Positions 1 through 58,678 of a stretch of DNA of 58,678 nt are shown here, in pieces. The stretch is from Actinomycetes bacterium. GTDB lineage: Bacteria > Actinomycetota > CALGFH01. A model generated the notes under the pieces. It worked only from the letters and a program-made list of their open reading frames with translations, had not been told where the DNA came from and made no database searches. The stretch's first letter is position 1. Every line of letters starts with the position of its first letter. The position numbers were made by a program, and so were the translations under genes. The DNA is taken from the NCBI GenBank assembly GCA_030146615.1, contig JASLBL010000245.1:1-58678 (forward strand). The letters run 5' to 3'.

Positions 1-672
1 CCAGGGGTTGCTGGTCCCGGGCCGGCAGTTGTACCAGTTGTAGGCGTCGGCACCGATGTAGTCGAGGTAGGCCTCGCCGGGGTACCAGTCGATGGCCCGT
101 CGCCGGTCCTTCGCCTTGAAGCTGAAGGCGGTCATGATCCAGAGGTAGTCGGCGTTGGTGACCCCCTGGGCGCGGAAGACGGTGATCACTTTGCGCCAGG
201 CGGCGATGAAGTCGGCCCCGGTGCCGCTCGAGTTGAGGGTCGTCTCGGGCTCATGGTTGAAGGTGAAGTAGACGTGGTTGCCGAGCGACTTGACCCGGCC
301 GGCCCAGCGCACGATGTCGTTGTAGAGGGCCGAGCCCGGCTGGGCGTTGGCGATGTCGCGCCACTGCACGAAGGTGTGGTTGCGCCGCTCCGACTTGACC
401 GACAGCAGCAGGGTGTAGCCGTTGGCGTTGAACCAGTTGATGTCGGTGTCGGGGAACGGCGAGTCCCAGTTGTAGTAGATCCGGATGGTGGCGAGGCGGC
501 GGCCGATCTTGCTCTCCAGGGCGGTCGTGCCCTGCTGGGTGCCCGGCTCTGGCCGGGCCCCGAACAGCACCGTCGGGTCGTTCGGTCCGGCGCCGGCGGG
601 CGTGGCCAGGCCGGCCGAGGCCACGGCCAGCGACAGGACCAGCACGGTCAGCAGCCACACTCGCTTGCGCAT
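1..672 (-). CDS. secreted glycoside hydrolase, GH26 (beta-mannanase-like) family; 3' end cut by window edge
   Basis: Absent from the ORF track because it runs off the left edge. Reverse translation from ATG 672-670 gives MRKRVWLLTVLVLSLAVASAGLATPAGA (signal peptide), then IRIYYNWDSPFP, LLLSVK, LYNDIVRWAGRVKSLGNHVYFTFNHEPE, DWYPGEAYLDYIGADAYNWY. The pattern resembles GH26/COG4124 enzymes. Family call is by eye only. Confidence 0.5.
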   Translation of the reverse strand, partial: MRKRVWLLTVLVLSLAVASAGLATPAGAGPNDPTVLFGARPEPGTQQGTTALESKIGRRLATIRIYYNWDSPFPDTDINWFNANGYTLLLSVKSERRNHTFVQWRDIANAQPGSALYNDIVRWAGRVKSLGNHVYFTFNHEPETTLNSSGTGADFIAAWRKVITVFRAQGVTNADYLWIMTAFSFKAKDRRRAIDWYPGEAYLDYIGADAYNWYNCRPGTSNPW

Positions 673-751
673 CGTTTCCCCCTGAGGATGGACGTGTGGC
701 CAACGCTGCCCGAGCGCCGGACCGCCGGCAACGTGCGTTTGCCGTAGCGCC

Positions 752-1735
752 CTACGCCGGGTCCAGGTACCGGCGCTCGATGGTCGCCAGAACCGAGTAG
801 AACGGGTCGATCATGTTGCCGACCCGCAGCCGCCCGGCCTGGCCGAGCAGCTGGTAGGCGTCGGGCCGCGACAGCCCGTTGGACCGGTGGAGCCGCTCCA
901 CCAGGTCGGTGTAGGCGGCCCGGGCGCAGCTGGTCAGGTCGGCCCCGGAGAGGCCGGCCAGCGACCCGATCGCCTCGGCGGTGTCGAGCTGGGGCAGGGC
1001 CACGAACCCGGCCTCCTCGCGGTCGCGGGCCCGCATGGTGAGCTCGACCTCGGCCTCGATCTCGACGGCCACCCCGGTGATCTCGCCGTCGCCCTGAGCG
1101 CCGTGGGCGTCGCCGAAGGCGACCAGGGCGCCCTCGGTCTGCACGGGCAGGCGCAGGGTGGCCCCGGCGCACAGGCCCGGCTGGTCGACGTCGCCCAGGT
1201 ACTCGGGCGACTGGGAGAACGACAGGCGCCGCTCCCGGCGGGGGGCGACCCCGACCGTGCCCAGGAACGGCCGCAGCGGCAGGGCGACGGTGCGGCCGTC
1301 CCTGACCGGGAGGGCGGCCACGCCGTCGCGGTAGGGGACGCGGCGCAATTCGGCGGTGAGCGGCGGCTGGAGGCCGTAGCCCTCGTGCTGGAGGGCTCCG
1401 AAGCCGCCGAAGGTGCCCGTCCAGGCCTCGCCGGCGGCCGGGACCGGGTCGACCCGGTGCAGCTCGATCTCGACCACGCCGCCGGGCCGGGCCCCGGCCA
1501 GGTGGAACGGCCCGGTCACCGGGCAGGCGCCGCCGAGCCGCTCCAGCACCTCGTCGATGTGCAGCCCGGGCGCCGTCCAGGCGGCCGCCCCGGCCTCGCC
1601 GAGGCGGGCCTTGGCCAGCCCGCACAGGGAGTCGGCGGTCTCGACCACCACCCGCTCGCCGTCGGCCACCTCGGCCACCGGCTCGGCCTCGGGGTCGAAG
1701 AACAGGGTGGTCGCGGTCCGGGGGAACCGCCGCAT
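752..1735 (-). CDS. acetamidase/formamidase family protein (FmdA/AmdA-like)
   Basis: Last 327 residues of ORF 752..2089. ATG 1735-1733 overlaps the upstream stop (ATGA). Sequence runs MRRFPRTATTLFFDPEAEPV...VTGPFHLAGARPGGVVEIE...YLGDVDQPGLCAGATLRLPV...FGDAHGAQGDGEITGVAVE. The upstream part of the ORF is Arg/Pro/Gly junk. Confidence 0.8.
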   Translation of the reverse strand: MRRFPRTATTLFFDPEAEPVAEVADGERVVVETADSLCGLAKARLGEAGAAAWTAPGLHIDEVLERLGGACPVTGPFHLAGARPGGVVEIELHRVDPVPAAGEAWTGTFGGFGALQHEGYGLQPPLTAELRRVPYRDGVAALPVRDGRTVALPLRPFLGTVGVAPRRERRLSFSQSPEYLGDVDQPGLCAGATLRLPVQTEGALVAFGDAHGAQGDGEITGVAVEIEAEVELTMRARDREEAGFVALPQLDTAEAIGSLAGLSGADLTSCARAAYTDLVERLHRSNGLSRPDAYQLLGQAGRLRVGNMIDPFYSVLATIERRYLDPA

Positions 1736-2982
1736 CAGCCGCCGTCCCGCAGCGCCGCCGCGGCGTCCAGGAAGCACTCCAGGGGGGCCTTGAGGATGCC
1801 GGCCCCGATCTGGCCGCCGTCCTTGCCGGCCAGGCCGCCGTCGATCACCGGCACGACCCCGGTGGCCACCACCTTGTGGACGTCGATGCCGGTCGGGGTC
1901 CCCCGGAAGCCGAGGTAGGGGATCTTGAACTCGGGGTGCTCGCCGTGGGCGATGTCGTACATGGCCAGGTTGTTGGCGACCATGGCCTCGGGACCGCCGC
2001 CCTGGTAGGCCTGGAGGCCGAAGGCGGCCGCCTGGGCGAAGCCGCCGAGGCCGACCGTCTCGGTGATGTGGCTCTCGCCCCCGATCCACTGGATGTCGTC
2101 GGCGGTGAAGCCCTCGAACAGCTTGGCCTCGACGGTCGGGAGCGGCCCCCGGAACCAGTGCTGGCCGAGCCCGCTGACCCTGATGGCGTACTCCCGGCAG
2201 CTGATCGTCATGGCCGTGACCAGGCTGGAGCCAGGCACCCCGGCGGCCGCGTCGGCCAGGACCTTGGCCGCGGCCATGGAGCAGCGCAGGAAGAAGTAGT
2301 CGGCTCCGCGCAGGAAGGCGAGGGCGTCGCCGATCTCGTCCGACCAGCCGTCGCCGGCCAGCTCCAGCAGGGGCCCGAACAGCTCCCGGGTGAACAGCAG
2401 GGTGGCGGCGGTGTTGCGGCTGTGGAGCTCGTCGCCCATGTGCAGGGCGCGCCGGATCACCGGCACCAGCGCGATGCCGTCGGTGCGCCGCAGGGCCGCG
2501 CTCAGCAGCGGCCCCAGCGACCCGGCAAGGTAGTCGAGACCGCGCCGGACCTCGTCGTCGTAGACGCCGTAGTTGAGGCGCTTGCGGGACTCGCCCTCGT
2601 ACAGGTTGCAGAAGCCGCGGTTGCCGTAGCGGGCGCTCTCCACCACCAGCACCGGCATGGAGGCGGTGTAGATGCCGGCCACCGACCCGACGCAGCCGTG
2701 GTCATGGCAGGCGGCCAGCCGGATGCGGCCGGCCCGGATGGCTTCCTCGGCGTCCTCCGGGGTCGCGGCCAGCTCCTCGTAGACGGCGGCGTGGAGGATG
2801 GCCCGGCGCTGGCCGCCGTGGTAGGCCTCCCAGGGCAGGGGGGCGCCCGAGGTGAGGATCGTGTCGGCGGTCATGCCCGGCACGGCCTCGCCGGCCGGGC
2901 GGACGTCGACCAGCACCGGGTCGGCCGACGTGAGCCGGGTGAACGCCTCCTGGTTGGCCGCGACGGCTCGGGTGGTGGTCAC
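1735..2982 (-). CDS. DUF1116 family protein (E. coli YlbE/AllG-like)
   Basis: GTG 2982 is preceded by GGGAGGA. Conserved blocks match my recollection of YlbE-type DUF1116 proteins: TASMPVLVVES..GNRGFCNLYEG, HMGDELHSRN, LVTAMT..YAIRVSGLGQHWF, GESHITETVGLGG, GGQIGAGILKAPLECF. The stop overlaps the formamidase start. Confidence 0.8.
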   Translation of the reverse strand: MTTTRAVAANQEAFTRLTSADPVLVDVRPAGEAVPGMTADTILTSGAPLPWEAYHGGQRRAILHAAVYEELAATPEDAEEAIRAGRIRLAACHDHGCVGSVAGIYTASMPVLVVESARYGNRGFCNLYEGESRKRLNYGVYDDEVRRGLDYLAGSLGPLLSAALRRTDGIALVPVIRRALHMGDELHSRNTAATLLFTRELFGPLLELAGDGWSDEIGDALAFLRGADYFFLRCSMAAAKVLADAAAGVPGSSLVTAMTISCREYAIRVSGLGQHWFRGPLPTVEAKLFEGFTADDIQWIGGESHITETVGLGGFAQAAAFGLQAYQGGGPEAMVANNLAMYDIAHGEHPEFKIPYLGFRGTPTGIDVHKVVATGVVPVIDGGLAGKDGGQIGAGILKAPLECFLDAAAALRDGG

Positions 2983-2993
2983 CTCGTCCTCCC

Positions 2994-4373
2994 TCACCAC
3001 AGGTGCAGGTAGCGCTCGCGCTCCCACTCGCCGACAACGGTGTTGTACTCGCGCCATTCGTCGCGCCGGACGCGGGCGTAGGTGGCGTGCAGCTCGGGCC
3101 CGAACACCTCCTTGGCCAGGGGGTCGTCCTCGAACTCGTCGACCGCCTCGCCGAGGGTGGCCGGGACCCGGCGGACCCCGGACGCCTGGAGCTCCTCGTC
3201 CCCGACGCTGTAGGTGTCGACGTTGACCGGGTCGCCGGCCTTGAGCCGCCGCGAGATCCCGTCCAGGCCGGCGGCCAGGGTGATGGCCGCCCCCAGGTAG
3301 AAGTTGCAGGCGCTGTCGGCGATGCGCAGCTCCAGGCAGCGCCGGTTCATGGGCAGCCGGCACATCAGGGTGCGGTTGTTGTGGCCGTAGGCCCGGTACA
3401 CCGGGGCCCAGGAGATCTCGTTCATCAGCCCGCGGGGCAGCATCCGCTTGTAGGAGTTGACCGTCGGGCAGACCACGGCGGTGATCGCCCCGGCGTGCTC
3501 CAGGACCCCGGCGGTGAACTGGTAGGCCAGCTCGGTGTAGCCGCGGTCGGGCCGCTCGCCGACCCCCTGGGCGCCCGGCTCGCCGCCCTCGGCCTGGAAC
3601 AGGTTGGCCCCACTGGCGGGGTCGGCCAGGCTCAGGTTGTAGTGGGCGCCCGACCCGAACGCCTCCGACCACGGCTTGGGCATGAAGGTGGCGATGCAGC
3701 CGAGGGTGCGGGCGACGTGCTTGGCCAGCAGCCGGAACACCACCATGCGGTCGGCCATGGCCAGGGCGTCGGTGTAGCCGAAGTCGAACTCGTACTGGCC
3801 GTCGCCGCCCTCGTGGTCGAAGGAGTAGACGTCCCAGCCGAGCTCGTCCAGGTAGGTGACCATGGGCCCGAGGAAGGCGTCGGCGAGCATGGTCGCCTCC
3901 AGGTCGTAGCCCCGGGTCGGCTGGTTGTCGAGGTCGGAGGCGACGAACGGGAGCCAGCGGCCGTCGACCTGGCGCAGCACGTACACCTCGGGCTCGACGC
4001 CCATCCTGGGCAGGTAGCCCATGGCGGCCGCGGCCTCCATCTGGCGGCGCAGGACCCGGCGGGAGTCGTGGCTGTAGGGCTGGCCGTGGAAGTACAGGTC
4101 GGCCGCGGCCAGGGCGTAGCGGGTGTCCCAGGGCAGCACGGTCAGGCTGTCCAGGTCGGGGATGCTGACGCACTCGTCCTCGTTGGGCCCGAGCTTGCCC
4201 ATCCCCTCGAGCGCCCCCACGGTGTAGAGCTCGGAGCCGGCGGCCATGTCCTCGAAGTGGGCCAGGGGCACGCACTTGGACTTGGGGACGCCGTTCAGGT
4301 CGGTGTAGGCCCCGAACACGTACCGCACCCCGGCCCCCTCCAGCCGCCGCCGCGCCTCCTGCACCTCGGTCAT
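2994..4373 (-). CDS. glutamine synthetase family protein (GlnA-paralog / gamma-glutamyl-amine ligase type)
   Basis: ATG 4373, 459 aa. GS catalytic-domain blocks are FDHEGGDGQYEFDF, FMPKPW..FGSGAHYNLSL, PTVNSYKR, NRTLMCRLP..RCLELRIADSACNFYL. The substrate cannot be called from sequence. Confidence 0.85.
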   Translation of the reverse strand: MTEVQEARRRLEGAGVRYVFGAYTDLNGVPKSKCVPLAHFEDMAAGSELYTVGALEGMGKLGPNEDECVSIPDLDSLTVLPWDTRYALAAADLYFHGQPYSHDSRRVLRRQMEAAAAMGYLPRMGVEPEVYVLRQVDGRWLPFVASDLDNQPTRGYDLEATMLADAFLGPMVTYLDELGWDVYSFDHEGGDGQYEFDFGYTDALAMADRMVVFRLLAKHVARTLGCIATFMPKPWSEAFGSGAHYNLSLADPASGANLFQAEGGEPGAQGVGERPDRGYTELAYQFTAGVLEHAGAITAVVCPTVNSYKRMLPRGLMNEISWAPVYRAYGHNNRTLMCRLPMNRRCLELRIADSACNFYLGAAITLAAGLDGISRRLKAGDPVNVDTYSVGDEELQASGVRRVPATLGEAVDEFEDDPLAKEVFGPELHATYARVRRDEWREYNTVVGEWERERYLHLW

Positions 4374-4396
4374 CTCCGGATCTCCTCGCTCGCCGC

Positions 4397-5404
4397 CTAG
4401 CCGGTGGTCGCCTGGTAGCGCAGGACTCTGCCGCCGCCCACGGTCATCAGCACCCCGCGCAGCACGCCCTCGCCGTACTCGGAGCCGGCGTTGACGGCCA
4501 GGGTCCGGCCCAGCCGCGCCGTCCCGCCCGACTCGTGGATGTGGCCGTGCAGGCTGACCAGCGGCTGGTGGCGCTCGATGGCCTCCCGGACGGCGGTCGA
4601 CCCGACCGGGGCGGTGACCTCGCCGCCCATCGAGGTCCGCACCTTGAGGTCCTGGCCGAGCAGGGGGGCCGTGTCCAGGCGCGAGTCGTACGGCGGGACG
4701 TGCGCGTTGAACAGGGCCCCGGCCGGGTTGGCGAGCCCGGCGGCCAGGTCGTCGAGCCGCTCGGCGATGGCCTCCTCGGGGTACTCGCGCGGGGTGTTCC
4801 ACGGGGTCTTGTTGGTCCAGCCGGTGGTCAGCAGCTCGTGACCGGGGGCGACCTCGACGATCTCCCCCTCGGCCAGCGTCACCCGCTCGCCGCCGTGCTC
4901 GCGGAGCACGTCGTCGACCAGCCAGGGGTCGTCGTTGCCGGGGGCGGTGAGGATGCGGACCGCCGAGCCGTCCAGCCGCTCGTTGGCGTGCCGCAGCCAG
5001 CGACGCAGGGTCTCGGTCATCAGCTCGGCGAACAGCGCCTCGACGGCGTCGGGGTGGTCCTGGAGGTGCTGGTGCTCGTCGGGGGTCATGCGCCTGGTGT
5101 AGCTGCCGGCCACCCGGGACCGGCGCTCCAGCTCGGCCGCGCCGGCCTCGTCCAGCAGCCGCCGCCGGCCGTGGACCCAGGCCTCCCAGCGCCCGCCCGG
5201 CCGCTCGACCAGGGGGACGACCAGCTTGCCGGTGAGGTCGCCGCCCAGCACCAGCAGGTCGGCGCCGTAGAAGCCGGCCGCGGCGACGAACTTCTTGAAG
5301 CAGGTCTCCGACCCGTGCAGGTCGGTGGCGAAGAAGATGGTGGTCGCGTCCGGGTCGGCCCCCGGCTTGCGGCTGTTCGCCCGGCGCCGCCGCAGCAGGC
5401 CCAC
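4397..5404 (-). CDS. metallophosphoesterase (calcineurin-like)
   Basis: GTG 5404 directly abuts the upstream stop (TGAGTG). Motifs: FATDLHG (DxH), VLGGDLTG (GD), TAPGNDD (GN-D/H-D/E position), LHGHIHES (GHxH). Confidence 0.8.
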   Translation of the reverse strand: MGLLRRRRANSRKPGADPDATTIFFATDLHGSETCFKKFVAAAGFYGADLLVLGGDLTGKLVVPLVERPGGRWEAWVHGRRRLLDEAGAAELERRSRVAGSYTRRMTPDEHQHLQDHPDAVEALFAELMTETLRRWLRHANERLDGSAVRILTAPGNDDPWLVDDVLREHGGERVTLAEGEIVEVAPGHELLTTGWTNKTPWNTPREYPEEAIAERLDDLAAGLANPAGALFNAHVPPYDSRLDTAPLLGQDLKVRTSMGGEVTAPVGSTAVREAIERHQPLVSLHGHIHESGGTARLGRTLAVNAGSEYGEGVLRGVLMTVGGGRVLRYQATTG

Positions 5405-6190
5405 TCAGTACACCGCCTCGCGGTCGTCGACGTCCTGCCACCACTGCATCCGCTCCCCCACCCGGGCCCGGGCCCGCCAGCGGACCGACTTGGGCGCGGC
5501 CTGGATCGCGGCCAGGAGCGCGCCGGCCCGCTCGGCGACGGTGGCGGCGCCGTTGCCGGCCACCGGCTCGCCGAGGGCGGCCAGGTTGGCGGTGGCGGTG
5601 TGGTGAAAGCCCCAGTCCCTGGCCAGGAGGCCGGCCACGTAGCCGGCGTCGATGGCCTCGCCGGCGCCCTCCTCCGGCGCCGGCCCGGGCGCGACCGGGT
5701 GGGTGGCCAGGAGCGCGGCCGCGTCCATCCGGTCGGTGACCGTCTGGCGGACGATCTGGAGCTTCTGGAGCAGGAGGTCCTCCACCGGCAGGGTCAGCTC
5801 GCGGGCCCCGAGCCGGTCGCGCAGCTCGATCGTGTGGCAGAACTCGAGGCGGTCGACGAACACGTCCAGCTCCAGGCCGCTGCCCGGGTGGCGGAAGGAG
5901 AAGCGGCGGCCCTCCATGGCCACCAGCAGGTCCCGATCGATCTCCCAGCCCCGCTCCTCCAGCAGGCGCCGCAGCCCCTTGCGGTCCTCGTGACGGCAGA
6001 CGACGTCGATGTCCTTGGCCGGGCGGCCGAGCCGGTCGAGGGCGGCCGCGGCCGGCGGGCAGTGCAGCCGGATGCCGGTGGAGCCGACCAGCCGGAGCAG
6101 GTGCCCGCGGGCCGCGGCCTCGTCGACCAGGGCGACCGCCTCCTCGTGGACCGCCGCCCAGCCGGGTCGGGGCGCCTGCCCAGCCACCAT
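5405..6190 (-). CDS. nucleotidyltransferase-fold protein, function unknown
   Basis: ATG 6190-6188 overlaps the permease stop (ATGA). LRLVGSTG ... AKDIDVV gives the G-S ... D-x-D signature of minimal nucleotidyltransferases. The rest of ORF 5405..6586 upstream is junk. Confidence 0.55.
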   Translation of the reverse strand: MVAGQAPRPGWAAVHEEAVALVDEAAARGHLLRLVGSTGIRLHCPPAAAALDRLGRPAKDIDVVCRHEDRKGLRRLLEERGWEIDRDLLVAMEGRRFSFRHPGSGLELDVFVDRLEFCHTIELRDRLGARELTLPVEDLLLQKLQIVRQTVTDRMDAAALLATHPVAPGPAPEEGAGEAIDAGYVAGLLARDWGFHHTATANLAALGEPVAGNGAATVAERAGALLAAIQAAPKSVRWRARARVGERMQWWQDVDDREAVY

Positions 6191-7818
6191 CACTCGATCG
6201 GGATCTGCCGGAAGGCGAGGTCGACGTCGATGCCCTGCCGGCGCCGGTACAGCCGGGTGCCGAGGAACCAGGCCAGGCCGGCGACGACGATGCCGAGCAC
6301 CATCCAGAATTCCCGCGACGCCGAGCCCAGGGTGAACATGGGGCCAGCGGCGATGGGGTCGTTCCAGAGCAGGAACAGCACAAGGGCGAAGAAGGCCAGC
6401 GAGATGGCCGCGGTCACGACCATCACCGGCACCCCGCCGACCTTCGAGGTTGCCGCCGGGGAGGCCTGGAACAGCTCGCGGCGGGTCCGGGGGAACAGGA
6501 TCGCCGCCACCATGGCCGCCCCCCAGACCACCACCAGGGCCTCGATCAGGCTCAGGAAGGCGATGTTGCGGTAGGCGATCAGCCACATGAACACGACCGC
6601 CCCGGCAGTCGACAGGCCGATGGCCACCACCGGGGTGTGGAACCGCTGGCTGACGTAGCCGAGCCGGTCGGGGGCCAGCCGGTCGAAGGACCAGGCGATC
6701 ATCGTGCGGGTGGTGTAGGCCAGCTCGGCCGGCACCCAGAACCAGATCCAGGCCACGAAGGTGGCCATGATCACCGTGGCCAGCAGCACGTTGCTGGTCA
6801 GGATCCCGGCCAGCACGGTGAACCAGGGCGAGGCCCCGACCGAGGCCTCGGTGGAGCCGTCGGCGATCCCGGAGATCGAGTTGAAGCCGATGGCGCCCTG
6901 GAACTCGTACCCGAACGCCTTGGCGGCCAGGCCGTCGAACAGGGCGATCAGCAGCCCGGTGGCCGCGACCGCGCCCAGCATGCCGAACAGCTGGGAGCGG
7001 CGGACCCGCTTGACCTCGCCGCCCAGCCCGATCGACTGCACGGCCCCGAGCAGCGGCAGGAGCGGGAAGACCAGGAACTGGATCGAGGTCCCCAGGTTGA
7101 AGCTGCCGGTCTGGTAGCCGTTCTCCTTGGCGGTGGCGATCACGCCGGCGTAGTCGAGCCCGGTCAGCTCCTTGAGGTTGGCCTGGAAGGTGGCCCGGCT
7201 GCCCAGCAGCAGCACCGCCACCAGCACCAGGGTCCCGGCCACGGCCAGGACGAACAGCACCTTCTGGACCGAGAAGTAGCGGCGGGTGCCGGTGGCCAGC
7301 AGCAGCCCGGCCGCCACCAGCACGGCCGTGCCGATCCAGAAGACCCCGCTCGGCTCGCTGGTGGTGGCGGCCCAGTCGAGCAGGGTGCGGTTGCCGGCCA
7401 CCACCCCGACGGTGGCCAGGAACGACGACAGCCCGACCTTGACGATCAGTGAGGCCGCGAAGGCGGCGTAGTAGAGCAGGATCACCGTCTCGACCAGCGA
7501 GCCGACGAAGGCGAAGCCGGGGCTGAGGCCGCGCGACAGCGACACGTAGACGCCGCCCGAGCGGGGGAAGATCACCGACCAGAAGTAGAAGGTGGCCGCG
7601 ACGGCCAGCATGCCCGCGGCCGCCAGCAGGGTCGACAGCCAGACGCCGGCCCCCGGGTAGAGGCTGGGGCCGTAGTACTGGTTGAGGGCGATCGCGATCC
7701 CCACCGAGACCAGCCCGACGTTGTAGATGAAGACGTCGGCCGACCCCGCCACCCGGATCAGCCCCGACGCCGGCCGGGAGAAGACCCCGCGGCCGGCCAG
7801 ATCGGCCTGTTGCGCCAC
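6190..7818 (-). CDS. APC superfamily amino acid/amine permease
   Basis: Roughly 12 hydrophobic spans with APC-like sequence throughout. The start is placed at GTG 7818, with GGAGG 7 nt upstream. The TTG at 7899 is less likely because a TTGACA -35 box lies inside that extension. Confidence 0.8.
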   Translation of the reverse strand: MAQQADLAGRGVFSRPASGLIRVAGSADVFIYNVGLVSVGIAIALNQYYGPSLYPGAGVWLSTLLAAAGMLAVAATFYFWSVIFPRSGGVYVSLSRGLSPGFAFVGSLVETVILLYYAAFAASLIVKVGLSSFLATVGVVAGNRTLLDWAATTSEPSGVFWIGTAVLVAAGLLLATGTRRYFSVQKVLFVLAVAGTLVLVAVLLLGSRATFQANLKELTGLDYAGVIATAKENGYQTGSFNLGTSIQFLVFPLLPLLGAVQSIGLGGEVKRVRRSQLFGMLGAVAATGLLIALFDGLAAKAFGYEFQGAIGFNSISGIADGSTEASVGASPWFTVLAGILTSNVLLATVIMATFVAWIWFWVPAELAYTTRTMIAWSFDRLAPDRLGYVSQRFHTPVVAIGLSTAGAVVFMWLIAYRNIAFLSLIEALVVVWGAAMVAAILFPRTRRELFQASPAATSKVGGVPVMVVTAAISLAFFALVLFLLWNDPIAAGPMFTLGSASREFWMVLGIVVAGLAWFLGTRLYRRRQGIDVDLAFRQIPIE

Positions 7819-7852
7819 CGCCCTACCTCCTCGGACAACGTTTGCCGGGGTC

Positions 7853-7881
7853 GGCTTATCAGGGGTGGGTTTGGATGTCAA
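7853..7881 (-). promoter_or_regulatory. candidate promoter of the permease operon
   Basis: Minus-sense TTGACA (7881-7876), 17-nt spacer, TAAGCC (7858-7853), about 35 nt upstream of GTG 7818. It sits in the AT-richer divergent region 7819..7973 shared with the Lrp gene. Confidence 0.35.
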
Positions 7882-7973
7882 CGCGGGTCGATCGCTCAAG
7901 GTCGAAAAGCGACCTAAAAGGCGGTTAGATGGTTGAATATCGAACCGAACCCCGAGGGCCTGGGAGGCGGCGG

Positions 7974-8438
7974 ATGCAGCGGAGCAGGGGGCCGGTGGAT
8001 GAGGTGGACCGGGAGATCATCCGGTTGCTGCAGCGGGACGGGCGGACCAGTAACACCGATATCGCCAGGGCGCTGGAGGTGACCGAGACGACGATCCGCA
8101 AGCGGATCGCCCGGCTGATCGACGAGGACCTGGTGAACGTGGTGGCGGTGCCGACGCCGCGGGCGGTGGGGATGACCCTGTCGGCGATCATCGGGATCTC
8201 GGTGCAGCTGCCCAGCCTCCAGGCGGTGTCGGAGCGGCTGGTGGCCTACCCCGAGGTGCGATACGTGGGGATCGCGACCGGGCGCTACGACATCATCGTC
8301 GAGTCGTTCTTCAACGACCACGAGCACCTGCTGGAGTTCGTCTCCCGCAAGCTGGGGGCGCTCAAGGGGGTGACCGGCGCCGAGACCAGCCTGATCCTCA
8401 AGGTGGCCAAGTTCTCCTATGAGTGGGAGATCCCCTGA
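7974..8438 (+). CDS. Lrp/AsnC family transcriptional regulator
   Basis: ATG 7974 is preceded by GGGAGG. HTH segment: DREIIRLLQRDGRTSNTDIARALEVTETTIRKRIARL. It is followed by an AsnC-type ligand domain. Divergent from the permease operon. Confidence 0.85.
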   Translation: MQRSRGPVDEVDREIIRLLQRDGRTSNTDIARALEVTETTIRKRIARLIDEDLVNVVAVPTPRAVGMTLSAIIGISVQLPSLQAVSERLVAYPEVRYVGIATGRYDIIVESFFNDHEHLLEFVSRKLGALKGVTGAETSLILKVAKFSYEWEIP

Positions 8439-8444
8439 GGGCGC

Positions 8445-9620
8445 TCAGCCGAGCTTGGTCAGGGCCCGGCGAAGGTTGCGGACGCCCTGGCCGATGCGCT
8501 GCTCGTTCTCGATCAGGGCGAAGCGCACGTGGCCGTCGCCGCCCGGGCCGAAGCCGACGCCCGGGGAGGTGGCCACCTTGGCCTCCTTGACCAGCATGGA
8601 GGCGAACTCGACCGAGCCCAGCTCCCGGTAGGGCTCGGGGATCGGCGCCCAGACGAACATGGTCCCCTTGGGCGGCTCGACCTCCCAGCCGATCCGGGCC
8701 AGCCCGTCGCAGAGGGCGTCGCGGCGCGACTGGTAGACCGCCTGGGCCCGCTCAGGGTGGTCGGGATCCTCGTTCAGGGTCACGGTGGCGGCGATCTGGA
8801 TCGGCTGGAAGGCGCCGTAGTCGAGGTAGGACTTGAGCTTGGCCAGGGCCTGCACGACCTCGGCCTTGCCGACCAGATACGCCATGCGCCAGCCGGCCAT
8901 GGAGAAGGCCTTGGTCATCGAGTACAGCTCGACCGCGCACTCCTTGGCCCCGTCGGCCTGGAGGATCGAGGGCGGACGGAAGCCGTCGAAGCCGAGCTCG
9001 GCGTAGGCGTTGTCGTGGACCAGCAGAACCTCGTTCTCGCGGGCGAAGTCGACCATCCGCTGCATGAAGGCCAGGTCGACGCAGGTGGTCGTCGGGTTGT
9101 GGGGAAACGAGAGCACGATCACCCGGGGCCGGGGCCAGGAGAAGCGGTAGGCCTGCTGGACGTTCCCGAAGAAGTCCTCGCCGGTGCCGACCGGGATCTC
9201 GCGGACCTCGGCCCCGGCGAACAGCGGCCCCCAGATGTGGATGGGGTACGACGGCGACGGCACCAGGGCGGCGTCGCCCGGCTGGAGCAGCACCCACATC
9301 AGGTGGGAGAAGCCCTCCTTGGCTCCGATGGTGGTGATCGCCTCGGTCTCGGGGTCCAGGTCCACCCCGAAGCGCCGCCGGTAGAGGTCGGCCACGGCCT
9401 GACGCAGCTTGGGGATGCCCCGGCTGGCCGAGTAGCGGTGGTTACGGGGGTTGCGGACAGCCTCACAGAGCTTGTCGACGGCCGTCGGGGGCGAGGGCAG
9501 GTCGGGGTTGCCGAAGCCGAGGTCGATCACGTCCTCGCCGGCCCGCCTGGCCGCCACCTTGAGCCCGTCGATGATGGTGAAGACGTACGGCGGCAGGTTC
9601 GTGATCCGGCGGAACTCCAC
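8445..9620 (-). CDS. class I/II pyridoxal-phosphate aminotransferase (AlaA/AspC-like)
   Basis: GTG 9620 gives VEFRRITNLPPYVFTIIDGLK. Also GFGNPD and the PLP-lysine block YSMTKAFSMAGWRMAY. The N-terminal 157 aa of ORF 8445..10091 are junk. Confidence 0.85.
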   Translation of the reverse strand: MEFRRITNLPPYVFTIIDGLKVAARRAGEDVIDLGFGNPDLPSPPTAVDKLCEAVRNPRNHRYSASRGIPKLRQAVADLYRRRFGVDLDPETEAITTIGAKEGFSHLMWVLLQPGDAALVPSPSYPIHIWGPLFAGAEVREIPVGTGEDFFGNVQQAYRFSWPRPRVIVLSFPHNPTTTCVDLAFMQRMVDFARENEVLLVHDNAYAELGFDGFRPPSILQADGAKECAVELYSMTKAFSMAGWRMAYLVGKAEVVQALAKLKSYLDYGAFQPIQIAATVTLNEDPDHPERAQAVYQSRRDALCDGLARIGWEVEPPKGTMFVWAPIPEPYRELGSVEFASMLVKEAKVATSPGVGFGPGGDGHVRFALIENEQRIGQGVRNLRRALTKLG

Positions 9621-9957
9621 GGGCAACCCCCATCTGGCAGAGCGTGAAGCTGGAAGCCTACCCGCTCGAGGGAACCAGACCGCCGGGGCCGGTGCCCGTC
9701 CTACCGGCCGGGGGTGCCGGTCCGGGAGGTGGTCGGCCAGGGGCACGTGCTCACCGGCGCCGACGGCGGCTACCGGTTCCAGAGCGACCCGCCCGAGCAC
9801 ATCCACATGCTCGTCTCGGCCGAGGGGTTCGAGCCGCTGGCCAGCAACCGCTACCACCCCGAGGGCAGGTCTGCCGGCCGCTTCGACGTCCTGCTCACGC
9901 CGGCCCGGTCCTGACGGTTGGCGGGTGGCGGCGGCCCTCGGGTAACGTCCTGCCCTT

Positions 9958-10779
9958 GTGAAGGACCCGATCTCGCCGATGGAGTGGCATCCCGGCCCCG
10001 GGGCGGAGGAGCTCATCCGCCGCAAGGCGCAGCTCCACGTGCTCTCCAAGGAGCTGCTGGACCGCGAGCGCGGCCTGGCCGCCTTCCGCAACGAGCTGCA
10101 CGCCTTCGAGACCAGCTACCGCAAGGCGCTCGGCTCCCGCTACGCCCGGCTCGACGAGCTGGCCGAGCGGCTGGACGAGACGGCCGCGCCCGGCCAGGAC
10201 CCCGGGCAGCCCGATCCCGACGGCGACGACCCGGCCGAGCGCTACCCCGGCCAGGGCGTGCCCGGCGGCCAGAACTGGGCCTGGGGGGAGCGCGAGCCGG
10301 ACAGGGAGCCGGAGCGGCGGCCGGTGATCGGCGACGAGGCCAAGCGGCTGTTCCGCCAGCTGGCCCGCCTCATCCATCCCGACCTGGCCGGCGACCCCAA
10401 GGAGCGGGAGCGGCGGACCAACCTGATGGTGGCGGCCAACGACGCCTACGAGCAGGGCGACGTGGCCGCCCTGGAGCGCATGCTGGCCGACTGGCACGCC
10501 AGCCCCGAGGCCGTGACCGGCAGCGGGGCCGCGGCCGAGCTGGAGCGGACGCTGCGCCGCATCGCCCAGGTCGAGGCGGGCATCAAGCGGATCGACGAGG
10601 AGCTGGCCGAGCTGGAGGCCTCGGCCATGGGCTGGCTGCGGCGCCGGGTCGAGAAGGCCGCCCACGAGGGCTGGGACCTGCTGGCCCACATGGTCAGGGA
10701 GCTGGACCGACAGATCGGCGAGGCGCAGCTGGAGCTCGAGCGCCGGGCGGCCACGGCCACCGCCGGAGCGTGGGAATAG
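9958..10779 (+). CDS. J-domain (DnaJ-like) protein with flanking coiled coils
   Basis: GTG start. AKRLFRQLARLIHPDLAGDPKERERRTNLMVAANDAYEQGD contains the HPD tripeptide. There is no G/F or zinc-finger region. Flanking segments are heptad-like and charged. Confidence 0.7.
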   Translation: MKDPISPMEWHPGPGAEELIRRKAQLHVLSKELLDRERGLAAFRNELHAFETSYRKALGSRYARLDELAERLDETAAPGQDPGQPDPDGDDPAERYPGQGVPGGQNWAWGEREPDREPERRPVIGDEAKRLFRQLARLIHPDLAGDPKERERRTNLMVAANDAYEQGDVAALERMLADWHASPEAVTGSGAAAELERTLRRIAQVEAGIKRIDEELAELEASAMGWLRRRVEKAAHEGWDLLAHMVRELDRQIGEAQLELERRAATATAGAWE

Positions 10780-10843
10780 GGCCGCCCTCGCTGGGGTACG
10801 GTTGCGGCGACGCAGCCCCTGCGGACGACGGGGTGTGGGCACC

Positions 10844-12315
10844 ATGGCCAGGGACATCCAGGGCGGGCCCGGAGAGGCTCCCGACCACGGCGCGGTCGCG
10901 ACCACGTTCCCGACGAAGCACCTGCCGCCGGTCACCTACCGCGACATGCCCGAGCCGCTGTCGCTGCGCAAGGTCCTCGGCCCGGGCGTGATCGCGGCCG
11001 GGATCGGGCTGGCCTCGGGCGAGTTCATCCTCTGGCCCTACATCACCTCCCAGGTCGGGCTCGTCTTCCTGTGGGCCGCGCTCGTCGGGGTGGTGACCCA
11101 GTTCTTCATCAACATGGAGTCGAGCGCTACACCCTGGCCACCGGCGAGACCGCCCTGACCGGGTTCAGCCGCTACTGGAAGCACTGGGGGCTGTTCTTCG
11201 CCGTGCTGACCTTCCTGGCCAACGCCTGGCCGGGGTGGATCACCAGCTCGGCCACGCTGGTCACCTTCATCTTCGGCGGCGGCAACGTGAAGCTGCTGGC
11301 CATCCTCGGGCTGGCCTCGATCGCCATCGCCCTGACCATGGCCCCGGTGGTCTACACCATGGTCGAGCGGATCGAGTTCTTCAAGGTCGGGATCATCCTG
11401 TTCTTCATCGTGGTCGCCATCGCCACCGCGATCACCGCCGAGGCCTGGGGCGCCCTGCCAGACGCGGTCACCAACTTCGGCCGCCTGCCCGCGGGCCTGC
11501 CCCTTGCCCTGGTCCTGCCGGCTCTGGCCTTCGCCGGGGCGGGGGGCGGCCAGAACCTGGTCCAGAGCAACTGGATGCGCGACAAGGGCTACGGCATGGG
11601 GGTCCACATCCCCCGGCTGGCCTCGCCGGTCACCGGCGAGCCCGAGGCCGCCCCGGGCACCGGCTACACCTTCCGCGAGGACGAGACCAACCTGGCCCGC
11701 TGGAAGGGCTGGTGGGACGTTGCCAACAAGGAGCAGCTGGTCAGCTTCGTGGCCATCACGATCGTCACCATCGCGCTGATGTCGATGCTGGCCTACTCGA
11801 CCGTGTTCGGCGCCGAGGCCGAGAACAACATCACCTTCCTGGAGGCCGAGGGCAACGTCCTCAAGGACACCGTCGGGACCTGGTTCGGCTACCTGTTCTG
11901 GATCATCGGCGCGACCTCGCTGTTCGCCGCCGCCCTCGGGATCGTCGACTACACCTGCCGGCTGGTCGCCGACGTGCTCAAGGTCAGCTACCTGCGCGAG
12001 AACGAGACCTGGACCGAGAGCCGCATCTACTTCCTGCTGGTCTGGCTGCTGGTCGTCTGGAGCGCGATCATCCTGCTGACCATCCAGTCGCAGCCGCTGA
12101 TCCTGCTGATCATCTCCGCCTCCATCGGCGGGTTCATGATGTTCGTCTACTCGGGCCTGCTGATCCTGATCAACAAGCGGTCGCTGCCGCCCTCGGTCCG
12201 GATCAACGGCTTCCGCACGGCGACCATGATCTGGTCGGTGCTGCTGTTCGGGACCGCCTCGGCGATCGCCATCAGCGACCAGTGGGACAACATCAAGGAG
12301 CTGTTCGGCCTCTAA
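10844..12315 (+). pseudogene. Nramp-family divalent metal transporter, interrupted by a 1-nt frameshift near 11119/11120
   Basis: ORF 10802..11158 carries the N-terminus (GPGVIAAGIGLASGEFILWPYITSQVGLVFLWAALVGVVTQFFINME). ORF 11071..12315 continues in the -1 frame (ERYTLATGETALTGFSRYW...). Inserting one base after ATGGAG restores FFINMEIERYTLATGE and a protein of about 490 aa. Confidence 0.7.
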
Positions 12316-12324
12316 GCCGGCCCG

Positions 12325-12411
12325 ATGTACCGGTTCCTGCTCACGGTGGCCATCGCCCTGGTGATCTGGGCGTTGCTGGCGGGGCTGGCCGCCCTGCTCG
12401 GGTTCCTGTAG
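12325..12411 (+). CDS. possible 28-aa hydrophobic micro-protein
   Basis: ATG 12325 gives MYRFLLTVAIALVIWALLAGLAALLGFL, ending at TAG. It lies 9 nt after the Nramp stop and 9 nt before the cupredoxin ATG. No clear SD. Confidence 0.25.
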   Translation: MYRFLLTVAIALVIWALLAGLAALLGFL

Positions 12412-12420
12412 AACCTGCGC

Positions 12421-12843
12421 ATGCGCCGCGCCGCCGATCGACCGCGTCCCAACCCGGTCTGGTTCCTGGTCGTGGTGGTGATGGTCGGCCTGGCGGTGGC
12501 CGGCCCGGTGATCATGGTCCGGGACCAGGCCGGCGACGACACACCAGCGGCCCCCTCGGCCGCCGAGGGGGCGCTGCCGGCGGCGGAGGCGGCGGCCGGC
12601 GGGAGCACGGTGAAGATGGCCGGGCTCGCCTTCGCCCCCGGGACCCTGACGGTGGCCAGGGGCACGACGGTCGTCTTCGACAACGACGACACCGCCCCCC
12701 ACACGGTCACGGCCCGCTCCGGCGGCGTCGACTCGGGCGTGCTCGACCCGGGCCGCCAGTTCAGCCTGGCCGTCACCGAGGGCTTCGACTACTTCTGCAG
12801 CATCCACCCGAGCATGACCGCCAACATCGCCGTGACCGGCTGA
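12421..12843 (+). CDS. membrane-anchored cupredoxin (plastocyanin/amicyanin-like type-1 copper protein)
   Basis: N-terminal TM segment VWFLVVVVMVGLAVAGPVIMV. Type-1 Cu ligand pattern: APHTV ... YFCSIHPSM (His, Cys, His, Met). Confidence 0.8.
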   Translation: MRRAADRPRPNPVWFLVVVVMVGLAVAGPVIMVRDQAGDDTPAAPSAAEGALPAAEAAAGGSTVKMAGLAFAPGTLTVARGTTVVFDNDDTAPHTVTARSGGVDSGVLDPGRQFSLAVTEGFDYFCSIHPSMTANIAVTG

Positions 12844-12855
12844 CCAGGAGGCCTG

Positions 12856-13296
12856 GTGGACGTCATCGAGCTCCTCAACGACCTGACGGGCGGCCAGCTG
12901 CTGCTCTGGAAGGTGCTGCTGACCTCCGTGATCTTCGCCTGCGCGGGCCTCCAGGTGCTGCTGGCGGCCCGCTTCTACGAGGCCAGCACGGTGCCGCCCA
13001 TCTCCACCGGAGCGGCCTCGCGAACCCACCGCCTGAACGGGAAGCTGACCGTCACCCTGGCCGTCGTGGTGGCGCTGTCGTGCCTGGCCGGCCCGGCCGG
13101 GCCGACCTCCCCGACCCGGGTCCTGCTCCACTCGGTGTTCGGGAGCCTGGTCTTCGGCCTGCTCGCGGCCAAGTACACCGCGCTCAAGCTACGGCCGGCC
13201 TGGGGCCGCTTCCTGCCGTGGATCGGCAGCGGCCTGTTCCTGACCTTCGCCGCCATCTGGGCCACCAGCGTGGCCGACTACGCCACCGCGAGGTAG
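12856..13296 (+). CDS. four-span membrane protein (DUF6529-like?)
   Basis: GTG 12856 is preceded by AGGAGG. Four hydrophobic spans. It sits between two cupredoxin genes. The family name is from memory and is uncertain. Confidence 0.6.
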   Translation: MDVIELLNDLTGGQLLLWKVLLTSVIFACAGLQVLLAARFYEASTVPPISTGAASRTHRLNGKLTVTLAVVVALSCLAGPAGPTSPTRVLLHSVFGSLVFGLLAAKYTALKLRPAWGRFLPWIGSGLFLTFAAIWATSVADYATAR

Positions 13297-13301
13297 CCGA
13301 C

Positions 13302-14429
13302 ATGCGCGCCGTCCGCCTGCTCCGCCTCCTGCCCCTGCTCGCACTGACCAGCCTGGTCCTGGTGGCCGCCCCGGTGGCCGCCGCCCAGGACGGCGGGGAG
13401 GCCGAGATCGTCGACTTCGACTTCTCCCCGCGACGCCTCACCGTCGAGGCCGGGACCAAGGTCACCTGGTCCAACAATGGCGAGCGGCCCCACACGGCCA
13501 CCGACCGGGGCGGCACCTTCGACACCAAGCCGATCGCCCCCGGGGCCAGCGCCGAGGTCACCCTGAGCACGCCGGGGACCTACTTCTACTTCTGCCGTAT
13601 CAACCCGGCCAAGATGAACGGGGTCCTGACCGTCGCGCCAGGAGCCGACGAGGCCAGGACGGCCCGGGTCCAGGCGGTCGACCCGGGACAGATCGGCGAC
13701 AAGCTCCGCTTCGACCCATCGGAGCTGACCGTGGCCGCCGGGACCACCCTGCTGGTGGCCAACGTCGGCGGCAAGCCGCACTCCCTGACCGCCGACGACG
13801 GCTCCTTCGACACCGGCATCATCGACCCGGGCGCCCAGGGGGGCCGCTTCGCCGGCAAGAACGCCAGCGTGACCCTCAACCAGGCCGGCACCTTCAAGTT
13901 CCACTGCGAGATCCACCCGGCGGCCATGAAGGGCACGGTGACGGTCACCGGCGAGGCCGCCGCCGGCGGCCCGGCCCAGGCGTCGGCCGGGCCACGGGAG
14001 GTCGACGTTGGCGCGGTCGACTTCGCCTTCGAGCCCAAGGACGCCTCGGTGGCGGCCGGCGGCAAGGTCACGGTCACCAACCGGGGCCAGGCCCCCCACA
14101 CCATGACCCTGGACGACGTCGACCTCGACACCGGCAGCATCGACCCCGGAGCCAGCGCCGAGCTGACCGCCCCCGACGCGCCAGGCAGCTACAGCTACCG
14201 CTGCGCCGTCCACCCAGGCCGAATGCGAGGCGTCCTGGTCGTCCTCGGCCGCGACACCGAGGACCCGAACGCCCAGGCCGCCGCCCCATCCGCCGCAACC
14301 CCGGCCGCAAGTGGTGGCGGCCCGAGCGGCGGCGTCACCGCCTTCGTCCTGGCCACCGCCGTGGTCGCCGCCTTCCTCGGCGGGATCGGGATCAGCGCGT
14401 TCGCCCTCCGCCGCCGCACCGCGACCTGA
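13302..14429 (+). CDS. secreted/anchored protein with three tandem cupredoxin domains
   Basis: ATG 13302, signal peptide LLPLLALTSLVLVAAPVAAAQ. Domain 1: RPHTAT...YFYFCRINPAKM. Domain 2: KPHSLT...FKFHCEIHPAAM. Domain 3: APHTMT...YSYRCAVHPGRM. C-terminal TM segment plus RRRTAT tail. Confidence 0.8.
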   Translation: MRAVRLLRLLPLLALTSLVLVAAPVAAAQDGGEAEIVDFDFSPRRLTVEAGTKVTWSNNGERPHTATDRGGTFDTKPIAPGASAEVTLSTPGTYFYFCRINPAKMNGVLTVAPGADEARTARVQAVDPGQIGDKLRFDPSELTVAAGTTLLVANVGGKPHSLTADDGSFDTGIIDPGAQGGRFAGKNASVTLNQAGTFKFHCEIHPAAMKGTVTVTGEAAAGGPAQASAGPREVDVGAVDFAFEPKDASVAAGGKVTVTNRGQAPHTMTLDDVDLDTGSIDPGASAELTAPDAPGSYSYRCAVHPGRMRGVLVVLGRDTEDPNAQAAAPSAATPAASGGGPSGGVTAFVLATAVVAAFLGGIGISAFALRRRTAT

Positions 14430-14592
14430 CAGCCGTCCGGCGCCGGGCGTCACCCACCGGAGGCACCCCTGAGCCCCTACCGGGAGGGTAGCCGACGGCG
14501 GGTCCTGGGGGCGATCGGGTGTCCACAGCCCCCAGCGCCCCTACCCCCAGCACAGCCCGAGCAGCTGTCCAGAGCCCCTCGGCTACGGCCCC

Positions 14593-15372
14593 TCAGCGTC
14601 GATCGACGAACAGGGCCTGGGCGGCGCGGCCAATTGGTCCCTGCTCGTCGTGGAGGGTGGTGTCGGCCAGGCCGATGCCGGCGGCGGTGGTGGTCGCCGC
14701 CTCCAGGGCGACCCACTCGCCGGTCGGGGGGCGTAGCAGGTAGACGGTGAGGTCGGGGTTGATGAAGCGCCATTGCTGGAAGTCGAGGCTGGCGCTGACC
14801 CCGTTGCCGGAGTCGGCCGCGATCAGCACCCGGGAGAGGGGTGAGGGGAGCTCGTCGGCGACCAGTGGGTGGCGCATTCGTGCCCACACCGTGGCCGGGC
14901 CCAGCTCCAGGAACGAGCCGGCCACGAAGCGGAACTCCATGGCCGTGTGGTAGCCGACCTCCTGGCCGGTCGGGAAGAACGGCATGACCCGCCCGGCCGC
15001 CGGTGCCGGCAGCCGCGGGCCCGGGACCAGGCCGTCGGGCAGGCCGACCTCGGCTGTCCGGATCCGTAGGGCGGTGGCCCGTATGATCTCGTCCTCCCCG
15101 GCCCGCAGGCTGGCCTCGACCAGCTCGACGCTGCGCCCGCCCCGTAGCAGCCGGGTGGCGACCGCCAGCTCGGCCATAGGCGGCGGGCGCAGGATCTCGA
15201 AGGTGACCCGGGCGACCTGGAACCCAGGCCGGTCCGAGTGGCCCTCCACCGCCCGGCCGAGCAGGGCCGCCGGCGGCCCGGCGTGCTGGAGCCCCGGGCC
15301 CCAGGGGCCCTGGGTCAGCTCGGTGGCCCGGAACCGGTCCGGGGCGAGCGGGACGAAGAAGGCCTCGGACAT
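14593..15372 (-). CDS. thioesterase-superfamily protein (TesB-like double hot-dog)
   Basis: 259-aa ORF, MSEAFFVPLAPDRFRATELTQGPWGPGLQHAGPPAALL..., typical of actinobacterial acyl-CoA thioesterase-like proteins. Confidence 0.65.
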   Translation of the reverse strand: MSEAFFVPLAPDRFRATELTQGPWGPGLQHAGPPAALLGRAVEGHSDRPGFQVARVTFEILRPPPMAELAVATRLLRGGRSVELVEASLRAGEDEIIRATALRIRTAEVGLPDGLVPGPRLPAPAAGRVMPFFPTGQEVGYHTAMEFRFVAGSFLELGPATVWARMRHPLVADELPSPLSRVLIAADSGNGVSASLDFQQWRFINPDLTVYLLRPPTGEWVALEAATTTAAGIGLADTTLHDEQGPIGRAAQALFVDRR

Positions 15373-15532
15373 GCCCGCAGTCTAGATGCGCCGATCACCG
15401 TATGGGTGCCGCCCGCGGCGAGATGGGATCTCCGAGCGGTCTCGGACCTAGCTTCAGCGGAGGGACGTATGGGTCGGCGCGTTCTGCTCATCGTCACCGT
15501 CCTGGCGCTGATGAGCTGATAGCGTCTCGCCC

Positions 15533-15772
15533 ATGTGGGAGTACGCCATCCGCGAGTACGTGCAGGAGTGGGGCGAGCAGACCGAGGACCGGTCGATGGC
15601 CGCCTTCCTGGCCGAGCTGAACCGGCTCGGGGAGGACGGCTGGGAGGCGGTCGGGATCACGCCACGGACCCACTACGACCGGGGCGGCGGGCCAGGGGGC
15701 TGGGACACCTACACCTTCGTGGTGCTCCTGAAGCGGCTGCGGCCGGCCGACGACATGCTGCCGAGGAGTTGA
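15533..15772 (+). CDS. small DUF4177-like protein
   Basis: MWEYAIREY ... FLAELNRLGEDGWEAVGI ... YTFVVLLKR pattern. Confidence 0.5.
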   Translation: MWEYAIREYVQEWGEQTEDRSMAAFLAELNRLGEDGWEAVGITPRTHYDRGGGPGGWDTYTFVVLLKRLRPADDMLPRS

Positions 15773-15776
15773 GGCC

Positions 15777-16265
15777 ATGAAGAGCGCGATCCGGGTCCTG
15801 TTCGTCGGCGCCGCCGCCGGCTATGCGGCCAGCCAGGTCATGGACAAGGCCACCACCTGGTTCTACGGGCGCCAGAGCGACGCCTCCAAGGAGCGCGAGA
15901 ACCAGCTGCTGCCCGAGGGCGCCCCGATGGCCTCGGCCAGGAAGCTGGCCGCCCTGGTCGGGGCCGAGCCGACCGACGAGCAGGCCGGGCAGATCGCCAC
16001 CGCCCTGCACCAGTGTCTGGGGCAGGGCTACGGGGTGGCCGCGGCCGCCCTCACCCGGCGCGGGAACCCGCCCCTGGCCGCCGGGCTGGCCGCCGGCATG
16101 GGCGGGTTCCTGCTGGTCGACGAGCTGGCCAACAGCCTGTTCTTCACCCCGCCGCCCCAGGCCTACCCGGCCGAGAGCCACCTGCGCGGGCTCGTCGGCC
16201 ACCTCACCTTCGGCGCCGTCCTCGGCGTCCTCCTGGCCGTGGCCAGGCGGCTGCGCCTGCTCTAG
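15777..16265 (+). CDS. membrane protein (DUF1440-like?)
   Basis: 162-aa ORF starting 4 nt after the previous stop. Gly/Ala-rich hydrophobic segments. Family uncertain. Confidence 0.5.
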   Translation: MKSAIRVLFVGAAAGYAASQVMDKATTWFYGRQSDASKERENQLLPEGAPMASARKLAALVGAEPTDEQAGQIATALHQCLGQGYGVAAAALTRRGNPPLAAGLAAGMGGFLLVDELANSLFFTPPPQAYPAESHLRGLVGHLTFGAVLGVLLAVARRLRLL

Positions 16266-16289
16266 CGGTCCAGCAGCGAGCTCGGCTGG

Positions 16290-16371
16290 GCGCCGCTGAC
16301 TACCGCCGTTCAAGGAGCGAGGCGGGGGTTGCGCCGCTGACTACCGCCGTTCAAGGAGCGAGGCGGGGGTT
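16290..16371. repeat. perfect 41-bp tandem duplication (2 copies plus 7 nt of a third)
   Basis: GCGCCGCTGACTACCGCCGTTCAAGGAGCGAGGCGGGGGTT occurs at 16290-16330 and again at 16331-16371. The unit contains the last 10 codons and the stop of glcF (minus strand). Confidence 0.95.
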
Positions 16372-17810
16372 GCGCCGCGGACGGCGGCGTCCAGGACCTC
16401 GGCGACGTGGGCCATGGCCAGGCGGCGGCCGCGGCGCTCGAGGGCGTTGCCGAGCTGGAGCAGGCAGCCGGGGTTGGAGGTGACCAGCAGGTCGGCCCCG
16501 GTGGCGAGCACGTTGGCGGCCTTGCGGTCGCCCAGTTCGGCCGCGGGCTCGGGCTCGACCAGGTTGTAGATGCCGGCCGAGCCGCAGCAGATCTCGGCCT
16601 CGGCGATCTCGCGCAGCTCCAGGCCGGGGATGGCCCGCAGGGCCGAGCGGGGCTGGGAGCGGATGCCCTGGGCGTGGCCCAGGTGGCAGGCGTCGTGCCA
16701 GGCGACCTTGATCGGCAGCGGATGCCGGGGGGCCACCGGGCCGAGCTCGACCAGCAGCTCGGACAGGTCGCGGACCCGTTCCGAGAACGCCTTGGCCCGC
16801 TCGGCGTAGGCCGCGTCGTCGCGGAGCAGGTGGCCGTACTCCTTCATGGCCGAGCCGCAGCCGGCCGCGTTGACCACCACCTGGTCGACCCCGGCGGCGT
16901 CGAAGGTGTCGATGGCCGCCCTGGCGAACGCCTGGGCCTCGGCCTCCCGGCCGGCATGCAGGCTGAGGGCGCCGCAGCAGCCCTGGCCGGCCGGGGCCAC
17001 GACCTCGCAGCCGTCGGCGGCCAGGACCCGGGCGGTGGCCGTGTTGACCTCGGGGAAGAAGACCCGCTGGACGCACCCGGTCAGCATCCCGACCCGCCGC
17101 CGTCGCGGGCCGGCCGGCGGGGTGACCTCGGGCACCGGCTCCAGGCGCCCGAGCCTCGGGGTGAGCCGCTCCATGGCCGACAGGCGCCGGGGCAGCCGGT
17201 CGAGCAGCCCGGCCCTCCTGGCCAGGGCGCCGAGGCGGGAACGCTGGTAGAGGCGCAGGGGCCCGCGGAGCAGGCGCAGCCGCCGCGGGTAGGGGAACAG
17301 CCGGAAGATCAGGGCCCGGAAGGCCCGGTCGCCGCGGGAGCGGGGGTAGCGGCGCTCGACCTGCTGGCGGGTGGCCTCGATCAGCTTGCCGTACTGGACC
17401 CCCGACGGGCAGGCGGTGACGCAGGCCATGCAGCCGAGGCACTGGTCGAAGTGGCGGACCATCTCGTCGTTCATGGCCTCGCCCTGGCGCCCGATCTCCA
17501 TCAGATAGATGCGGCCCCGGGGCGAGTCCATCTCCTCGCCCCAGAGCACGTAGGTCGGGCAGGTGGGCAGGCAGAAGCCGCAGTGGACGCAGTCGTCGAT
17601 CAGCTCCTGCTCGGGCGGGTGGTGGTCGTCGAAGGCGGGCAGCACGGCCACCCCGGCCTCGGGCCGCCCGGCCCCTTCGGTGGCCCGGTCCGCCTGGCCG
17701 GGGTCGGCCCCGACCTCGTCGGGCAGCCCCTCCGGCCCCCTGGCCCCGATCTGGGTCGCCGACGCCCGCTCGTGGGCCGGCTCGGGTCCGGTTCCGGTCT
17801 GCTCGGTCAT
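16341..17810 (-). CDS. glcF: glycolate oxidase iron-sulfur subunit
   Basis: ATG 17810 overlaps the glcE stop (ATGA). Two 4Fe-4S motifs: CVHCGFCLPTCPTY and CLGCMACVTACPSG. CCG-type Cys-rich C-terminal domains. Only the last 489 residues of ORF 16341..19679 are real. Confidence 0.85.
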   Translation of the reverse strand: MTEQTGTGPEPAHERASATQIGARGPEGLPDEVGADPGQADRATEGAGRPEAGVAVLPAFDDHHPPEQELIDDCVHCGFCLPTCPTYVLWGEEMDSPRGRIYLMEIGRQGEAMNDEMVRHFDQCLGCMACVTACPSGVQYGKLIEATRQQVERRYPRSRGDRAFRALIFRLFPYPRRLRLLRGPLRLYQRSRLGALARRAGLLDRLPRRLSAMERLTPRLGRLEPVPEVTPPAGPRRRRVGMLTGCVQRVFFPEVNTATARVLAADGCEVVAPAGQGCCGALSLHAGREAEAQAFARAAIDTFDAAGVDQVVVNAAGCGSAMKEYGHLLRDDAAYAERAKAFSERVRDLSELLVELGPVAPRHPLPIKVAWHDACHLGHAQGIRSQPRSALRAIPGLELREIAEAEICCGSAGIYNLVEPEPAAELGDRKAANVLATGADLLVTSNPGCLLQLGNALERRGRRLAMAHVAEVLDAAVRGATPASLLERR

Positions 17811-19102
17811 CAGATACCTCCCACGAACCGGCCGGGGCTCATCCGGCGGTCCGGGTCGAACCGCTCCTTGACCCGGCGCATCAGCCCGAGGGCGTCGCCG
17901 GGCGGACCCCAGACGTCGACCTGCCGCTTGAGGTGCGGCGGGGCCTTGACCACGACCAGGCTGCCTCCCCAGGGAGCCAGCCGCTCCCTGACGTCGGTGA
18001 CCGCTCGGGCCACATACGCGACCTCGGGGCCGTCGGCCAGGAGGTCTCCCTGACGGAAGCCGCTGGTCATCCAGAGGACGCCGGTCGCGGCGTGGGCGCT
18101 GCCCGACCCTATCCAGCGCCGCTCCCAGCTGCGCCGGTCGCCGCCCAGCACCTCGGTCAGGACTTCCGGCAGCTCGGCCGGCGGGAACGCGGCCTTGAGG
18201 GCGACCTCGGCCTTCTCGAACGGGCGCGCGCCGAGCTGGCTCAGGGCGGCGTCGGTCTGCCCCGGCCCGGCCACGGCCGCCTCCCCCACCTGGCCGAGCA
18301 GTTCGGCGGCGGCGGCCGCCTGGGCCTCCACGCCCGGCTGGATGCCCTCGAACACCACCGTGAGCCGGCCCGGCCAGCCCCACTCGTCCACCACCAGCTC
18401 GACGGCGCTCGGCTCCAGCGCGGAGCGTCCCAGCCGCTGCACCGCCCGGCCGGCCTGGGCGGGCTCCTCCACATCGAGGGTGACCACGGCCGCGGCCGTC
18501 GGCAACGGGTGCAGGCGGAAGATGACCTCGGCGATCATGCCCAGGGTGCCGAGCGACCCGCAGAACAGCTTGGCCAGGTCGTAGCCGGCGACGTTCTTGA
18601 CCACCTTGCCGCCGGCGTGGGCGACGGTGCCGTCGGCCAGCACCACAGTGATGCCGATGATCAGGTCGCGGACGGTGCCGTAGCGGAGCCGCCGGGGCCC
18701 GAAGGCGTTGGCCGCGACCACCCCGCCGACGGTGGCGCGGGGCTCGGGCGGGTCGAGGGCCAGCCACTGGCCGGCCGGGGCCAGGTGCTGCTGGAGGTCG
18801 GCCAGCCGGACCCCGGCCTGGGCCCGCACGACCAGGTCGCCGGCGGCGTGCTCCAGCACCTGGTCGAGCCGCTCGGTGGACACCAGCAGGTCGGCCCGCT
18901 CCGGGGGGTTGCCCAGCCCGAGCTTGCTGCCGCCGCCGGCGACGACGACGGCCAGGCCGTCGGCGGCCGCGGCCCGCAGCACCTGGCTGGCCTCCTCCAC
19001 CGACCCGGGACGGGCCACCATCGCCACCGGCACCCCGTCGACGGCCGTGCCCGGCGGGGCCGGCTGGACCAGGCCGCCGCGCTCCAGCTCCGTGGTGCCC
19101 AC
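17810..19102 (-). CDS. glcE: glycolate oxidase FAD-binding subunit
   Basis: GTG 19102 has GGAGG about 12 nt upstream and lies 2 nt after the glcD stop. FAD_binding_4-type sequence: VVVAGGGSKLGLG ... KNVAGYDLAKLFCGSLGTLG. Confidence 0.8.
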   Translation of the reverse strand: MGTTELERGGLVQPAPPGTAVDGVPVAMVARPGSVEEASQVLRAAAADGLAVVVAGGGSKLGLGNPPERADLLVSTERLDQVLEHAAGDLVVRAQAGVRLADLQQHLAPAGQWLALDPPEPRATVGGVVAANAFGPRRLRYGTVRDLIIGITVVLADGTVAHAGGKVVKNVAGYDLAKLFCGSLGTLGMIAEVIFRLHPLPTAAAVVTLDVEEPAQAGRAVQRLGRSALEPSAVELVVDEWGWPGRLTVVFEGIQPGVEAQAAAAAELLGQVGEAAVAGPGQTDAALSQLGARPFEKAEVALKAAFPPAELPEVLTEVLGGDRRSWERRWIGSGSAHAATGVLWMTSGFRQGDLLADGPEVAYVARAVTDVRERLAPWGGSLVVVKAPPHLKRQVDVWGPPGDALGLMRRVKERFDPDRRMSPGRFVGGI

Positions 19103-19104
19103 CC

Positions 19105-20562
19105 TCAGAACACCTCCGCCAGGCCGGCCTGCTCGACCGGGTGGACCCGGCGCGGGCCGGGCCGCTCGCCGCACAGCCGCGGGGTCGGGAACACCTTGCC
19201 CGGGTTGGCCCGGCCGTCGGGGTCGAAGGCGCAGCGCACCAGCTGCATGGCGTCCAGGTCGGCGGCGCTGAACTGCTTGGGCAGGTAGTGCTTCTTGTCG
19301 AAGCCGACGCCGTGCTCGCCGGTGATCGAGCCGCCCTCGTCGAGGCAGGCGTACAGGATCTCGGCCGCCAGCTCCTCGGCCCGCTGCTCCTGGCCCTCGA
19401 CGTCGCCGTCGTAGAGCACCAGCGGGTGCAGGTTGCCGTCCCCGGCGTGGAAGACGTTCGCCACCCGCAGCCCGCGCTCGTCGGCCAGCTCGCTGATCCG
19501 GCGCAGGACCCCGGGCAGGGCGGTCCGGGGGATGACCCCGTCCTGGACGTAGTAGTCGGGGCTGATCCGCCCGACGGCGGCAAAGGCCGACTTGCGGCCC
19601 TTCCAGAACAGGGCCCGCTGGTCCTCGTCCTCGGCGATCTGGATGGTGGTCGAGCCGGCCTCCTGGCAGAGTCGCTCAACCTCGTCGAACTGGTGGGCGA
19701 CCTCGGCCTCGGGCCCGTCCAGCTCCACCACCAGCACCGCCCCGGCCCCCTCGGGGTAGTTGACGTGCACGGCCGCCTCGGCCGCCTCCATGGCCAGGGC
19801 GTCCATCATCTCGATGGCCGCCGGGACGATCCCGGCCCCGATGATCTTCGACACGGCGTCGCCGGCGTGGTCGGTGCTCTCGAAGGCGGCCAGCAGAGTC
19901 CGGACCGCCTCGGGCTTGCGCAGCAGCCGCAGGGTCACCTTGGTGGCGATGCCGAGGGTGCCCTCGCTGCCCACGAAGGCGCCGAGCAGGTCGTAGCCCG
20001 GCGGGTCGGGCGCCTTGCCGCCCCCCAGGTGGACCAGCTCGCCGTCAGGCAGGACGACCTCGAGGCCGGTGACGTGGTTGGTGGTGAACCCGTACTTGAG
20101 GCAGTGGGCGCCGCCCGAGTTCTCGGCCACGTTGCCGCCGATGGAGCAGACCTGCTGGCTGGAGGGGTCGGGGGCATAGTAGAAGCCGTCGCCGGCCACC
20201 TCTTTGGTGACCTGGAGGTTCAGCACCCCCGGCTCGACCACGGCCCGCTGGTTGTCCAGGTCGACCTCGAGGATGCGGCGCATCCGGGCGAGCACGATCA
20301 GCACCCCGTCCGACACCGGCAGGGCCCCGCCGGACAGGCCGGTGCCCGACCCGCGGGCCACGAACGGCACCCCGGCCTCGAAGCAGGCCCGCACTGCCCC
20401 CTGGGCCTGCTCGGCCGTCTCCGGGAGCACGACCACGCTGGGAATGACCCGGAAGTTGGCCAGGCCGTCGCACTCGTAGGTGCGCAGCTGGTTGCGCTCG
20501 GAGATCACCCCCTGGGGGCCGGTGATCGTCTCCAGCCGGCGGATGAGGGCTTCCCGGTCCAT
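19105..20562 (-). CDS. glcD: glycolate oxidase / FAD-linked oxidase subunit
   Basis: 485 aa. Blocks: VPFVARGSGTGLSGGA, KNSGGAHCLKYG-type, GSITGEHGVGFDK. Confidence 0.85.
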   Translation of the reverse strand: MDREALIRRLETITGPQGVISERNQLRTYECDGLANFRVIPSVVVLPETAEQAQGAVRACFEAGVPFVARGSGTGLSGGALPVSDGVLIVLARMRRILEVDLDNQRAVVEPGVLNLQVTKEVAGDGFYYAPDPSSQQVCSIGGNVAENSGGAHCLKYGFTTNHVTGLEVVLPDGELVHLGGGKAPDPPGYDLLGAFVGSEGTLGIATKVTLRLLRKPEAVRTLLAAFESTDHAGDAVSKIIGAGIVPAAIEMMDALAMEAAEAAVHVNYPEGAGAVLVVELDGPEAEVAHQFDEVERLCQEAGSTTIQIAEDEDQRALFWKGRKSAFAAVGRISPDYYVQDGVIPRTALPGVLRRISELADERGLRVANVFHAGDGNLHPLVLYDGDVEGQEQRAEELAAEILYACLDEGGSITGEHGVGFDKKHYLPKQFSAADLDAMQLVRCAFDPDGRANPGKVFPTPRLCGERPGPRRVHPVEQAGLAEVF

Positions 20563-20581
20563 CTCGCCCTCCTGTGGGAGG

Positions 20582-22177
20582 TCAGTCCAGCTGCTCGTAG
20601 GCGGGGATGGTCAGGAACTCGATGAACTCGTCGGCCAGGGCGACCTGCTCGAACAGGGCCCGTGACTGGTCGGGGCGGCCCTGGGAGTAGAAGAAGTCGT
20701 CCCCGACCTGCTCGCGGATCTTCTCCAGCTCCTCGGTGGCGGTCTGGCGGACCAGGTCGGCGGTGACCGTCTGGCCCTCGGCCAGCTTGACGCTGTTGTG
20801 GACCCACTGCCAGACCTGGCTGCGGGAGATCTCGGCCGTGGCCGCGTCCTCCATGAGGTTGAAGATCGGGGCCGCGCCCTGGCCGCGCAGCCAGGAGGAG
20901 ATGTACTGGATACCGACGTTGACGTTGTTGCGCAGGCCCTCCTCGGTCGCCTCCCCGGGGGTGGAGGCGATGTCGAGCAGCTCGGCCTGGCCGACCTGGA
21001 CGTCGTCGCGCTGGCGCCCGATCTGGTTGGGCCGCTCCCCCAGCACGGCGTCGAACACCTCCATGGCCACCGGGACCAGGTCGGGGTGGGCGACCCAGGT
21101 GCCGTCGAAGCCGTCGCCGGCCTCGCGCTGCTTGTCCTCGCGGACCTTGGCCACGGCCTGCTCGTTGATCTCGGGCCGCTTGCGGCTGGGGATGAAGGCC
21201 GACATGCCGCCCATGGCGAACGCCCCCCGGCGGTGGCAGGTCTTGACCAGAAGCTGGGTGTAGGCGCGCATGAACGGCACCGTCATGGTGACCTTGTTGC
21301 GGTCGGGCAGGGTGAACTCGGGCCGGTTCCGGAACTTCTTGATGACCGAGAACATGTAGTCCCAGCGGCCGGCGTTCAGCCCGGCCGAGTGGTCGCGCAG
21401 CTCGTACAGGATCTCGTCCATCTCGAAGGCGGCGGTGATCGTCTCGATCAGCACCGTCGCCTTGATGGTGCCGCGCGGGATGCCGAGGCGGTCCGAGGCC
21501 AGCTGGAAGGCGTCGTTCCACAGCCGCGCCTCCAGGTGGCTCTCCAGCTTGGGCAGGTACAGGAAGACGCCCTCGTCCCGCTCGAGCAGCCGCCGGGCCC
21601 CGTGGAACATGAACAGCCCGAAGTCGGCCAGGCTGGCCGAGACCGGCCGCCCGTCCACGGTGATGTGCTTCTCGGGCAGGTGCCAGCCCCGCGGCCGCGG
21701 CATCAGGGTCGCGGTCTCCTCGTTCAGGCGGTACCGGCGGCCGTCGGGGCTCTCGAAGCTGATCGTGCCCTCGATGGCGTCGATCAGGTTCTGCTGGCCG
21801 CCGAACATGTTCTCCCAGGTCGGGGAGTTGGCGTCCTCGAAGTCGGCCATGAACACCCTGGCCCCGGAGTTGAGGGCGTTGATCAGCATCTTGCGGTCGG
21901 TCGGGCCGGTGATCTCGACCCGCCGGTCGGCGAGGCGCTCCACCGGCGCCACCCGCCAGTCGCCCGCGCGCACCGACGCCGTCTCGGGGAGGAAGTCGGG
22001 CAGCTCGCCGGCATCGAAGCTGGCCTGGCGGTCGCCCCGCCCTGCCAGCAGCGCCTCCCGGGGCGGGCCCAGCTCCCGCTGGAGCTCGGCCACCAGCCCG
22101 AGGGCCTCGTCGCTCAGGACGTCCGGGTACTTGTCGCGTGCCGGCCCGTGGACCTCGACGCCGCCGGGGGATGCCAT
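20582..22177 (-). CDS. aceB: malate synthase A
   Basis: 531 aa. Blocks: [80 protein letters not shown]. Confidence 0.9.
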
Positions 22178-22228
22178 CGGCCAGACCTCCGTCGCTCAAT
22201 GGGTGGTCCTGCACCTATGCCCATTGTG

Positions 22229-22849
22229 TCAGGGGGCTAGGCGCTCGATCTTCCAGCTGTCACCGGCCCGGCGGTAGCGGAGCCGGTCGTGCAGGCGGTT
22301 GGGGCGGCCCTGCCAGAACTCGACCACCTCGTGGGCCAGACGGAAGCCGCCCCAGAAGTCGGGCAGGGGCACCTGGCCGTCCTGGTGGCCGGCGGCCAGC
22401 TCGGCGACCCGCCGCTCCAGGGCGGCCCGGCCGTCGATCACCCGGCTCTGGGGCGAGGCGGCCGCGCTCAGCTGGCTGCCGGGCGGGCGGGAGTGGAAGT
22501 AGGCCTCGCTCTCCTGGCGGGTGGTGGGCCCGACCGGGCCCTCGATCCGGACCTGGCGCTCCAGCTCGCCCCACCAGAACACCAGCGCCGCCCGCGGGTT
22601 GGCGGCCAGCTCGGCCCCCTTGCGACTCTCGTAGTTGGTGTAGAAGCAGAAGCCGCGCTCGTCGAACCCGCGCAGCAGCACCATGCGGGCCGACGGCCGG
22701 CCATCCGGGGTCGCGGTGGCCAGGGTCATGGCGGTCGGCTCGAGCAGGCCGGCCTCCTCGGCCTGCTCGAACCAGCGCCGGAACTGGGCCACCGGGTCGG
22801 CGTCGACGTCGGCCTCGGTCAGCGCCTCCCTGGTGTACTCCCTTCGCAT
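22229..22849 (-). CDS. pdxH: pyridoxamine 5'-phosphate oxidase
   Basis: 206 aa. Blocks: PSARMVLLRGFDERGFCFYTNYESRKG, RIEG, FWQGRPNRLHDRLRY. Confidence 0.9.
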   Translation of the reverse strand: MRREYTREALTEADVDADPVAQFRRWFEQAEEAGLLEPTAMTLATATPDGRPSARMVLLRGFDERGFCFYTNYESRKGAELAANPRAALVFWWGELERQVRIEGPVGPTTRQESEAYFHSRPPGSQLSAAASPQSRVIDGRAALERRVAELAAGHQDGQVPLPDFWGGFRLAHEVVEFWQGRPNRLHDRLRYRRAGDSWKIERLAP

Positions 22850-22860
22850 ACCTCCGAACG

Positions 22861-25407
22861 CTACTCCGTGGTGATCGCCCGGAGCACGTCGATCCTGGCC
22901 GCCCGGCGCCCGGGCAGGACGGCGGCCAGGATGCCGGCGATGGCGGCGGCGAGCACGAACCCGACCAGCTGCCCACCCGGCACGGTGAACTCGCTGATGC
23001 CCTGGCTGGACAGGGCCCGCACGATCGTCCAGCCGAAGAACACGCCCACGGCCAGCCCGAGCACGGCCCCGAGGACGGCGATGATCACCGCCTCCCAGCG
23101 GATCATCGAGCGCAGCTGGCGGCGGGTCGCCCCGACCGCCCGGAGCAGGCCGAGCTCGCGGATGCGCTCGAAGATCGAGAGGCCGAGCGTGTTCACGATG
23201 CCGAACAGGGCGATCAGGATGGCCAGCCCGAGCAGCGAGTAGAACAGGTTGATGATCTGGTCGATCTGCCTGGCCTGCTCGTCGCGGAACTCGGCCTGGT
23301 CGCGGACGGTGACGTTCGGGAAGGCGGCCATGACCCGGTCGACCGCGGCCCGCGAGTCGGCCGGGGCGACCCCGGGGGCGGCCTTGACCAGGATCTGGCT
23401 GTCGGCCTGGTCGGCGTAGGCGCGCTCGTAGGTGGTCAGGCCGAGCAGGAAGTCGCCGTTGAGGCTGTTGTCCTTGTACAGCGCCTTGACCGGCACCTGC
23501 TCGACCCCGGCGCGGGGGAACTCCATGGCCACGTTCTCGCCCACCGTCCAGCCGTTGGCCTCGGCCACGGTGTCCTTCACGGCCAGGCCGCCCGAGGTCA
23601 GGTCGCCGAAGTTGCCCGAGGTGACCTCGGTGCGGACGACCTGCTGGTAGGCGACCGGGTCGACGCCGGCGAGGGACTTGCCGGCCCCGTTGAGCTTCCA
23701 GGGGCCGAAGCGCATCCCGGCCACCGCCGCCAGCTGCGGCTGCTCGGCCAGACGCTCGGCGGCCTCGGGGCTGAACGGCTGGAAGTTGTCGTTCATCAGG
23801 ATGTAGTCGGCCGAGACGCTGTCCTCCAGGATCGCGGTGGTCGAGGCCTTGATCGAGGCGGCGAAGATGCTGACGAAGGACACCAGGGCCAGCCCGATCA
23901 TCAGGGCGGCCGCGGTCGAGGCGGTCCGCCGCGGGTTACGCATGGCGTTCTCCCGGGCCAGGTTCCCCGGCAGCCGGAACGCCTTGGCGAACGGCCAGCC
24001 GATGACCCGGGCCAGCGGACGCGCGATCAGCGGGCTCAGGACGGCCACGCCGAAGAACACCACCACCGCACCCGAGGCGACGTTGACCAGCTGGTTGCCC
24101 TCGGAGCGGAACAGGCCAGCCAGCAGCAGGGCCACCCCGATGGCGGTGACCAGCACGCCGAGGACGATCCGGCGCATGCGGAAGCCCGTGGGGGCGAACG
24201 CCGTCTCGGGCTGGAGGGCGGCGACCGGCGGCACCCGGGTCGCCTTGCGGGCCGGCAGCACCGCCGCCAGGACGGTGACGACGATGCCGACCAGCAGCGA
24301 CACGATCACCGTGCGGAGCTGGAACTGGATGCCGGTGGCGGGGATGTCGGCGCCGAGGAAGGTGCTCAGCAGGGCGCGCAGGCCGCCGGCGATCAGCACC
24401 CCGAGGCCGAGGCCGACCAGCGAGGCGACGATCGCGACGATCAGCGACTCGACCAGCACCGAGTTCATCACCTGGCGGCGGCTGGCCCCCAGGCAGCGCA
24501 GCAGGGCCAGCTCGCGGGTGCGCTGGGCGACGATGATGGTGAAGGTGTTGAAGATCAGGAACGCGCCCACCAGCAGGGCCACGAAGGCGAAGGCCAGCAG
24601 CGCCGTGCCCAGGAACCGCCCGATGGTGTCGTTGATGGCGGCGGCCTGGTCGGCGGCCAGCTCCTCACCGGTGAGCACCTCGTAGCGGGGGTCGACGGCG
24701 GCCCGGATGCGGTCGCGCAGCTGCTCGGGGGTGACGCCGGGCTCGGCGGCGACGTCGATCTCATCGAAGCGGCCCTCGCGGTTCATCACCTCCTGGGCGG
24801 TGGCCAGGTCGAAGCCGACCAGGCGGGCCCCGCCGAGGTTGTCGGCCTCGCCGAAGCCGATGACGCCGCTGACCGTGAAGTCCCGGGCCGGGCCCTGGAA
24901 CAGCACCTTGGCCCGGTCACCGACCTGGTAGCCGGTGTCCTCAGCCGTCTTGGCGTCGATGGCCATCTCGGTCGGCCCGCTCGGCAGGCGCCCGGAGCGG
25001 ACGGTCGAGCCGGCCGTGAACTGGGTGTCCTGGTTGAACGACACGCCGAGGCTGGGCGCGCCGCCGGTGGTCACCGCCTTGCCGTCCTTGCCGACGAGCT
25101 GGGCGTAGCCGGTGACGTTGCCCTCGGCCACCCTGACCCCGTCCACGGCCTTGACCCGCTCCAGGAGGGAGGCCGGCATGGGGTCGCGGACCTCGCCGGT
25201 CTCGAAGCCGCCGAAGGTCTCCTCGGAGCGGACGGCGACGTCGATGCCCTGGGTGACCTGCTTGAACAGGGAGTCGAAGCTGGCCGTGATGGTATCGGTG
25301 AGCACGTAGGTGCCGGACACGAAGCTGACCCCGAGCACGATGGCCAGGGCGGTCGCGGCCAGCCGGAGCTTGTGGGCCATGAGGCCCTTGAGCGTTGCCT
25401 TGCCCAT
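22861..25407 (-). CDS. ABC transporter permease with duplicated FtsX/MacB-type modules
   Basis: 848 aa. Two copies of the pattern large extracytoplasmic loop followed by a 3-TM FtsX module (RTRELALLRCLGASRRQV and RIRELGLLRAVGATRRQL). Confidence 0.85.
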   Translation of the reverse strand: MGKATLKGLMAHKLRLAATALAIVLGVSFVSGTYVLTDTITASFDSLFKQVTQGIDVAVRSEETFGGFETGEVRDPMPASLLERVKAVDGVRVAEGNVTGYAQLVGKDGKAVTTGGAPSLGVSFNQDTQFTAGSTVRSGRLPSGPTEMAIDAKTAEDTGYQVGDRAKVLFQGPARDFTVSGVIGFGEADNLGGARLVGFDLATAQEVMNREGRFDEIDVAAEPGVTPEQLRDRIRAAVDPRYEVLTGEELAADQAAAINDTIGRFLGTALLAFAFVALLVGAFLIFNTFTIIVAQRTRELALLRCLGASRRQVMNSVLVESLIVAIVASLVGLGLGVLIAGGLRALLSTFLGADIPATGIQFQLRTVIVSLLVGIVVTVLAAVLPARKATRVPPVAALQPETAFAPTGFRMRRIVLGVLVTAIGVALLLAGLFRSEGNQLVNVASGAVVVFFGVAVLSPLIARPLARVIGWPFAKAFRLPGNLARENAMRNPRRTASTAAALMIGLALVSFVSIFAASIKASTTAILEDSVSADYILMNDNFQPFSPEAAERLAEQPQLAAVAGMRFGPWKLNGAGKSLAGVDPVAYQQVVRTEVTSGNFGDLTSGGLAVKDTVAEANGWTVGENVAMEFPRAGVEQVPVKALYKDNSLNGDFLLGLTTYERAYADQADSQILVKAAPGVAPADSRAAVDRVMAAFPNVTVRDQAEFRDEQARQIDQIINLFYSLLGLAILIALFGIVNTLGLSIFERIRELGLLRAVGATRRQLRSMIRWEAVIIAVLGAVLGLAVGVFFGWTIVRALSSQGISEFTVPGGQLVGFVLAAAIAGILAAVLPGRRAARIDVLRAITTE

Positions 25408-25415
25408 TGCCGCCG

Positions 25416-26174
25416 TCAGCCTCCCAGCTTCTTCATCAGGTCGAGCACCTTCTCGGCGGTCGGGTTGGCCATCTCGTCGACGATGCGGCCGTCGACCAGG
25501 AACAGCACGTGGTCGGAGAAGGCGGCCGAGTTCGGGTCGTGGGTGACCATCACGATGGTCTGGCCGTACTCGTCGACCGAGCGGCGCATGAAGCCGAGCA
25601 GCTCGGTGCCGGAGGCCGAGTCGAGGTTGCCGGTGGGCTCGTCGGCGAACACGATCGCCGGCTTGGAGGCCAGCGCCCGGGCCGCGGCCACCCGCTGCTG
25701 CTGGCCGCCGGACAGCTCGGCCGGCTTGTGGCTCAGCCGCTCACGCAACCCGACGGCGTCGATCACCCGGTCGACCCAGGCCCGGTCGGGCTTGCGGCCG
25801 GCGATGGCCAGGGGCAGCTCGACGTTCTCGGCCGCGGTCAGGGTCGGGAGCAGGTTGAAGGCCTGGAACACGAAGCCGACCTTGTCCCGGCGGAGCAGGG
25901 TCAGCTGCTTCTCGGACAGCTTGCTGAGCTCGACGTCGCCGATGAAGATCTGCCCGGAGGTGATCCGGTCCAGCCCGGCCAGACAATGCATCAAGGTCGA
26001 CTTGCCGGAACCGGACGGGCCCATGATGGCGGTGAAGCGGCCGCTCGGGAACTCGACCGAGACGTTGTCGAGCGCGCGGACCTCGGTCTGGCCCTGGCCG
26101 TAGATCTTGGTCGCCTGGACGGCCCGCGCGGCCAGCGTCTCGGTGGTGTCGCCGGGCACGGTGGCAGCTGACAT
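25416..26174 (-). CDS. ABC transporter ATP-binding protein (MacB/LolD type)
   Basis: Walker A GPSGSGKST, signature LSGGQQQRVAAARAL, Walker B IVFADEPTGNLD. Confidence 0.9.
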   Translation of the reverse strand: MSAATVPGDTTETLAARAVQATKIYGQGQTEVRALDNVSVEFPSGRFTAIMGPSGSGKSTLMHCLAGLDRITSGQIFIGDVELSKLSEKQLTLLRRDKVGFVFQAFNLLPTLTAAENVELPLAIAGRKPDRAWVDRVIDAVGLRERLSHKPAELSGGQQQRVAAARALASKPAIVFADEPTGNLDSASGTELLGFMRRSVDEYGQTIVMVTHDPNSAAFSDHVLFLVDGRIVDEMANPTAEKVLDLMKKLGG

Positions 26175-26309
26175 GGGATGGCTCCCCTTCTCTCTTCCTC
26201 GTCTTTGCTTGCTTTCGTCGCGAGCCTACGCGACCGCGCAAGCGGATTCGTCGGCCACGACGCCGATTCCGCTCTCCACCTTTCGGAGGATGCTGGCATC
26301 ATCCGGGTC

Positions 26310-27293
26310 ATGCATACGGCAGGGGTGGACCTCGGCGGGACCAAGGTCCAAGGCGTGATCGTGGCCGACGACGGCACCAGACTCGGTGAGGCCAGGGGCA
26401 AGACCCCGGTGGAGGGCGGGCCGGCGGCCGTCGTGGCCGAGATCGCCGGGGTGGTCAAGGCGGCCGCCAAGAGCGCCAAGGTGCCGGTGAGCAAGCTGGC
26501 CGGGGTCGGGATCGGCTCGCCGGGGCGGGTCGACCAGGCCACCGGCGACCTGTTCGGGGCGGCCAACCTCCCCGGCTTCGGGCAGCCGGTGCCGCTGGGG
26601 GCGATGGTCGCCAGCACCCTCGGGATCAAGCGGGTGGTGGTCGACAACGACGTGGTCGTGGCCACCCTGGCCGAGCACCGCCTCGGCGCCGGCCGCGGCT
26701 ACGACGACCTCCTGGTCGTGTTCGCCGGCTCCGGGGTCGGCGGCGCCCTGGTGCTGGGAGGCCAGCTGCGGGCCGGCGCCCACGGCGCCGCCGGCGAGAT
26801 CGGCCACGTGGTCGTGGTCGACGGCGGCGAGCTCTGCCCCTGCGGCCGCCGCGGCTGCATGGAGGCCTACGCCGGCCGGATCGCCCTGGAGCGGGCCGCC
26901 CGCGCCGCCGCCGCCGCCGGCCGCCCCACCGAGCTGCTGGCCATCCAGCAGCGCCTGCGCCGCCCCCGCATGAGCAGCGGCGTCTGGAAGGCCGCCCTCG
27001 ACGCCGGCGACCCCCTGGCCCACGAGCTGATCGACCGGGCCGTCGAGGCCCTCGGCGCCGCCATCGCCTCGGCCGTCAACCTGGTCGACGTCCAGGCCGT
27101 CCTGATCGGCGGCGGCCTCGGCGACAAGCTCGGCGAGCCGTTCGTCCGCCGCATCGAGACGGCCATGATCCCCCACCTGTTCCTGGCCCCCTCCCAGGTG
27201 GCGGTCCGCCTGGGCGAGCTCGGCGACTACGCCGGGGCCATGGGCGCGGCCCTGCTCCTGTCCGAGAACGGTCAGGCGGCGGCCAGGCGGTAG
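26310..27293 (+). CDS. ROK family sugar kinase (glucokinase-like)
   Basis: ATG 26310 gives MHTAGVDLGGTK. Also GAAGEIGH and the ROK zinc motif CPCGRRGCMEAY. There is no N-terminal HTH, so a kinase is more likely than a repressor. Confidence 0.8.
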   Translation: MHTAGVDLGGTKVQGVIVADDGTRLGEARGKTPVEGGPAAVVAEIAGVVKAAAKSAKVPVSKLAGVGIGSPGRVDQATGDLFGAANLPGFGQPVPLGAMVASTLGIKRVVVDNDVVVATLAEHRLGAGRGYDDLLVVFAGSGVGGALVLGGQLRAGAHGAAGEIGHVVVVDGGELCPCGRRGCMEAYAGRIALERAARAAAAAGRPTELLAIQQRLRRPRMSSGVWKAALDAGDPLAHELIDRAVEALGAAIASAVNLVDVQAVLIGGGLGDKLGEPFVRRIETAMIPHLFLAPSQVAVRLGELGDYAGAMGAALLLSENGQAAARR

Positions 27294-28513
27294 ACCTCGC
27301 CCCCGAGGGAGAGAGCGTAGAGCTCGCCGCTGGCGTCGACGCCGAAGGAGCTCAGGCCGGGGACGCTCAGGCCGAGGTCACGCTGCTCGGCGACCTTGCC
27401 GTCGCGGACCCGGGCCGCCCGGACCCAGCCGGCGCAGTAGTCGCCGTAGAGGTAGGCGCCGCGCAGGCCGCCGATGCGCCGGCCGCGGTAGACGAAGCCG
27501 CCGATCACGGTGCATGCCCCGCCGGCCCGGCCGTACTCGATCACCGGGTCGACGGCGCCGGGGGGCCGCTCGCCGCCGTTGTAGGCGTGGCGGCCCTCGC
27601 GGCGGTTCCAGCCGTAGTTGCGGCCACCCGACCCGGCCGGCTCGTAGTCGACCTCCTCGTAGGCGTTCTGGCCGACGTCGCCGATCCACAGGTCGCCGGT
27701 GGCGGCGTCGAACGAGAAGCGCCACGGGTTGCGCAGCCCGTAGGCCCAGATCTCGGGGCGGGCGCCCTCGCGGTCCACGAACGGGTTGTCGGACGGGACG
27801 CGGTAGGGCCGCCCCCCGCCCGGCCGCGGGTCGATCCGGAGGATCTTGCCGAGCAGGCTGCCCAGCGACTGGCCGTTGCCCTCGGGGTCGCCGCCGCCTC
27901 CGCCGTCCCCGAAGGCCAGGTACAGCCGCCGGTCGGGGCCGAAGGCGAGCTGGCCGCCGTTGTGGTTGCCGAACGGGTCGTCGATCTGGAGCACCGAGCG
28001 CTCGGAGCCCGGGTCGGCCCGCTGGCCCTGCATGGCCAGCTCGGAGACCTGGTGGTCGCCCGACCGGTCGGTGTAGTGGAGGTACAGGTAGCGGCCGTTG
28101 GGCGAGAACGCCAGACCGAGCAGCCCCTGCTCCCCGCCGGCGGTGACCTTGTCGGAGATGTCCAGGACCGGGGTCGGGTCGAGCCGGCCGCCGCGGATCG
28201 CCCGCACCCTCCCCACCTGCTCGACCACGTACAGGGTGCGCTCCCCCGGCCGGATGGCCATGGCCACCGGCTGGGCCAGCTGGGCCACCCTGACCAGCCG
28301 GACCTTGGCCGCCCGGAACTGGGCGCTGGAGGCGGCCTGGGGCGCGGCCGTGGTCGAGGGCGCCTCGGTGGTCGAGGGCAGCAGCGTGGTCGAGCTGACG
28401 CTGGTCGTCGGCGCGGCCTGCGGGTCGGGGTCGCCGCCGGAGCAGGCGGCGGCCGCCACGGCGAGCACGAGGAGCGCGGCAGGGCCGCGGAGGGTTCGGC
28501 GCATGGCCGACAT
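27272..28513 (-). CDS. PQQ-dependent sugar (glucose/sorbosone) dehydrogenase, lipoprotein
   Basis: Start at ATG 28513 or 28504. Lipobox LAVAAAAC. Blocks: [60 protein letters not shown]. The 3' end overlaps the ROK gene by 22 nt (convergent). Confidence 0.8.
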
Positions 28514-28547
28514 TCTCGTCGGCCCGGGCGAAGTTTGCTCGCCGGCG

Positions 28548-29003
28548 CTACCGGAGTCGGCCCCGCAGCCACAGCGAGGCCCGGGTGGGCTGTACGGTCT
28601 CGGCGACCACCTCGAGCAGCTCGGTGTGCAGGGGCGTCCAGGTCGACCTGGTCGCGCAGGCGGGCCACGAACGCCTCGACGGTCCGGGCGGCGTCGTAGC
28701 GACGGCGGTTGAAGCGGCGGTCGACCACCGCTTGGACCCGTCGCCGGGCCGGCTGGAACATCGCCGCGACGGCCAGGGTAGGCCCGGCCACCGCCCAGCT
28801 CGGCGGCCGGTCGCCCAGGCCACCGAAGACCAGGAACCGGTGCACCGTCCCGGCGGCCGCCCAGAGCAGGTTGGTCAGGGCGGTGCAGGCGGTGATCGCG
28901 CGCAGCTCGGGCCGGCCGAGCACGAACCGAGCCCCTCGGCGAGCTCGCGGCGCAGCCCGGCGCGGGCGGGCGCCGCCGGCGGGGAGGGTGCACGGGCGGT
29001 CAT
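28548..29003 (-). pseudogene. decayed membrane-protein gene remnant with at least two frameshifts
   Basis: Three frames must be joined. Segment 1: MTARAP...[12 protein letters not shown] 1-nt gap follows near 28924. Segment 2: [20 protein letters not shown]...[44 protein letters not shown]. An extra C follows in the C-run at 28631-28634. Segment 3: [27 protein letters not shown]. The joined product of about 150 aa looks like the C-terminal portion of a larger actinobacterial membrane protein. Confidence 0.4.
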
Positions 29004-29085
29004 CCGCCCCCAGCCTTCCCGTCGCTCGGGAGCGCCGGCAACTCCCCCGCCGGGCCGCGGGACCCGGCTGGCGCCGGGCCGGGTG

Positions 29086-29610
29086 TCAGCGGGGGCGGGT
29101 GGGGAGGGCCACGCCTATGCGGATCAGCAGGCGCTGGACGCGGCGGTCGATGGCGTCGCGGATGCAGCGGACCGCGTCGGGGCCTTTGCCCCTCGGGTCG
29201 TCGATGCACCAGTCCTCGGTCCGCCGGCCCTCGGTGAGGTTGTCCTGGCCGTAGCCCATGACGACGACCAGCTCGGCCCCGTCGAGCAGCGCCGCCGACG
29301 GCCGCTCGGAGACGAGCCGGCCCAGGTCGACGCCCAGCTCGGCCAGGGAGGCGGCGACCGCCGGGTCGGGGTCGACGGTGGCCGGGCTGGCCGAGACGGC
29401 CCGCACGCGGCCCTTGGAGCGGTGGGCGAGCAGGGCGGCGGCGATGCGGCTACGGCCGTCGTCGGCGACCCCGAGGAAGACCACCACCCGGGCCGGGCGC
29501 GCTCCCGGCCGCCCGTTCCCGCCGCCTGGGACGGCGACCAGCCGTGGCGGGATCCCCGCTCGATCACTGGCCGCCGCGGCCCCCGACCCCGTTCCGCTCA
29601 TTTCCACCAC
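29086..29610 (-). CDS. low-molecular-weight phosphotyrosine phosphatase/ArsC-fold protein with a degenerate P-loop
   Basis: ARVVVFLGVADDGRSRIAAALL aligns to the (V/I)LFVCTGNSCRS P-loop, with Gly at the catalytic Cys position. The downstream WCIDDPRG matches the DP(x)G acid loop. The exact start is uncertain. Confidence 0.6.
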   Translation of the reverse strand: MVEMSGTGSGAAAASDRAGIPPRLVAVPGGGNGRPGARPARVVVFLGVADDGRSRIAAALLAHRSKGRVRAVSASPATVDPDPAVAASLAELGVDLGRLVSERPSAALLDGAELVVVMGYGQDNLTEGRRTEDWCIDDPRGKGPDAVRCIRDAIDRRVQRLLIRIGVALPTRPR

Positions 29611-29755
29611 CGCCCAGCGACGTAGGCATGTACCTAAGAAGACGCCACAGCAGGGGTCCAGGTTCCATGCTGATCTACGCAGATGCTGTCATTTCGGTGA
29701 CACCGGACCCGTCGCAAGGTTGTCGGCTGCCGGGGGCGGCTGCTGTAGTACCCGG

Positions 29756-30931
29756 ATGCGAAGGTTCGGGGTCGAGGAGCGCCGGGCCCGGCTCGGCCTG
29801 CGCCACCACCTGGCCGACACGGCCAAGGCGGGCGTGGTCGAGGCCGCCCGCGACCTGGTCGGCCTGCACGCCACCGACCCGGCGACCGTCTACCTGGCCG
29901 CCCGGGCCCGGATGCGCGACCCCCAGGTCGCGGCCGTCGAGCAGGCCCTGTACGAGGACCGGGTGCTGGTGCGGCTCCTTGGCATGCGCCGGACCATGTT
30001 TGTCGAGCCAGTCGAGCTGATGGGGGTGGTGCAGGCCGCCTGCACCGACGCCATCGCGGTGCAGCAGCGGCGCCTGCTGGTCGACCTGGTCGCCCGGGCC
30101 GGGCTGGCCGAGGACCCGCCCACCTGGGTCGAGGAGGTGGAGAAGGTCGCGGTCAAGGCGCTGGAGGCCCGGGGCGGTGGGGCCACCGCCGCCGAGCTCG
30201 CCAGGGACGACCTGCGCCTCGCTCAGCAGATCGTGCTCGCCGAGGGCAAGTCGTACGAGGGCCGCCAGAGCGTGGTCTCGCGCATCCTGCTGCTGCTGGC
30301 CGCCGAGGGCCGGATCGTCCGCGGCCGCCCCCGCGGTTCCTGGGTCAGCGGCCAGTACCGCTGGTCGCTGGTGGAGGCCTGGCTGCCCGACGGCGTTCCC
30401 GCCTGGTCGCTCCAGGAGGCCCAGGTCGAGCTGGTCGGCCGCTGGCTCCGGGGGTTCGGGCCGGCCACGATCGCCGACGTGAAGTGGTGGACCGGGCTGC
30501 CCATGGGCCAGGTCCGCCGGGCCGTCGCCGAGGCCGGCGCGGTCGAGGTCGACCTGGACGGCACCCCCGGGCTGGCCCTGGCCGACGACCTCGACCCGGT
30601 GCCGGCGCCCCAGCCGTGGGTGGCCCTGCTGCCCTCGCTCGACCCGACGACCATGGGCTGGGCCGGCCGCGACTTCTACCTCGGCCCGCACCGCCAGGTG
30701 CTGTTCGACCGCAACGGCAACGCCGGTCCGGCCATCTGGTGGGACGGCCGCGTCGTCGGCGGCTGGGCCCAGCGGGCGAGCGGGGAGATCGTCCTGCGCC
30801 TGCTCGAGGACGTCGGCGCCGACGCGGCCGCGGCCGTCGAGGCCGAGGCGGCCCGCCTGGCCGACTGGCTCGGCCCGATCCGGATCACCCCACGCTTCCG
30901 CACCCCGCTGGAGCGCGAGCTGTCCGCCTGA
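29756..30931 (+). CDS. winged-helix HTH_42 / DUF1006 protein (YcaQ/AlkZ-type DNA glycosylase family)
   Basis: ATG 29756, 391 aa. MRRFGVEERRARLGLRHHL ... LVGLHATDPATVYLAARAR ... WWTGLP ... LLPSLDPTTMGW ... GNAGPAIWWDGRVVGGW, which is typical of this family. Confidence 0.7.
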   Translation: MRRFGVEERRARLGLRHHLADTAKAGVVEAARDLVGLHATDPATVYLAARARMRDPQVAAVEQALYEDRVLVRLLGMRRTMFVEPVELMGVVQAACTDAIAVQQRRLLVDLVARAGLAEDPPTWVEEVEKVAVKALEARGGGATAAELARDDLRLAQQIVLAEGKSYEGRQSVVSRILLLLAAEGRIVRGRPRGSWVSGQYRWSLVEAWLPDGVPAWSLQEAQVELVGRWLRGFGPATIADVKWWTGLPMGQVRRAVAEAGAVEVDLDGTPGLALADDLDPVPAPQPWVALLPSLDPTTMGWAGRDFYLGPHRQVLFDRNGNAGPAIWWDGRVVGGWAQRASGEIVLRLLEDVGADAAAAVEAEAARLADWLGPIRITPRFRTPLERELSA

Positions 30932-30952
30932 CCTCGCCGAGGAGACCAGACC

Positions 30953-31765
30953 GTGAGCGAACGCGACGGGTTCCAGGCCGGCGTCCCCTGCTGGGTCGCG
31001 GCCGTCCTTCCCGACCCCGAGGCCGGGGTCGCCTTCTACACCGAGGTGTTCGGCTGGGAGGCGGCCGACATCATGCCGCCCGACGGGCCCGGCCGGTACT
31101 ACGTCTGCACCCTCGGCGGCCGCGCCGTCGCCGCCGTCGGCTCCGGCCGCGGCGGCCAGGCCCCGGACGTCCCCGCCTGGGGCACCTACATCTGGGTCGA
31201 CAGCGCCGACGCCACCGCCACCCAGGCCGCCGAGGCCGGCGGGAGCGTGCTCGCGGCCCCGTTCGACCTGCCCGACGCCGGCCGCCTGGCCGTCCTGGCC
31301 GACCCGGCCGGGGCCGTGTTCTGCGCCTTCGAACCGGGCCGGCTGCGGGGCGCCCAGGTCGTCAACCAGCCGGGAGCGTGGGCCATGAGCACCCTCGCCA
31401 CCCCCGACCCCGACAGCGCCGCGGCGTTCTACGGCTCCCTGTTCGGCTGGCAGGCCGACGCCATGGACTTCGGCGGGTTCACCGCCACCATGTGGCGCCT
31501 CCCCGGCTTCAAGGGCGGCGAACCCGGCCAGCCGGTCCCCGCCGACGTCGTCGGCGTGATGCTCCCCGAGGACCCCGGCGACCCCCCACCCCACTGGAGC
31601 ATCGACTTCTGGGTCACCCACGCCGACACCACCACCACCAAGGCCACCAACCTCGGCGCCAAGATCCTGGTCCCGCCCTTCGACGCCCCCACCGGCCGCA
31701 CCGGCATCCTCGCCGATCCCCAGGGCGCCACCTTCTCCCTGAGCACCGCACCAACCGGGCCCTAG
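30953..31765 (+). CDS. two-domain VOC (glyoxalase/bleomycin-resistance/dioxygenase) family protein
   Basis: GTG start. Two repeats of the pattern FY..(V/L)FGW(E/Q)A ... A..(L/I)(L/A)DP.GA.F. Confidence 0.75.
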   Translation: MSERDGFQAGVPCWVAAVLPDPEAGVAFYTEVFGWEAADIMPPDGPGRYYVCTLGGRAVAAVGSGRGGQAPDVPAWGTYIWVDSADATATQAAEAGGSVLAAPFDLPDAGRLAVLADPAGAVFCAFEPGRLRGAQVVNQPGAWAMSTLATPDPDSAAAFYGSLFGWQADAMDFGGFTATMWRLPGFKGGEPGQPVPADVVGVMLPEDPGDPPPHWSIDFWVTHADTTTTKATNLGAKILVPPFDAPTGRTGILADPQGATFSLSTAPTGP

Positions 31766-31789
31766 CGCCTCCGCGCGCAGCGGGTGCGC

Positions 31790-31963
31790 TCAGCCGCCGG
31801 TCGCGCCGCCCTCGTCGCTCCGCTCGGCCTCGGAGGACTTCACCTCCCGCTCCCGCTCGCGGGCCTTCTCCCCCTGCGCGACCTCCTGCTCTTCCTCACT
31901 CTCGACCCCACCAGCCGGCCGCTGCTCCTGCTCACCCCCGGCATGTGATTCCTGGTCGCTCAT
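31790..31963 (-). CDS. 57-aa highly acidic hydrophilic protein
   Basis: Below the ORF-track size cut-off. ATG 31963 is preceded by GGGAGGTGGAG. Product: MSDQESHAGGEQEQRPAGGVESEEEQEVAQGEKAREREREVKSSEAERSDEGGATGG. Confidence 0.45.
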   Translation of the reverse strand: MSDQESHAGGEQEQRPAGGVESEEEQEVAQGEKAREREREVKSSEAERSDEGGATGG

Positions 31964-32337
31964 CTCCACCTCCCGTGGTCGTGGCTCTTCGAGTTACCTG
32001 GTCGTGGCTCCCCAACCGTCCTGGCTGTGGCCTGTGGACAACGACCAGCACCATATCCGCCCGTGGCCTACGCTCCCCCTCCGGCGCCGGGCGTTCCCAT
32101 GCCCGGGCGTTCCGTCCTTCGGCGTTACAGCAGCACCTCGACCCCGGGCCAGCGGTCGGCGATGCGCCTGTCCCGGACACGCTGACGGTAGTGATCGACG
32201 GTGACCCGGCGGGGGTGCGGCGGCAGACGAGGTGGAGGTCAGGGCGACCTCGGCGTCGCGGGCCGGGTCGAGGCGGGCGGGGTCGAAGGAGGCCAGGTCG
32301 AGGTCGTCGCCTGGAACTGGGCCGGCGCTCGGCAAGG

Positions 32338-34047
32338 CTACGGGCAGCTCGTCCCGGCGCACTGTCTGGCCGCTCGCAGAGCTTGGGACAGGGGCGCGGT
32401 GTCGGGGTCGTTCGCGGGGACGCCATCGGCCAGGAGGTTGACCAGCTGGTAGGGGTCGGCCTGGAGGTTGTAGTACTCACGGAAGGTGACGGTGGCCGGG
32501 TTGGCGATGTCGTAGTACTCGCTGTACTGGTAGGCCGCCGTACGGATCGAGGCCCAGGTCGGGATGGTGCGGCTGTTGTTGGCGTCGTGCCAGTACTCGA
32601 TCAGGGCACGCTGGCGGGTGTGGCCGGAGAGGAGGTCGCGGCCGTCCAGGGTGGCGTGGGTCTGGGTGACGCCGGTCGCGGCCAGGATCGTCGGCAGGAC
32701 GTCGACGTGGGTGACCAGGCGGTCGTCGACGGCGCCGGCCGGGACCCGGCCCGGCCAGCGGAGCAGGAGCGGCACCTCCACGGCCTTGCGGTAGGGCAGG
32801 AACTTCTCGGTGGCCTTGTGCTCGCCCAGCAGGAAGCCGTTGTCGCTGGTGAAGATGACCAGGGTGTTGGCCAGCTCCCCGGTCGCCTGGAGGTGCCGCA
32901 TCAGCCGGTCGACCTGGTCGTCGACGGTGTACAGGGTCCGGACCATGGCCGTCCGGGTGGCCAGGGCCGCCGCCGGGGTCTGGTTCTGGCTGCGGACGAA
33001 CGGGGGCTTGTCGGCCCGGTCGGCCTCCATGTACGAGGGGTCCGGCTGATGGGCCGGGACCGTGACGCTGGCGTACCTGGGCTCGGCGATCGACGGGGCG
33101 TGCGGCGCCACCGGCGCCAGGTGGAGGTAGAACGGCCGGGCGTCGTCCCGGCGCTCGAAGTCGTCGACGTACTCGACGGCGCGGTCGAAGACGATCGTGG
33201 TCGAGTAGCCCTGGGACCGGCGCACGGTGCCGTCGAAGTTCATGTAGGCGTTCTCGTAGCCGCCCTTGAAGTAGGTCCAGCGGTCGAAGTGCGGCGCCTC
33301 GACGCTCAGGTCCAGCCAGTGCAGGAACTTGCCGGCGTGGCCGGTGAGGTAGCCGGCGTCGTGCAGGTACCGCTGGACGGTCAGATTCAGGTTGAACCCG
33401 AGCGTCTGCTGCTGGAACTGCCCGTTGTTGTGGACATACCGGCCACTCATCAGGCTGGCCCGGGACGGGCAGCAGCTCGGGGTCGACACGTACCCGTTGC
33501 GGAAGGTGGTGCCGCCGTCGACCAGCCACTGACGGACCTTGGGCAGGTACGGGGTCAAGTCGGCCCGCATGTCGTCGAGGTTGATCACCACCACGTTCGG
33601 GCGCCCGGACGAGGGCGGTCTGGTCGTGGTGGTCGGGGCCGTGCCCTGGACCAGCACGTAGGTGTAGCTGCCAGCCCCGCTGGCCGCCCAGACGCCCGAG
33701 TGGTAGGACACGCCGGCCTGGAGGCTGAGGGTGACGGACTTGGGGTTGGCGGCGGTCAGGTTCTCGCCCAGCTTCTGGCCGGTGGAGCTGTTGAAGACCG
33801 TGAAGCGCAGGTCGGCCGTGCCGGTCCAGGACAGCCGGAGCGTGCTCGGCCCGGTCTGCGGCACCGTGAAGTCGACCCGTCGCCACCTGGGTCCCTGCGT
33901 CCCCGAGGCGTCGGCGACCCCGGAGGAGAGCACCGTCTCCTCGGCCACCGCCCGGTCGGAGGAGACGAGCAGCACCGAGCCGATCATCGCCGCCACGATC
34001 AGGAGCGGCGCGACCGGGCCCCACCGTTTCCGCTGCTTGTCGGCCAT
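32338..34047 (-). CDS. sulfatase (formylglycine-dependent) with N-terminal anchor and extra beta-sandwich-like domain
   Basis: NLDDMRAD and TPSCCPSRASLMSGRY (C-x-P-S-R motif). N-terminal TM/signal segment APLLIVAAMIGSVLLV, then an extra segment of about 110 aa before the catalytic domain. Confidence 0.85.
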   Translation of the reverse strand: MADKQRKRWGPVAPLLIVAAMIGSVLLVSSDRAVAEETVLSSGVADASGTQGPRWRRVDFTVPQTGPSTLRLSWTGTADLRFTVFNSSTGQKLGENLTAANPKSVTLSLQAGVSYHSGVWAASGAGSYTYVLVQGTAPTTTTRPPSSGRPNVVVINLDDMRADLTPYLPKVRQWLVDGGTTFRNGYVSTPSCCPSRASLMSGRYVHNNGQFQQQTLGFNLNLTVQRYLHDAGYLTGHAGKFLHWLDLSVEAPHFDRWTYFKGGYENAYMNFDGTVRRSQGYSTTIVFDRAVEYVDDFERRDDARPFYLHLAPVAPHAPSIAEPRYASVTVPAHQPDPSYMEADRADKPPFVRSQNQTPAAALATRTAMVRTLYTVDDQVDRLMRHLQATGELANTLVIFTSDNGFLLGEHKATEKFLPYRKAVEVPLLLRWPGRVPAGAVDDRLVTHVDVLPTILAATGVTQTHATLDGRDLLSGHTRQRALIEYWHDANNSRTIPTWASIRTAAYQYSEYYDIANPATVTFREYYNLQADPYQLVNLLADGVPANDPDTAPLSQALRAARQCAGTSCP

Positions 34048-34052
34048 GCGAC

Positions 34053-34076
34053 CACTCCGGTGTCCAGCCCGGAGTG
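34053..34076 (-). promoter_or_regulatory. hairpin enclosing the sulfatase Shine-Dalgarno sequence
   Basis: CACTCCGG (34053-60) and CCGGAGTG (34069-76) form an 8-bp stem with an 8-nt loop. In the mRNA sense, the GGAG located 7 nt before ATG 34047 is part of the 3' arm. Confidence 0.4.
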
Positions 34077-34081
34077 TGGCG

Positions 34082-34123
34082 GCCCAGCAGCAGGCAGGTC
34101 AAGCTTTGCCTGGGCTGCTGGGC
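34082..34123 (-). terminator. long GC hairpin downstream of pspC-like gene
   Basis: GCCCAGCAGC (34082-91) pairs with GCTGCTGGGC (34114-23), plus an inner AGGC/GCCT stem. It lies 17 nt after the PspC stop. No U-tract follows. Confidence 0.4.
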
Positions 34124-34139
34124 CGCTGATGCCGGCCGG

Positions 34140-34337
34140 TCACTCGGACGGCATCAGGATCCACAGGAGCGGGTAGACGATGATCTGGCTGCCGGGGATC
34201 ACGATCAGCGTGACGATGAACAGGATCCTCATCATCGTCGCGCCCATGCCGAACCGGCGGGCCAGCCCGGCGCAGACTCCGCCCAGGATCCTGCCCTGGC
34301 GCGGGCGTACGAGCCCCTGACGACGAAACGCTTCCAT
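34140..34337 (-). CDS. PspC domain-containing small membrane protein
   Basis: LVRPRQGRILGGVCAGLARRFGM ... followed by one TM segment. Confidence 0.8.
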   Translation of the reverse strand: MEAFRRQGLVRPRQGRILGGVCAGLARRFGMGATMMRILFIVTLIVIPGSQIIVYPLLWILMPSE

Positions 34338-34516
34338 CTCTGCGGTCCTCCATGACCTCGACGTTCAGCTCCCAGCCTAGGACGATGCCCCGGCAACGGC
34401 ATCGGGTATCGGCCCGCGATTCGCCGCGGCCGGGTCAGGGTCGCCTCAGGGACATCCCCGATACGCGGCTCGCGGAGCATGTTCCCTTGGCGGCCGCTTG
34501 GTATGCTCCGGCCGCG

Positions 34517-35542
34517 ATGCAGCCGAACCCGACGCTGGCCGACCAGGTCAGCCGGCTCTATGACCTGATCGCCGGCTACCACGCCACCCACCTGCTCGAG
34601 ATCGCGCGCGAGCTGGGTGTCTGGGAGGAACTGACCCGGAGCCCGGGTCTGGCTTCGGGCGCGCTCGCCGACCGGCTGGGCACGGACCCGTTCTACACCG
34701 ACGTGCTCTGCCGCACCGCGTTCTCCTTCGGCCTGCTGGAGCGCCAGGGCGCCGGCTGGCGCATGGCCCCGCACTTCGACCAGATCCTGGGGAACCCCGA
34801 GTCGAGCTTCTACCTGGCCTGCGCCCCGCGGGTCCACATGGTGCTCGGGGAGGACTACCGCGACTACCCCCGCCACTTCCGGGCCGGGACGACCAGGTCC
34901 TACCAGGAGCACGACGAGCAGTTCATGCGCGAGGTCGCCGAGGCGCTGAAGGCGCTCCCGCGTATCTTCGTCGACCTGGTGCTGCCGCGCCTGCCCGGCC
35001 TGAGCGCGCGGCTGGAGGGCGGCGGCCGGCTGCTGGACGTCGGCTGCGGCGGCGGCTGGGCGGTGGTGCAGCTGGCCGAGCGGTTCCCCGAGATCTCCTG
35101 TGTCGGGATCGACCTGGAGCCCTACTCGGTCGAGCTGGCTCGGCGGCTGATCGACGAGCGCGGCCTGGCCGGCCGCTGCCAGGCCCGCCTCCAGAGCGCT
35201 GACCAGCTCGGCGAGGACGGGACCTACGACGTGGCCACCAGCTTCCTGGTCGTGCACGAGATCGCCCCGGCGGCCAAGGCGGGGGCGTTCGCGGCGGTGG
35301 CCAGGGCGCTGAAGCCCGGCGGCTACTTCCTGATCTTCGACGAGACCTACCCGGAGACCGACGAGGCGCTCCAGACGATGCCGTCCCGCTTCGCCGCCCT
35401 GGCCCAGTGGTACGAGCTCACCTGGGGCAACATCGTCGGCACGCGGTCCGAGCTGCACGCCCTCTGCCAGGAGGCCGGCCTCCGGGTCGCCGAGGAGACC
35501 AGCTTCTCGCGCTTCAGCATCCTCGTCGCGGCCAAGCCGTAG
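34517..35542 (+). CDS. class I SAM-dependent methyltransferase with N-terminal winged-helix/dimerisation domain
   Basis: ATG 34517. SAM motif I LLDVGCGGGW, and acidic motif II region FLVVHE. Confidence 0.75.
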   Translation: MQPNPTLADQVSRLYDLIAGYHATHLLEIARELGVWEELTRSPGLASGALADRLGTDPFYTDVLCRTAFSFGLLERQGAGWRMAPHFDQILGNPESSFYLACAPRVHMVLGEDYRDYPRHFRAGTTRSYQEHDEQFMREVAEALKALPRIFVDLVLPRLPGLSARLEGGGRLLDVGCGGGWAVVQLAERFPEISCVGIDLEPYSVELARRLIDERGLAGRCQARLQSADQLGEDGTYDVATSFLVVHEIAPAAKAGAFAAVARALKPGGYFLIFDETYPETDEALQTMPSRFAALAQWYELTWGNIVGTRSELHALCQEAGLRVAEETSFSRFSILVAAKP

Positions 35543-35550
35543 CCGCGGCG

Positions 35551-36132
35551 TCAGGGGGTGGTCGGGGTCTCCGGCTGGCTGTCGAGGACCCGCTTGGCGA
35601 TCTCGGCCAGGGGGAGCTGGCGGTCCATGGCCGCCCGGCGCATGCGGGTGTAGGCCTGGTCCTCGGTGAGGCCGAACTGCTCCATGAGCCGGCCCTTGGC
35701 CTTCTCGATCACCTTGCGGGCGGCCAGCTTGGACTCCAGGTCGTCGACCGTGCCCTGGAGCTCGCGGCGGTCGGCCGCCCTGGCCAGGGCGACGTTCACC
35801 CCGGCCAGCAGCTGGGCCGGCTGGAACGGCTTGACCAGGTAGCCGATGGTGCCGGCGTCGGCCGCCTCCTCGACCAGCTCCTTGTCGGAGAAGGCGGTGA
35901 GAACGAGCACGGCCGGGCCCTCGGCGGTGATCTGGCGGGCCGCGGTCAGGCCGTCGACCTTGGGCATCTTCACGTCCATGACCACCAGGTCGGGACCGAG
36001 CTCGCGGGCCAGGCGCATCGCCTGCTCGCCGTCGCCGGCCTCGCCAACCACGGTGTGGCCGCCCTCCTCGAGGGTCTCGACGATGTCCACCCGGATCAGG
36101 ACCTCGTCCTCGGCGACGAGCACACGCGCCAT
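35551..36132 (-). CDS. pdtaR: ANTAR-domain response regulator (PdtaR-like)
   Basis: ATG 36132 is preceded by AAGGAG. Receiver: MARVLVAEDE, LVVMDVKMP, LVKPF. ANTAR helices: LESKLAARKVIEKAKGRLMEQFGLTEDQAYTRMRRAAMD. It lies 59 nt downstream of gltB on the same strand. Confidence 0.85.
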   Translation of the reverse strand: MARVLVAEDEVLIRVDIVETLEEGGHTVVGEAGDGEQAMRLARELGPDLVVMDVKMPKVDGLTAARQITAEGPAVLVLTAFSDKELVEEAADAGTIGYLVKPFQPAQLLAGVNVALARAADRRELQGTVDDLESKLAARKVIEKAKGRLMEQFGLTEDQAYTRMRRAAMDRQLPLAEIAKRVLDSQPETPTTP

Positions 36133-36191
36133 CCTGCTCCTTCCACCACGAACGTCGGGTAGGCATCGTAGCCCGGAAGCTGGCTGGCGGG

Positions 36192-39100
36192 TCATGCGGT
36201 TCCCTCGTGGGCGCGCTCGATGGCCGCGACCTCAGCCCGGGGCGCGACCCGCCAGAACGCGGCGTAGGAGCGGTCCCAGCTGTCCAGGATCTCCCCAGCC
36301 ACCGCCGAGCCGGTCAGCTCGTGGTGGGCGACGATCAGCTCGCGCAGGAACACCAGCTCGAACTCGTCCGGCCGCACCGGCTGCACCAGCTCGTCGTTCA
36401 GCTGGTCGAGGGCCCGGCCATCGGGGTCGTAGAGGAACAGCTCGCCGCCGGTCATGCCGGCTCCCAGGTTGCGGCCGACCGGCCCGAGCACGATCACCGA
36501 CCCGCCGGTCATGTACTCGCCGGCGTGGTCGCCGACGCCCTCGACCACCGCCGTGGCCCCCGAGTTGCGCACCGCGAACCGCTCCCCGGCCCGCCCGGCG
36601 CAGAACAGCTCGCCCCGGGTCGCCCCGTACAGGGCGGTGTTGCCGATCAGGACGGGCGTGCCGGCGTCGTCGGCCGGGGGGCGGACGACGATGCGGCCGC
36701 CGCCCATGCCCTTGCCGACGTAGTCGTTGCAGACGCCGGTGAGCCGTAGGTCGATCCCGGGGGCCAGGAACGCGCCGAAGCTCTGCCCGGCCGTCCCCTC
36801 GAGCTCGATCCGGGCCCGCCCGGCCGGCGGCCGCGAGCCGAAGGCGGCCCCGACGGCCACCCCGAGGCGGGCCCCGACCGCCCGGTCGGTGTTGCTGATC
36901 GGGTACTGGAGGTGGACCAGGCCGCCGTCGCGCAGCCCCGGCCAGGCCTCGTCGTGGACCCGGTCGCCGAGCTCGGAGCGGGGGCGCTGGATCGGGTCGG
37001 AGGCCACGAACCGCGTCGCCGGGACCTCGCCGTCGTCGCCTTCGGCCCCGATGGCCAGCAGCGGCGACAGGTCGAGACTGTCGGCCCGGGCGTCGCCGGT
37101 GCGGCGCTGGGCCAGCAGGTCGACCCGGCCGACGGCCTCGTCCAGGCTGCGCAGCCCCAGGGAGGCCAGCAGCTCCCTGGTCTCCTGGGCCACGTACTCG
37201 AGGTAGTGGACGACCATGTCCGGGGTGCCGGTGTACTTGGCCCGGAGATCGGGCCGCTGGGTGGCGATCCCGACCGGGCAGTTGTCCTGGTGACAGGTCC
37301 GGACCATCAGGCAGCCCTCGGCCAGCAGGGCGGCGGTGCCGAAGCCGAACTCGTCCGCCCCCAGCAGGGCCGCCACCAGCACGTCCCGGCCGGTCTTGAA
37401 GCCGCCGTCGACCCGGACCTTGCAGCGCGAGCGCAGGTTGTTGGCCACCAGGGCCTGCTGGGTCTCGGCCAGGCCCAGCTCCCAGGGGGCACCGCCGTGC
37501 TTGATCGAGGACAGCGGGCTGGCCCCGGTGCCGCCGTCGGCGCCGGAGATCATGACCACGTCGGCCAGCGACTTGACCACCCCGGCGGCGATCGTGCCCA
37601 CCCCGGCCTCGGCGACCAGCTTCACCGACACCTCGGCCTCGGGGTTGGCCTGCTTCAGGTCGAACACCAGCTGGGCCAGGTCCTCGATGGAGTAGATGTC
37701 GTGATGCGGCGGAGGCGAGATCAGCGCCACCCCGGGCTGGGTGTGCCGCAGGCGGGCGATCTCGGCCGACACCTTGTGACCGGGCAGCTGGCCCCCCTCG
37801 CCCGGCTTGGAGCCCTGGGCGATCTTGATCTGGAGCTCGACGGCGTTGGCCAGGTATGCCGGGGTGACCCCGAAGCGGCCGGAGGCGACCTGCTTGATGG
37901 CCGAGCTGCGCTCGGTGCCGAAGCGGGCCGGGTCCTCGCCGCCCTCGCCACAGTTGGACCGGCCCCCGACCCGGTTGAGGGCGATGGCCAGGGTCTCGTG
38001 GGCCTCCGGGGACAGCGACCCGAGGCTCATGGCCGCGGTCGAGAACCGGGCCATGATGTCGGCCGCCGGCTCGACCTCGTCCACCGGCACCGGCGGGCCG
38101 GCCGGACAGGTCGCCAGCAGGTCGCGCAGGGCGGCCGGGGGCCGCTCGTTGACCAGGCTGGCGAAGTGCTTGTAGCGCTCGAACCCGCCCCCCTTGACCG
38201 CCTGCTGGAGCAGGTGGGCGCCGCGCTTGGAGCCCTTCATCTCGGCCCCCTCGCGCACCGTGAAGTGCAGGGCCTGCATGACCTCGGGGTTGGTGGCGTG
38301 ATACTCGCCCCCGGGGCGGTGCTTGAACCAGCCGGGGTTCTCCAGCCGGGCCACCTCGGCCTGGCCGGCCCGGTGGCGCTCCAGGGCGTCGGCGGCCAGC
38401 TCGTCGAGGCCGATCCCGCCGAGGGGGGACGGGGTGCCGGCGAAGCAGAGGTCGACGACCTCCTCGTCCAGGCCGACGGCCTCGAAGATCTGCGCCCCCC
38501 GGTAGGCGTCGAGCACCGAGATGCCCATCTTGCTCATGACCTTGAACACGCCCTCGGTGAGGGCGCCCCGGTAGCGGTCCTGGGCGGCCGCCGGGTCCTG
38601 GTCGAGGGTGGCCGCCGCGGCCAGGGTGAGCCGGGGGCAGACGGCGTCGGCCCCGTAGCCGAGCAGGGCGGCCGCGTGGTGGGAGTCGACCGGCTCCCCG
38701 GTGTCGGCGACCACGCCGGTCCTGGTGGCCAGGCCCTCCCGGAGCAGCCGCTGCTGCACCGCCCCGACGGCCAGCAGCGACGGCACCGGCACAGCCCCGT
38801 TCAGCTCGTCGGCGGCGGCGTCGGAGACGACCAGCAGGCAGGCGCCGTCGCGCACGGCCGCCACCGCCTCGTCGCCGAGGCGCAGGCAGGCCGTCCGCAG
38901 CCCGCCCGGGCCCTCGTCCGCCGGCCAGGTGGCGTCCAGCACCCGCGGGCACAGCCCGAGGTCCGGGTCCTGGAGGGCCTCCAGCCCGTCGGGGGTGAGG
39001 ACGAAGCCGTCCAGCTCCAGCATCCGGGCCGCCTCCGGCTCCTCGCTGAGCAGCGGGTGGCGGCAGCCGAGCAGGGTCCGGCTGGACAGCACGTGGCGCT

Positions 39101-40676
39101 CGCGCAGGTGGTCGATGGGCGGGTTGGTGACCTGGGCGAAGCGCTGGCGCAGGAAGTGGCCGACCGGGCGGGTGGTGGCCCCGAGCACGGCCGGGGGCGT
39201 GTCGTCGCCCATGGAGGCGGTCGGCTCCTTGCCGGCGGTGGCCATCGGCCGCAGCACGGTGGTGACCAGCTCCCGGGTGAACCCGAAGATGGCCTGGGTG
39301 GCGACGGCGCGGCGCTCGTCGGCGGGCGGATCGACCGGCCGGCCGGCGTCGATGGTCGACAGATTTTCGGCCACCCAGGCGCTCCAGGGCCGGCTGGCGG
39401 CCAGCTCCTCCTTGATCTGCTCGTCGGTGAGCAGGCCCCGCTCGGGGTCGACGCAGAGCATCTGCCCCGGCCCGAGCCGGCCCCGCCGCACCCGGCCGCG
39501 GCCGGCGGTGTCGACCGCGCCGGCCTCCGAGGCGCAGACGACCAGGCCGTCCTCGGTCGCCTCCCAGCGCATCGGCCGCAGCCCGTTGCGGTCCAGGGCG
39601 GCCCCGACCAGGCGGCCGTCGGTGAACACCAGCCCGGCCGGGCCGTCCCAGGGCTCGGTCAGGCAGGCGTGGTAGCGGTAGAAGTCGCGCAGGTCCTGGC
39701 GGTCGTCGCCGGCCAGCGGCTCGACCGCCGGGACCAGCATGGCCAGGGCGTGGCGGAGGTCCCGGCCGCCCCTGACCAGCAGCTCCACCGCGTTGTCGAG
39801 CTTGGCCGAGTCGGAGCCGTCGGGGTCGAGCACCGGCCGCAGCAGCTCCTCGTCCAGCTCGCCGGCGCCTAGACGCCCCTCCCTCGCCCGCATCCAGGCC
39901 ACGTTGCCGTCGAGGGTGTTGATCTCGCCGTTGTGGCAGAGGAAGCGGAACGGCTGGGCCCGCTCCCAGGAGGGTGCGGTGTTGGTCGAGTAGCGCTGGT
40001 GGAACACGGCGAAGGCGACCTCGAAGGCGGGGTCGGCCAGGTCGGGGTAGAAGGCGGCGAGCTGGTCGGCCGCGCACAGCGCCTTGTAGGTCACGGTCCG
40101 GGTCGAGCAGGAGGCCAGGTACAGGCCGACCTCGGCCTGCCGGGCGGCCAGGGCGGCCCGCCGCCCGGCCCGGAAGCAGCGCCGCTCGGCCTCCTCGGAG
40201 TCGGTGTCGACCTGGAAGATGGCCTGCTCGATGGCGGGCGCGTTCGAGCGGGCCACGTCGCCAAGGGCCGCCAGGTCGACTGGGACCGGCCGCCAGCGGA
40301 GCAGCTCCAGCCCCTCGGCGACCAGGGCCTGCTCGACCAGCCGGCGGGACTCCTTGGCCTCCTCGGGGTCGCGGGGCAGGAAGGCCATGGCCACCCCGAG
40401 CCGGCCGCGGCGGCCTTCGGCCTGGGGACCGGCGAAGAACGCCTCGGGCAGCGGGAGCAGGACGCCGGCGCCGTCGCCGGTGCGGGCGTCGGCGGCGACC
40501 GCGCCTCGGTGCCGGAGCCGCTCCAGCCCGGCGACGGCCGCGTCCAGGACGGCCCGGCCGGGGCGGCCGTGCACGTCGGCCACGAAGCCGATGCCGCAGG
40601 CGTCGCGCTCGTCGCGCCGCCGGTCGTACAGGGCCCGGCCGTTGCGGCCGGTGCCTTGCAGGAGGTGGTCCGTCAT
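36192..40676 (-). CDS. gltB: glutamate synthase large subunit
   Basis: ATG 40676 is preceded by GGAGG. Ntn-amidotransferase Cys in RDERDACGIGFVA, FMN/Fe-S central domain, C-terminal GXGXG beta-helix (AVVEGVGDHAGEYMTGG). 1,494 aa. No gltD is adjacent. Confidence 0.9.
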   Translation of the reverse strand: MTDHLLQGTGRNGRALYDRRRDERDACGIGFVADVHGRPGRAVLDAAVAGLERLRHRGAVAADARTGDGAGVLLPLPEAFFAGPQAEGRRGRLGVAMAFLPRDPEEAKESRRLVEQALVAEGLELLRWRPVPVDLAALGDVARSNAPAIEQAIFQVDTDSEEAERRCFRAGRRAALAARQAEVGLYLASCSTRTVTYKALCAADQLAAFYPDLADPAFEVAFAVFHQRYSTNTAPSWERAQPFRFLCHNGEINTLDGNVAWMRAREGRLGAGELDEELLRPVLDPDGSDSAKLDNAVELLVRGGRDLRHALAMLVPAVEPLAGDDRQDLRDFYRYHACLTEPWDGPAGLVFTDGRLVGAALDRNGLRPMRWEATEDGLVVCASEAGAVDTAGRGRVRRGRLGPGQMLCVDPERGLLTDEQIKEELAASRPWSAWVAENLSTIDAGRPVDPPADERRAVATQAIFGFTRELVTTVLRPMATAGKEPTASMGDDTPPAVLGATTRPVGHFLRQRFAQVTNPPIDHLRERHVLSSRTLLGCRHPLLSEEPEAARMLELDGFVLTPDGLEALQDPDLGLCPRVLDATWPADEGPGGLRTACLRLGDEAVAAVRDGACLLVVSDAAADELNGAVPVPSLLAVGAVQQRLLREGLATRTGVVADTGEPVDSHHAAALLGYGADAVCPRLTLAAAATLDQDPAAAQDRYRGALTEGVFKVMSKMGISVLDAYRGAQIFEAVGLDEEVVDLCFAGTPSPLGGIGLDELAADALERHRAGQAEVARLENPGWFKHRPGGEYHATNPEVMQALHFTVREGAEMKGSKRGAHLLQQAVKGGGFERYKHFASLVNERPPAALRDLLATCPAGPPVPVDEVEPAADIMARFSTAAMSLGSLSPEAHETLAIALNRVGGRSNCGEGGEDPARFGTERSSAIKQVASGRFGVTPAYLANAVELQIKIAQGSKPGEGGQLPGHKVSAEIARLRHTQPGVALISPPPHHDIYSIEDLAQLVFDLKQANPEAEVSVKLVAEAGVGTIAAGVVKSLADVVMISGADGGTGASPLSSIKHGGAPWELGLAETQQALVANNLRSRCKVRVDGGFKTGRDVLVAALLGADEFGFGTAALLAEGCLMVRTCHQDNCPVGIATQRPDLRAKYTGTPDMVVHYLEYVAQETRELLASLGLRSLDEAVGRVDLLAQRRTGDARADSLDLSPLLAIGAEGDDGEVPATRFVASDPIQRPRSELGDRVHDEAWPGLRDGGLVHLQYPISNTDRAVGARLGVAVGAAFGSRPPAGRARIELEGTAGQSFGAFLAPGIDLRLTGVCNDYVGKGMGGGRIVVRPPADDAGTPVLIGNTALYGATRGELFCAGRAGERFAVRNSGATAVVEGVGDHAGEYMTGGSVIVLGPVGRNLGAGMTGGELFLYDPDGRALDQLNDELVQPVRPDEFELVFLRELIVAHHELTGSAVAGEILDSWDRSYAAFWRVAPRAEVAAIERAHEGTA

Positions 40677-40746
40677 CTCGCCTCCGAAAGCACTGCTGGA
40701 GCGGCGGACGCCAGGACCCGGGTGGACAACGATGTCCAGGGACACG

Positions 40747-40776
40747 AAAACGGCGCCGCCTGGGGCGAGCGCCGTT
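40747..40776 (-). terminator. intrinsic-terminator-like hairpin plus U4 between the giant gene and gltB
   Basis: mRNA sense AACGGCGC-U-CGCC-CCA-GGCG-GCGCCGUU followed by UU(CG). This is a 12-bp GC-rich stem with one bulge. It is either the terminator of the upstream operon or an attenuator in the gltB leader. Confidence 0.5.
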
Positions 40777-40791
40777 GCTCTTCGAACACTG

Positions 40792-40820
40792 AGCGTACGG
40801 AGGCTGGTCCGGCGCGTCAA
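40792..40820 (-). promoter_or_regulatory. candidate gltB promoter
   Basis: Minus-sense TTGACG (40820-40815), exactly 17 nt, then TACGCT (40797-40792; TAnnnT). It lies upstream of the hairpin at 40747..40776. Confidence 0.45.
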
Positions 40821-40859
40821 CAGCCGGTCGGCCTGGCCGGCGGGCGGCCGGGAAGGACC

Positions 40860-43800
40860 CTACCCGTCGCGGGCCGTCCTCTGCCGCCAGGCGACCACGG
40901 CGCCGGCCCCGGCGGCCAGGAGCAGCAGCGCCAGCGCCCCGCCGACCAGCCGCAGGAGCGGGGCCGGGTCGAGCCGGATCTCGGCCGGCCCGGCGGGCAG
41001 TCCGGGCACCGGCTCCGGCCGCATGGCCTGCCTCGGGACCAGGCCGAGGCGCACGGCCAGCTGGCCGAGGGCGGCCGGTCGGACGGGGCCGCCGTCGGCC
41101 GGCAGCTCCAGCACCGCCCGCTCGAACGGCTGGCGCATGGCCCCGTCCGGCATGATCTGGGGCAGGCCGAGCGGGCGCCCGAACCGGTCGCGGGCCCGCG
41201 CGAAGTCCTCGGCCGTCGCCGTCGCCGGGTCGGTGCCCAGGTAGGCGCGGGCGATCAGCTCCTCACGGAGCAGGGCCCGGGTCTGCCGGTTGGTGACCGG
41301 CGGGGCGGTCGACGGCAGCGGGATGTCGGCGTCGGCCACCGCCTCGACGTCCAGCTTGGCGAGCAGGGGCGGCAGCTCGATCGGCCGCACGGCCGGCGGG
41401 CCGCCGGCGGTCGGGACCGCCCCCAGGACCATGGTGTCGAACGCCTGGAGGGCCGGGCCGTCGCTGGTCCAGACCGACCCCAGCGGGCGGCCGAGGACGG
41501 CCTTGCCGCCGACCGACCGGTAGGCGCTGTGGAACGTGCCGGCCTGGCTGTCCACCACCCGGTAGCCGCCGCAGGCCGAGCCGGTGGTGTTGGAGAACAC
41601 CCCGTCGGGCAGCGGCAGGAGGTCGGCCACGGGGTCGAGCGGGGCGGCGTCGACGCGCCACAGCTCCACCCCGGACAGGCTGCGGGACGGGTGCGCGGCC
41701 AGCCTGGTCCCGTGCTGGCGGACCCAGGCGGCCAGCGACGGGGTCAGGGGGCCCTGGGCGGTCCCGCCGGTCAGCACGAAGTAGCGGACGCCGGCGGCGT
41801 GGGCGGCCGGCCCGCTGGAGAACTCGGTCACGGTGACGCCGGCGGCCAGCAGCCGGGCCCGGTCGTCGGGGCCGCTGGCGTTGACCGCCGAGCACTCCGG
41901 AACCTCGGCGCCGACCGTCGCCACCAGGCGCCCGAGGCCGTCGTCGGCCTGCCCTCCGTACCGGCCGGCCCAGTTGACCGCCTGGGCGGCGAGCAGCCCC
42001 ACGAGCACGACCCCGGCCCCGGCGAGGGCAGCCCGCCGGGCCTGCTGGGTGGCGCCGGCCGCGACCAGCGTCACCGCCGCCACGGCCACGGAAACGGCCG
42101 CGGCGGGCACGGCGAACGGGAGGGCCTGCTCGGCCGGGTACCCGAGGGCGATCGCGGCCAGCGCCCCGGCCGCCGAGGTCGCCGACCAGGCGAGCAGCCG
42201 GGCCGCCCCTGGGCCGGCATCCGACCTGGCGCCGGACCGGTGGCGCCAGGTCAGGATGGCGGCGGCCAGGCCGGCGGCGACCAGCAGCCAGGTCAGGGGA
42301 GCGCCGGCCAGCGACGCGGCCACCGACCCGCGCCCCTGGGGCCGGCCGAGCAGCCACCCGGCCTGCCCGGCCCCCAGGTCCTGGCCCGCCACCCAGACCG
42401 GCAGGAGCAGCCAGAGGCCGATGGCCAGCCCGAGCGCGGCCATGTCCTTCCAGGCCTCCTGGTAGCGCCCATGGAGCAGCTCGGCGACCACGGGCACGGC
42501 CAGCACCGGCAGGGCCAGCGGGCTCACCAGCAGGGCGAGCCCACCCCCGGCGGCCACCAGCGGCAGCCAGCGCAGAACCGGCCGCGCCGGCACCCCCCAG
42601 GCCAGAGCGACCGTGCCCACCGCGAGGAGCACGGCCAGCACGGTCCCGGTCGCCGCCCGTCCGCTCTGCACCACCAGCGGGTCCAGCGCCACCAGCGCCC
42701 CTGCCAGCGCCGCTCCTCCCAGCCGCCACAGCCGGCCCGGCCGTCCTCCTTGCGGCGGGGCCGGACCCGGCCCGGCCGCCGCACCGGAACCGGGCCCGAC
42801 CCGCATAAGCAGCAGGAAGAGCGCCACCGTCAGACCAACCACACCCGCCAGCAGGAACCGGCTCGGCACCCTCGCCTCCCGGACCACCGCCTCCAGCGAC
42901 CCCCCAGCCTCGGTCGCCCGCAGCCAGATCCCAGCCCCCAGCGCATACACCGGCTCGATCGGCCCAACCCTGGGGTCCTGCACCACCAGCCCGCCCCCAC
43001 TCCCCCCGGCAGCCCTCACCACCGCCACCTCACCCGCCCGGGTGTCAGCCCCGCCAGCTCCAACCCACCCGGCGGCCCCCACGGCCAGCACCGCCATGAG
43101 CAAAGCAACCACGGCGGGTCGAGCCACCCGCCCACCGGCATCCGCAGTCGGCGTCGCACCCGCCGCCGCGTCCGCCGCAACCTTCGCCCGCCGCGCTTCG
43201 TCCCGTGCCGTCCTCCGGGCCGCCCGCTCCCGAGCCGCCTCCGCCCGGGCTAGTTCCCGAGCCTCGGCCTTCGCCGCCTTGTCCTGCCGGGACTGCTCCC
43301 GCTTCACCCGGTTCTCGACAGCCTTCGCCTGAGCGGCGGCGGCCCGCTCCGCCGTACGCGCCTCGGCTTGAGCCGCCTTCACCCGCTCGGCCTCCATCTG
43401 CGCCGACTTGCGGGCCTCGGCCCTCGCCTGCGCGGCAGCGGCCCGGGCCGCCCGCCGCTCCTCCGCCTTTGCCGCTCGCACCTGCCCGGCCTCCGCACGG
43501 GCGATCCGCCGTGCCTCGGCCTCGATGGCCTTCGCCTTGGCTGCCTCCGCCTGCTCCGCCTTCCGAGCCTCGGCCTCCGCGGCCCGTGCCTGCTCGGCCT
43601 CACGACGGGCGGCCGCCTTCGCCTCCTCCTGCGCCGCCTTGGCCTGGGCGGCGGCGGCGCGGGCCGTCCGCCGCTCCTCCGCTCGGGCCGCCTTCGCCTG
43701 GCTGGCCTCCGCGCGCGCGGCCGCCTGGGCCTCGGCCTTGGCCGCCTTCGCCTGCTGGGCCTGCTGGCGGCGAACCTCGGCCTCTGCCGCCCGCTTCGCC

Positions 43801-45785
43801 TTCTCCTCTGCCCGCGCCGCCTGGCGAGCCTCGGCCTGCGCCGACCTCGCCTGCGCGGCGGCGGCCCGGTCCGTACGGCGCTCCTCGGCGCGGGCTGCCC
43901 TGGCCCGCCGGGACTCGGCACGCGCCGCCTTTCGGGCCTCGGCACGGGCCGTGCGCCGCTGGCGGGCCTCGGCGCGAGCCGCTTCCCGGACCTCGGCCCT
44001 TGCCGCCGTCGCCTGGAGCGCCTGCTCGCGCCGGACCTTGGACCCGGCCGCCCGCTTCTCCCGTGCCTGGGCCCGAGCGGCCCGCCGCTCCTCCGCCCGT
44101 GCCGATCGGGCCTGTCGCGATGCGTCCTTCCGGGCGGCCCTGGCCCGGACCGCCTCCTCGTGGGCCGCTCGACGCTCCGCGGCCCGCGCGATCTTCGCCT
44201 GACGGGATTCCTCGCGCGCGACCCGCCGCGCCTCCGCCTGCTCGGCCTTGCGCGCCTCCGCCGCGGCTGCCTCCACCCGGCGTGCCTCGTCACGAACCGC
44301 GCGACGCGCCTCCGCCTCAGCCGCCTCCGCCTGACGTGCCTCCGCGCGGGCGGCCCGTCGCGCCTCAGCCTCAGCCGCCCGGGCCTGGCGCTCCTGGTCA
44401 CGGGCGGCCCGACGGGCCTCGGTCTCAGCCGCCTGGACCCGGCGGGACTCAGCTCGGGCGGTGCGGCGCTCCTCAGCTCTGGCGGCCCTGGCCTGGCGGG
44501 ACTCGGCGCGGGCGGCCTGTCGTTCCTGTTTCCGGGCCGCCTTGGCCTGGCGGGCCTCCTCGGCGCGGGCCTGACGTTCCTCGCGGGCGATCCGGCGGGC
44601 CTCGGCCTGGGCAGCCTGGGCTTGGAGCTGCTCCTCGCGGGCGGCGGTTCGCGCGTCGGCGCGGGCCATGCGCTGGCGGCCGGCTTCCGCGCGGGCCGCC
44701 TTCCGGCTCTCAGCGCGAGCCGTCTTCTTCTGGCGGGCCAGCTCGCGGCGGGCTTCGGCCTCGGCGGCCCTGACCTGCCGGGCCGCCTGGCTCTCCGCTT
44801 CCGCGCGACGCTTCGCGGACGCCGGACTCTTCCTGCCGGCGGGCTGGCGAGCCCCCGGACCGGTCTTCCACCCGCGGAGCCGCTCGAACGTGGCCTCGTC
44901 CATCCCGGGCGCGACCTGACCCGGGCCGATCACCGGGTCCAGCTCCTGACCGCTCAGGCCGATGAGCCGTCCCGACTCGGAGACCGGCAGGCCCGGGCCC
45001 TCCACCTCGACCGCCGCGGCCGCCCCGTCCGCCTCCTCCACCGACCCGGCCGGCGGCTGGTCAGTGGCGGCCACCTCCGGGTCTGGCCGGACCTCCGGTC
45101 CAGGGGGCGGGTCCGGCTGCAACTCCGGCCCGGGGGGCGGGTCCTGATCCGGCTCGAGCTCCGGCTCGGGACTGGTCTCCACGTCGGGCTCGAGCTCCGG
45201 CGGGGTGGACTCGCCGGCCTCCTCCAGCGCCGCCTCCTGCTCCGGTGCCACCTCGTCGGTGACCCGGGTCTCGGTGGCACCGGTAACCGCCGACCAGAGC
45301 TCGCCGATCTGGAGGGGGCGGTAGAGGACGGTCCGGGGCGGGCTGGGCGGGAGGGCTTGGACGTGCTCCCCTTCCTGGAGGAGGACGACGGTGCGGCCCA
45401 GGAAGCGGCCGTCGAGGACGGCGAAGGTCCGCTCGTGGAGGGTTGGGGGCATGTCGACGATGACCACGTCGGCGTGACGGATGACGGTGTCGAGCTCCTC
45501 GCTGTACCAGTCGAGCATGCGGACCCCGCCGGGGGTCTCGATCAGGGAGCGGAGGGCGCTGGCGAGCATCTTGTCGCGGGAGACCAGGATCACCCGGAGG
45601 GCGGGGCCCTCGGGACCGGGGGCGGGCTGGCCGGCCCGTGGGCCGGAGCTCGGCAGCGAGGTGCGCTCGGGACCGTTGGAGCGGACCGGCTTGCCGGGCC
45701 CCGGCTCGGGGCGGGGTGGGGACTGCTGGGAGGTCGAGGTGGCGCGGCCACCGGCGCGCCCGGACCCACCGGGACGGTCGCTCAC
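40860..45785 (-). CDS. 1,641-aa multidomain membrane protein: pseudo-receiver, acidic Pro linker, Ala/Arg/Glu repeat helix, polytopic GT-C-like core, LGFP-like ectodomain, C-terminal anchor
   Basis: Single uninterrupted frame. GTG 45785 overlaps the sortase stop (GTGA). Recognisable protein-like segments at both ends are in the same frame as the low-complexity middle. See findings. Confidence 0.75.
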   Translation of the reverse strand: MSDRPGGSGRAGGRATSTSQQSPPRPEPGPGKPVRSNGPERTSLPSSGPRAGQPAPGPEGPALRVILVSRDKMLASALRSLIETPGGVRMLDWYSEELDTVIRHADVVIVDMPPTLHERTFAVLDGRFLGRTVVLLQEGEHVQALPPSPPRTVLYRPLQIGELWSAVTGATETRVTDEVAPEQEAALEEAGESTPPELEPDVETSPEPELEPDQDPPPGPELQPDPPPGPEVRPDPEVAATDQPPAGSVEEADGAAAAVEVEGPGLPVSESGRLIGLSGQELDPVIGPGQVAPGMDEATFERLRGWKTGPGARQPAGRKSPASAKRRAEAESQAARQVRAAEAEARRELARQKKTARAESRKAARAEAGRQRMARADARTAAREEQLQAQAAQAEARRIAREERQARAEEARQAKAARKQERQAARAESRQARAARAEERRTARAESRRVQAAETEARRAARDQERQARAAEAEARRAARAEARQAEAAEAEARRAVRDEARRVEAAAAEARKAEQAEARRVAREESRQAKIARAAERRAAHEEAVRARAARKDASRQARSARAEERRAARAQAREKRAAGSKVRREQALQATAARAEVREAARAEARQRRTARAEARKAARAESRRARAARAEERRTDRAAAAQARSAQAEARQAARAEEKAKRAAEAEVRRQQAQQAKAAKAEAQAAARAEASQAKAARAEERRTARAAAAQAKAAQEEAKAAARREAEQARAAEAEARKAEQAEAAKAKAIEAEARRIARAEAGQVRAAKAEERRAARAAAAQARAEARKSAQMEAERVKAAQAEARTAERAAAAQAKAVENRVKREQSRQDKAAKAEARELARAEAARERAARRTARDEARRAKVAADAAAGATPTADAGGRVARPAVVALLMAVLAVGAAGWVGAGGADTRAGEVAVVRAAGGSGGGLVVQDPRVGPIEPVYALGAGIWLRATEAGGSLEAVVREARVPSRFLLAGVVGLTVALFLLLMRVGPGSGAAAGPGPAPPQGGRPGRLWRLGGAALAGALVALDPLVVQSGRAATGTVLAVLLAVGTVALAWGVPARPVLRWLPLVAAGGGLALLVSPLALPVLAVPVVAELLHGRYQEAWKDMAALGLAIGLWLLLPVWVAGQDLGAGQAGWLLGRPQGRGSVAASLAGAPLTWLLVAAGLAAAILTWRHRSGARSDAGPGAARLLAWSATSAAGALAAIALGYPAEQALPFAVPAAAVSVAVAAVTLVAAGATQQARRAALAGAGVVLVGLLAAQAVNWAGRYGGQADDGLGRLVATVGAEVPECSAVNASGPDDRARLLAAGVTVTEFSSGPAAHAAGVRYFVLTGGTAQGPLTPSLAAWVRQHGTRLAAHPSRSLSGVELWRVDAAPLDPVADLLPLPDGVFSNTTGSACGGYRVVDSQAGTFHSAYRSVGGKAVLGRPLGSVWTSDGPALQAFDTMVLGAVPTAGGPPAVRPIELPPLLAKLDVEAVADADIPLPSTAPPVTNRQTRALLREELIARAYLGTDPATATAEDFARARDRFGRPLGLPQIMPDGAMRQPFERAVLELPADGGPVRPAALGQLAVRLGLVPRQAMRPEPVPGLPAGPAEIRLDPAPLLRLVGGALALLLLAAGAGAVVAWRQRTARDG
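43170..44819 (-). repeat. coding low-complexity region (aa ~323-872 of the giant protein) with units of about 70 aa (about 210 bp)
   Basis: Composition is almost only A, R, E, K, Q. AEERR recurs at aa 437, 564, 633, 702 and 774. The last three are each followed by (T/A)(D/A)RAAAAQA(R/K). Several other frames on both strands are also stop-free here. Confidence 0.85.
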
Positions 45786-46474
45786 CGGGCCACCCCCTCG
45801 CCGTCGGGGACTCTGGTCGCCGAGACGACCAGGTTGTCGCGGTAGCTGCGGCTAGCCCGGTCGAAGGTGCCGGCGCAGGTGATCAGGCGCAGCACCGGGG
45901 CGGTTGTTGCGCCGTAGACAGCCTCGGACGGCAGCGACTGCTTGGGGTAGCTGGCCAGCGCGTCGACCTTGAACCTGACCACCCGGCGGTCGGCCCGGAC
46001 CACCTGGATCTGGTCGCCGGGGCGCAGCTCGCGCAGCCGGTAGAACACGGCCGGTCCGGTCCGGGAGTCGACATGGCCGGCGATCACCGCCGGGCCCAGC
46101 TGGCCGGGCTGGGGAGCGCCGGTGAACCAGCCGGCGGCCTGGAAGTCGCCGGGGACCTCCATGCTCCGGTCGGGGTCGAGCCCGAGCCGGACCAGGGGCG
46201 AGGACACGCCGATGGCGGGGATCTCGACCCGCACCGGGGGCGAGGGCGGCAGGCGCCGCCAGGACCCGACCGGGAAGTCGATGACCTCGGTGGAGCGGGT
46301 CGGGCTGGCCGCCGGCTGGGTGCTGGCGGCCCCGGCGACCGCGGAACGGCTGGCCGGGGGCGCGGCGTGCGACACCCGCTCCCCCGCTGGCCGGGCGCCG
46401 GCGCAGCCGGCCGCGCCAGTGACCACCAGACTCAGCACGACCACCCCCCGGCGGATCCTGTCTTCCCTGGTCAT
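45782..46474 (-). CDS. sortase family protein (class F-like), lipoprotein-type signal
   Basis: LSLVVTGAAGCAG lipobox. Catalytic His in VIAGHVD, Cys in LRLITCAG, Arg in RDNLVVSA. Confidence 0.8.
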   Translation of the reverse strand: MTREDRIRRGVVVLSLVVTGAAGCAGARPAGERVSHAAPPASRSAVAGAASTQPAASPTRSTEVIDFPVGSWRRLPPSPPVRVEIPAIGVSSPLVRLGLDPDRSMEVPGDFQAAGWFTGAPQPGQLGPAVIAGHVDSRTGPAVFYRLRELRPGDQIQVVRADRRVVRFKVDALASYPKQSLPSEAVYGATTAPVLRLITCAGTFDRASRSYRDNLVVSATRVPDGEGVAR

Positions 46475-46490
46475 GACATCCCGGCGGTCC

Positions 46491-47336
46491 CTAGCCGCTC
46501 GACCGCCGCTGCTGGACGACGAACCCGGTGGTGGCGGCCAGGCCGAGGCCGATCAGCAGGAGCAGCGCGAACCTGCGCCCGCCGCGGCTGGGGCTGGGAG
46601 CGGTCCCGCCCGCCCCGGTGGCCACCCCGCCGGCGGCGGACACCGCGGCGGCCGCGTCGCTGATGTCGAGCAGCTGGAGCTTCTCGCCGATGCCGCCCAC
46701 CGCGACCAGCGACGAGATGGAGCCGCTGGCCAGCTTGACGTTGTCGGACTTGGCCAGGACCTCGCCGGTGCCGGTCTTGCGGACCTCGACGTCGACCGAG
46801 CCCGCCTCGACCTCCTGGTAGTCGCTGGCCGACGGGAACTTGGCGTTGGCGATGAGCACGTCGCCGCCCGTGACCAGGTCCACCGCGCTCTCGCCGGGGA
46901 TGGCCTGGATCAGCCTGACCTTGCTCTTGCTGCCGGCGGGTCGGGACATGTCGTCGGTCAGCAGCGCCGCCTCGACGGAGGTGAGCTGCCCGAACACCGC
47001 GACCGTGTAGGCCTTGCCGGCCGCCAACTCGACGGTGGCCGCGATCACCGGGGGCGAGTTCGCCGGCTCGCCGGCCTCGCGCACCTCGACCTTGAACTTC
47101 CCCGGCTTGACCTTGAGGTAGTCCGAGACGGTCTTGAACGGCACGCCCTTGAGCTGGAGCCGGCCGTTGACGTAGACGACGTAGACGTCGCCCTTGAGCA
47201 ACCCTGGGGCGAAGTGGGCCACCCGGACCAGCGATTCCTCCCCAGCTTGGGCACCGGCGGCGGCCGTCCCGGGCATGGCCAGCATGGCCGCTGTCATTGC
47301 GGCCAGGACCACGGCGGCCAGTCGTCGGCGTTGCAT
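46491..47336 (-). CDS. DUF4397 domain protein, secreted, with C-terminal hydrophobic anchor
   Basis: ATG 47336 is preceded by GAGGAGGGG. Signal peptide AAVVLAAMTAAMLAMPGTAAAGA. Two DUF4397-like repeats (LVRVAHFAPG..DVYV.V.G.. and VRLIQAIPG..VDLV). Tail: GGRRFALLLLIGLGLAATTGFVVQQRRSSG. Confidence 0.75.
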   Translation of the reverse strand: MQRRRLAAVVLAAMTAAMLAMPGTAAAGAQAGEESLVRVAHFAPGLLKGDVYVVYVNGRLQLKGVPFKTVSDYLKVKPGKFKVEVREAGEPANSPPVIAATVELAAGKAYTVAVFGQLTSVEAALLTDDMSRPAGSKSKVRLIQAIPGESAVDLVTGGDVLIANAKFPSASDYQEVEAGSVDVEVRKTGTGEVLAKSDNVKLASGSISSLVAVGGIGEKLQLLDISDAAAAVSAAGGVATGAGGTAPSPSRGGRRFALLLLIGLGLAATTGFVVQQRRSSG

Positions 47337-47344
47337 TGCCCCTC

Positions 47345-47385
47345 CTCGTTCGTCGTTCGTCCGGGGGGACGCGAACGACGACGAG
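47345..47385 (-). promoter_or_regulatory. long leader hairpin abutting the DUF4397 Shine-Dalgarno sequence
   Basis: mRNA sense CUCG-UCGUCGUUCG-CG-UCC-CCCC-GGA-CGAACGACGA-A-CGAG, immediately followed by GAGGGGCA-AUG. An upstream CGGGGGGCG (plus strand 47391-47400) can alternatively pair with the C-run. Confidence 0.45.
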
Positions 47386-47638
47386 TTGGTACGCCCCCCG
47401 CGATCCCGACCACGCATGCCGTCACGAGCCGTTTCGATGGTCATTATCTGCGCTGACCGTTCCTGCGAGCGCCCCCAATTCTGCGTAGTTCGCATCAGAC
47501 GAGCAGGTGAACGCGGTAGTATCTGGCCGCCGAATAGCGCCGGACATTGACGAATCCGGGGTCAACGAGTTACTTGAGGCTTTTGCGAACCTCATCGTCG
47601 GACGGACCACCGGGCTCCGGGACGGCTAGGCTGACGCC

Positions 47639-49081
47639 ATGACTGACGTTGCCCCACCGGTGCGGCGCCGGCTCTCCGACGACGCGATCGAGCACCTCCA
47701 CAGCCTGATGGCGGGCTGGCAGCTGATCGCCGACCTCGCCTTCGCCGACCTGCTGCTGTTCCTGGCCGTGGAGGGCAGCGAGAGCTTCCGCATCGTCGGC
47801 CAGCTGCGCCCCTACACGGCCCGTACCCTGTACCCGGCCGACCTGGTCGGCGAGGTGGTCGAGCCGACCTGGCACCCGTATGTGGAGCGGGCCTGGCGGG
47901 AGGGGCGGCGCCAGCGCTCGCTGGAGCCGATCCTGATCGACGCCGAGCCGGTCCGGGTCGAGACCGTGCCCGTCCGGCACCAGGGCGAGATCGTGGCCGT
48001 GCTCAGCGTCGAGGCGCCCGAGACCCCCGCCCGCCCCACCGGACGGCTGGAGGCGGCCTACCTGGGCGCGGCCGAGGCCCTGCTGGAGATGGTGGCCACC
48101 GGCGCCTTCCCGTTCGTCGAGGCCACCGACCCGACGGCCTCCCCCCGGGTCGGCGACGGCCTGGTCGTGCTCGACGCCAGCGGCCGGGTCGAGTTCGCCA
48201 GCCCCAATGCCACCTCGGCCTTCCGGCGCATGGGCACCAACGCCCTGCCGCTCGGCCAGCCGCTCCCCCACCGGGCGGCCATCCTGGTCGCCGAGGCGAT
48301 GGCCGGCGGCCGCCCGGTCGAGTCCGAGATCGACGCCGCCGGGGCGGTCACCGACGTCCGGGTGGTCCCGCTGCTGCGGGGCGCCGACCGCCGCGGGGCC
48401 CTGGTGCTGGTCCGGGAGGCGACCGAGCTACGCCGACGCGACCGGGTCATCTCCCGGCGCGAGGCGACCATCCGCGAGGTCCACCACCGGGTCAAGAACA
48501 ACCTCCAGACGGTCGCCTCCCTGCTCCGGCTCCAGGCCCGCCGGCTCGGCGACCACCCGCAGGCGGTGGCCGCCCTGGAGGACTCGGTGCGCCGGATCAC
48601 CTCGATCGCGCTGGTCCACGAGACCCTGACCGAGGAGTTCGAGGGCGCGGTGGACATGGCCGACGTCGCCCGGCGGATCGTCAAGATGCTGGCCGGCTCG
48701 CTCGGCCGCGAGGACGCTCACATCGAGCTGCACACGGCCTCGGTGCCGGTGGACGCGGCCGTGGCCACCCCGCTGGCGGTGGTGCTGAACGAGCTGGTCC
48801 AGAACGCGATCGAGCACGGCCTGGGTGACGGGCGCGGGACGGTCACGGTCGAGCTGCGCGGCGGCGGGAACGAGCCGGTGGTGCTCCAGGTCCACGACGA
48901 CACCGGCTCCGGTAAGGATGCGGAGCAACCGGCCATCCACAGCCCCGAGGGCGGGCTTGGCCTGCGCCTGGTCAGGGCGCTGGTCCAGGAGGAGCTGAAC
49001 GGCCAGTTCACGCTGTCCCACCCGGCCGGGCGGGGAAGCATCGCCACCGCCATTGTCCCGCCGGTCGAACGAAAGGCCTGA
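47639..49081 (+). CDS. pdtaS: cytoplasmic GAF/PAS sensor histidine kinase (PdtaS-like)
   Basis: No TM segment. H-box IREVHHRVKNNLQTVASLLRLQ (HisKA_2 type), N-box LNELVQNAIEHG, G-box GGLGLRLV. Confidence 0.85.
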   Translation: MTDVAPPVRRRLSDDAIEHLHSLMAGWQLIADLAFADLLLFLAVEGSESFRIVGQLRPYTARTLYPADLVGEVVEPTWHPYVERAWREGRRQRSLEPILIDAEPVRVETVPVRHQGEIVAVLSVEAPETPARPTGRLEAAYLGAAEALLEMVATGAFPFVEATDPTASPRVGDGLVVLDASGRVEFASPNATSAFRRMGTNALPLGQPLPHRAAILVAEAMAGGRPVESEIDAAGAVTDVRVVPLLRGADRRGALVLVREATELRRRDRVISRREATIREVHHRVKNNLQTVASLLRLQARRLGDHPQAVAALEDSVRRITSIALVHETLTEEFEGAVDMADVARRIVKMLAGSLGREDAHIELHTASVPVDAAVATPLAVVLNELVQNAIEHGLGDGRGTVTVELRGGGNEPVVLQVHDDTGSGKDAEQPAIHSPEGGLGLRLVRALVQEELNGQFTLSHPAGRGSIATAIVPPVERKA

Positions 49082-49087
49082 GCCGCC

Positions 49088-50140
49088 GTGACCCGCACCC
49101 AGGTGCTGATCGCCTCACCGCTGGAGGCCGAGCTGGCGGCCCGGATCCAGGCCGCCGACCCGCGGGCCGAGGTGCTGTTCGAGCCCGAGCTGCTCCCGCC
49201 GGCCCGCTACCCGGCCGACCACCGCGGCGACCCGGCCTTCGAACGCGACGCCGAGGGCGAGGCTCGCTGGCGGGCCCTGCTGGACCGGGCCGAGGTCCTG
49301 TTCGGGGTCCCCGGCGACTCCGCAGAGGGCCTGGCCGAGGTGGTCAACGGCCTGCCTCGGCTGCGCTGGGTCCACGCCACCAGCGCCGGAGCCGGCGAGC
49401 AGGTCCGCAAGGCCGAGCTGTCGCCCGAGGCCCTGGAGCGGGTCACCATCACCACCTCCAGCGGGGTCCACGCGGTTCCCCTGGCCGAGTTCGCCGTCCT
49501 CGGGCTGCTGGCCGTGGCCAAGGAGCTGCCCCAGCTGGTCGAGGACCAGCGGGCCAGGGCCTGGCCGGAGGTCCGCCAGCCGCTGCGGGAGCTGTCCGGC
49601 CAGACCCTGTTCCTGGTCGGGCTGGGCGAGATCGGCCGTGAGGTGGCCCGGCTGGGCAGGGCGCTGGGCATGCGCACGGTCGGGTTCCGGCGCACCCAGG
49701 GCCCGCCGCCCGAGTGGGTGGACGAGGTCCACGGCCCCGAGCGCCTGACCGAGCTGGCCGACCAGGCCGACGCCATGGTGGTGAGCCTGCCCATGACCGA
49801 GCAGACGGCCGGCCTGGTCGACCGGGCGACCATCGAGCGGCTGCCGGCGAGCTGCATCTTCGTCAACGTCGGCCGGGGCGGGGTGGTCGACGAGCCGGCC
49901 CTGGTCGACGCCCTCCGCGACCGGCGCATCGCCGGCGCGGTCCTCGACGTGTTCACCACCGAGCCCCTGCCCGCCGACTCGCCCCTGTGGACGCTGCCCA
50001 ACGTGCTCGTAACCCCGCACGCGGCCGCCCTCTCGGCCAGGGAGAACGAGCGCATCACCGAGCTGTTCACCGACAACCTGCGCCGCTTCCTGGACGGCCG
50101 GCCGCTGCGCAACGTTGTCGAGCCCGGGGTGTACTACTAG
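49088..50140 (+). CDS. D-isomer-specific 2-hydroxyacid dehydrogenase family protein
   Basis: Rossmann motif LVGLGEIGREVARLGRALGM. Also NVGRG..VDE and a catalytic His in VTPHAA. Confidence 0.8.
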   Translation: MTRTQVLIASPLEAELAARIQAADPRAEVLFEPELLPPARYPADHRGDPAFERDAEGEARWRALLDRAEVLFGVPGDSAEGLAEVVNGLPRLRWVHATSAGAGEQVRKAELSPEALERVTITTSSGVHAVPLAEFAVLGLLAVAKELPQLVEDQRARAWPEVRQPLRELSGQTLFLVGLGEIGREVARLGRALGMRTVGFRRTQGPPPEWVDEVHGPERLTELADQADAMVVSLPMTEQTAGLVDRATIERLPASCIFVNVGRGGVVDEPALVDALRDRRIAGAVLDVFTTEPLPADSPLWTLPNVLVTPHAAALSARENERITELFTDNLRRFLDGRPLRNVVEPGVYY

Positions 50141-50143
50141 CCG

Positions 50144-51016
50144 ATGCGCGTCCTCACTCAGAACCTCTGGGGCTACTACTACCCGCTCGATGGCCCGGGC
50201 ACCGGCAAGGCCCGTCCCGGCGCCGAGCCGGCCGCCTGGAGCGACCGGCGAGCGGTACTCGCCGACGGCCTCCGGGCCCTCGACCCGGACCTGGCCGCCT
50301 TTCAGGAGGCCATCCACCGCGACGGCTACGACCAGGTCGCCGACCTGCTCGGGCCCGGGTACCACCTGGCCCACCAGACCCGCCGGGAGGCCGACGGCTC
50401 CGGGGTCTCGCTGGCCAGCCGCTGGCCGCTGGGCGCGGTCCACGAGGTCGACCTCCAGCTGACCCCCCGGACGAAGGGCTTCCTGTCGGTCGCGCAGGTG
50501 GCCGAGATCGAGGCCCCGCCGCCCATCGGGCCGCTGCTGTTCGTCAACCACAAGCCCAACTTCGAGCTGCACCTGGAGCACGAGCGGGGCCTCCAGGCGG
50601 TGGCCACGGCGAGCTTCATCGAGCGGCTGGTCTCGGAGCGGGAACGGCACGTGGTGGTGGCCGGCGACTTCGACGCCGCCCCGGACTCGGCCAGCCTGCG
50701 GTTCTGGCGCGGCCGCCAGGGCCTGGCCGGCACCAGCGTCTGCTACCGCGACGCCTGGGAGCACACCCACGGGGACGAGCCGGGCCACACCTTCACGCCC
50801 GAGACCCCGCTGGTCGCCGAGGGCACCTGGCCGCTCGACCGGGGCCGGCGGATCGACTACGTGCTTGTCCGGTGCGCCGAGCACGGGCCGTCGCTCGACA
50901 TCACCGCCTGCGCCCGCACCTTCGACCAGCCCGTCGACGGCGTCTGGGGCAGCGACCACTTCGGCGTCGTGGCCGACCTGGCCCTGGCCCCGCCGGAGCC
51001 GCTGGTCACCGGCTGA
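50144..51016 (+). CDS. endonuclease/exonuclease/phosphatase (EEP) family protein
   Basis: MRVLTQNLWG ... DLAAFQE ... VVAGDFDA ... GSDHFGVVADL. Confidence 0.8.
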   Translation: MRVLTQNLWGYYYPLDGPGTGKARPGAEPAAWSDRRAVLADGLRALDPDLAAFQEAIHRDGYDQVADLLGPGYHLAHQTRREADGSGVSLASRWPLGAVHEVDLQLTPRTKGFLSVAQVAEIEAPPPIGPLLFVNHKPNFELHLEHERGLQAVATASFIERLVSERERHVVVAGDFDAAPDSASLRFWRGRQGLAGTSVCYRDAWEHTHGDEPGHTFTPETPLVAEGTWPLDRGRRIDYVLVRCAEHGPSLDITACARTFDQPVDGVWGSDHFGVVADLALAPPEPLVTG

Positions 51017-51031
51017 CGAAGGCGATCAGCC

Positions 51032-51092
51032 GGTCCATGGCACCGGCGCTCTTGGGGGGCCGTGGGATGAGCGAGCTCCCCCCACATGGACC
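51032..51092. terminator. bipartite hairpin between convergent genes (candidate bidirectional terminator)
   Basis: Outer stem GGTCCATG (51032-39) pairs with CATGGACC (51085-92). Inner stem TGGGGGG (51053-59) pairs with CCCCCCA (51078-84). Confidence 0.35.
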
Positions 51093-51102
51093 AGGACGGC
51101 GC

Positions 51103-52896
51103 TTAGAGCTCCGGCTCGGCGCCGTCCGGCACATGGCGTGCGCTAAACCGCAGCAGCACCTCCATCTGGCGGATCCGCTCGTTGACGACCAGGGCGCCGT
51201 GGCCGGCGTCGAAGCGGTCGAGCTCGAACGGCTTGCCCAGCTCGCGGAGGCGCTCGGTGTAGTTGAGGACCTGCTGGAGGGGGCAGCGGGTGTCGTTGTC
51301 GCCCACCATCAGCAGCACCGGGGTGGCGACCCGGTCGACGTAGGTGATGGGCGAGCGCTCGACGTACAGGTCGTGCTTGTCCTCGGGGCCGCCGCCGAAC
51401 AGGCTGCGGTCGAAGGCCTGGAGGGCCTCGGACTCGTCGGCGTAGGCGGACAGGTAGTCGGCCACCGGGACCACCGCCATAGCCGCCCGCCATCCCTCGG
51501 GGACGGTCCCGATCGCCTGCAGGGTCACGTACCCGCCCCAGGAGGCGCCGCTGATGACCACCTGGCCGGGGTCGGCCAAGCCGCGGGCGACCAGGTCGTC
51601 GCGGCCGGCGACCACGTCCTCGATCTCCGGGCGCCCGGGGTCGCCCTCGAGCACGTCCTGCCAGGCCTTGCCGTAGCCGGTGGAGCCGCGATAGTTGACC
51701 AGCCCGACCGCGTAGCCGTGGTCGACGAACGCCTGGACCTCCGGGTCCCAGCTGTCGGCGTCGTGGTGGTGGGGTCCGCCGTGGACGATCAGCACCGTGG
51801 GATGCGGCCCGGCGCCCGGGGGCACGGCCAGGAACCCGTGGACCTGGTCGCCCTGGGGGTTCGGGAAGGTCCAGCTCTCGTAGGCGACCCCGGAGGGGGC
51901 GCGGGGGCCGGGCGGGCGTAGCACGGCCTCGGAGGCCCCGACGGCCCGGACCTCGGGCGCGGCCGCCCCCGAGGACAGCCGGTACCAGACGGTGCCGTCG
52001 GGCCGCACCCCGGCCCGCTGGATCGACCCGGCCGGGTGGTCGAGCCGCTCCAGGGCGCCGCTGCTCAGGTCGAGGCGGTAGAGCTCGTCGCGGCCCATGT
52101 AGGTGTGGACGACCAGCAGAGCGGCGGCGTCGGGCCACCAGTCGGCCACGTCGACCTCGCCGGGCAGGTCGAGCTCGAGGTCGACCCGCTCGCCGGCCGC
52201 CGGGTCCCAGATGGCCGGCCGCAGCCTGCCGGTCCGGTCGGCGAGCACGACCAGACGCCCGTCCCCGGCGACCGGGGAGAACCCGGCCGAGGCCACGAAC
52301 AGGCCGAAGCCCTCGCCGTCCCACAGGTCGGCCACCGCGCGCATGCCCTCCAGCTCGAAGGCGCGCAGGGCCGGGTGCAGGTTGTCGCCGTGCTCGGCGT
52401 GGTGGACGACCAGCAGGCGGCCGTCGCGGCTCATCCCGCCGACGTCGACCATCTCGTCGTGACGGTACAGCTCCTCGCTGCCGCCGCCAATCTCGCCGAC
52501 CCGGACAGAGAAGCCGTCCCGGCTGGCCAGCCCGACCGCCACCCGCCCCTTGGGACCGAGGGCGAGCCCGGCGCTCCAGGCGGGCTCGGCGTCGGCGACC
52601 AGCCGGGTCGCCTCGCCGCCCTCGAACGGCTGCTGGAGCCAGCGGCCGACCTCGTCGCCCTTGGAGTCCTCGAACCAGACGACGCGGCTGCCGTCGGGGG
52701 TCAGGCCGGCCGCGACCACACCGGTCGGGTGGTCCGACACCTGGCGGTGCCGGTCGGCGGCCCGGTCCCAGGCGTGGACCTGCCAGGAGCCGGAGAGGTT
52801 GGAGACGTAGACAAGGCGGTCCGGGTCGTCTGGCGCCCACCTCGGGAGAGTCAGCGAGGGGGCCCGGTAGCGCTGCTTCCAGCGAGGCTCGCTCAT
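51103..52896 (-). CDS. S9 family serine peptidase (prolyl oligopeptidase / acylaminoacyl-peptidase type)
   Basis: N-terminal beta-propeller-like region. Nucleophile elbow ISGASWGGY, later GDNDTRCP and DAGHG. Confidence 0.85.
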   Translation of the reverse strand: MSEPRWKQRYRAPSLTLPRWAPDDPDRLVYVSNLSGSWQVHAWDRAADRHRQVSDHPTGVVAAGLTPDGSRVVWFEDSKGDEVGRWLQQPFEGGEATRLVADAEPAWSAGLALGPKGRVAVGLASRDGFSVRVGEIGGGSEELYRHDEMVDVGGMSRDGRLLVVHHAEHGDNLHPALRAFELEGMRAVADLWDGEGFGLFVASAGFSPVAGDGRLVVLADRTGRLRPAIWDPAAGERVDLELDLPGEVDVADWWPDAAALLVVHTYMGRDELYRLDLSSGALERLDHPAGSIQRAGVRPDGTVWYRLSSGAAAPEVRAVGASEAVLRPPGPRAPSGVAYESWTFPNPQGDQVHGFLAVPPGAGPHPTVLIVHGGPHHHDADSWDPEVQAFVDHGYAVGLVNYRGSTGYGKAWQDVLEGDPGRPEIEDVVAGRDDLVARGLADPGQVVISGASWGGYVTLQAIGTVPEGWRAAMAVVPVADYLSAYADESEALQAFDRSLFGGGPEDKHDLYVERSPITYVDRVATPVLLMVGDNDTRCPLQQVLNYTERLRELGKPFELDRFDAGHGALVVNERIRQMEVLLRFSARHVPDGAEPEL

Positions 52897-52911
52897 GGGA
52901 GCATCCTACTT

Positions 52912-53775
52912 ATGCCGCCTGGACAGAGCATCCTGATCACCGGTGCCACCTCGGGCATCGGCCGGGACGCGGCCCTGCGCCTGGCCCGGGCCGGGCACCT
53001 GGTCCTGGCCGGCGGCCGCCGGCCCGACGCCCTGGCCGCCCTGACCCGCGAGGGCGGGGGCCGGGTGGAGCCGGTGGTACTGGACGTGACCGACCCGGCC
53101 TCGGTCGAGGCAGCCCGCGAGCTGGTCGACCGCCGCACCGGCGGCCGCGGCATCGACGTGCTGGTCAACAACGCCGGCTACGCCCTCCCGGGCCCCCTTG
53201 AGACCTTGTCGGAGCGGGACCTGCGCGCGCTGTTCGACACCAACGTGTTCGGCCTGCTGGCGGTGACCCGGACGTTCGTCCCCGCCATGCGCGGGCGCGG
53301 CCAGGGCCGGGTCGTGAACGTCGGCAGCATCATGGGCCGGGTCGCCATGCCCCTCCTGGGCGCCTACAACGCCACCAAGCATGCCGTCGCCGCCATCACC
53401 GACGCCCTCCGCATGGAGCTGGCCCCCTTCGGCATCACCGTGGTCCTGGTCGAGCCGGGCGCCATCCGAACCGGGTTCGCCGCCACGGCCCTCGCCACCC
53501 TGGCCCCCGACCGCGACCCAGGCTCCCCGTACGCGACCGCCCTCGCCGCCACCGAGGAGGTCTGGGCCCGGGTCTACCGGTTCGCCCCCGGCCCGGCGGC
53601 GGCGGGTCGGGCGGTCGTTCGCGCCGCCACCTCGCCCCGCCCGGCCGCCCGCTACACGGTCCCGTTCAGCAACCGCCTGCTCGTGGCCACCCTGTCCGGG
53701 CTCCCGACCCCGGCCGCCGACGCCACCAAACGCCTGATCATGGGCCTCCCGCCGTTCAGGCGTCGAGCGCGGTGA
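52912..53775 (+). CDS. short-chain dehydrogenase/reductase (SDR)
   Basis: ATG 52912. TGATSGIGRD, NNAG, YNATK. Confidence 0.85.
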   Translation: MPPGQSILITGATSGIGRDAALRLARAGHLVLAGGRRPDALAALTREGGGRVEPVVLDVTDPASVEAARELVDRRTGGRGIDVLVNNAGYALPGPLETLSERDLRALFDTNVFGLLAVTRTFVPAMRGRGQGRVVNVGSIMGRVAMPLLGAYNATKHAVAAITDALRMELAPFGITVVLVEPGAIRTGFAATALATLAPDRDPGSPYATALAATEEVWARVYRFAPGPAAAGRAVVRAATSPRPAARYTVPFSNRLLVATLSGLPTPAADATKRLIMGLPPFRRRAR

Positions 53776-55243
53776 CCTCGATCCCGAACTCGATCGTCCA
53801 GGGGCCGTCGCCGGCGTCGGGGCCGGGCCGCTCGGGGAGGGGGGCGTCGGGGGCGGTCGGGAGCGGGGCCGGGAGGCCGGGGCGGCTGCGGTAGGCGTGG
53901 TCGCCGGTGCCCCAGTCGTCGAGGCCGAGGTAGGGCTCGCGGACCATCCCGGCCGGCGAACCGTCGCCGTCCTCGCCGGTGACGGCGACCGACAGGACCG
54001 AGCTGGGGTTGAGGACCAGGTCGAACCGCTGGTCGAGCTCGAACCGCTTGCCGTCCTGGACGTCGGCCGCCCCCTCCTCCGGCCAGCGGGCCGCCTGGTC
54101 GCCGACGTTCAGGCGCAGCACCAGCCGGCCCCCGACGGCATCGGCGTCCTCGACGGTGACGCCGGTGAAGGTCACCGTGACCCGGGAGCGGCGGTGCGGG
54201 GGGATCACGGTGACGCCGACCTCGTCCACCGCGCCCGGCTCGCCCGGGGGGATGCCCAGCCAGCAGCCCTCCTCGGAGAGGTAGCCGGCGGCGATGGCGT
54301 AGCTGCCGGGGACCGTGCCGAAGCCGTCGCTGGCCTTGAACACTGCCCGCTCCTCGCCCGGCTCCAGCGGGGTCGGGTCGCCGTCGCCGCCCAGGAAGCG
54401 GTCGAGGTTCTCGCCGGCCGGGCCGCGGACGGCCAGCCGCAGCTCCGACAGGTGGGCCCGGTAGTCGCCGTAGTTGCGGGCGGTGAACTGGGCGACGAAG
54501 TTCCCGCCGAGGGTGGGGGTCCAGGAGTTGACCCAGATCCCCTTGGCCGCCCCGAGGTCGATGTAGGGCGGGCGCTCGCGGGCGTAGTCCTGGAGGAACA
54601 GCCCCCGCCACGGCCCGTCGCCGGCGCTCGCCTCCCAGCACCGGTCGCCCGGCTCGAACCCGAGCACGACCTCGTCGTCGGGGTGGTGGCTGTCGTAGAC
54701 GAACAGCCGGATCGGCGGTCCGCCGCCCGGCCCTGGACCCTCGTCGTCGTAGCCGTAGGCGACCACCTGACGGTTGCGGCCCACCTCCTCCAGGGAGCGG
54801 GCGCCGACCAGGCCGAGGACCACCGGGCGGCCGGCGTCGATGCTGCGCCGCACCCGGGGCAGCTCGTCGGTGGTGAGCCGGGCGACCCCCGCCGAGGACC
54901 AGGTCGGGTGGTCCTCGGCCAGCGACCAGGTCAGGAACTGGCGGGCGCTCCAGGTGGCGTAGCTGTCGAACAACCGCTTGTGGATGAAGTCGGCCAGGCG
55001 GGTGCCGTCGTCGGGGACGGCCCGGTCGGGGAAGTCCTCAGGGCGGTGCGAGGGTACCGGCAGGCCCGCGAACCAGTAGTCGAGCGCCGCGAACGCCATG
55101 CCACCGGAACGACCGTCGGTGGCCACCTCGCCGTAGCCTGGAATGGTCACGACCTTGTCCACGAAGTCGTTGGCGAAGTGGAATCCGTGCGCGCGTGGAT
55201 CGAAGCCGGTTCTCGGCACAGGCCCCCCCTGAAGATCTTGCAC
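53756..55243 (-). CDS. 495-aa cytoplasmic protein of unknown function (three-domain)
   Basis: GTG 55243, no signal peptide. N-terminal domain of about 215 aa, followed by two beta-rich segments. The 3' end overlaps the SDR gene by 20 nt (convergent). Confidence 0.6.
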   Translation of the reverse strand: MQDLQGGPVPRTGFDPRAHGFHFANDFVDKVVTIPGYGEVATDGRSGGMAFAALDYWFAGLPVPSHRPEDFPDRAVPDDGTRLADFIHKRLFDSYATWSARQFLTWSLAEDHPTWSSAGVARLTTDELPRVRRSIDAGRPVVLGLVGARSLEEVGRNRQVVAYGYDDEGPGPGGGPPIRLFVYDSHHPDDEVVLGFEPGDRCWEASAGDGPWRGLFLQDYARERPPYIDLGAAKGIWVNSWTPTLGGNFVAQFTARNYGDYRAHLSELRLAVRGPAGENLDRFLGGDGDPTPLEPGEERAVFKASDGFGTVPGSYAIAAGYLSEEGCWLGIPPGEPGAVDEVGVTVIPPHRRSRVTVTFTGVTVEDADAVGGRLVLRLNVGDQAARWPEEGAADVQDGKRFELDQRFDLVLNPSSVLSVAVTGEDGDGSPAGMVREPYLGLDDWGTGDHAYRSRPGLPAPLPTAPDAPLPERPGPDAGDGPWTIEFGIEVTALDA

Positions 55244-55329
55244 CGGACGAATGTCGCGATCCTCGCTCCCGGTCCCCCTTCAAGGCAATAGTCCGAAGGC
55301 ATCTAGTCAGTCGGTGTAGGCCGGTCCGG

Positions 55330-55353
55330 CATGTCCCCCGTCCAGGGGACATG
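55330..55353. promoter_or_regulatory. perfect 9-bp inverted repeat in divergent intergenic region
   Basis: CATGTCCCC-CGTCCA-GGGGACATG, 60 nt upstream of ATG 55413. Confidence 0.4.
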
Positions 55354-55412
55354 CAAGAGTATTCATCCGGCCTATTGGTGCGGGCGTCGCGAAGCGTCAG
55401 CATGTCGCCTCC

Positions 55413-57617
55413 ATGCTTCCAACCGCACCGATCCGTGTCCTGATCGCCGACGACCTCCCGGAGCTGCGAACGCTGCTCAGGACGACCCTCCAGGGACGGG
55501 GATTCCAGCTGGTCGGGGAGGCCGGGGACGGTCGCGAGACCCTCGCCCTGGCCGTCGACCGGGAGCCCGACGTCGTCGTGCTCGACCTCGGCATGCGCGG
55601 GATCGCCGGCCCCGACCTGGTCGCCGAGCTGCGCCGTCGGGCCCCGGCGGTCCGGGTGGTGGCCCTGTCGGCCTTCGCCGACACCGAGCAGCGGCGCCGG
55701 GCCCTCGACCTGGGCGCCCATGCCTCCCTGGACAAGGACGTCGACCCCGACCAGCTGGTGGCGACCCTGCGCGAGGTCTGCGGGCGGGCCTTCGGGCCGG
55801 TGGCCCTCCCCCCGCCGGAAGGGCTGGAGGGGCTGGCCGCCGACGAGCTGGAGCGGGTCTGGAGCACCCTGGCCGCCGCCCCGGTGGCCACCGCCGTGGT
55901 CGGCCCCGACGGCCGCTTCCTCAAGGTCAACGCCGCCCTGAGCGCGCTCGTCGGCCACCCCGAGGGCGCCCTGCTGGCCGCCGGCTACCAGGCCGTCGTC
56001 CATCCCGAGGACCGGGACGCCGACCTCGAGCAGCTCCAGCGCCTGCTCGCCGGGGAGGCGACCGGCTACCAGCTCCAGCAGCGCTGCCGGCGGATCGACG
56101 GGGAGGCGATCTCGGTGCTCTGCAACACCTGGCTGGCCACCACCCAGCGCGGCGACCCGCTGCACCTCGACGGCCAGGGACGGCCCCGCTACGTGGTCCG
56201 CCAGCTGGTCGACCTGCGCGAGGGCCGCCGCCCCGAGGACCAGCTGGCCTGGCGGGCCACCCACGACGCCCTGACCGGGCTGCCCAACCGCAGCCTGTTC
56301 CTGGACCGGCTGGAGATGACCCTGGCCCGCCTTGGCCGCGACCCCGCCCTGGCCGCCGTGCTCGTGGTCGACCTGGACCGCTTCAAGGAGGTGGCCGAGC
56401 GCTTCGGCGACGACGCCGTGGACCGGCTGCTGGTCGCGGTCGCCGGCCGCCTGCGCAGCATCCTGCGGCCCAGCGACACCGTGTCGCGGTTCGGCAGCGA
56501 CGAGTTCGCCGTCCTCTGCCCGGACCTGGCCCACGAGCGGGACGCGGTCCGCCTGGCCGAGCGGATGACCGCCGGGCTGGCCACCCCGTTCGCTATCAGC
56601 TCCCGGGAGGACACGAATCCCATGCGGTTCGCTGAGTCCCCCAGGCCGAGTTCTCCCGTCGGGGGCCAGGAGATCGTGGTCTCGGCCAGCATCGGCATCG
56701 CCCTGACCGGGTCGCGGACACGCCGGGCCGAGTCGCTGCTGTCGGACGCCGACACCGCCCTCCAGCGGGCCAAGCACCGCGGCGGCGGCATCTACGAGCT
56801 GTTCGACGAGACGGTCAGGGCCCAGCTGATCGAGCGCCTGGAGCTGGAGCAGGCCCTGCGCCAGGCGGTCGACGCCGACGAGCTGCGCGCCCTCTACCAG
56901 CCGATCGTCTCCCTCAAGGAGGGGCGCCTGGTCGGGGTCGAGGCCCTGGTCCGCTGGGACCAGCCGGGCCGGGGCCAGCTGCTGCCGGCCGAGTTCGTCC
57001 CCTTCGCCGAGGAGACCGGCCTGATCGTCCCCCTCGGCGCCTGGGTCCTGGCCGAGAGCTGCCGCCAGGCGGCCCGCTGGCGGGCCAACGGCCCCCGCAC
57101 CCTGCCCCCGACCGTGCACGTCAACCTGTCGCCGCGCCAGTTCGCCGAGCCCCACCTGATCGACCTGGTCGCCGGGGCCCTGGCCGACACCGGCACCGAC
57201 CCCGACCGGCTCTGCCTCGAGGTCACCGAGCGGGCCCTGGCCGCCAACCCGGCCTCGGCCGCCACCACCCTCAAGCGCCTGTCCGCCCTCGGCGTTCACG
57301 TCTCGGTCGACGACTTCGGCACCGGCTACTCGTCCCTGGCCTCGCTCCAGTACCTGCCGCTGTCCTCGCTCAAGATCGACCGCTCGTTCGTGGCCCGCCT
57401 GGACCTCGACCCCTCCGACGACGCCATGGTCGCGGCCGTCATCGGCCTCGGCCACACCCTCGGCCTGACCGTCATCGCCGAGGGCGTCGAGACCTCCCGC
57501 CAGCTGGCCAAGCTCGACCAGCTGGGCTGCGACTACGCCCAGGGCTACCTGTTCGCCCGCCCCGAGACCGCCTCCCGGGTCGGCGAGCTCCTCGGCCACG
57601 ACCGCCGCTGGCAGTAG
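55413..57617 (+). CDS. response regulator with PAS, degenerate GGDEF and intact EAL domains
   Basis: REC: VLIADD, VVVLDLGM, SLDKD. GGDEF region with RFGSDEF. EAL blocks: YQPIV, VEALVRW, NLS, LEVTE, DDFGTGYSSL, KIDRSF, AEGVET, QGY. Confidence 0.85.
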   Translation: MLPTAPIRVLIADDLPELRTLLRTTLQGRGFQLVGEAGDGRETLALAVDREPDVVVLDLGMRGIAGPDLVAELRRRAPAVRVVALSAFADTEQRRRALDLGAHASLDKDVDPDQLVATLREVCGRAFGPVALPPPEGLEGLAADELERVWSTLAAAPVATAVVGPDGRFLKVNAALSALVGHPEGALLAAGYQAVVHPEDRDADLEQLQRLLAGEATGYQLQQRCRRIDGEAISVLCNTWLATTQRGDPLHLDGQGRPRYVVRQLVDLREGRRPEDQLAWRATHDALTGLPNRSLFLDRLEMTLARLGRDPALAAVLVVDLDRFKEVAERFGDDAVDRLLVAVAGRLRSILRPSDTVSRFGSDEFAVLCPDLAHERDAVRLAERMTAGLATPFAISSREDTNPMRFAESPRPSSPVGGQEIVVSASIGIALTGSRTRRAESLLSDADTALQRAKHRGGGIYELFDETVRAQLIERLELEQALRQAVDADELRALYQPIVSLKEGRLVGVEALVRWDQPGRGQLLPAEFVPFAEETGLIVPLGAWVLAESCRQAARWRANGPRTLPPTVHVNLSPRQFAEPHLIDLVAGALADTGTDPDRLCLEVTERALAANPASAATTLKRLSALGVHVSVDDFGTGYSSLASLQYLPLSSLKIDRSFVARLDLDPSDDAMVAAVIGLGHTLGLTVIAEGVETSRQLAKLDQLGCDYAQGYLFARPETASRVGELLGHDRRWQ

Positions 57618-57638
57618 CGGTTGGTCTAGGGTGACGCC

Positions 57639-58373
57639 ATGGAGCAGCTGCCGCCTGGCGGGTTCGTCAACGCGGTGGTCCGGGTCGGCGACACCGTCCG
57701 CCGGCCGCCGTCGCCCAACGCCGGGTTCGTCCACGACCTGCTGGCCCACCTGGAACGCCACGGCTGGACCGGCGCCCCCCGGTACCTGGGCACCGACGCC
57801 GACGGGCGCGAGATCCTGAGCTTCCTGGAGGGCCACGTCGCCTGGGAGGACCGGCAGCCGGCCGAGGTCGGGTCGGACGAGAGCCTGGCCGAGGTGGCCC
57901 GGCTCGCCCGCCAGCTCCACGACCTGACGGCGGGCACGCCCCTGGCCCGCCCCGGCGAGGTGGTCTGCCACAACGACCTGTCGCCGAAGAACACCGTCTA
58001 CCTCGACCGCGGGCACGGGCTACGCCCGGTGGCGTTCATCGACTGGGACATCGCCGGCCCAGGCGACCGGCTGCACGACGTGGCCCACGTCTGCTGGCAG
58101 TACCTCCCGCTCGGCCCGGCCTCCGGCGACCTGGACGCGGCGGCCCGGCGGCTGCGGCTGGTCTGCGACAGCTACGGCCTGGAGGACCGGACCGGCCTCG
58201 TCGACACCGTCCTGTGGTGGCAGGACCGGTGCTGGCGGGGTATCGAGGCCGGGGCGGCGGCCGGCGACCCGGCCATGCGGCGGCTTCGTCACCGGGGCAC
58301 TGTCCGAGCCGTGTGGGCCGACCATGCCTGGGTGACCGCCCACCGCAAGCGCCTGGAGGCGGCGGTCGCCTAA
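57639..58373 (+). CDS. phosphotransferase (APH/choline-kinase-like) family protein
   Basis: VVCHNDLSPKN (HxDxxxxN) and FIDWDIAGPG. Confidence 0.75.
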   Translation: MEQLPPGGFVNAVVRVGDTVRRPPSPNAGFVHDLLAHLERHGWTGAPRYLGTDADGREILSFLEGHVAWEDRQPAEVGSDESLAEVARLARQLHDLTAGTPLARPGEVVCHNDLSPKNTVYLDRGHGLRPVAFIDWDIAGPGDRLHDVAHVCWQYLPLGPASGDLDAAARRLRLVCDSYGLEDRTGLVDTVLWWQDRCWRGIEAGAAAGDPAMRRLRHRGTVRAVWADHAWVTAHRKRLEAAVA

Positions 58374-58423
58374 CGCGGAACCTGTCGGCCGGCGGTGGTG
58401 TATGAGGATGCGAGACCGAGTCC

Positions 58424-58678
58424 GTGGAGGGCCGACCACTGGACGAACAGGAGCTCGTCGAGCAGGCACGAGGGGGTGACGCGCGTGCCTACGAGGTGCT
58501 GGTCCGGCGGTACCAGGACCTCGCCTTCCGGACGGCGTGCGTGATCGCCGGAGGGTCGGCCGACGCCGAGGACGCCGCCCAGGAGGGGTTCGTGAAGGCC
58601 TGGTACGCGCTGCCGCGGTTCAGAGCCGGGTCGCCGTTCCGGCCGTGGCTGCTGGCGATCGTGGCCAACGAGGCCCGC
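58424..58678 (+). CDS. ECF-type sigma-70 family factor, N-terminal part (runs off window)
   Basis: Frame from GTG 58424: VEGRPLDEQELVEQARGGDARAYEVLVRRYQDLAFRTACVIAGGSADAEDAAQEGFVKAWYALPRFRAGSPFRPWLLAIVANEAR (sigma region 2). Confidence 0.7.
   Translation, partial: MEGRPLDEQELVEQARGGDARAYEVLVRRYQDLAFRTACVIAGGSADAEDAAQEGFVKAWYALPRFRAGSPFRPWLLAIVANEAR

What the first reader, a model, noticed from the sequence alone, without database searches (positions are those of the whole stretch)
43170..44819. Ala/Arg/Glu/Lys repeat region (about 550 aa) with about 70-aa periodicity, stop-free in several frames on both strands
The segment reads like ...AEAEARRAARAEARQAEAAEAEARRAVRDEARRVEAAAAEARKAEQAEARR.... 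AEERR recurs at aa 437, 564, 633, 702 and 774 (spacings 127, 69, 69, 72). The last three copies share AEERR(T/A)(D/A)RAAAAQA(R/K), so at least three tandem units of about 210 bp exist.
The composition is that of highly stable, charge-zippered alpha-helices (ER/K single alpha-helix or TolA domain II-like). At 1.5 A rise per residue, a fully helical 550-aa stretch would span roughly 80 nm. There is no N-terminal signal sequence, so it should be cytoplasmic, lying between the pseudo-receiver and TM1.
At the DNA level the codon set (GCN, CGN, GAR and their complements) cannot make stops. This explains the stack of overlapping track ORFs here. Such repeats are also prone to length variation and assembly collapse.
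Basis: seen in the sequence. Interest (0 to 1): 0.6.

Follow-up and report, generated by a model that had tools for sequence, protein, structure and literature searches.

The report
Hypervariable Arg-striped helical spacer in glycosyltransferase
The segment encodes a roughly 550-residue, proline-free Ala/Arg/Glu stretch, predicted to be one very long cytoplasmic alpha-helix with a straight stripe of positive charge, that links a receiver-like domain to a membrane glycosyltransferase and changes length greatly between close relatives.

Summary
Window 43158-44813 (minus strand) encodes aa 325-876 of one 1641-aa ORF (40860-45785). Composition is A 38%, R 22%, E 15%, Q 8%, K 5%, with 0 Pro and 4 Gly. 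The basic repeat is 18 aa (54 bp), consensus RAARAEARRAARAEARQA.

R/K recur every 3.63 residues, coherently over all 552 aa, which is the pitch of an undistorted alpha-helix. E/D sit on the opposite face. Opposite-charge i/i+3,4 pairs are not enriched and net charge is +61. So this is not a canonical ER/K helix, a heptad coiled coil or TolA.

AlphaFold2 predicts helix for 334-693 and 701-873, about 80 nm if extended. The host protein is a receiver-like domain, an acidic Pro-rich linker, this helix, a GT-C-fold glycosyltransferase and an ectodomain. It sits in a conserved DUF4397–sortase F operon of uncultured soil Actinomycetes.

The distance between conserved anchors ranges from 64 to 686 aa in 54 homologs, even between near-identical strains. 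More distant receiver-bearing relatives carry Pro-rich spacers instead.

Best reading: a length-hypervariable, polycationic helical tether. Its function is inferred, not shown.

The parts
43158..44813 (-). Ala/Arg/Glu/Gln/Lys repeat region, aa 325-876. It consists of degenerate 18-aa (54-bp) units with consensus RAARAEARRAARAEARQA. Net charge +61, no Pro.
43167..44786 (-). AF2-predicted alpha-helix, aa 334-693 and 701-873. That is 540 positions, about 81 nm at 0.15 nm per residue if fully extended. R/K form a stripe with period 3.63 and E/D lie opposite.
43260..44108 (-). Zone of the higher-order ~69-aa (207-bp) repeat, aa 560-842. Units start at about aa 562, 631, 700 and 772.
44868..44981 (-). 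Conserved motif just upstream of the repeat, aa 269-306: SGRLIGLSGQELDPVIGPGQVAPGMD..ERLRGW. It served as the N-terminal anchor for measuring spacer length.
44982..45275 (-). Acidic Pro/Glu/Asp-rich linker, aa 171-268. Net charge is about -30 over aa 171-300. AF2 pLDDT is below 50, so it is probably disordered.
45276..45596 (-). Receiver-like (CheY/flavodoxin-like) domain, aa 64-170. D71, D106, D111 and R156-P157 are invariant.
41976..43124 (-). Polytopic GT-C-fold membrane domain, aa 888-1270. TM1 is 891-909. E919 is invariant and D914 nearly invariant (at least 90%) in the first outer loop.
40890..41975 (-). Extracytoplasmic alpha/beta domain, aa 1271-1600, with a weak likeness to the C-terminal domain of C. 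glutamicum mycoloyltransferase A. A C-terminal TM anchor follows at about aa 1605-1632.
45782..46474 (-). Class F sortase gene. Its stop overlaps the start of the giant gene by 4 bp (45782-45785).
46491..47495 (-). DUF4397 protein gene, first gene of the conserved DUF4397–sortase F–giant gene block.

Best explanation
The segment encodes a cytoplasmic, Pro-free Ala/Arg/Glu alpha-helical spacer of about 540-550 residues. It grew by amplification of an 18-residue (54-bp) unit that equals five helical turns. Because the charge pattern repeats every 3.63 residues, Arg/Lys line up as one nearly straight basic ridge along the rod. Glu, most Val/Ile/Leu/Met and much of the Ala lie on the opposite face.

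The rod joins a receiver-like domain and an acidic disordered linker to TM1 of a GT-C-fold glycosyltransferase encoded in a DUF4397–sortase F operon. Its length changes rapidly by indels between repeat units, while composition, helical phase and reading frame are kept.

Most likely it works as a long, semi-rigid, polycationic tether. It would hold the receiver-like domain tens of nanometres from the enzyme. Through its basic ridge it may also adhere electrostatically to an anionic partner such as the inner membrane leaflet, nucleic acid or polyphosphate.

Shown: the repeat anatomy, the periodicity, the breaker depletion, the predicted helix, the topology, the host-protein fold and the length hypervariability. 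Inferred: that the helix is monomeric, the tether function, and any polyanion binding.
For: Repeat anatomy:
- The 18-aa period has z 11.9.
- The 54-bp arrays are seen by TRF and the repeat finder.
- The unit consensus is RAARAEARRAARAEARQA, with 12 of 19 spacings equal to 18.

Helical phase:
- R/K power peaks at 3.63 residues, at 57 times the variance. E/D lie 180 degrees away.
- Phase is coherent over 15 blocks of 36 aa at 3.63 (Rayleigh R 0.88, p about 1e-5). It is not coherent at 3.5, 3.6 or 3.667.

Helix formation:
- The region has 0 Pro and 4 Gly in 552 aa. In 48 homologs (15,464 aa) Pro is 0.29% and Gly 1.6%. The rest of the protein has 10.4% and 12.5%.
- The mean Pace-Scholtz helix penalty is 0.22, against 0.71 kcal/mol for the rest.
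- AF2 predicts helix for 334-693 and 701-873.

Selection on the encoded sequence:
- The ARE frame is kept although other frames are nearly open.
- This is the only such region in the 6.44-Mb genome.

Spacer behaviour:
- Anchor-to-anchor distance is 64-686 aa in 54 homologs.
- Near-identical C-termini carry 290, 396 and 609 aa spacers. One pair (351 vs 308 aa) differs by a clean 43-aa indel between AEEARKAKAA repeats.
- The ARE region is 51-70% identical with many indels, against 78-91% for the C-terminal part.
- Distant receiver-bearing relatives have 172-485-aa spacers with 23% Pro. Core-only relatives of about 750-800 aa lack the whole extension.

Precedent: a basic stripe on a single alpha-helix that binds DNA is described for the CAF-1 KER domain (PMC10335832).

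Topology and host protein. Conserved operon.
Against: - There is no experimental or read-level evidence.
- AF2 can give confident helices to conditionally folded disordered regions (abstract of 10.1101/2022.02.18.481080). pLDDT falls below 50 at 509-525 and 689-703, so the rod may be kinked or folded back.
- The 3.63 period shared by homologs may partly reflect a common ancestral 69-aa unit (18+18+18+15, which gives 69/19 = 3.63) rather than independent selection.
- Extreme length variation, down to about 20-40 aa in some orthologs, suggests that length, and perhaps the rod itself, is dispensable.
- Some length differences among metagenome homologs are artefacts. P0011 and P0013 contain frameshifted stretches, and P0012 has a duplicated module.
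- No partner for the basic ridge has been identified.
Confidence: 0.55

Rival explanations
1. It is a self-associating, non-supercoiled helical stalk. Helices from two or more copies of the enzyme, or folded-back segments of one chain, pack along the straight Ala/Glu/Val-Ile-Leu-Met seam, or basic face against acidic face. The result would be a dimerisation or oligomerisation rod with Arg on the outside.
For: - The face opposite the Arg ridge holds about 55% Ala, most of the 24 V/I/L/M residues and the Glu.
- A period of 3.63, or 18/5, is one that straight helical bundles can use (PMC4786415).
- AF2 confidence dips at 509-525 and 689-703 and cuts the helix into three near-equal thirds. This could mean a folded-back bundle.
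- Several GT-C enzymes among the structural matches were solved as dimers or complexes, for example EmbB2 and the Pmt4 homodimer (titles).
Against: - A net charge of +61, about +0.1 per residue in all homologs, disfavours homotypic packing without a counter-ion.
- Only 4% of residues are V/I/L/M.
- Ala or hydrophobic residues show no signal at 3.5, and Ala only a weak one at 3.63 (7 times the variance, against 57 for R/K).
- Indels of many sizes between close strains would break the register of an antiparallel fold-back.
- No multimer prediction could be run.
Confidence: 0.2
2. It is a tolerated low-complexity expansion with no function of its own. Replication slippage and unequal recombination in a 72-80% GC gene inflate a short juxtamembrane basic segment. 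Selection only removes variants that are harmful, such as those that aggregate or are protease-sensitive.
For: - Spacer length ranges from 64 to 686 aa with no preferred value.
- Orthologs with 75-78% identical C-termini have only about 20-40 aa of ARE sequence.
- The exact sequence is poorly conserved.
- Other clades fill the same position with Pro-rich or R/A/G-rich low-complexity sequence.
- Core-only homologs exist.
Against: - The ARE frame is retained although frameshifts would rarely meet a stop.
- Pro and Gly are almost absent despite many one-step mutational routes to them in GC-rich codons.
- Helical phase is coherent over 552 aa across irregular unit lengths.
- All receiver-bearing clades keep a long spacer.
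These points indicate purifying selection on physical character, though not on length.
Confidence: 0.17
3. It is a canonical ER/K single alpha-helix or a TolA domain II homologue. In that case the helix is stabilised by intrahelical i to i+4 Glu-Arg/Lys salt bridges.
For: - The region is rich in A, R, E and K and is predicted helical.
- JGI names three homologs 'colicin import membrane protein'.
Against: - i/i+3,4 opposite-charge pairs number 97, against 100 +/- 8 in shuffles.
- Charged residues are 44% and Ala 38%. Net charge is +61.
- The charge signal has no period near 7 (z -0.9).
- Acidic and basic residues lie on opposite faces.
- There is no Pfam or PDB sequence match.
- The region is cytoplasmic and N-terminal to a GT-C enzyme, not periplasmic behind an N-terminal anchor.
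Confidence: 0.05
4. It is an assembly artefact: a collapsed, expanded or chimeric repeat in a metagenome-assembled genome.
For: - The genome is a draft of 724 contigs.
- Homologs from other assemblies show frameshifted stretches and a duplicated module in this region.
- Two related MAG contigs begin inside the gene, about 85 aa downstream of the repeat.
Against: - The longest exact repeat in 43100-44900 is 18 bp, and units are only 60-78% identical. Short-read k-mers therefore resolve the region.
- One uninterrupted frame joins two conserved domains.
- Spacers of similar length (609-686 aa) occur in independent assemblies.
Confidence: 0.03

Closest known systems
ER/K single alpha-helix (SAH) domains (myosin VI/VIIa/X, INCENP, drebrin)
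   Same: Both are long, Pro-free, highly charged predicted monomeric helices that link two functional modules as semi-rigid spacers (abstracts of PMC5378345, PMC4183817 and PMC5347031).
   Different: This region is 38% Ala and only 44% charged. It shows no i/i+4 E-to-R/K enrichment and carries a net charge of +61. Acidic and basic residues lie on opposite faces. It is about 540 residues long; the CAF-1 KER paper calls its 90-aa helix the longest SAH described to date.
CAF-1 KER domain ('SAH-DBD', PMC10335832)
   Same: [quoted passage not shown] In CAF-1 this stripe binds DNA without sequence specificity and the helix acts as a spacer.
   Different: KER is eukaryotic, nuclear, 90 aa long and K/E/R-rich with classic alternating charges. 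This region is bacterial, about six times longer, Ala/Arg-based, repeat-built, hypervariable in length and fused to a membrane enzyme. No binding data exist for it.
TolA domain II (E. coli colicin import protein)
   Same: Both are Ala- and charge-rich, tandemly repetitive, predicted extended helices next to a membrane anchor (my own knowledge of TolA). Some homologs are auto-annotated as 'colicin import membrane protein'.
   Different: TolA domain II is periplasmic, follows an N-terminal anchor, is Lys/Glu/Asp-rich and leads to domain III. This region is cytoplasmic, Arg-rich, precedes TM1 of a GT-C enzyme and has no TolA family hit.
Ala-based helical peptides and linkers ((AEAAKA)n, (EAAAK)n)
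   Same: Both have an Ala backbone with interspersed Glu and Lys/Arg, which gives high intrinsic helicity. (AEAAKA)k is used as a model alanine-rich helix (PMC8204395 abstract).
   Different: Those are short synthetic peptides with i/i+4 pairing and near-neutral charge. This is a natural 552-aa polycation with separate charge faces.
Non-heptad coiled coils with 18/5 or 11/3 periodicity
   Same: Both use an 18-residue unit of five turns, which gives a seam that runs almost parallel to the helix axis (PMC4786415).
   Different: Here the best-defined seam is made of Arg/Lys, not hydrophobic residues. The opposite seam is only weakly apolar.
GT-C glycosyltransferases of Actinobacteria (EmbB, AftA, AftD, Pmt) – the host protein
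   Same: The AF2 model of aa 880-1641 matches STT3, AftA, ALG9, EmbB, PglB and DPY19. Acidic residues are conserved in the first outer loop.
   Different: No Pfam or NCBIfam family is reached. The matched GT-C chains are 479-1250 residues long. To my knowledge none of them carries a receiver-like domain on a tether of several hundred residues, but I did not check this here.

Membership tests
ER/K single alpha-helix (SAH) | Composition dominated by E, K and R, with few other residues | tested here: not met
   E+D+R+K is 44% and Ala is 38%.
ER/K single alpha-helix (SAH) | Enrichment of oppositely charged i/i+3 and i/i+4 pairs (salt-bridge network) | tested here: not met
   97 pairs against 100 +/- 8 in 1000 shuffles, z -0.4. 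R/K and E/D phases lie 180 degrees apart.
ER/K single alpha-helix (SAH) | Alternating charge blocks (period about 6-9) and near-neutral net charge | tested here: not met
   The charge signal at period 7 has z -0.9. Net charge is +61.
ER/K single alpha-helix (SAH) | Stable monomeric helix in solution | not testable with these tools
   Only the AF2 secondary structure and helix propensity are available.
Heptad coiled coil | Hydrophobic periodicity of 3.5 residues | tested here: not met
   Power at 3.5 has z -0.7 for Ala and z -0.9 for VILMFWY. Block phases are incoherent at 3.5 (computed for R/K).
TolA (colicin import protein) | An N-terminal TM anchor followed by a periplasmic helical domain II and the C-terminal domain III | tested here: not met
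   No hydrophobic segment occurs before aa 891. No TolA family hit is found. The downstream part has a GT-C fold.
Tandem repeat protein | Significant internal periodicity at protein and DNA level | tested here: met
   The 18-aa lag has z 11.9 and the 69-aa lag z 9.3 in aa 560-876. TRF reports 54- and 108-bp arrays. The repeat finder finds families of 13-19 copies.
GT-C glycosyltransferase (host protein) | Polytopic GT-C fold | tested here: met
   The AF2 model has pLDDT 81.8 and pTM 0.78. Foldseek matches STT3 at E 4e-6, and also AftA, ALG9, EmbB and PglB.
GT-C glycosyltransferase (host protein) | Conserved acidic catalytic residue(s) in the first extracytoplasmic loop | tested here: inconclusive
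   E919 is invariant and D914 nearly invariant just after TM1. A catalytic role was not tested.
GT-C glycosyltransferase (host protein) | Match to a curated GT-C sequence family | tested here: not met
   No Pfam or NCBIfam hit for the window protein. Homologs P0058 and P0073 give only sub-threshold PMT_2 hits (E 0.003-0.006).
CheY-like receiver (N-terminal domain) | (beta-alpha)5 fold with an Asp at the end of beta3, an acidic pair after beta1, T/S after beta4 and K after beta5 | tested here: inconclusive
   AF2 gives five strands alternating with helices in aa 64-170. Foldseek hits to receivers and pseudo-receivers are weak, at E 0.01-0.1 and TM 0.5-0.7. D111 is conserved, but only one acid follows beta1 and R156-P157 replaces K-P. 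No sequence-family hit.

The most novel reading that the evidence does not exclude
The rod is a functional single alpha-helix of about 80 nm, straight and polycationic, and so a bacterial counterpart of the CAF-1 'SAH-DBD' about six times longer. Its continuous Arg ridge would bind a cytoplasmic polyanion: the nucleoid, RNA, polyphosphate or the anionic inner leaflet. This would position or gate an envelope glycosyltransferase and its receiver-like domain. Repeat-mediated indels would act as a fast evolutionary dial for its reach.
Probability: 0.12. Interest if true: 0.75.

Novelty: new variant of a known kind. Interest (0 to 1): 0.45.

Why it matters
If the prediction holds, this would be one of the longest continuous helical spacers predicted for a bacterial enzyme. 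Its design also differs from ER/K helices: an Ala backbone, an 18-residue unit of five turns, and a basic ridge kept straight at 3.63 residues per turn.

It provides a natural length series, about 20 to 640 residues in otherwise near-identical proteins. That series could be used to test how tether length and a charged stripe affect a membrane enzyme.

It is also a caution for annotation. Such regions attract labels like 'TolA/colicin import', create stacks of spurious overlapping ORFs, and let frameshift errors pass without a stop codon.

The host protein has not, to my knowledge, been characterised. It combines a receiver-like domain and a GT-C enzyme in a sortase F/DUF4397 operon flanked by PdtaS and PdtaR, and is known only from uncultured soil Actinomycetes.

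Tried and rejected
Read depth, repeat-number heterogeneity and transcription could therefore not be checked, and read laying was not used.
- Sequence searches of the whole-protein profile and of the ARE region against PDB chains gave only poly-Q noise or nothing.
- Pfam on the ARE region at E up to 10 gave nothing.
- Pfam and NCBIfam on the whole protein gave nothing.
- Foldseek of the N-terminal model returned only weak receiver-like hits and none to the long helix.
- Literature searches for DUF4397 with sortase and for 18-residue Ala-rich repeats found nothing specific.
- A first HMMER-based unit finder failed for technical reasons. A PSSM tiling replaced it.
- I considered that the acidic linker co-evolves with the basic rod. 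Spearman rho is 0.59 for lengths. The test is not corrected for phylogeny and mostly reflects a difference between clades, so I do not rely on it.
- I considered that the Pro-rich spacers of distant relatives are frame-shifted versions of ARE-type DNA. The compositions of the alternative frames do not match those spacers, so I did not pursue it.
- Earlier notes of this scan showed no look-alike stretch in another genome.
Full report
**1. What is in the sequence**

The finding lies inside one ORF on the minus strand, 40860-45785 (GTG start, 1641 aa).
- I use aa 325-876 (window 43158-44813).
- Composition there is A 38.4%, R 22.1%, E 15.0%, Q 8.0%, K 5.4%. There are 0 Pro and 4 Gly in 552 residues, and net charge is +61.
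- AEERR occurs at aa 437, 564, 633, 702 and 774, as reported.
- The last three copies share AEERR(T/A)(D/A)RAAAAQA(R/K).

**2. Periodicity**

- Autocorrelation against 500 shuffles gives the strongest lag at 18 aa (42% identity, z 11.9), then 36 aa (z 9.2).
- The 69-aa lag is strong only in aa 560-876 (z 9.3).
- TRF reports 54- and 108-bp arrays and no 207-bp array.
- The repeat finder gives families of 13-19 copies, mostly 54 bp apart and 60-76% identical to their reference.
- A PSSM tiling finds 20 units with consensus RAARAEARRAARAEARQA. Twelve of 19 spacings are 18, and the others are 15, 33, 36, 47, 55 and 61.
- The four ~69-aa super-units are 48-64% identical in protein and 69-78% in DNA.

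The repeat is old and degenerate. The longest exact DNA repeat in 43100-44900 is 18 bp, so collapse in a short-read assembly is unlikely here.

**3. Other reading frames**

In 43170-44819 the real frame has 0 stops. The other five frames have 1, 1, 3, 5 and 10 stops.
- This explains the stack of long overlapping ORFs.
- 'Stop-free' is an overstatement.
- The alternative frames would encode P/G/R/L/S-rich sequence.

**4. Evidence for a helix, and what kind**

Periodicity of charge:
- The Fourier power of the R/K positions has one sharp peak at 3.63 residues. It is 57 times the variance, and the best of 200 shuffles reaches about 11 times.
- E/D peak at the same period, 180 degrees out of phase.
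- On a 3.63 wheel, R/K fill the sector within about +/-100 degrees. The opposite sector holds about 55% Ala, about 24% Glu and most V/I/L/M.
- The phase is coherent across 15 consecutive 36-aa blocks at 3.63 (Rayleigh R 0.88, p about 1e-5). It is not coherent at 3.5, 3.6 or 3.667.
[quoted passage not shown] On a helix the basic residues would therefore form a nearly straight ridge along the whole rod.

Helix breakers:
- They are almost absent. In 48 homologs and 15,464 ARE residues, Pro is 0.29% and Gly 1.6%.
- Most of those Pro lie in stretches that look frameshifted.
- The rest of this protein has 10.4% Pro and 12.5% Gly.

AlphaFold2 prediction (aa 1-960, 41-sequence alignment):
- It gives helix for 334-693 and 701-873, with pLDDT mostly 70-89.
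- Confidence dips below 50 at 509-525 and 689-703.
- At 0.15 nm per residue, 540 positions span about 81 nm if extended. This length is an inference.
- AF2 can assign confident helices to conditionally folded disordered regions (abstract of 10.1101/2022.02.18.481080).

**5. Not an ER/K helix, a heptad coiled coil or TolA**

- Opposite-charge i/i+3,4 pairs number 97, against 100 +/- 8 in shuffles.
- The charge signal has no period near 7.
- Only 44% of residues are charged, and the net charge is strongly positive.
- Ala and hydrophobic residues show no 3.5 periodicity.
- The ARE region has no Pfam or PDB sequence match.
- JGI's name 'colicin import membrane protein' for three homologs reflects composition only.

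**6. The host protein and its topology**

- There is no hydrophobic stretch in aa 1-880 (maximum Kyte-Doolittle 19-residue mean 0.83). TM1 is 891-909. Nine further hydrophobic peaks follow up to aa 1270, and a last TM segment lies at about 1605-1632.
- AF2 of aa 880-1641 (pLDDT 81.8, pTM 0.78) matches GT-C glycosyltransferases. These are STT3 (E 4e-6), AftA, ALG9, EmbB, PglB and DPY19.
- The ectodomain weakly resembles the C-terminal domain of C. glutamicum mycoloyltransferase A (E 1e-2).
- E919 is invariant and D914 nearly invariant (at least 90% of rows) in the loop after TM1.
- Homologs give sub-threshold PMT_2 hits.
- The N-terminal aa 64-170 fold as a five-stranded beta/alpha domain (pLDDT 77-91). 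Foldseek matches to receivers and pseudo-receivers are weak.
- aa 173-268 are acidic, Pro-rich and of low confidence.
- A conserved motif, GLSGQELDPVIGPGQVAPGMD..ERLRGW, precedes the repeat.

**7. Genomic context**

- The sortase F stop overlaps the start of the gene by 4 bp. DUF4397 lies upstream and gltB downstream.
- The order PdtaS / DUF4397 – sortase F – this gene – gltB is conserved in homolog contigs. In one of them PdtaR follows gltB.

**8. Relatives and length variation**

- A search with the C-terminal 752 aa found 73 proteins. All those with a source name come from uncultured Actinomycetes or Actinomycetota.
- The nine species-representative genomes that hold the gene are all MAGs; the isolate names of most (SMAG) suggest soil.
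- A profile search of 1.84 billion representatives found 659 relatives at E up to 0.001, and 345 at E up to 1e-10.
- The distance between the GQVAPG motif and the D..AGEVA loop motif is 64-686 aa in 54 homologs, spread almost continuously. The window protein has 619 aa.
- On a tree of the C-terminal part, near-identical proteins carry spacers of 290, 396 and 609 aa (P0017, P0011, P0013).
- Sister proteins carry 96 and 644 aa (P0021, P0023).
- P0026 and P0044 differ by a clean 43-aa indel between two AEEARKAKAA repeats.
- Some differences are artefacts. P0011 and P0013 contain frameshifted stretches that pass without a stop, and P0012 has a duplicated module.
- Whatever the length, homologs keep the 18-aa lag, the 3.58-3.65 R/K period, the opposite E/D face and about +0.1 charge per residue. 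Shared ancestry of the repeat may explain part of this.
- The ARE region is 51-70% identical with many indels. The C-terminal part is 78-91% identical.
- In the window's own genome (6.44 Mb) no other region is comparable.

**9. The wider family**

- Core-only proteins of about 750-800 aa lack the N-terminal extension.
- Others carry a Wzx-like flippase instead. Pfam shows this for P0074 (PF01943), and the similar N-termini of P0073 and P0082-P0084 suggest the same.
- More distant receiver-bearing members (P0080, P0117, P0086, P0072) have 172-485-aa spacers with 23% Pro.
- An outgroup clade has R/A/G-rich spacers of about 64-230 aa.

All receiver-bearing clades thus keep a long low-complexity segment at this position, with different chemistry. 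This points to a spacer or tether role rather than a specific fold.

**10. Interpretation**

- Best reading (0.55): a length-hypervariable, semi-rigid, polycationic helical tether. The CAF-1 KER helix shows that a basic stripe on a single helix can bind DNA and act as a spacer (PMC10335832). Binding of this ridge to membrane, nucleic acid or polyphosphate is inference only.
- Rivals: a straight self-associating bundle (0.2), a tolerated expansion with no function of its own (0.17), a canonical ER/K or TolA-like helix (0.05), and an assembly artefact (0.03).

**11. Verdict**

This is a new variant of a known kind, charged single-helix spacers, in an uncharacterised enzyme family. Interest is moderate.

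Noticed in passing
window 45276-45596 (-), aa 64-170: The receiver-like domain keeps an Asp at the end of beta3 (D111), plus D71, D106 and R156-P157 where CheY has K-P. It lacks the second acid after beta1 and a T/S after beta4. It could be an atypical receiver or a pseudo-receiver. The soluble kinase PdtaS is encoded divergently next to the operon.
   Followed up: partly
window 44868-44981 (-), aa 269-306: The motif SGRLIGLSGQELDPVIGPGQVAPGMD..ERLRGW is strongly conserved (several invariant residues) between the acidic linker and the repeat. It matches no family. AF2 gives it only moderate to low confidence (10-residue block means about 44-61), apart from a short helix at 297-304.
   Followed up: partly
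homologs P0011, P0013, P0012 (ENA assemblies); locus L001 for P0013: Inside the repeat these proteins switch for tens of residues into P/G/R-rich sequence and back, or repeat the whole upstream module. In this kind of DNA a frameshift or misjoin meets no stop codon, so it goes unnoticed in gene calls.
   Followed up: partly
relatives P0073, P0074, P0082-P0085, P0095, P0109: The same GT-C plus ectodomain core is fused at its N-terminus to a Wzx-like Polysacc_synt flippase instead of the receiver-like domain and spacer. Pfam shows this for P0074; the others are inferred from similar N-termini (P0073, P0082-P0084, P0095, P0109) or from length alone (P0085). This suggests the core acts on a lipid-linked glycan. 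P0095 and P0109 also have an extra cytoplasmic domain after the last TM segment.
   Followed up: partly
window 45782-47495 (-) and loci L001, L002: DUF4397 – class F sortase – giant gene is a conserved, tightly packed block, with a 4-bp overlap between the sortase stop and the giant gene's start. The DUF4397 protein has a weak match to the GVDTG C-terminal sorting domain (NF058571, E 0.002), so it may be the sortase substrate.
   Followed up: partly
47 homologs: The length of the acidic Pro-rich linker correlates with the length of the basic repeat (Spearman rho 0.59). The net charges are anti-correlated (rho -0.41). The test is not corrected for phylogeny. It might mean that the acidic linker partly neutralises the basic rod.
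   Followed up: partly
loci L003, L004 (MAG contigs): Two related contigs begin inside the gene, about 85 aa downstream of the repeat. This may mean that short-read assemblies tend to break near this GC-rich region.
   Followed up: no

What the first reader, a model, noticed from the sequence alone, without database searches (positions are those of the whole stretch)
45782..47336. DUF4397 protein and class F-like sortase translationally coupled to the giant gene; no canonical LPXTG substrate signal
Three minus-strand genes are packed tightly. The DUF4397 stop is followed 16 nt later by the sortase ATG, and the sortase stop overlaps the giant-gene GTG (GTGA).
The DUF4397 protein ends in ...GGVATGAGGTAPSPSRGGRRFALLLLIGLGLAATTGFVVQQRRSSG. 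This is a hydrophobic span plus basic tail, as in a cell-wall sorting signal, but there is no LPXTG/LAXTG; the nearest thing is GVATG. The giant protein also ends in a hydrophobic span plus basic tail (…LPAGPAEIRLDPAPLLRLVGGALALLLLAAGAGAVVAWRQRTARDG).
The substrate motif of this sortase and its relation to the putative glycosyltransferase-like giant protein are therefore open. The trio could be an envelope-assembly module.
Basis: partly seen in the sequence, partly recalled or inferred. Interest (0 to 1): 0.6.

Follow-up and report, generated by a model that had tools for sequence, protein, structure and literature searches.

The report
Class F sortase with private substrate
A small surface protein and the sortase gene right after it form a gene pair found across Actinomycetota; the protein's odd "GVATG" tail is a conserved, database-listed but never tested anchoring signal, and the giant gene downstream is only a recent neighbour.

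Summary
Three tightly packed minus-strand genes are present: DUF4397 (46491-47336), a 16-nt gap, a class F sortase (45782-46474), and a GTGA overlap into a 1641-aa ORF (40860-45785).

"GVATG" is not a near-miss. It is the core of a conserved signal, G-G-[VI]-x-[TA]-G-x-G-G-[TA], followed by a TM helix and a basic tail. NCBIfam models this signal as NF058571 GVDTG_CTERM; the window's copy scores below its cut-off.

- The signal sits on the gene just upstream of a class F sortase in 52 of 72 loci from four actinobacterial classes. It occurs in 0.5% of control ORF tails.
- In this genome, five of the six class F sortases have one such partner directly upstream. The sixth has a TM-less variant.
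- Nothing else in the genome carries the signal, and the giant protein's tail does not match it.

The giant protein's C-terminal half has a GT-C glycosyltransferase fold. It follows the sortase only within this genus. One congener keeps it while the pair has decayed, and other genera have it without a sortase.

So the pair is an autonomous sortase-substrate cassette, and the "trio module" idea is weakly supported. The cleavage site and the acceptor are inferred, not shown.

The parts
46491..47336 (-). DUF4397 surface-protein gene (281 aa), the predicted sortase substrate
   Evidence: PF14344 133.8 bits, two domains. AF2 model pLDDT 81.8 shows two beta-sandwiches (res 35-128 and 137-228), a disordered linker (232-250) and a terminal helix (254-279). 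The closest solved fold is the extracellular domain of PepT1/PepT2, target-normalised TM 0.69-0.73.
47244..47336 (-). N-terminal Sec-type signal peptide (about res 1-31, MQRRRLAAVVLAAMTAAMLAMPGTAAAGAQA)
   Evidence: Read from the sequence. Basic n-region, hydrophobic core and Ala-rich end; the same layout is seen in orthologues. No signal-peptide predictor was run.
46599..46631 (-). Sorting motif G236-G-V-A-T-G-A-G-G-T-A246 (GVDTG type)
   Evidence: G241 and G243 are invariant. G236, G244 and A246 are conserved at 90% or more in 30 sortase-adjacent DUF4397 proteins. NF058571 gives 18.4-23.3 bits. The motif lies in the disordered linker of the model.
46494..46571 (-). C-terminal TM helix (res 256-274) and basic tail QQRRSSG
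   Evidence: Sequence. Predicted helix 254-279. Aligns with the TM and basic part of NF058571.
46475..46490 (-). 16-nt spacer between the DUF4397 stop and the sortase start
45782..46474 (-). Class F sortase gene (230 aa), with an N-terminal lipobox-like signal (VVTGAAG-C24) and a catalytic domain at res 74-221
   Evidence: NF033748 194.7 bits, above the 166 cut-off. H134 and C200 are invariant in 81 class F sortases; R212 is present here. Congeners have LAGC or SAGC at the lipobox position.
45782..45785 (-). GTGA overlap of the sortase stop and the giant-gene start
40860..45785 (-). 1641-aa membrane protein. It has an N-terminal cytoplasmic part, an Ala/Arg/Glu-rich repeat region of several hundred residues, a GT-C-fold polytopic core (about res 884-1276), an ectodomain (about 1283-1605) and a terminal TM anchor. 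It is a neighbour of the cassette, not a demonstrated part of it.
   Evidence: No direct Pfam or NCBIfam hit. It is 31-38% identical over 80-90% of its C-terminal half to roughly 1270-aa flippase-GT-C fusion proteins; 9 of 29 of these hit PMT_2 and 10 of 29 hit Polysacc_synt. AF2 pLDDT is 84.8. The top Foldseek matches are STT3, AftA, ArnT, ALG9/12, PglB, EmbB and Pmt4.

Best explanation
DUF4397 and the sortase form a self-contained substrate-plus-dedicated-sortase cassette.

**Proposed mechanism**
1. The DUF4397 precursor is exported by Sec. It carries two Ig-like beta-sandwich domains.
2. It is held in the membrane by its C-terminal helix and basic tail. This presents the flexible linker motif A-G-G-V-A-T-G-A-G-G-T-A to the neighbouring sortase.
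3. The sortase is class F and membrane- or lipid-anchored, with active-site residues H134 and C200.
4. By analogy with LPXT|G, the enzyme is expected to cleave within the V-A-T|G core and form a thioacyl intermediate.
5. It would then transfer the protein to an amine acceptor, most likely the peptidoglycan precursor, leaving the protein covalently bound to the wall.

**Shown here**
- The gene arrangement and the family memberships.
- Conservation of the motif and its near-exclusive association with class F sortase genes.
- The one-substrate-per-sortase pattern in this genome.

**Inferred**
- That the sortase processes this protein at all.
- The scissile bond, the acceptor, and the biological role of the surface protein.

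**The giant gene**
- The downstream 1641-aa GT-C-fold protein is probably co-transcribed in this lineage.
- It is an evolutionarily separate envelope gene, not an obligate partner.
For: **Class and active site**
- NF033748 scores 194.7 bits. H134 and C200 are invariant in 81 sequences.

**The tail matches a curated model**
- The tail matches NCBIfam NF058571 GVDTG_CTERM, and so do the tails upstream of four other class F sortases in the same genome: 23.3, 37.4, 18.4, 15.8 and 27.9 bits.

**Association across the phylum**
- I examined 80 class F sortase loci from Actinomycetes, Acidimicrobiia, Thermoleophilia and Nitriliruptoria. Of these, 72 have enough upstream sequence.
- In 52 of the 72, the upstream same-strand gene ends in G-x-x-[TA]-G-x-G-[GS]. 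The control rate is 22 of 4742 ORF tails.
- 35 loci have a DUF4397 partner, and all 35 carry the motif.
- With the curated model in 41 relatives, 28 of 31 motif-covering hits lie directly upstream of a class F sortase hit on the same strand.

**One partner per sortase in this genome**
- A tail HMM finds exactly five hits at E < 0.01. Each lies 150-236 nt from a class F sortase domain hit.
- The DUF4397 gene on contig C254 has no adjacent sortase and no such tail.

**Fusions**
- In two loci (L042, L065), DUF4397, tail and sortase are read as one ORF with a consistent membrane topology.

**Structure and alternative sorting enzymes**
- The motif lies in a disordered linker between the last beta-sandwich and the TM helix.
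- The genome has a separate class E sortase and L[PA]FTG proteins, and no exosortase.

**Literature**
- PMC13251363 independently notes that genes next to srtF1 and srtF4 of Actinoplanes missouriensis encode proteins with a signal peptide, a TM helix and a basic tail that "may encode substrates".
Against: - There is no biochemical or genetic evidence for any GVDTG-type signal.
- The only characterised class F enzyme, P. acnes SrtF, uses LPXTG (PMC8225981).
- The quadruple class F sortase mutant of A. missouriensis showed no phenotype in the assays used.
- The window's tail scores below the curated cut-off of NF058571: 18.4-23.3 bits against 29.
- The canonical sortase Arg (R212 here) is kept in only 46 of 80 class F sequences. 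N214 (78/79) and Y211 (80/80) are the conserved residues. The chemistry or substrate binding may therefore differ from the textbook triad.
- 20 of the 72 loci showed no motif with my regular expression. Several are visibly variant forms, and others have no partner upstream.
Confidence: 0.75

Rival explanations
1. The tail is only a C-terminal membrane anchor. The glycine-rich stretch is a flexible stalk, and the adjacent sortase works on classical LPXTG/LAXTG proteins encoded elsewhere, as P. acnes SrtF does.
For: P. acnes SrtF uses LPXTG. The genome does encode L[PA]FTG-tailed proteins. The window's tail is below the NF058571 cut-off.
Against: A mere stalk would not keep G-G-[VI]-x-[TA]-G-x-G-G across four classes of Actinomycetota, with G241 and G243 invariant. 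It would also not be found almost only beside class F sortases. A class E sortase is present for the L[PA]FTG set. Six class F sortases, each with one partner, argue for private substrates.
Confidence: 0.1
2. The sortase does process the tail, but not to anchor the protein to peptidoglycan. It may release the protein from the cell as a processing protease. It may polymerise DUF4397 units, as class C sortases do. Or it may join the protein to another acceptor, such as a glycan or a protein.
For: One-to-one dedicated pairing is typical of pilin-specific and other specialised sortases. The canonical Arg is poorly conserved in the family. A TM-less substrate family with an N-terminal lipid or TM anchor exists. 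Substrate-sortase fusions exist.
Against: No pilin-type Lys motif or second subunit gene was seen in the cassette. Only one substrate gene accompanies each sortase. The default sortase chemistry in monoderm Actinomycetota is wall anchoring.
Confidence: 0.12
3. DUF4397, sortase and the giant GT-C protein are one functional envelope-assembly module. For example, the GT-C protein could make or hold the acceptor to which DUF4397 is attached.
For: Start and stop codons overlap, and there is no terminator between the genes. Both products act in the envelope. Synteny is kept in several members of the genus. The giant protein's ectodomain weakly resembles the LGFP wall-binding domain of a C. glutamicum mycoloyltransferase (E = 0.03).
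Against: Of the 80 class F loci, only the four from this genus have the giant gene downstream. Giant homologues in other genera of the family (genomes G011, G014, G018) have no sortase next to them. Congener G005 keeps an intact giant gene beside a decayed sortase and no DUF4397. Distant homologues are fused to Wzx-type flippases instead.
Confidence: 0.1

Closest known systems
NCBIfam NF058571 (GVDTG_CTERM, 'GVDTG sorting domain-containing protein') paired with NF033748 class F sortases
   Same: The tripartite tail is the same: a glycine-rich motif with a T-G core, a TM helix and basic residues. The gene sits directly upstream of a class F sortase. A paralogous DUF4397 tail in the same genome passes the cut-off at 37.4 bits.
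   Different: The window's tail has Ala instead of Asp (GVATG). It lacks the Pro three residues before the GG and has an Arg-rich spacer (SRGGRR) before the helix. It scores 18.4-23.3 bits against a cut-off of 29. I found no publication or experiment behind the model.
Propionibacterium (Cutibacterium) acnes SrtF, the only characterised class F sortase (Di Girolamo et al. 2019, as cited in PMC8225981 and PMC13251363)
   Same: It is assigned to the same sortase class in the literature. It is a Cys transpeptidase.
   Different: It is reported to use LPXTG and to act as a housekeeping enzyme. Here each enzyme has one private non-LPXTG partner. I did not compare the sequence itself.
Actinoplanes missouriensis srtF1/AMIS_11010 and srtF4/AMIS_36440 (PMC13251363)
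   Same: A class F sortase gene lies next to a gene for a protein with a signal peptide, a C-terminal TM helix and a basic tail. The authors suggested these proteins may be substrates. An Actinoplanes sp. locus in my set (L105) has a DUF4397 partner ending in GGVATGEGGTA.
   Different: The authors found no pentapeptide and did not analyse these genes. The quadruple srtF mutant had no phenotype in their assays. I did not inspect the A. missouriensis sequences.
Class E sortases with LAXTG substrates (Streptomyces SrtE1/2 and chaplins)
   Same: Actinobacterial wall-anchoring transpeptidases. One class E enzyme is present in this genome, together with L[PA]FTG-tailed proteins.
   Different: One housekeeping enzyme serves many dispersed substrates and uses a Leu-based pentapeptide. 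NF033747 gives only 28 bits for the window's sortase.
GT-C glycosyltransferases (ArnT, AftA, EmbB, PglB/STT3, PMT), for the giant protein only
   Same: The predicted fold of residues 880-1641 matches them (Foldseek probability 1.0, TM 0.33-0.53). Homologues carry PMT_2. The GPD and E of the first outer loop are conserved.
   Different: There is no direct Pfam hit. The Asp of the conserved 'YDE' is Gly (AGE), and the 'LLTxE' Glu is lost in this clade. About 880 extra N-terminal residues and a terminal TM anchor are present.

Membership tests
Class F sortase (NCBIfam NF033748) | Whole-protein score above the curated cut-off (166 bits) | tested here: met
   194.7 bits. Class E scores 28.2, class GN 32.3 and class D no more than 18 bits.
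Class F sortase (NCBIfam NF033748) | Catalytic His and Cys (TxxTC-type) of the sortase fold | tested here: met
   H134 (GHVDS) is kept in 81/81 class F sequences and C200 (LITC) in 80/80. Both align with the His and Cys of the solved class E and class D sortases 5utt and 4d70.
Class F sortase (NCBIfam NF033748) | Third triad residue (Arg at the start of the strand after the Cys) | tested here: inconclusive
   R212 (YRDN) is present in the window's enzyme, but only 46/80 family members keep it. N214 (78/79) and Y211 (80/80) are the conserved residues. No residue-level structural superposition was available.
GVDTG C-terminal sorting domain (NCBIfam NF058571) | Score above the curated cut-off (29 bits) | tested here: not met
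   18.4 bits for the whole protein, 23.3 for the tail alone and 22.9 in the genome search. The paralogue on contig C681 scores 36-37 bits.
GVDTG C-terminal sorting domain (NCBIfam NF058571) | Tripartite tail: G-x-x-T-G-x-G-G motif, hydrophobic helix, basic end | tested here: met
   GGVATGAGGTA (res 236-246), a helix at 254-279 and the end QQRRSSG. The match covers model positions 3-44 of 44.
GVDTG C-terminal sorting domain (NCBIfam NF058571) | Encoded next to a class F sortase | tested here: met
   A 16-nt gap here. 28 of 31 motif-covering hits in 41 genomes are adjacent to a class F sortase.
GVDTG C-terminal sorting domain (NCBIfam NF058571) | Cleavage and transpeptidation by the sortase | not testable with these tools
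   No experiment was found in the literature searched.
LPXTG cell-wall anchor (TIGR01167) | LPXTG-type pentapeptide and a model score of at least 15.9 bits | tested here: not met
   7.9 bits, and only the TM part matches. There is no L-P/A-x-T-G in the tail.
DUF4397 (Pfam PF14344) | Score above the gathering threshold (30.6 bits) | tested here: met
   133.8 bits, two copies. The model shows two beta-sandwiches.
GT-C glycosyltransferase (giant protein) | Polytopic GT-C fold | tested here: met
   AF2 pLDDT 84.8. The top 20 Foldseek PDB matches are all GT-C enzymes.
GT-C glycosyltransferase (giant protein) | Direct profile match (for example PMT_2, PF13231) | tested here: not met
   No Pfam or NCBIfam hit for the protein or its parts. 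Only 9 of 29 homologues hit PMT_2.
GT-C glycosyltransferase (giant protein) | Acidic catalytic residues in the first outer loop | tested here: inconclusive
   D35 and E40 of the GPD...E stretch (numbered on the 762-aa query of alignment A3; D914 and E919 of the protein) are conserved. The Asp of 'YDE' is Gly, and the 'LLTxE' Glu is absent in this clade.

The most novel reading that the evidence does not exclude
Class F sortases may not be LPXTG enzymes with odd neighbours. They may be a separate sorting system in which each enzyme has one private substrate marked by G-G-V-x-T-G-x-G-G. That system could have altered active-site chemistry (conserved Y-x-D-N instead of the canonical Arg) and possibly a non-peptidoglycan acceptor. 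In this genus, the cassette's translational coupling to a GT-C-fold protein with a wall-binding-like ectodomain could mean that the DUF4397 protein is attached to, or positioned by, a glycan or complex made by that protein.
Probability: 0.08. Interest if true: 0.8.

Novelty: new member of a known kind. Interest (0 to 1): 0.4.

Why it matters
- Class F is the largest sortase class in high-GC Gram-positive bacteria, yet it has no assigned natural substrates apart from one LPXTG-using enzyme.
- A 2026 genetic study of all four class F sortases of Actinoplanes found no phenotype. It set aside the neighbouring genes because no pentapeptide was seen (PMC13251363).
- This locus and its roughly 50 relatives show a conserved non-LPXTG signal that is almost exclusive to genes next to class F sortases. 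That gives a concrete peptide and protein to test.
- The point is already captured by an NCBIfam model, so this window adds a further, sub-threshold example rather than a new principle.
- The comparative data also separate the cassette from the giant GT-C gene, which prevents an over-reading of the operon.

Tried and rejected
**Giant protein as a second sortase substrate: rejected**
- Its tail matches only the TM part of the tail models.
- The 'RLDTGP' seen just before the helix in three congeners is 'RLDPAP' here and 'RIEPGP' in genome G009. It is absent in distant homologues.

**DUF4397-giant fusion protein P0192 (Pfam DUF4397, 1309 aa): rejected**
- Its sequence is a read-through of DUF4397, a frameshifted sortase and the giant gene. 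It is a gene-call or assembly artefact.

**Another sorting enzyme (exosortase or archaeosortase): rejected**
- None is present in the genome.

**Searches that found nothing or too little**
- Sequence search of the sortase against PDB: no hit with one sequence. The six-sequence profile gave only weak class E and class D hits. The third catalytic residue could therefore not be mapped.
- Pfam on the non-DUF4397 partners from contigs C175 and C615: no families.
- Pfam on the N-terminal 162 aa of the giant protein: no receiver-domain hit. The 'pseudo-receiver' reading remains untested here.
- Literature search for 'GVDTG': only unrelated papers.

**Tool failures**
- The genome search with the full 1641-aa protein failed. 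It was repeated with the C-terminal half.


Full report
**1. What is in the sequence**

The window is a 73% G+C contig (C155) of a roughly 90%-complete metagenome-assembled genome of an uncultured Actinomycetes bacterium. Three genes lie head to tail on the minus strand.
- The DUF4397 gene occupies 46491-47336. Its ATG follows a GGAGG, and orthologues start at the same M-(Q/L)RRR.
- After 16 nt comes a 230-aa sortase gene (45782-46474).
- The sortase TGA overlaps the GTG of a 1641-aa ORF (40860-45785) as GTGA.
- Third-position G+C stays at 0.85-0.90 from that GTG, and the next in-frame starts would truncate the first conserved domain.
- No terminator-like site separates the genes.

**2. Identity of the two small genes**

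Pfam gives DUF4397 at 133.8 bits in two copies, and a Sortase domain. NCBIfam places the sortase in class F at 194.7 bits (cut-off 166). Every other class scores 32 bits or less.

Across 81 class F sequences, H134 and C200 are invariant. The position of the textbook Arg (R212, in Y-R-D-N) holds Arg here but in only 46 of 80 sequences. Y211 and N214 are nearly invariant.

The sortase N-terminus (VVTGAAG-C24) looks like a lipoprotein signal. Congeners have LAGC or SAGC there, and about a third of class F sortases show a lipobox.

**3. The tail**

The same NCBIfam scan gave an unexpected hit. The last 43 residues of the DUF4397 protein match NF058571, 'GVDTG sorting domain', at 18.4 bits (cut-off 29).

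The genome has six class F sortases. The gene directly upstream of five of them ends in the same kind of tail:

| Contig | Tail motif |
|---|---|
| C155 (window) | GVATGAGGTA |
| C681 | GIATGAGGTA |
| C41 | GIDTGAGGTT |
| C615 | RIDTGQGGTA |
| C497 | RVDAGFGGVA |

Each motif is followed by a TM helix and basic residues. All five tails hit NF058571. One passes the cut-off (37.4 bits) and one nearly does (27.9 bits).

The sixth partner (C175) ends ...LPAGGSKTGGGGTAHVHP, with no helix.

A profile built from tails of other genomes finds exactly these five in the whole genome at E < 0.01, and nothing else with the motif. The giant protein's tail scores E = 1.4.

The only DUF4397 gene without an adjacent sortase (contig C254) has no such tail.

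**4. Beyond this genome**

I examined 80 class F sortase loci from named and unnamed Actinomycetes, Acidimicrobiia, Thermoleophilia and Nitriliruptoria. Of these, 72 have enough upstream sequence.
- In 52 of the 72, the upstream same-strand gene ends in G-x-x-[TA]-G-x-G-[GS]. The stricter form is present in 43.
- The control rates in this genome's ORF tails are 22 of 4742 for the loose form and 2 of 4742 for the strict form.
- 35 loci have a DUF4397 partner, among them Geodermatophilus, Blastococcus, Modestobacter, Amycolatopsis, Kineococcus, Asanoa and Actinoplanes. All 35 carry the motif.
- In their alignment the consensus is P-x-G-G-V-x-T-G-x-G-G-T-A, with two invariant Gly.

With the curated model instead of my own pattern, 28 of 31 motif-covering hits in 41 related genomes lie immediately upstream of a class F sortase hit.

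In two loci (L042, L065), DUF4397, tail and sortase form one open frame. Its topology keeps both domains outside the cell.

The structure model places the motif in a disordered linker between the second beta-sandwich and the terminal helix. The two-lobed fold is closest to the extracellular domain of PepT1/PepT2. That indicates a tandem Ig-like surface module but says nothing about function.

**5. Mechanism**

The best reading is a private substrate-sortase pair: Sec export, retention by the C-terminal helix, recognition of the glycine-rich motif, cleavage at the T|G core by Cys200, and transfer to a wall precursor.

Only the association is shown. Cleavage, bond and acceptor are inferred by analogy with LPXTG sortases.

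The genome also has one class E sortase and several L[PA]FTG-tailed proteins, which form the classical system. It has no exosortase.

**6. The giant gene**

It has no Pfam or NCBIfam hit.

Its C-terminal 686 residues are 31-38% identical over 80-90% of their length to roughly 1270-aa proteins, for example from Pseudonocardia kunmingensis. Those proteins join a Wzx-type flippase to a PMT_2-type domain.

A model of residues 880-1641 has pLDDT 84.8. It matches only GT-C glycosyltransferases at the top of the PDB search, and weakly the LGFP-type C-terminal domain of a C. glutamicum mycoloyltransferase.

Two conserved acidic positions of the flippase-fused relatives are changed in this clade: YDE becomes AGE, and the Glu of LLTxE is lost. 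The GPD and E of the first outer loop are kept. Catalytic competence is therefore open.

The terminal helix plus basic end is also present in homologues far from any sortase.

**7. Is the trio a unit?**

- The giant gene follows the sortase only in this genus: L032-L035 and genomes G001, G004 and G009.
- In other genera of the family, its homologue stands alone.
- In congener G005 the giant gene is intact. Between it and the conserved upstream kinase gene lie only two fragments of the sortase (residues 88-138 and 201-225) and no DUF4397. That genome's other DUF4397 genes are at most 47% identical.

The pair was therefore lost without the giant gene. Coupling in this lineage is real at the sequence level, but the functional link is not supported.

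**8. Literature and novelty**

- Reviews list P. acnes SrtF (LPXTG) as the only studied class F enzyme.
- The 2026 Actinoplanes study deleted all four class F genes without finding a phenotype. It noted neighbouring genes with a signal peptide, a TM helix and a basic tail but 'no pentapeptide'.
- 'GVDTG' appears in no relevant paper.

The signal is thus known to database curators but is untested and absent from the literature I could search. This locus is a further, sub-threshold member of that kind.

Earlier notes of this scan report the same pairing in other genomes. I treated them as leads and re-derived the evidence here.

**9. Limits**

- There is no residue-level structural comparison of the sortase.
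- The motif counts depend on simple ORF calling in high-GC DNA.

Noticed in passing
L042:744-2189 and L065:5017-6438 (class F sortase loci from two Actinomycetota metagenome-assembled genomes): DUF4397 domains, the GG[VA]xTGxGG tail with its TM helix, a second hydrophobic segment and the class F sortase domain are read as one uninterrupted ORF (482 and 474 aa from the first aligned residue). This would be a substrate-sortase fusion with a consistent topology, unless a stop codon was lost to assembly error.
   Followed up: partly
Own genome contig C175:18647-20446 (minus strand); also L058, L060, L071, L073, L111: A second family of class F sortase partners (about 430-490 aa, helical, no Pfam hit) ends in ...GG(A/S)(Q/K/A)TGGGG(T/M)A plus 1-6 residues, with no C-terminal TM helix. 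Most have an N-terminal lipobox or TM anchor instead. Membrane retention may therefore come from the other end of the protein.
   Followed up: partly
Alignment of 81 class F sortases (window sortase residues 196-214; window 45833-45889): The canonical sortase Arg position (R212) holds Arg in only 46 of 80 sequences. Y211, N214, D205 and R196 (in L-R-L-x-T-C) are 96-100% conserved. This suggests a modified active-site arrangement in class F.
   Followed up: partly
window 46403-46474 (sortase N-terminus): The sortase begins with a lipoprotein-like signal (…VVTGAAG-C24; LAGC or SAGC in congeners). About a third of the class F sortases examined have a lipobox rather than a plain signal-anchor helix.
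   Followed up: partly
L025:5892-6101 (congener genome G005, between the PdtaS-like kinase gene and the giant gene): Two short fragments of the sortase gene (residues 88-138 and 201-225) remain, and the DUF4397 gene is gone. This is recent decay of the cassette beside an intact giant gene.
   Followed up: yes
window 40860-43148 (giant protein residues 880-1641): Distant homologues of this GT-C-fold half are fused to a Wzx-type flippase (PF01943) instead of the cytoplasmic N-terminal part and the charged repeat. In the window's clade the conserved 'YDE' reads 'AGE' and the 'LLTxE' Glu is lost.
   Followed up: partly
Own genome contigs C511, C404, C409, C5, C223 (ORF tails listed) and C398:3893-4495: Classical L[PA]FTG tails with a TM helix and basic end, plus a single class E sortase (188.9 bits). 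A conventional sorting system coexists with the six class F pairs.
   Followed up: no
Protein P0192 (1309 aa, from the protein collection): A database protein carrying a DUF4397 Pfam hit and 57% identity to the giant protein is a read-through of DUF4397, an out-of-frame sortase and a short giant gene that lacks the long Ala/Arg/Glu repeat. It is an annotation or assembly artefact, and it also shows the trio in another relative.
   Followed up: yes
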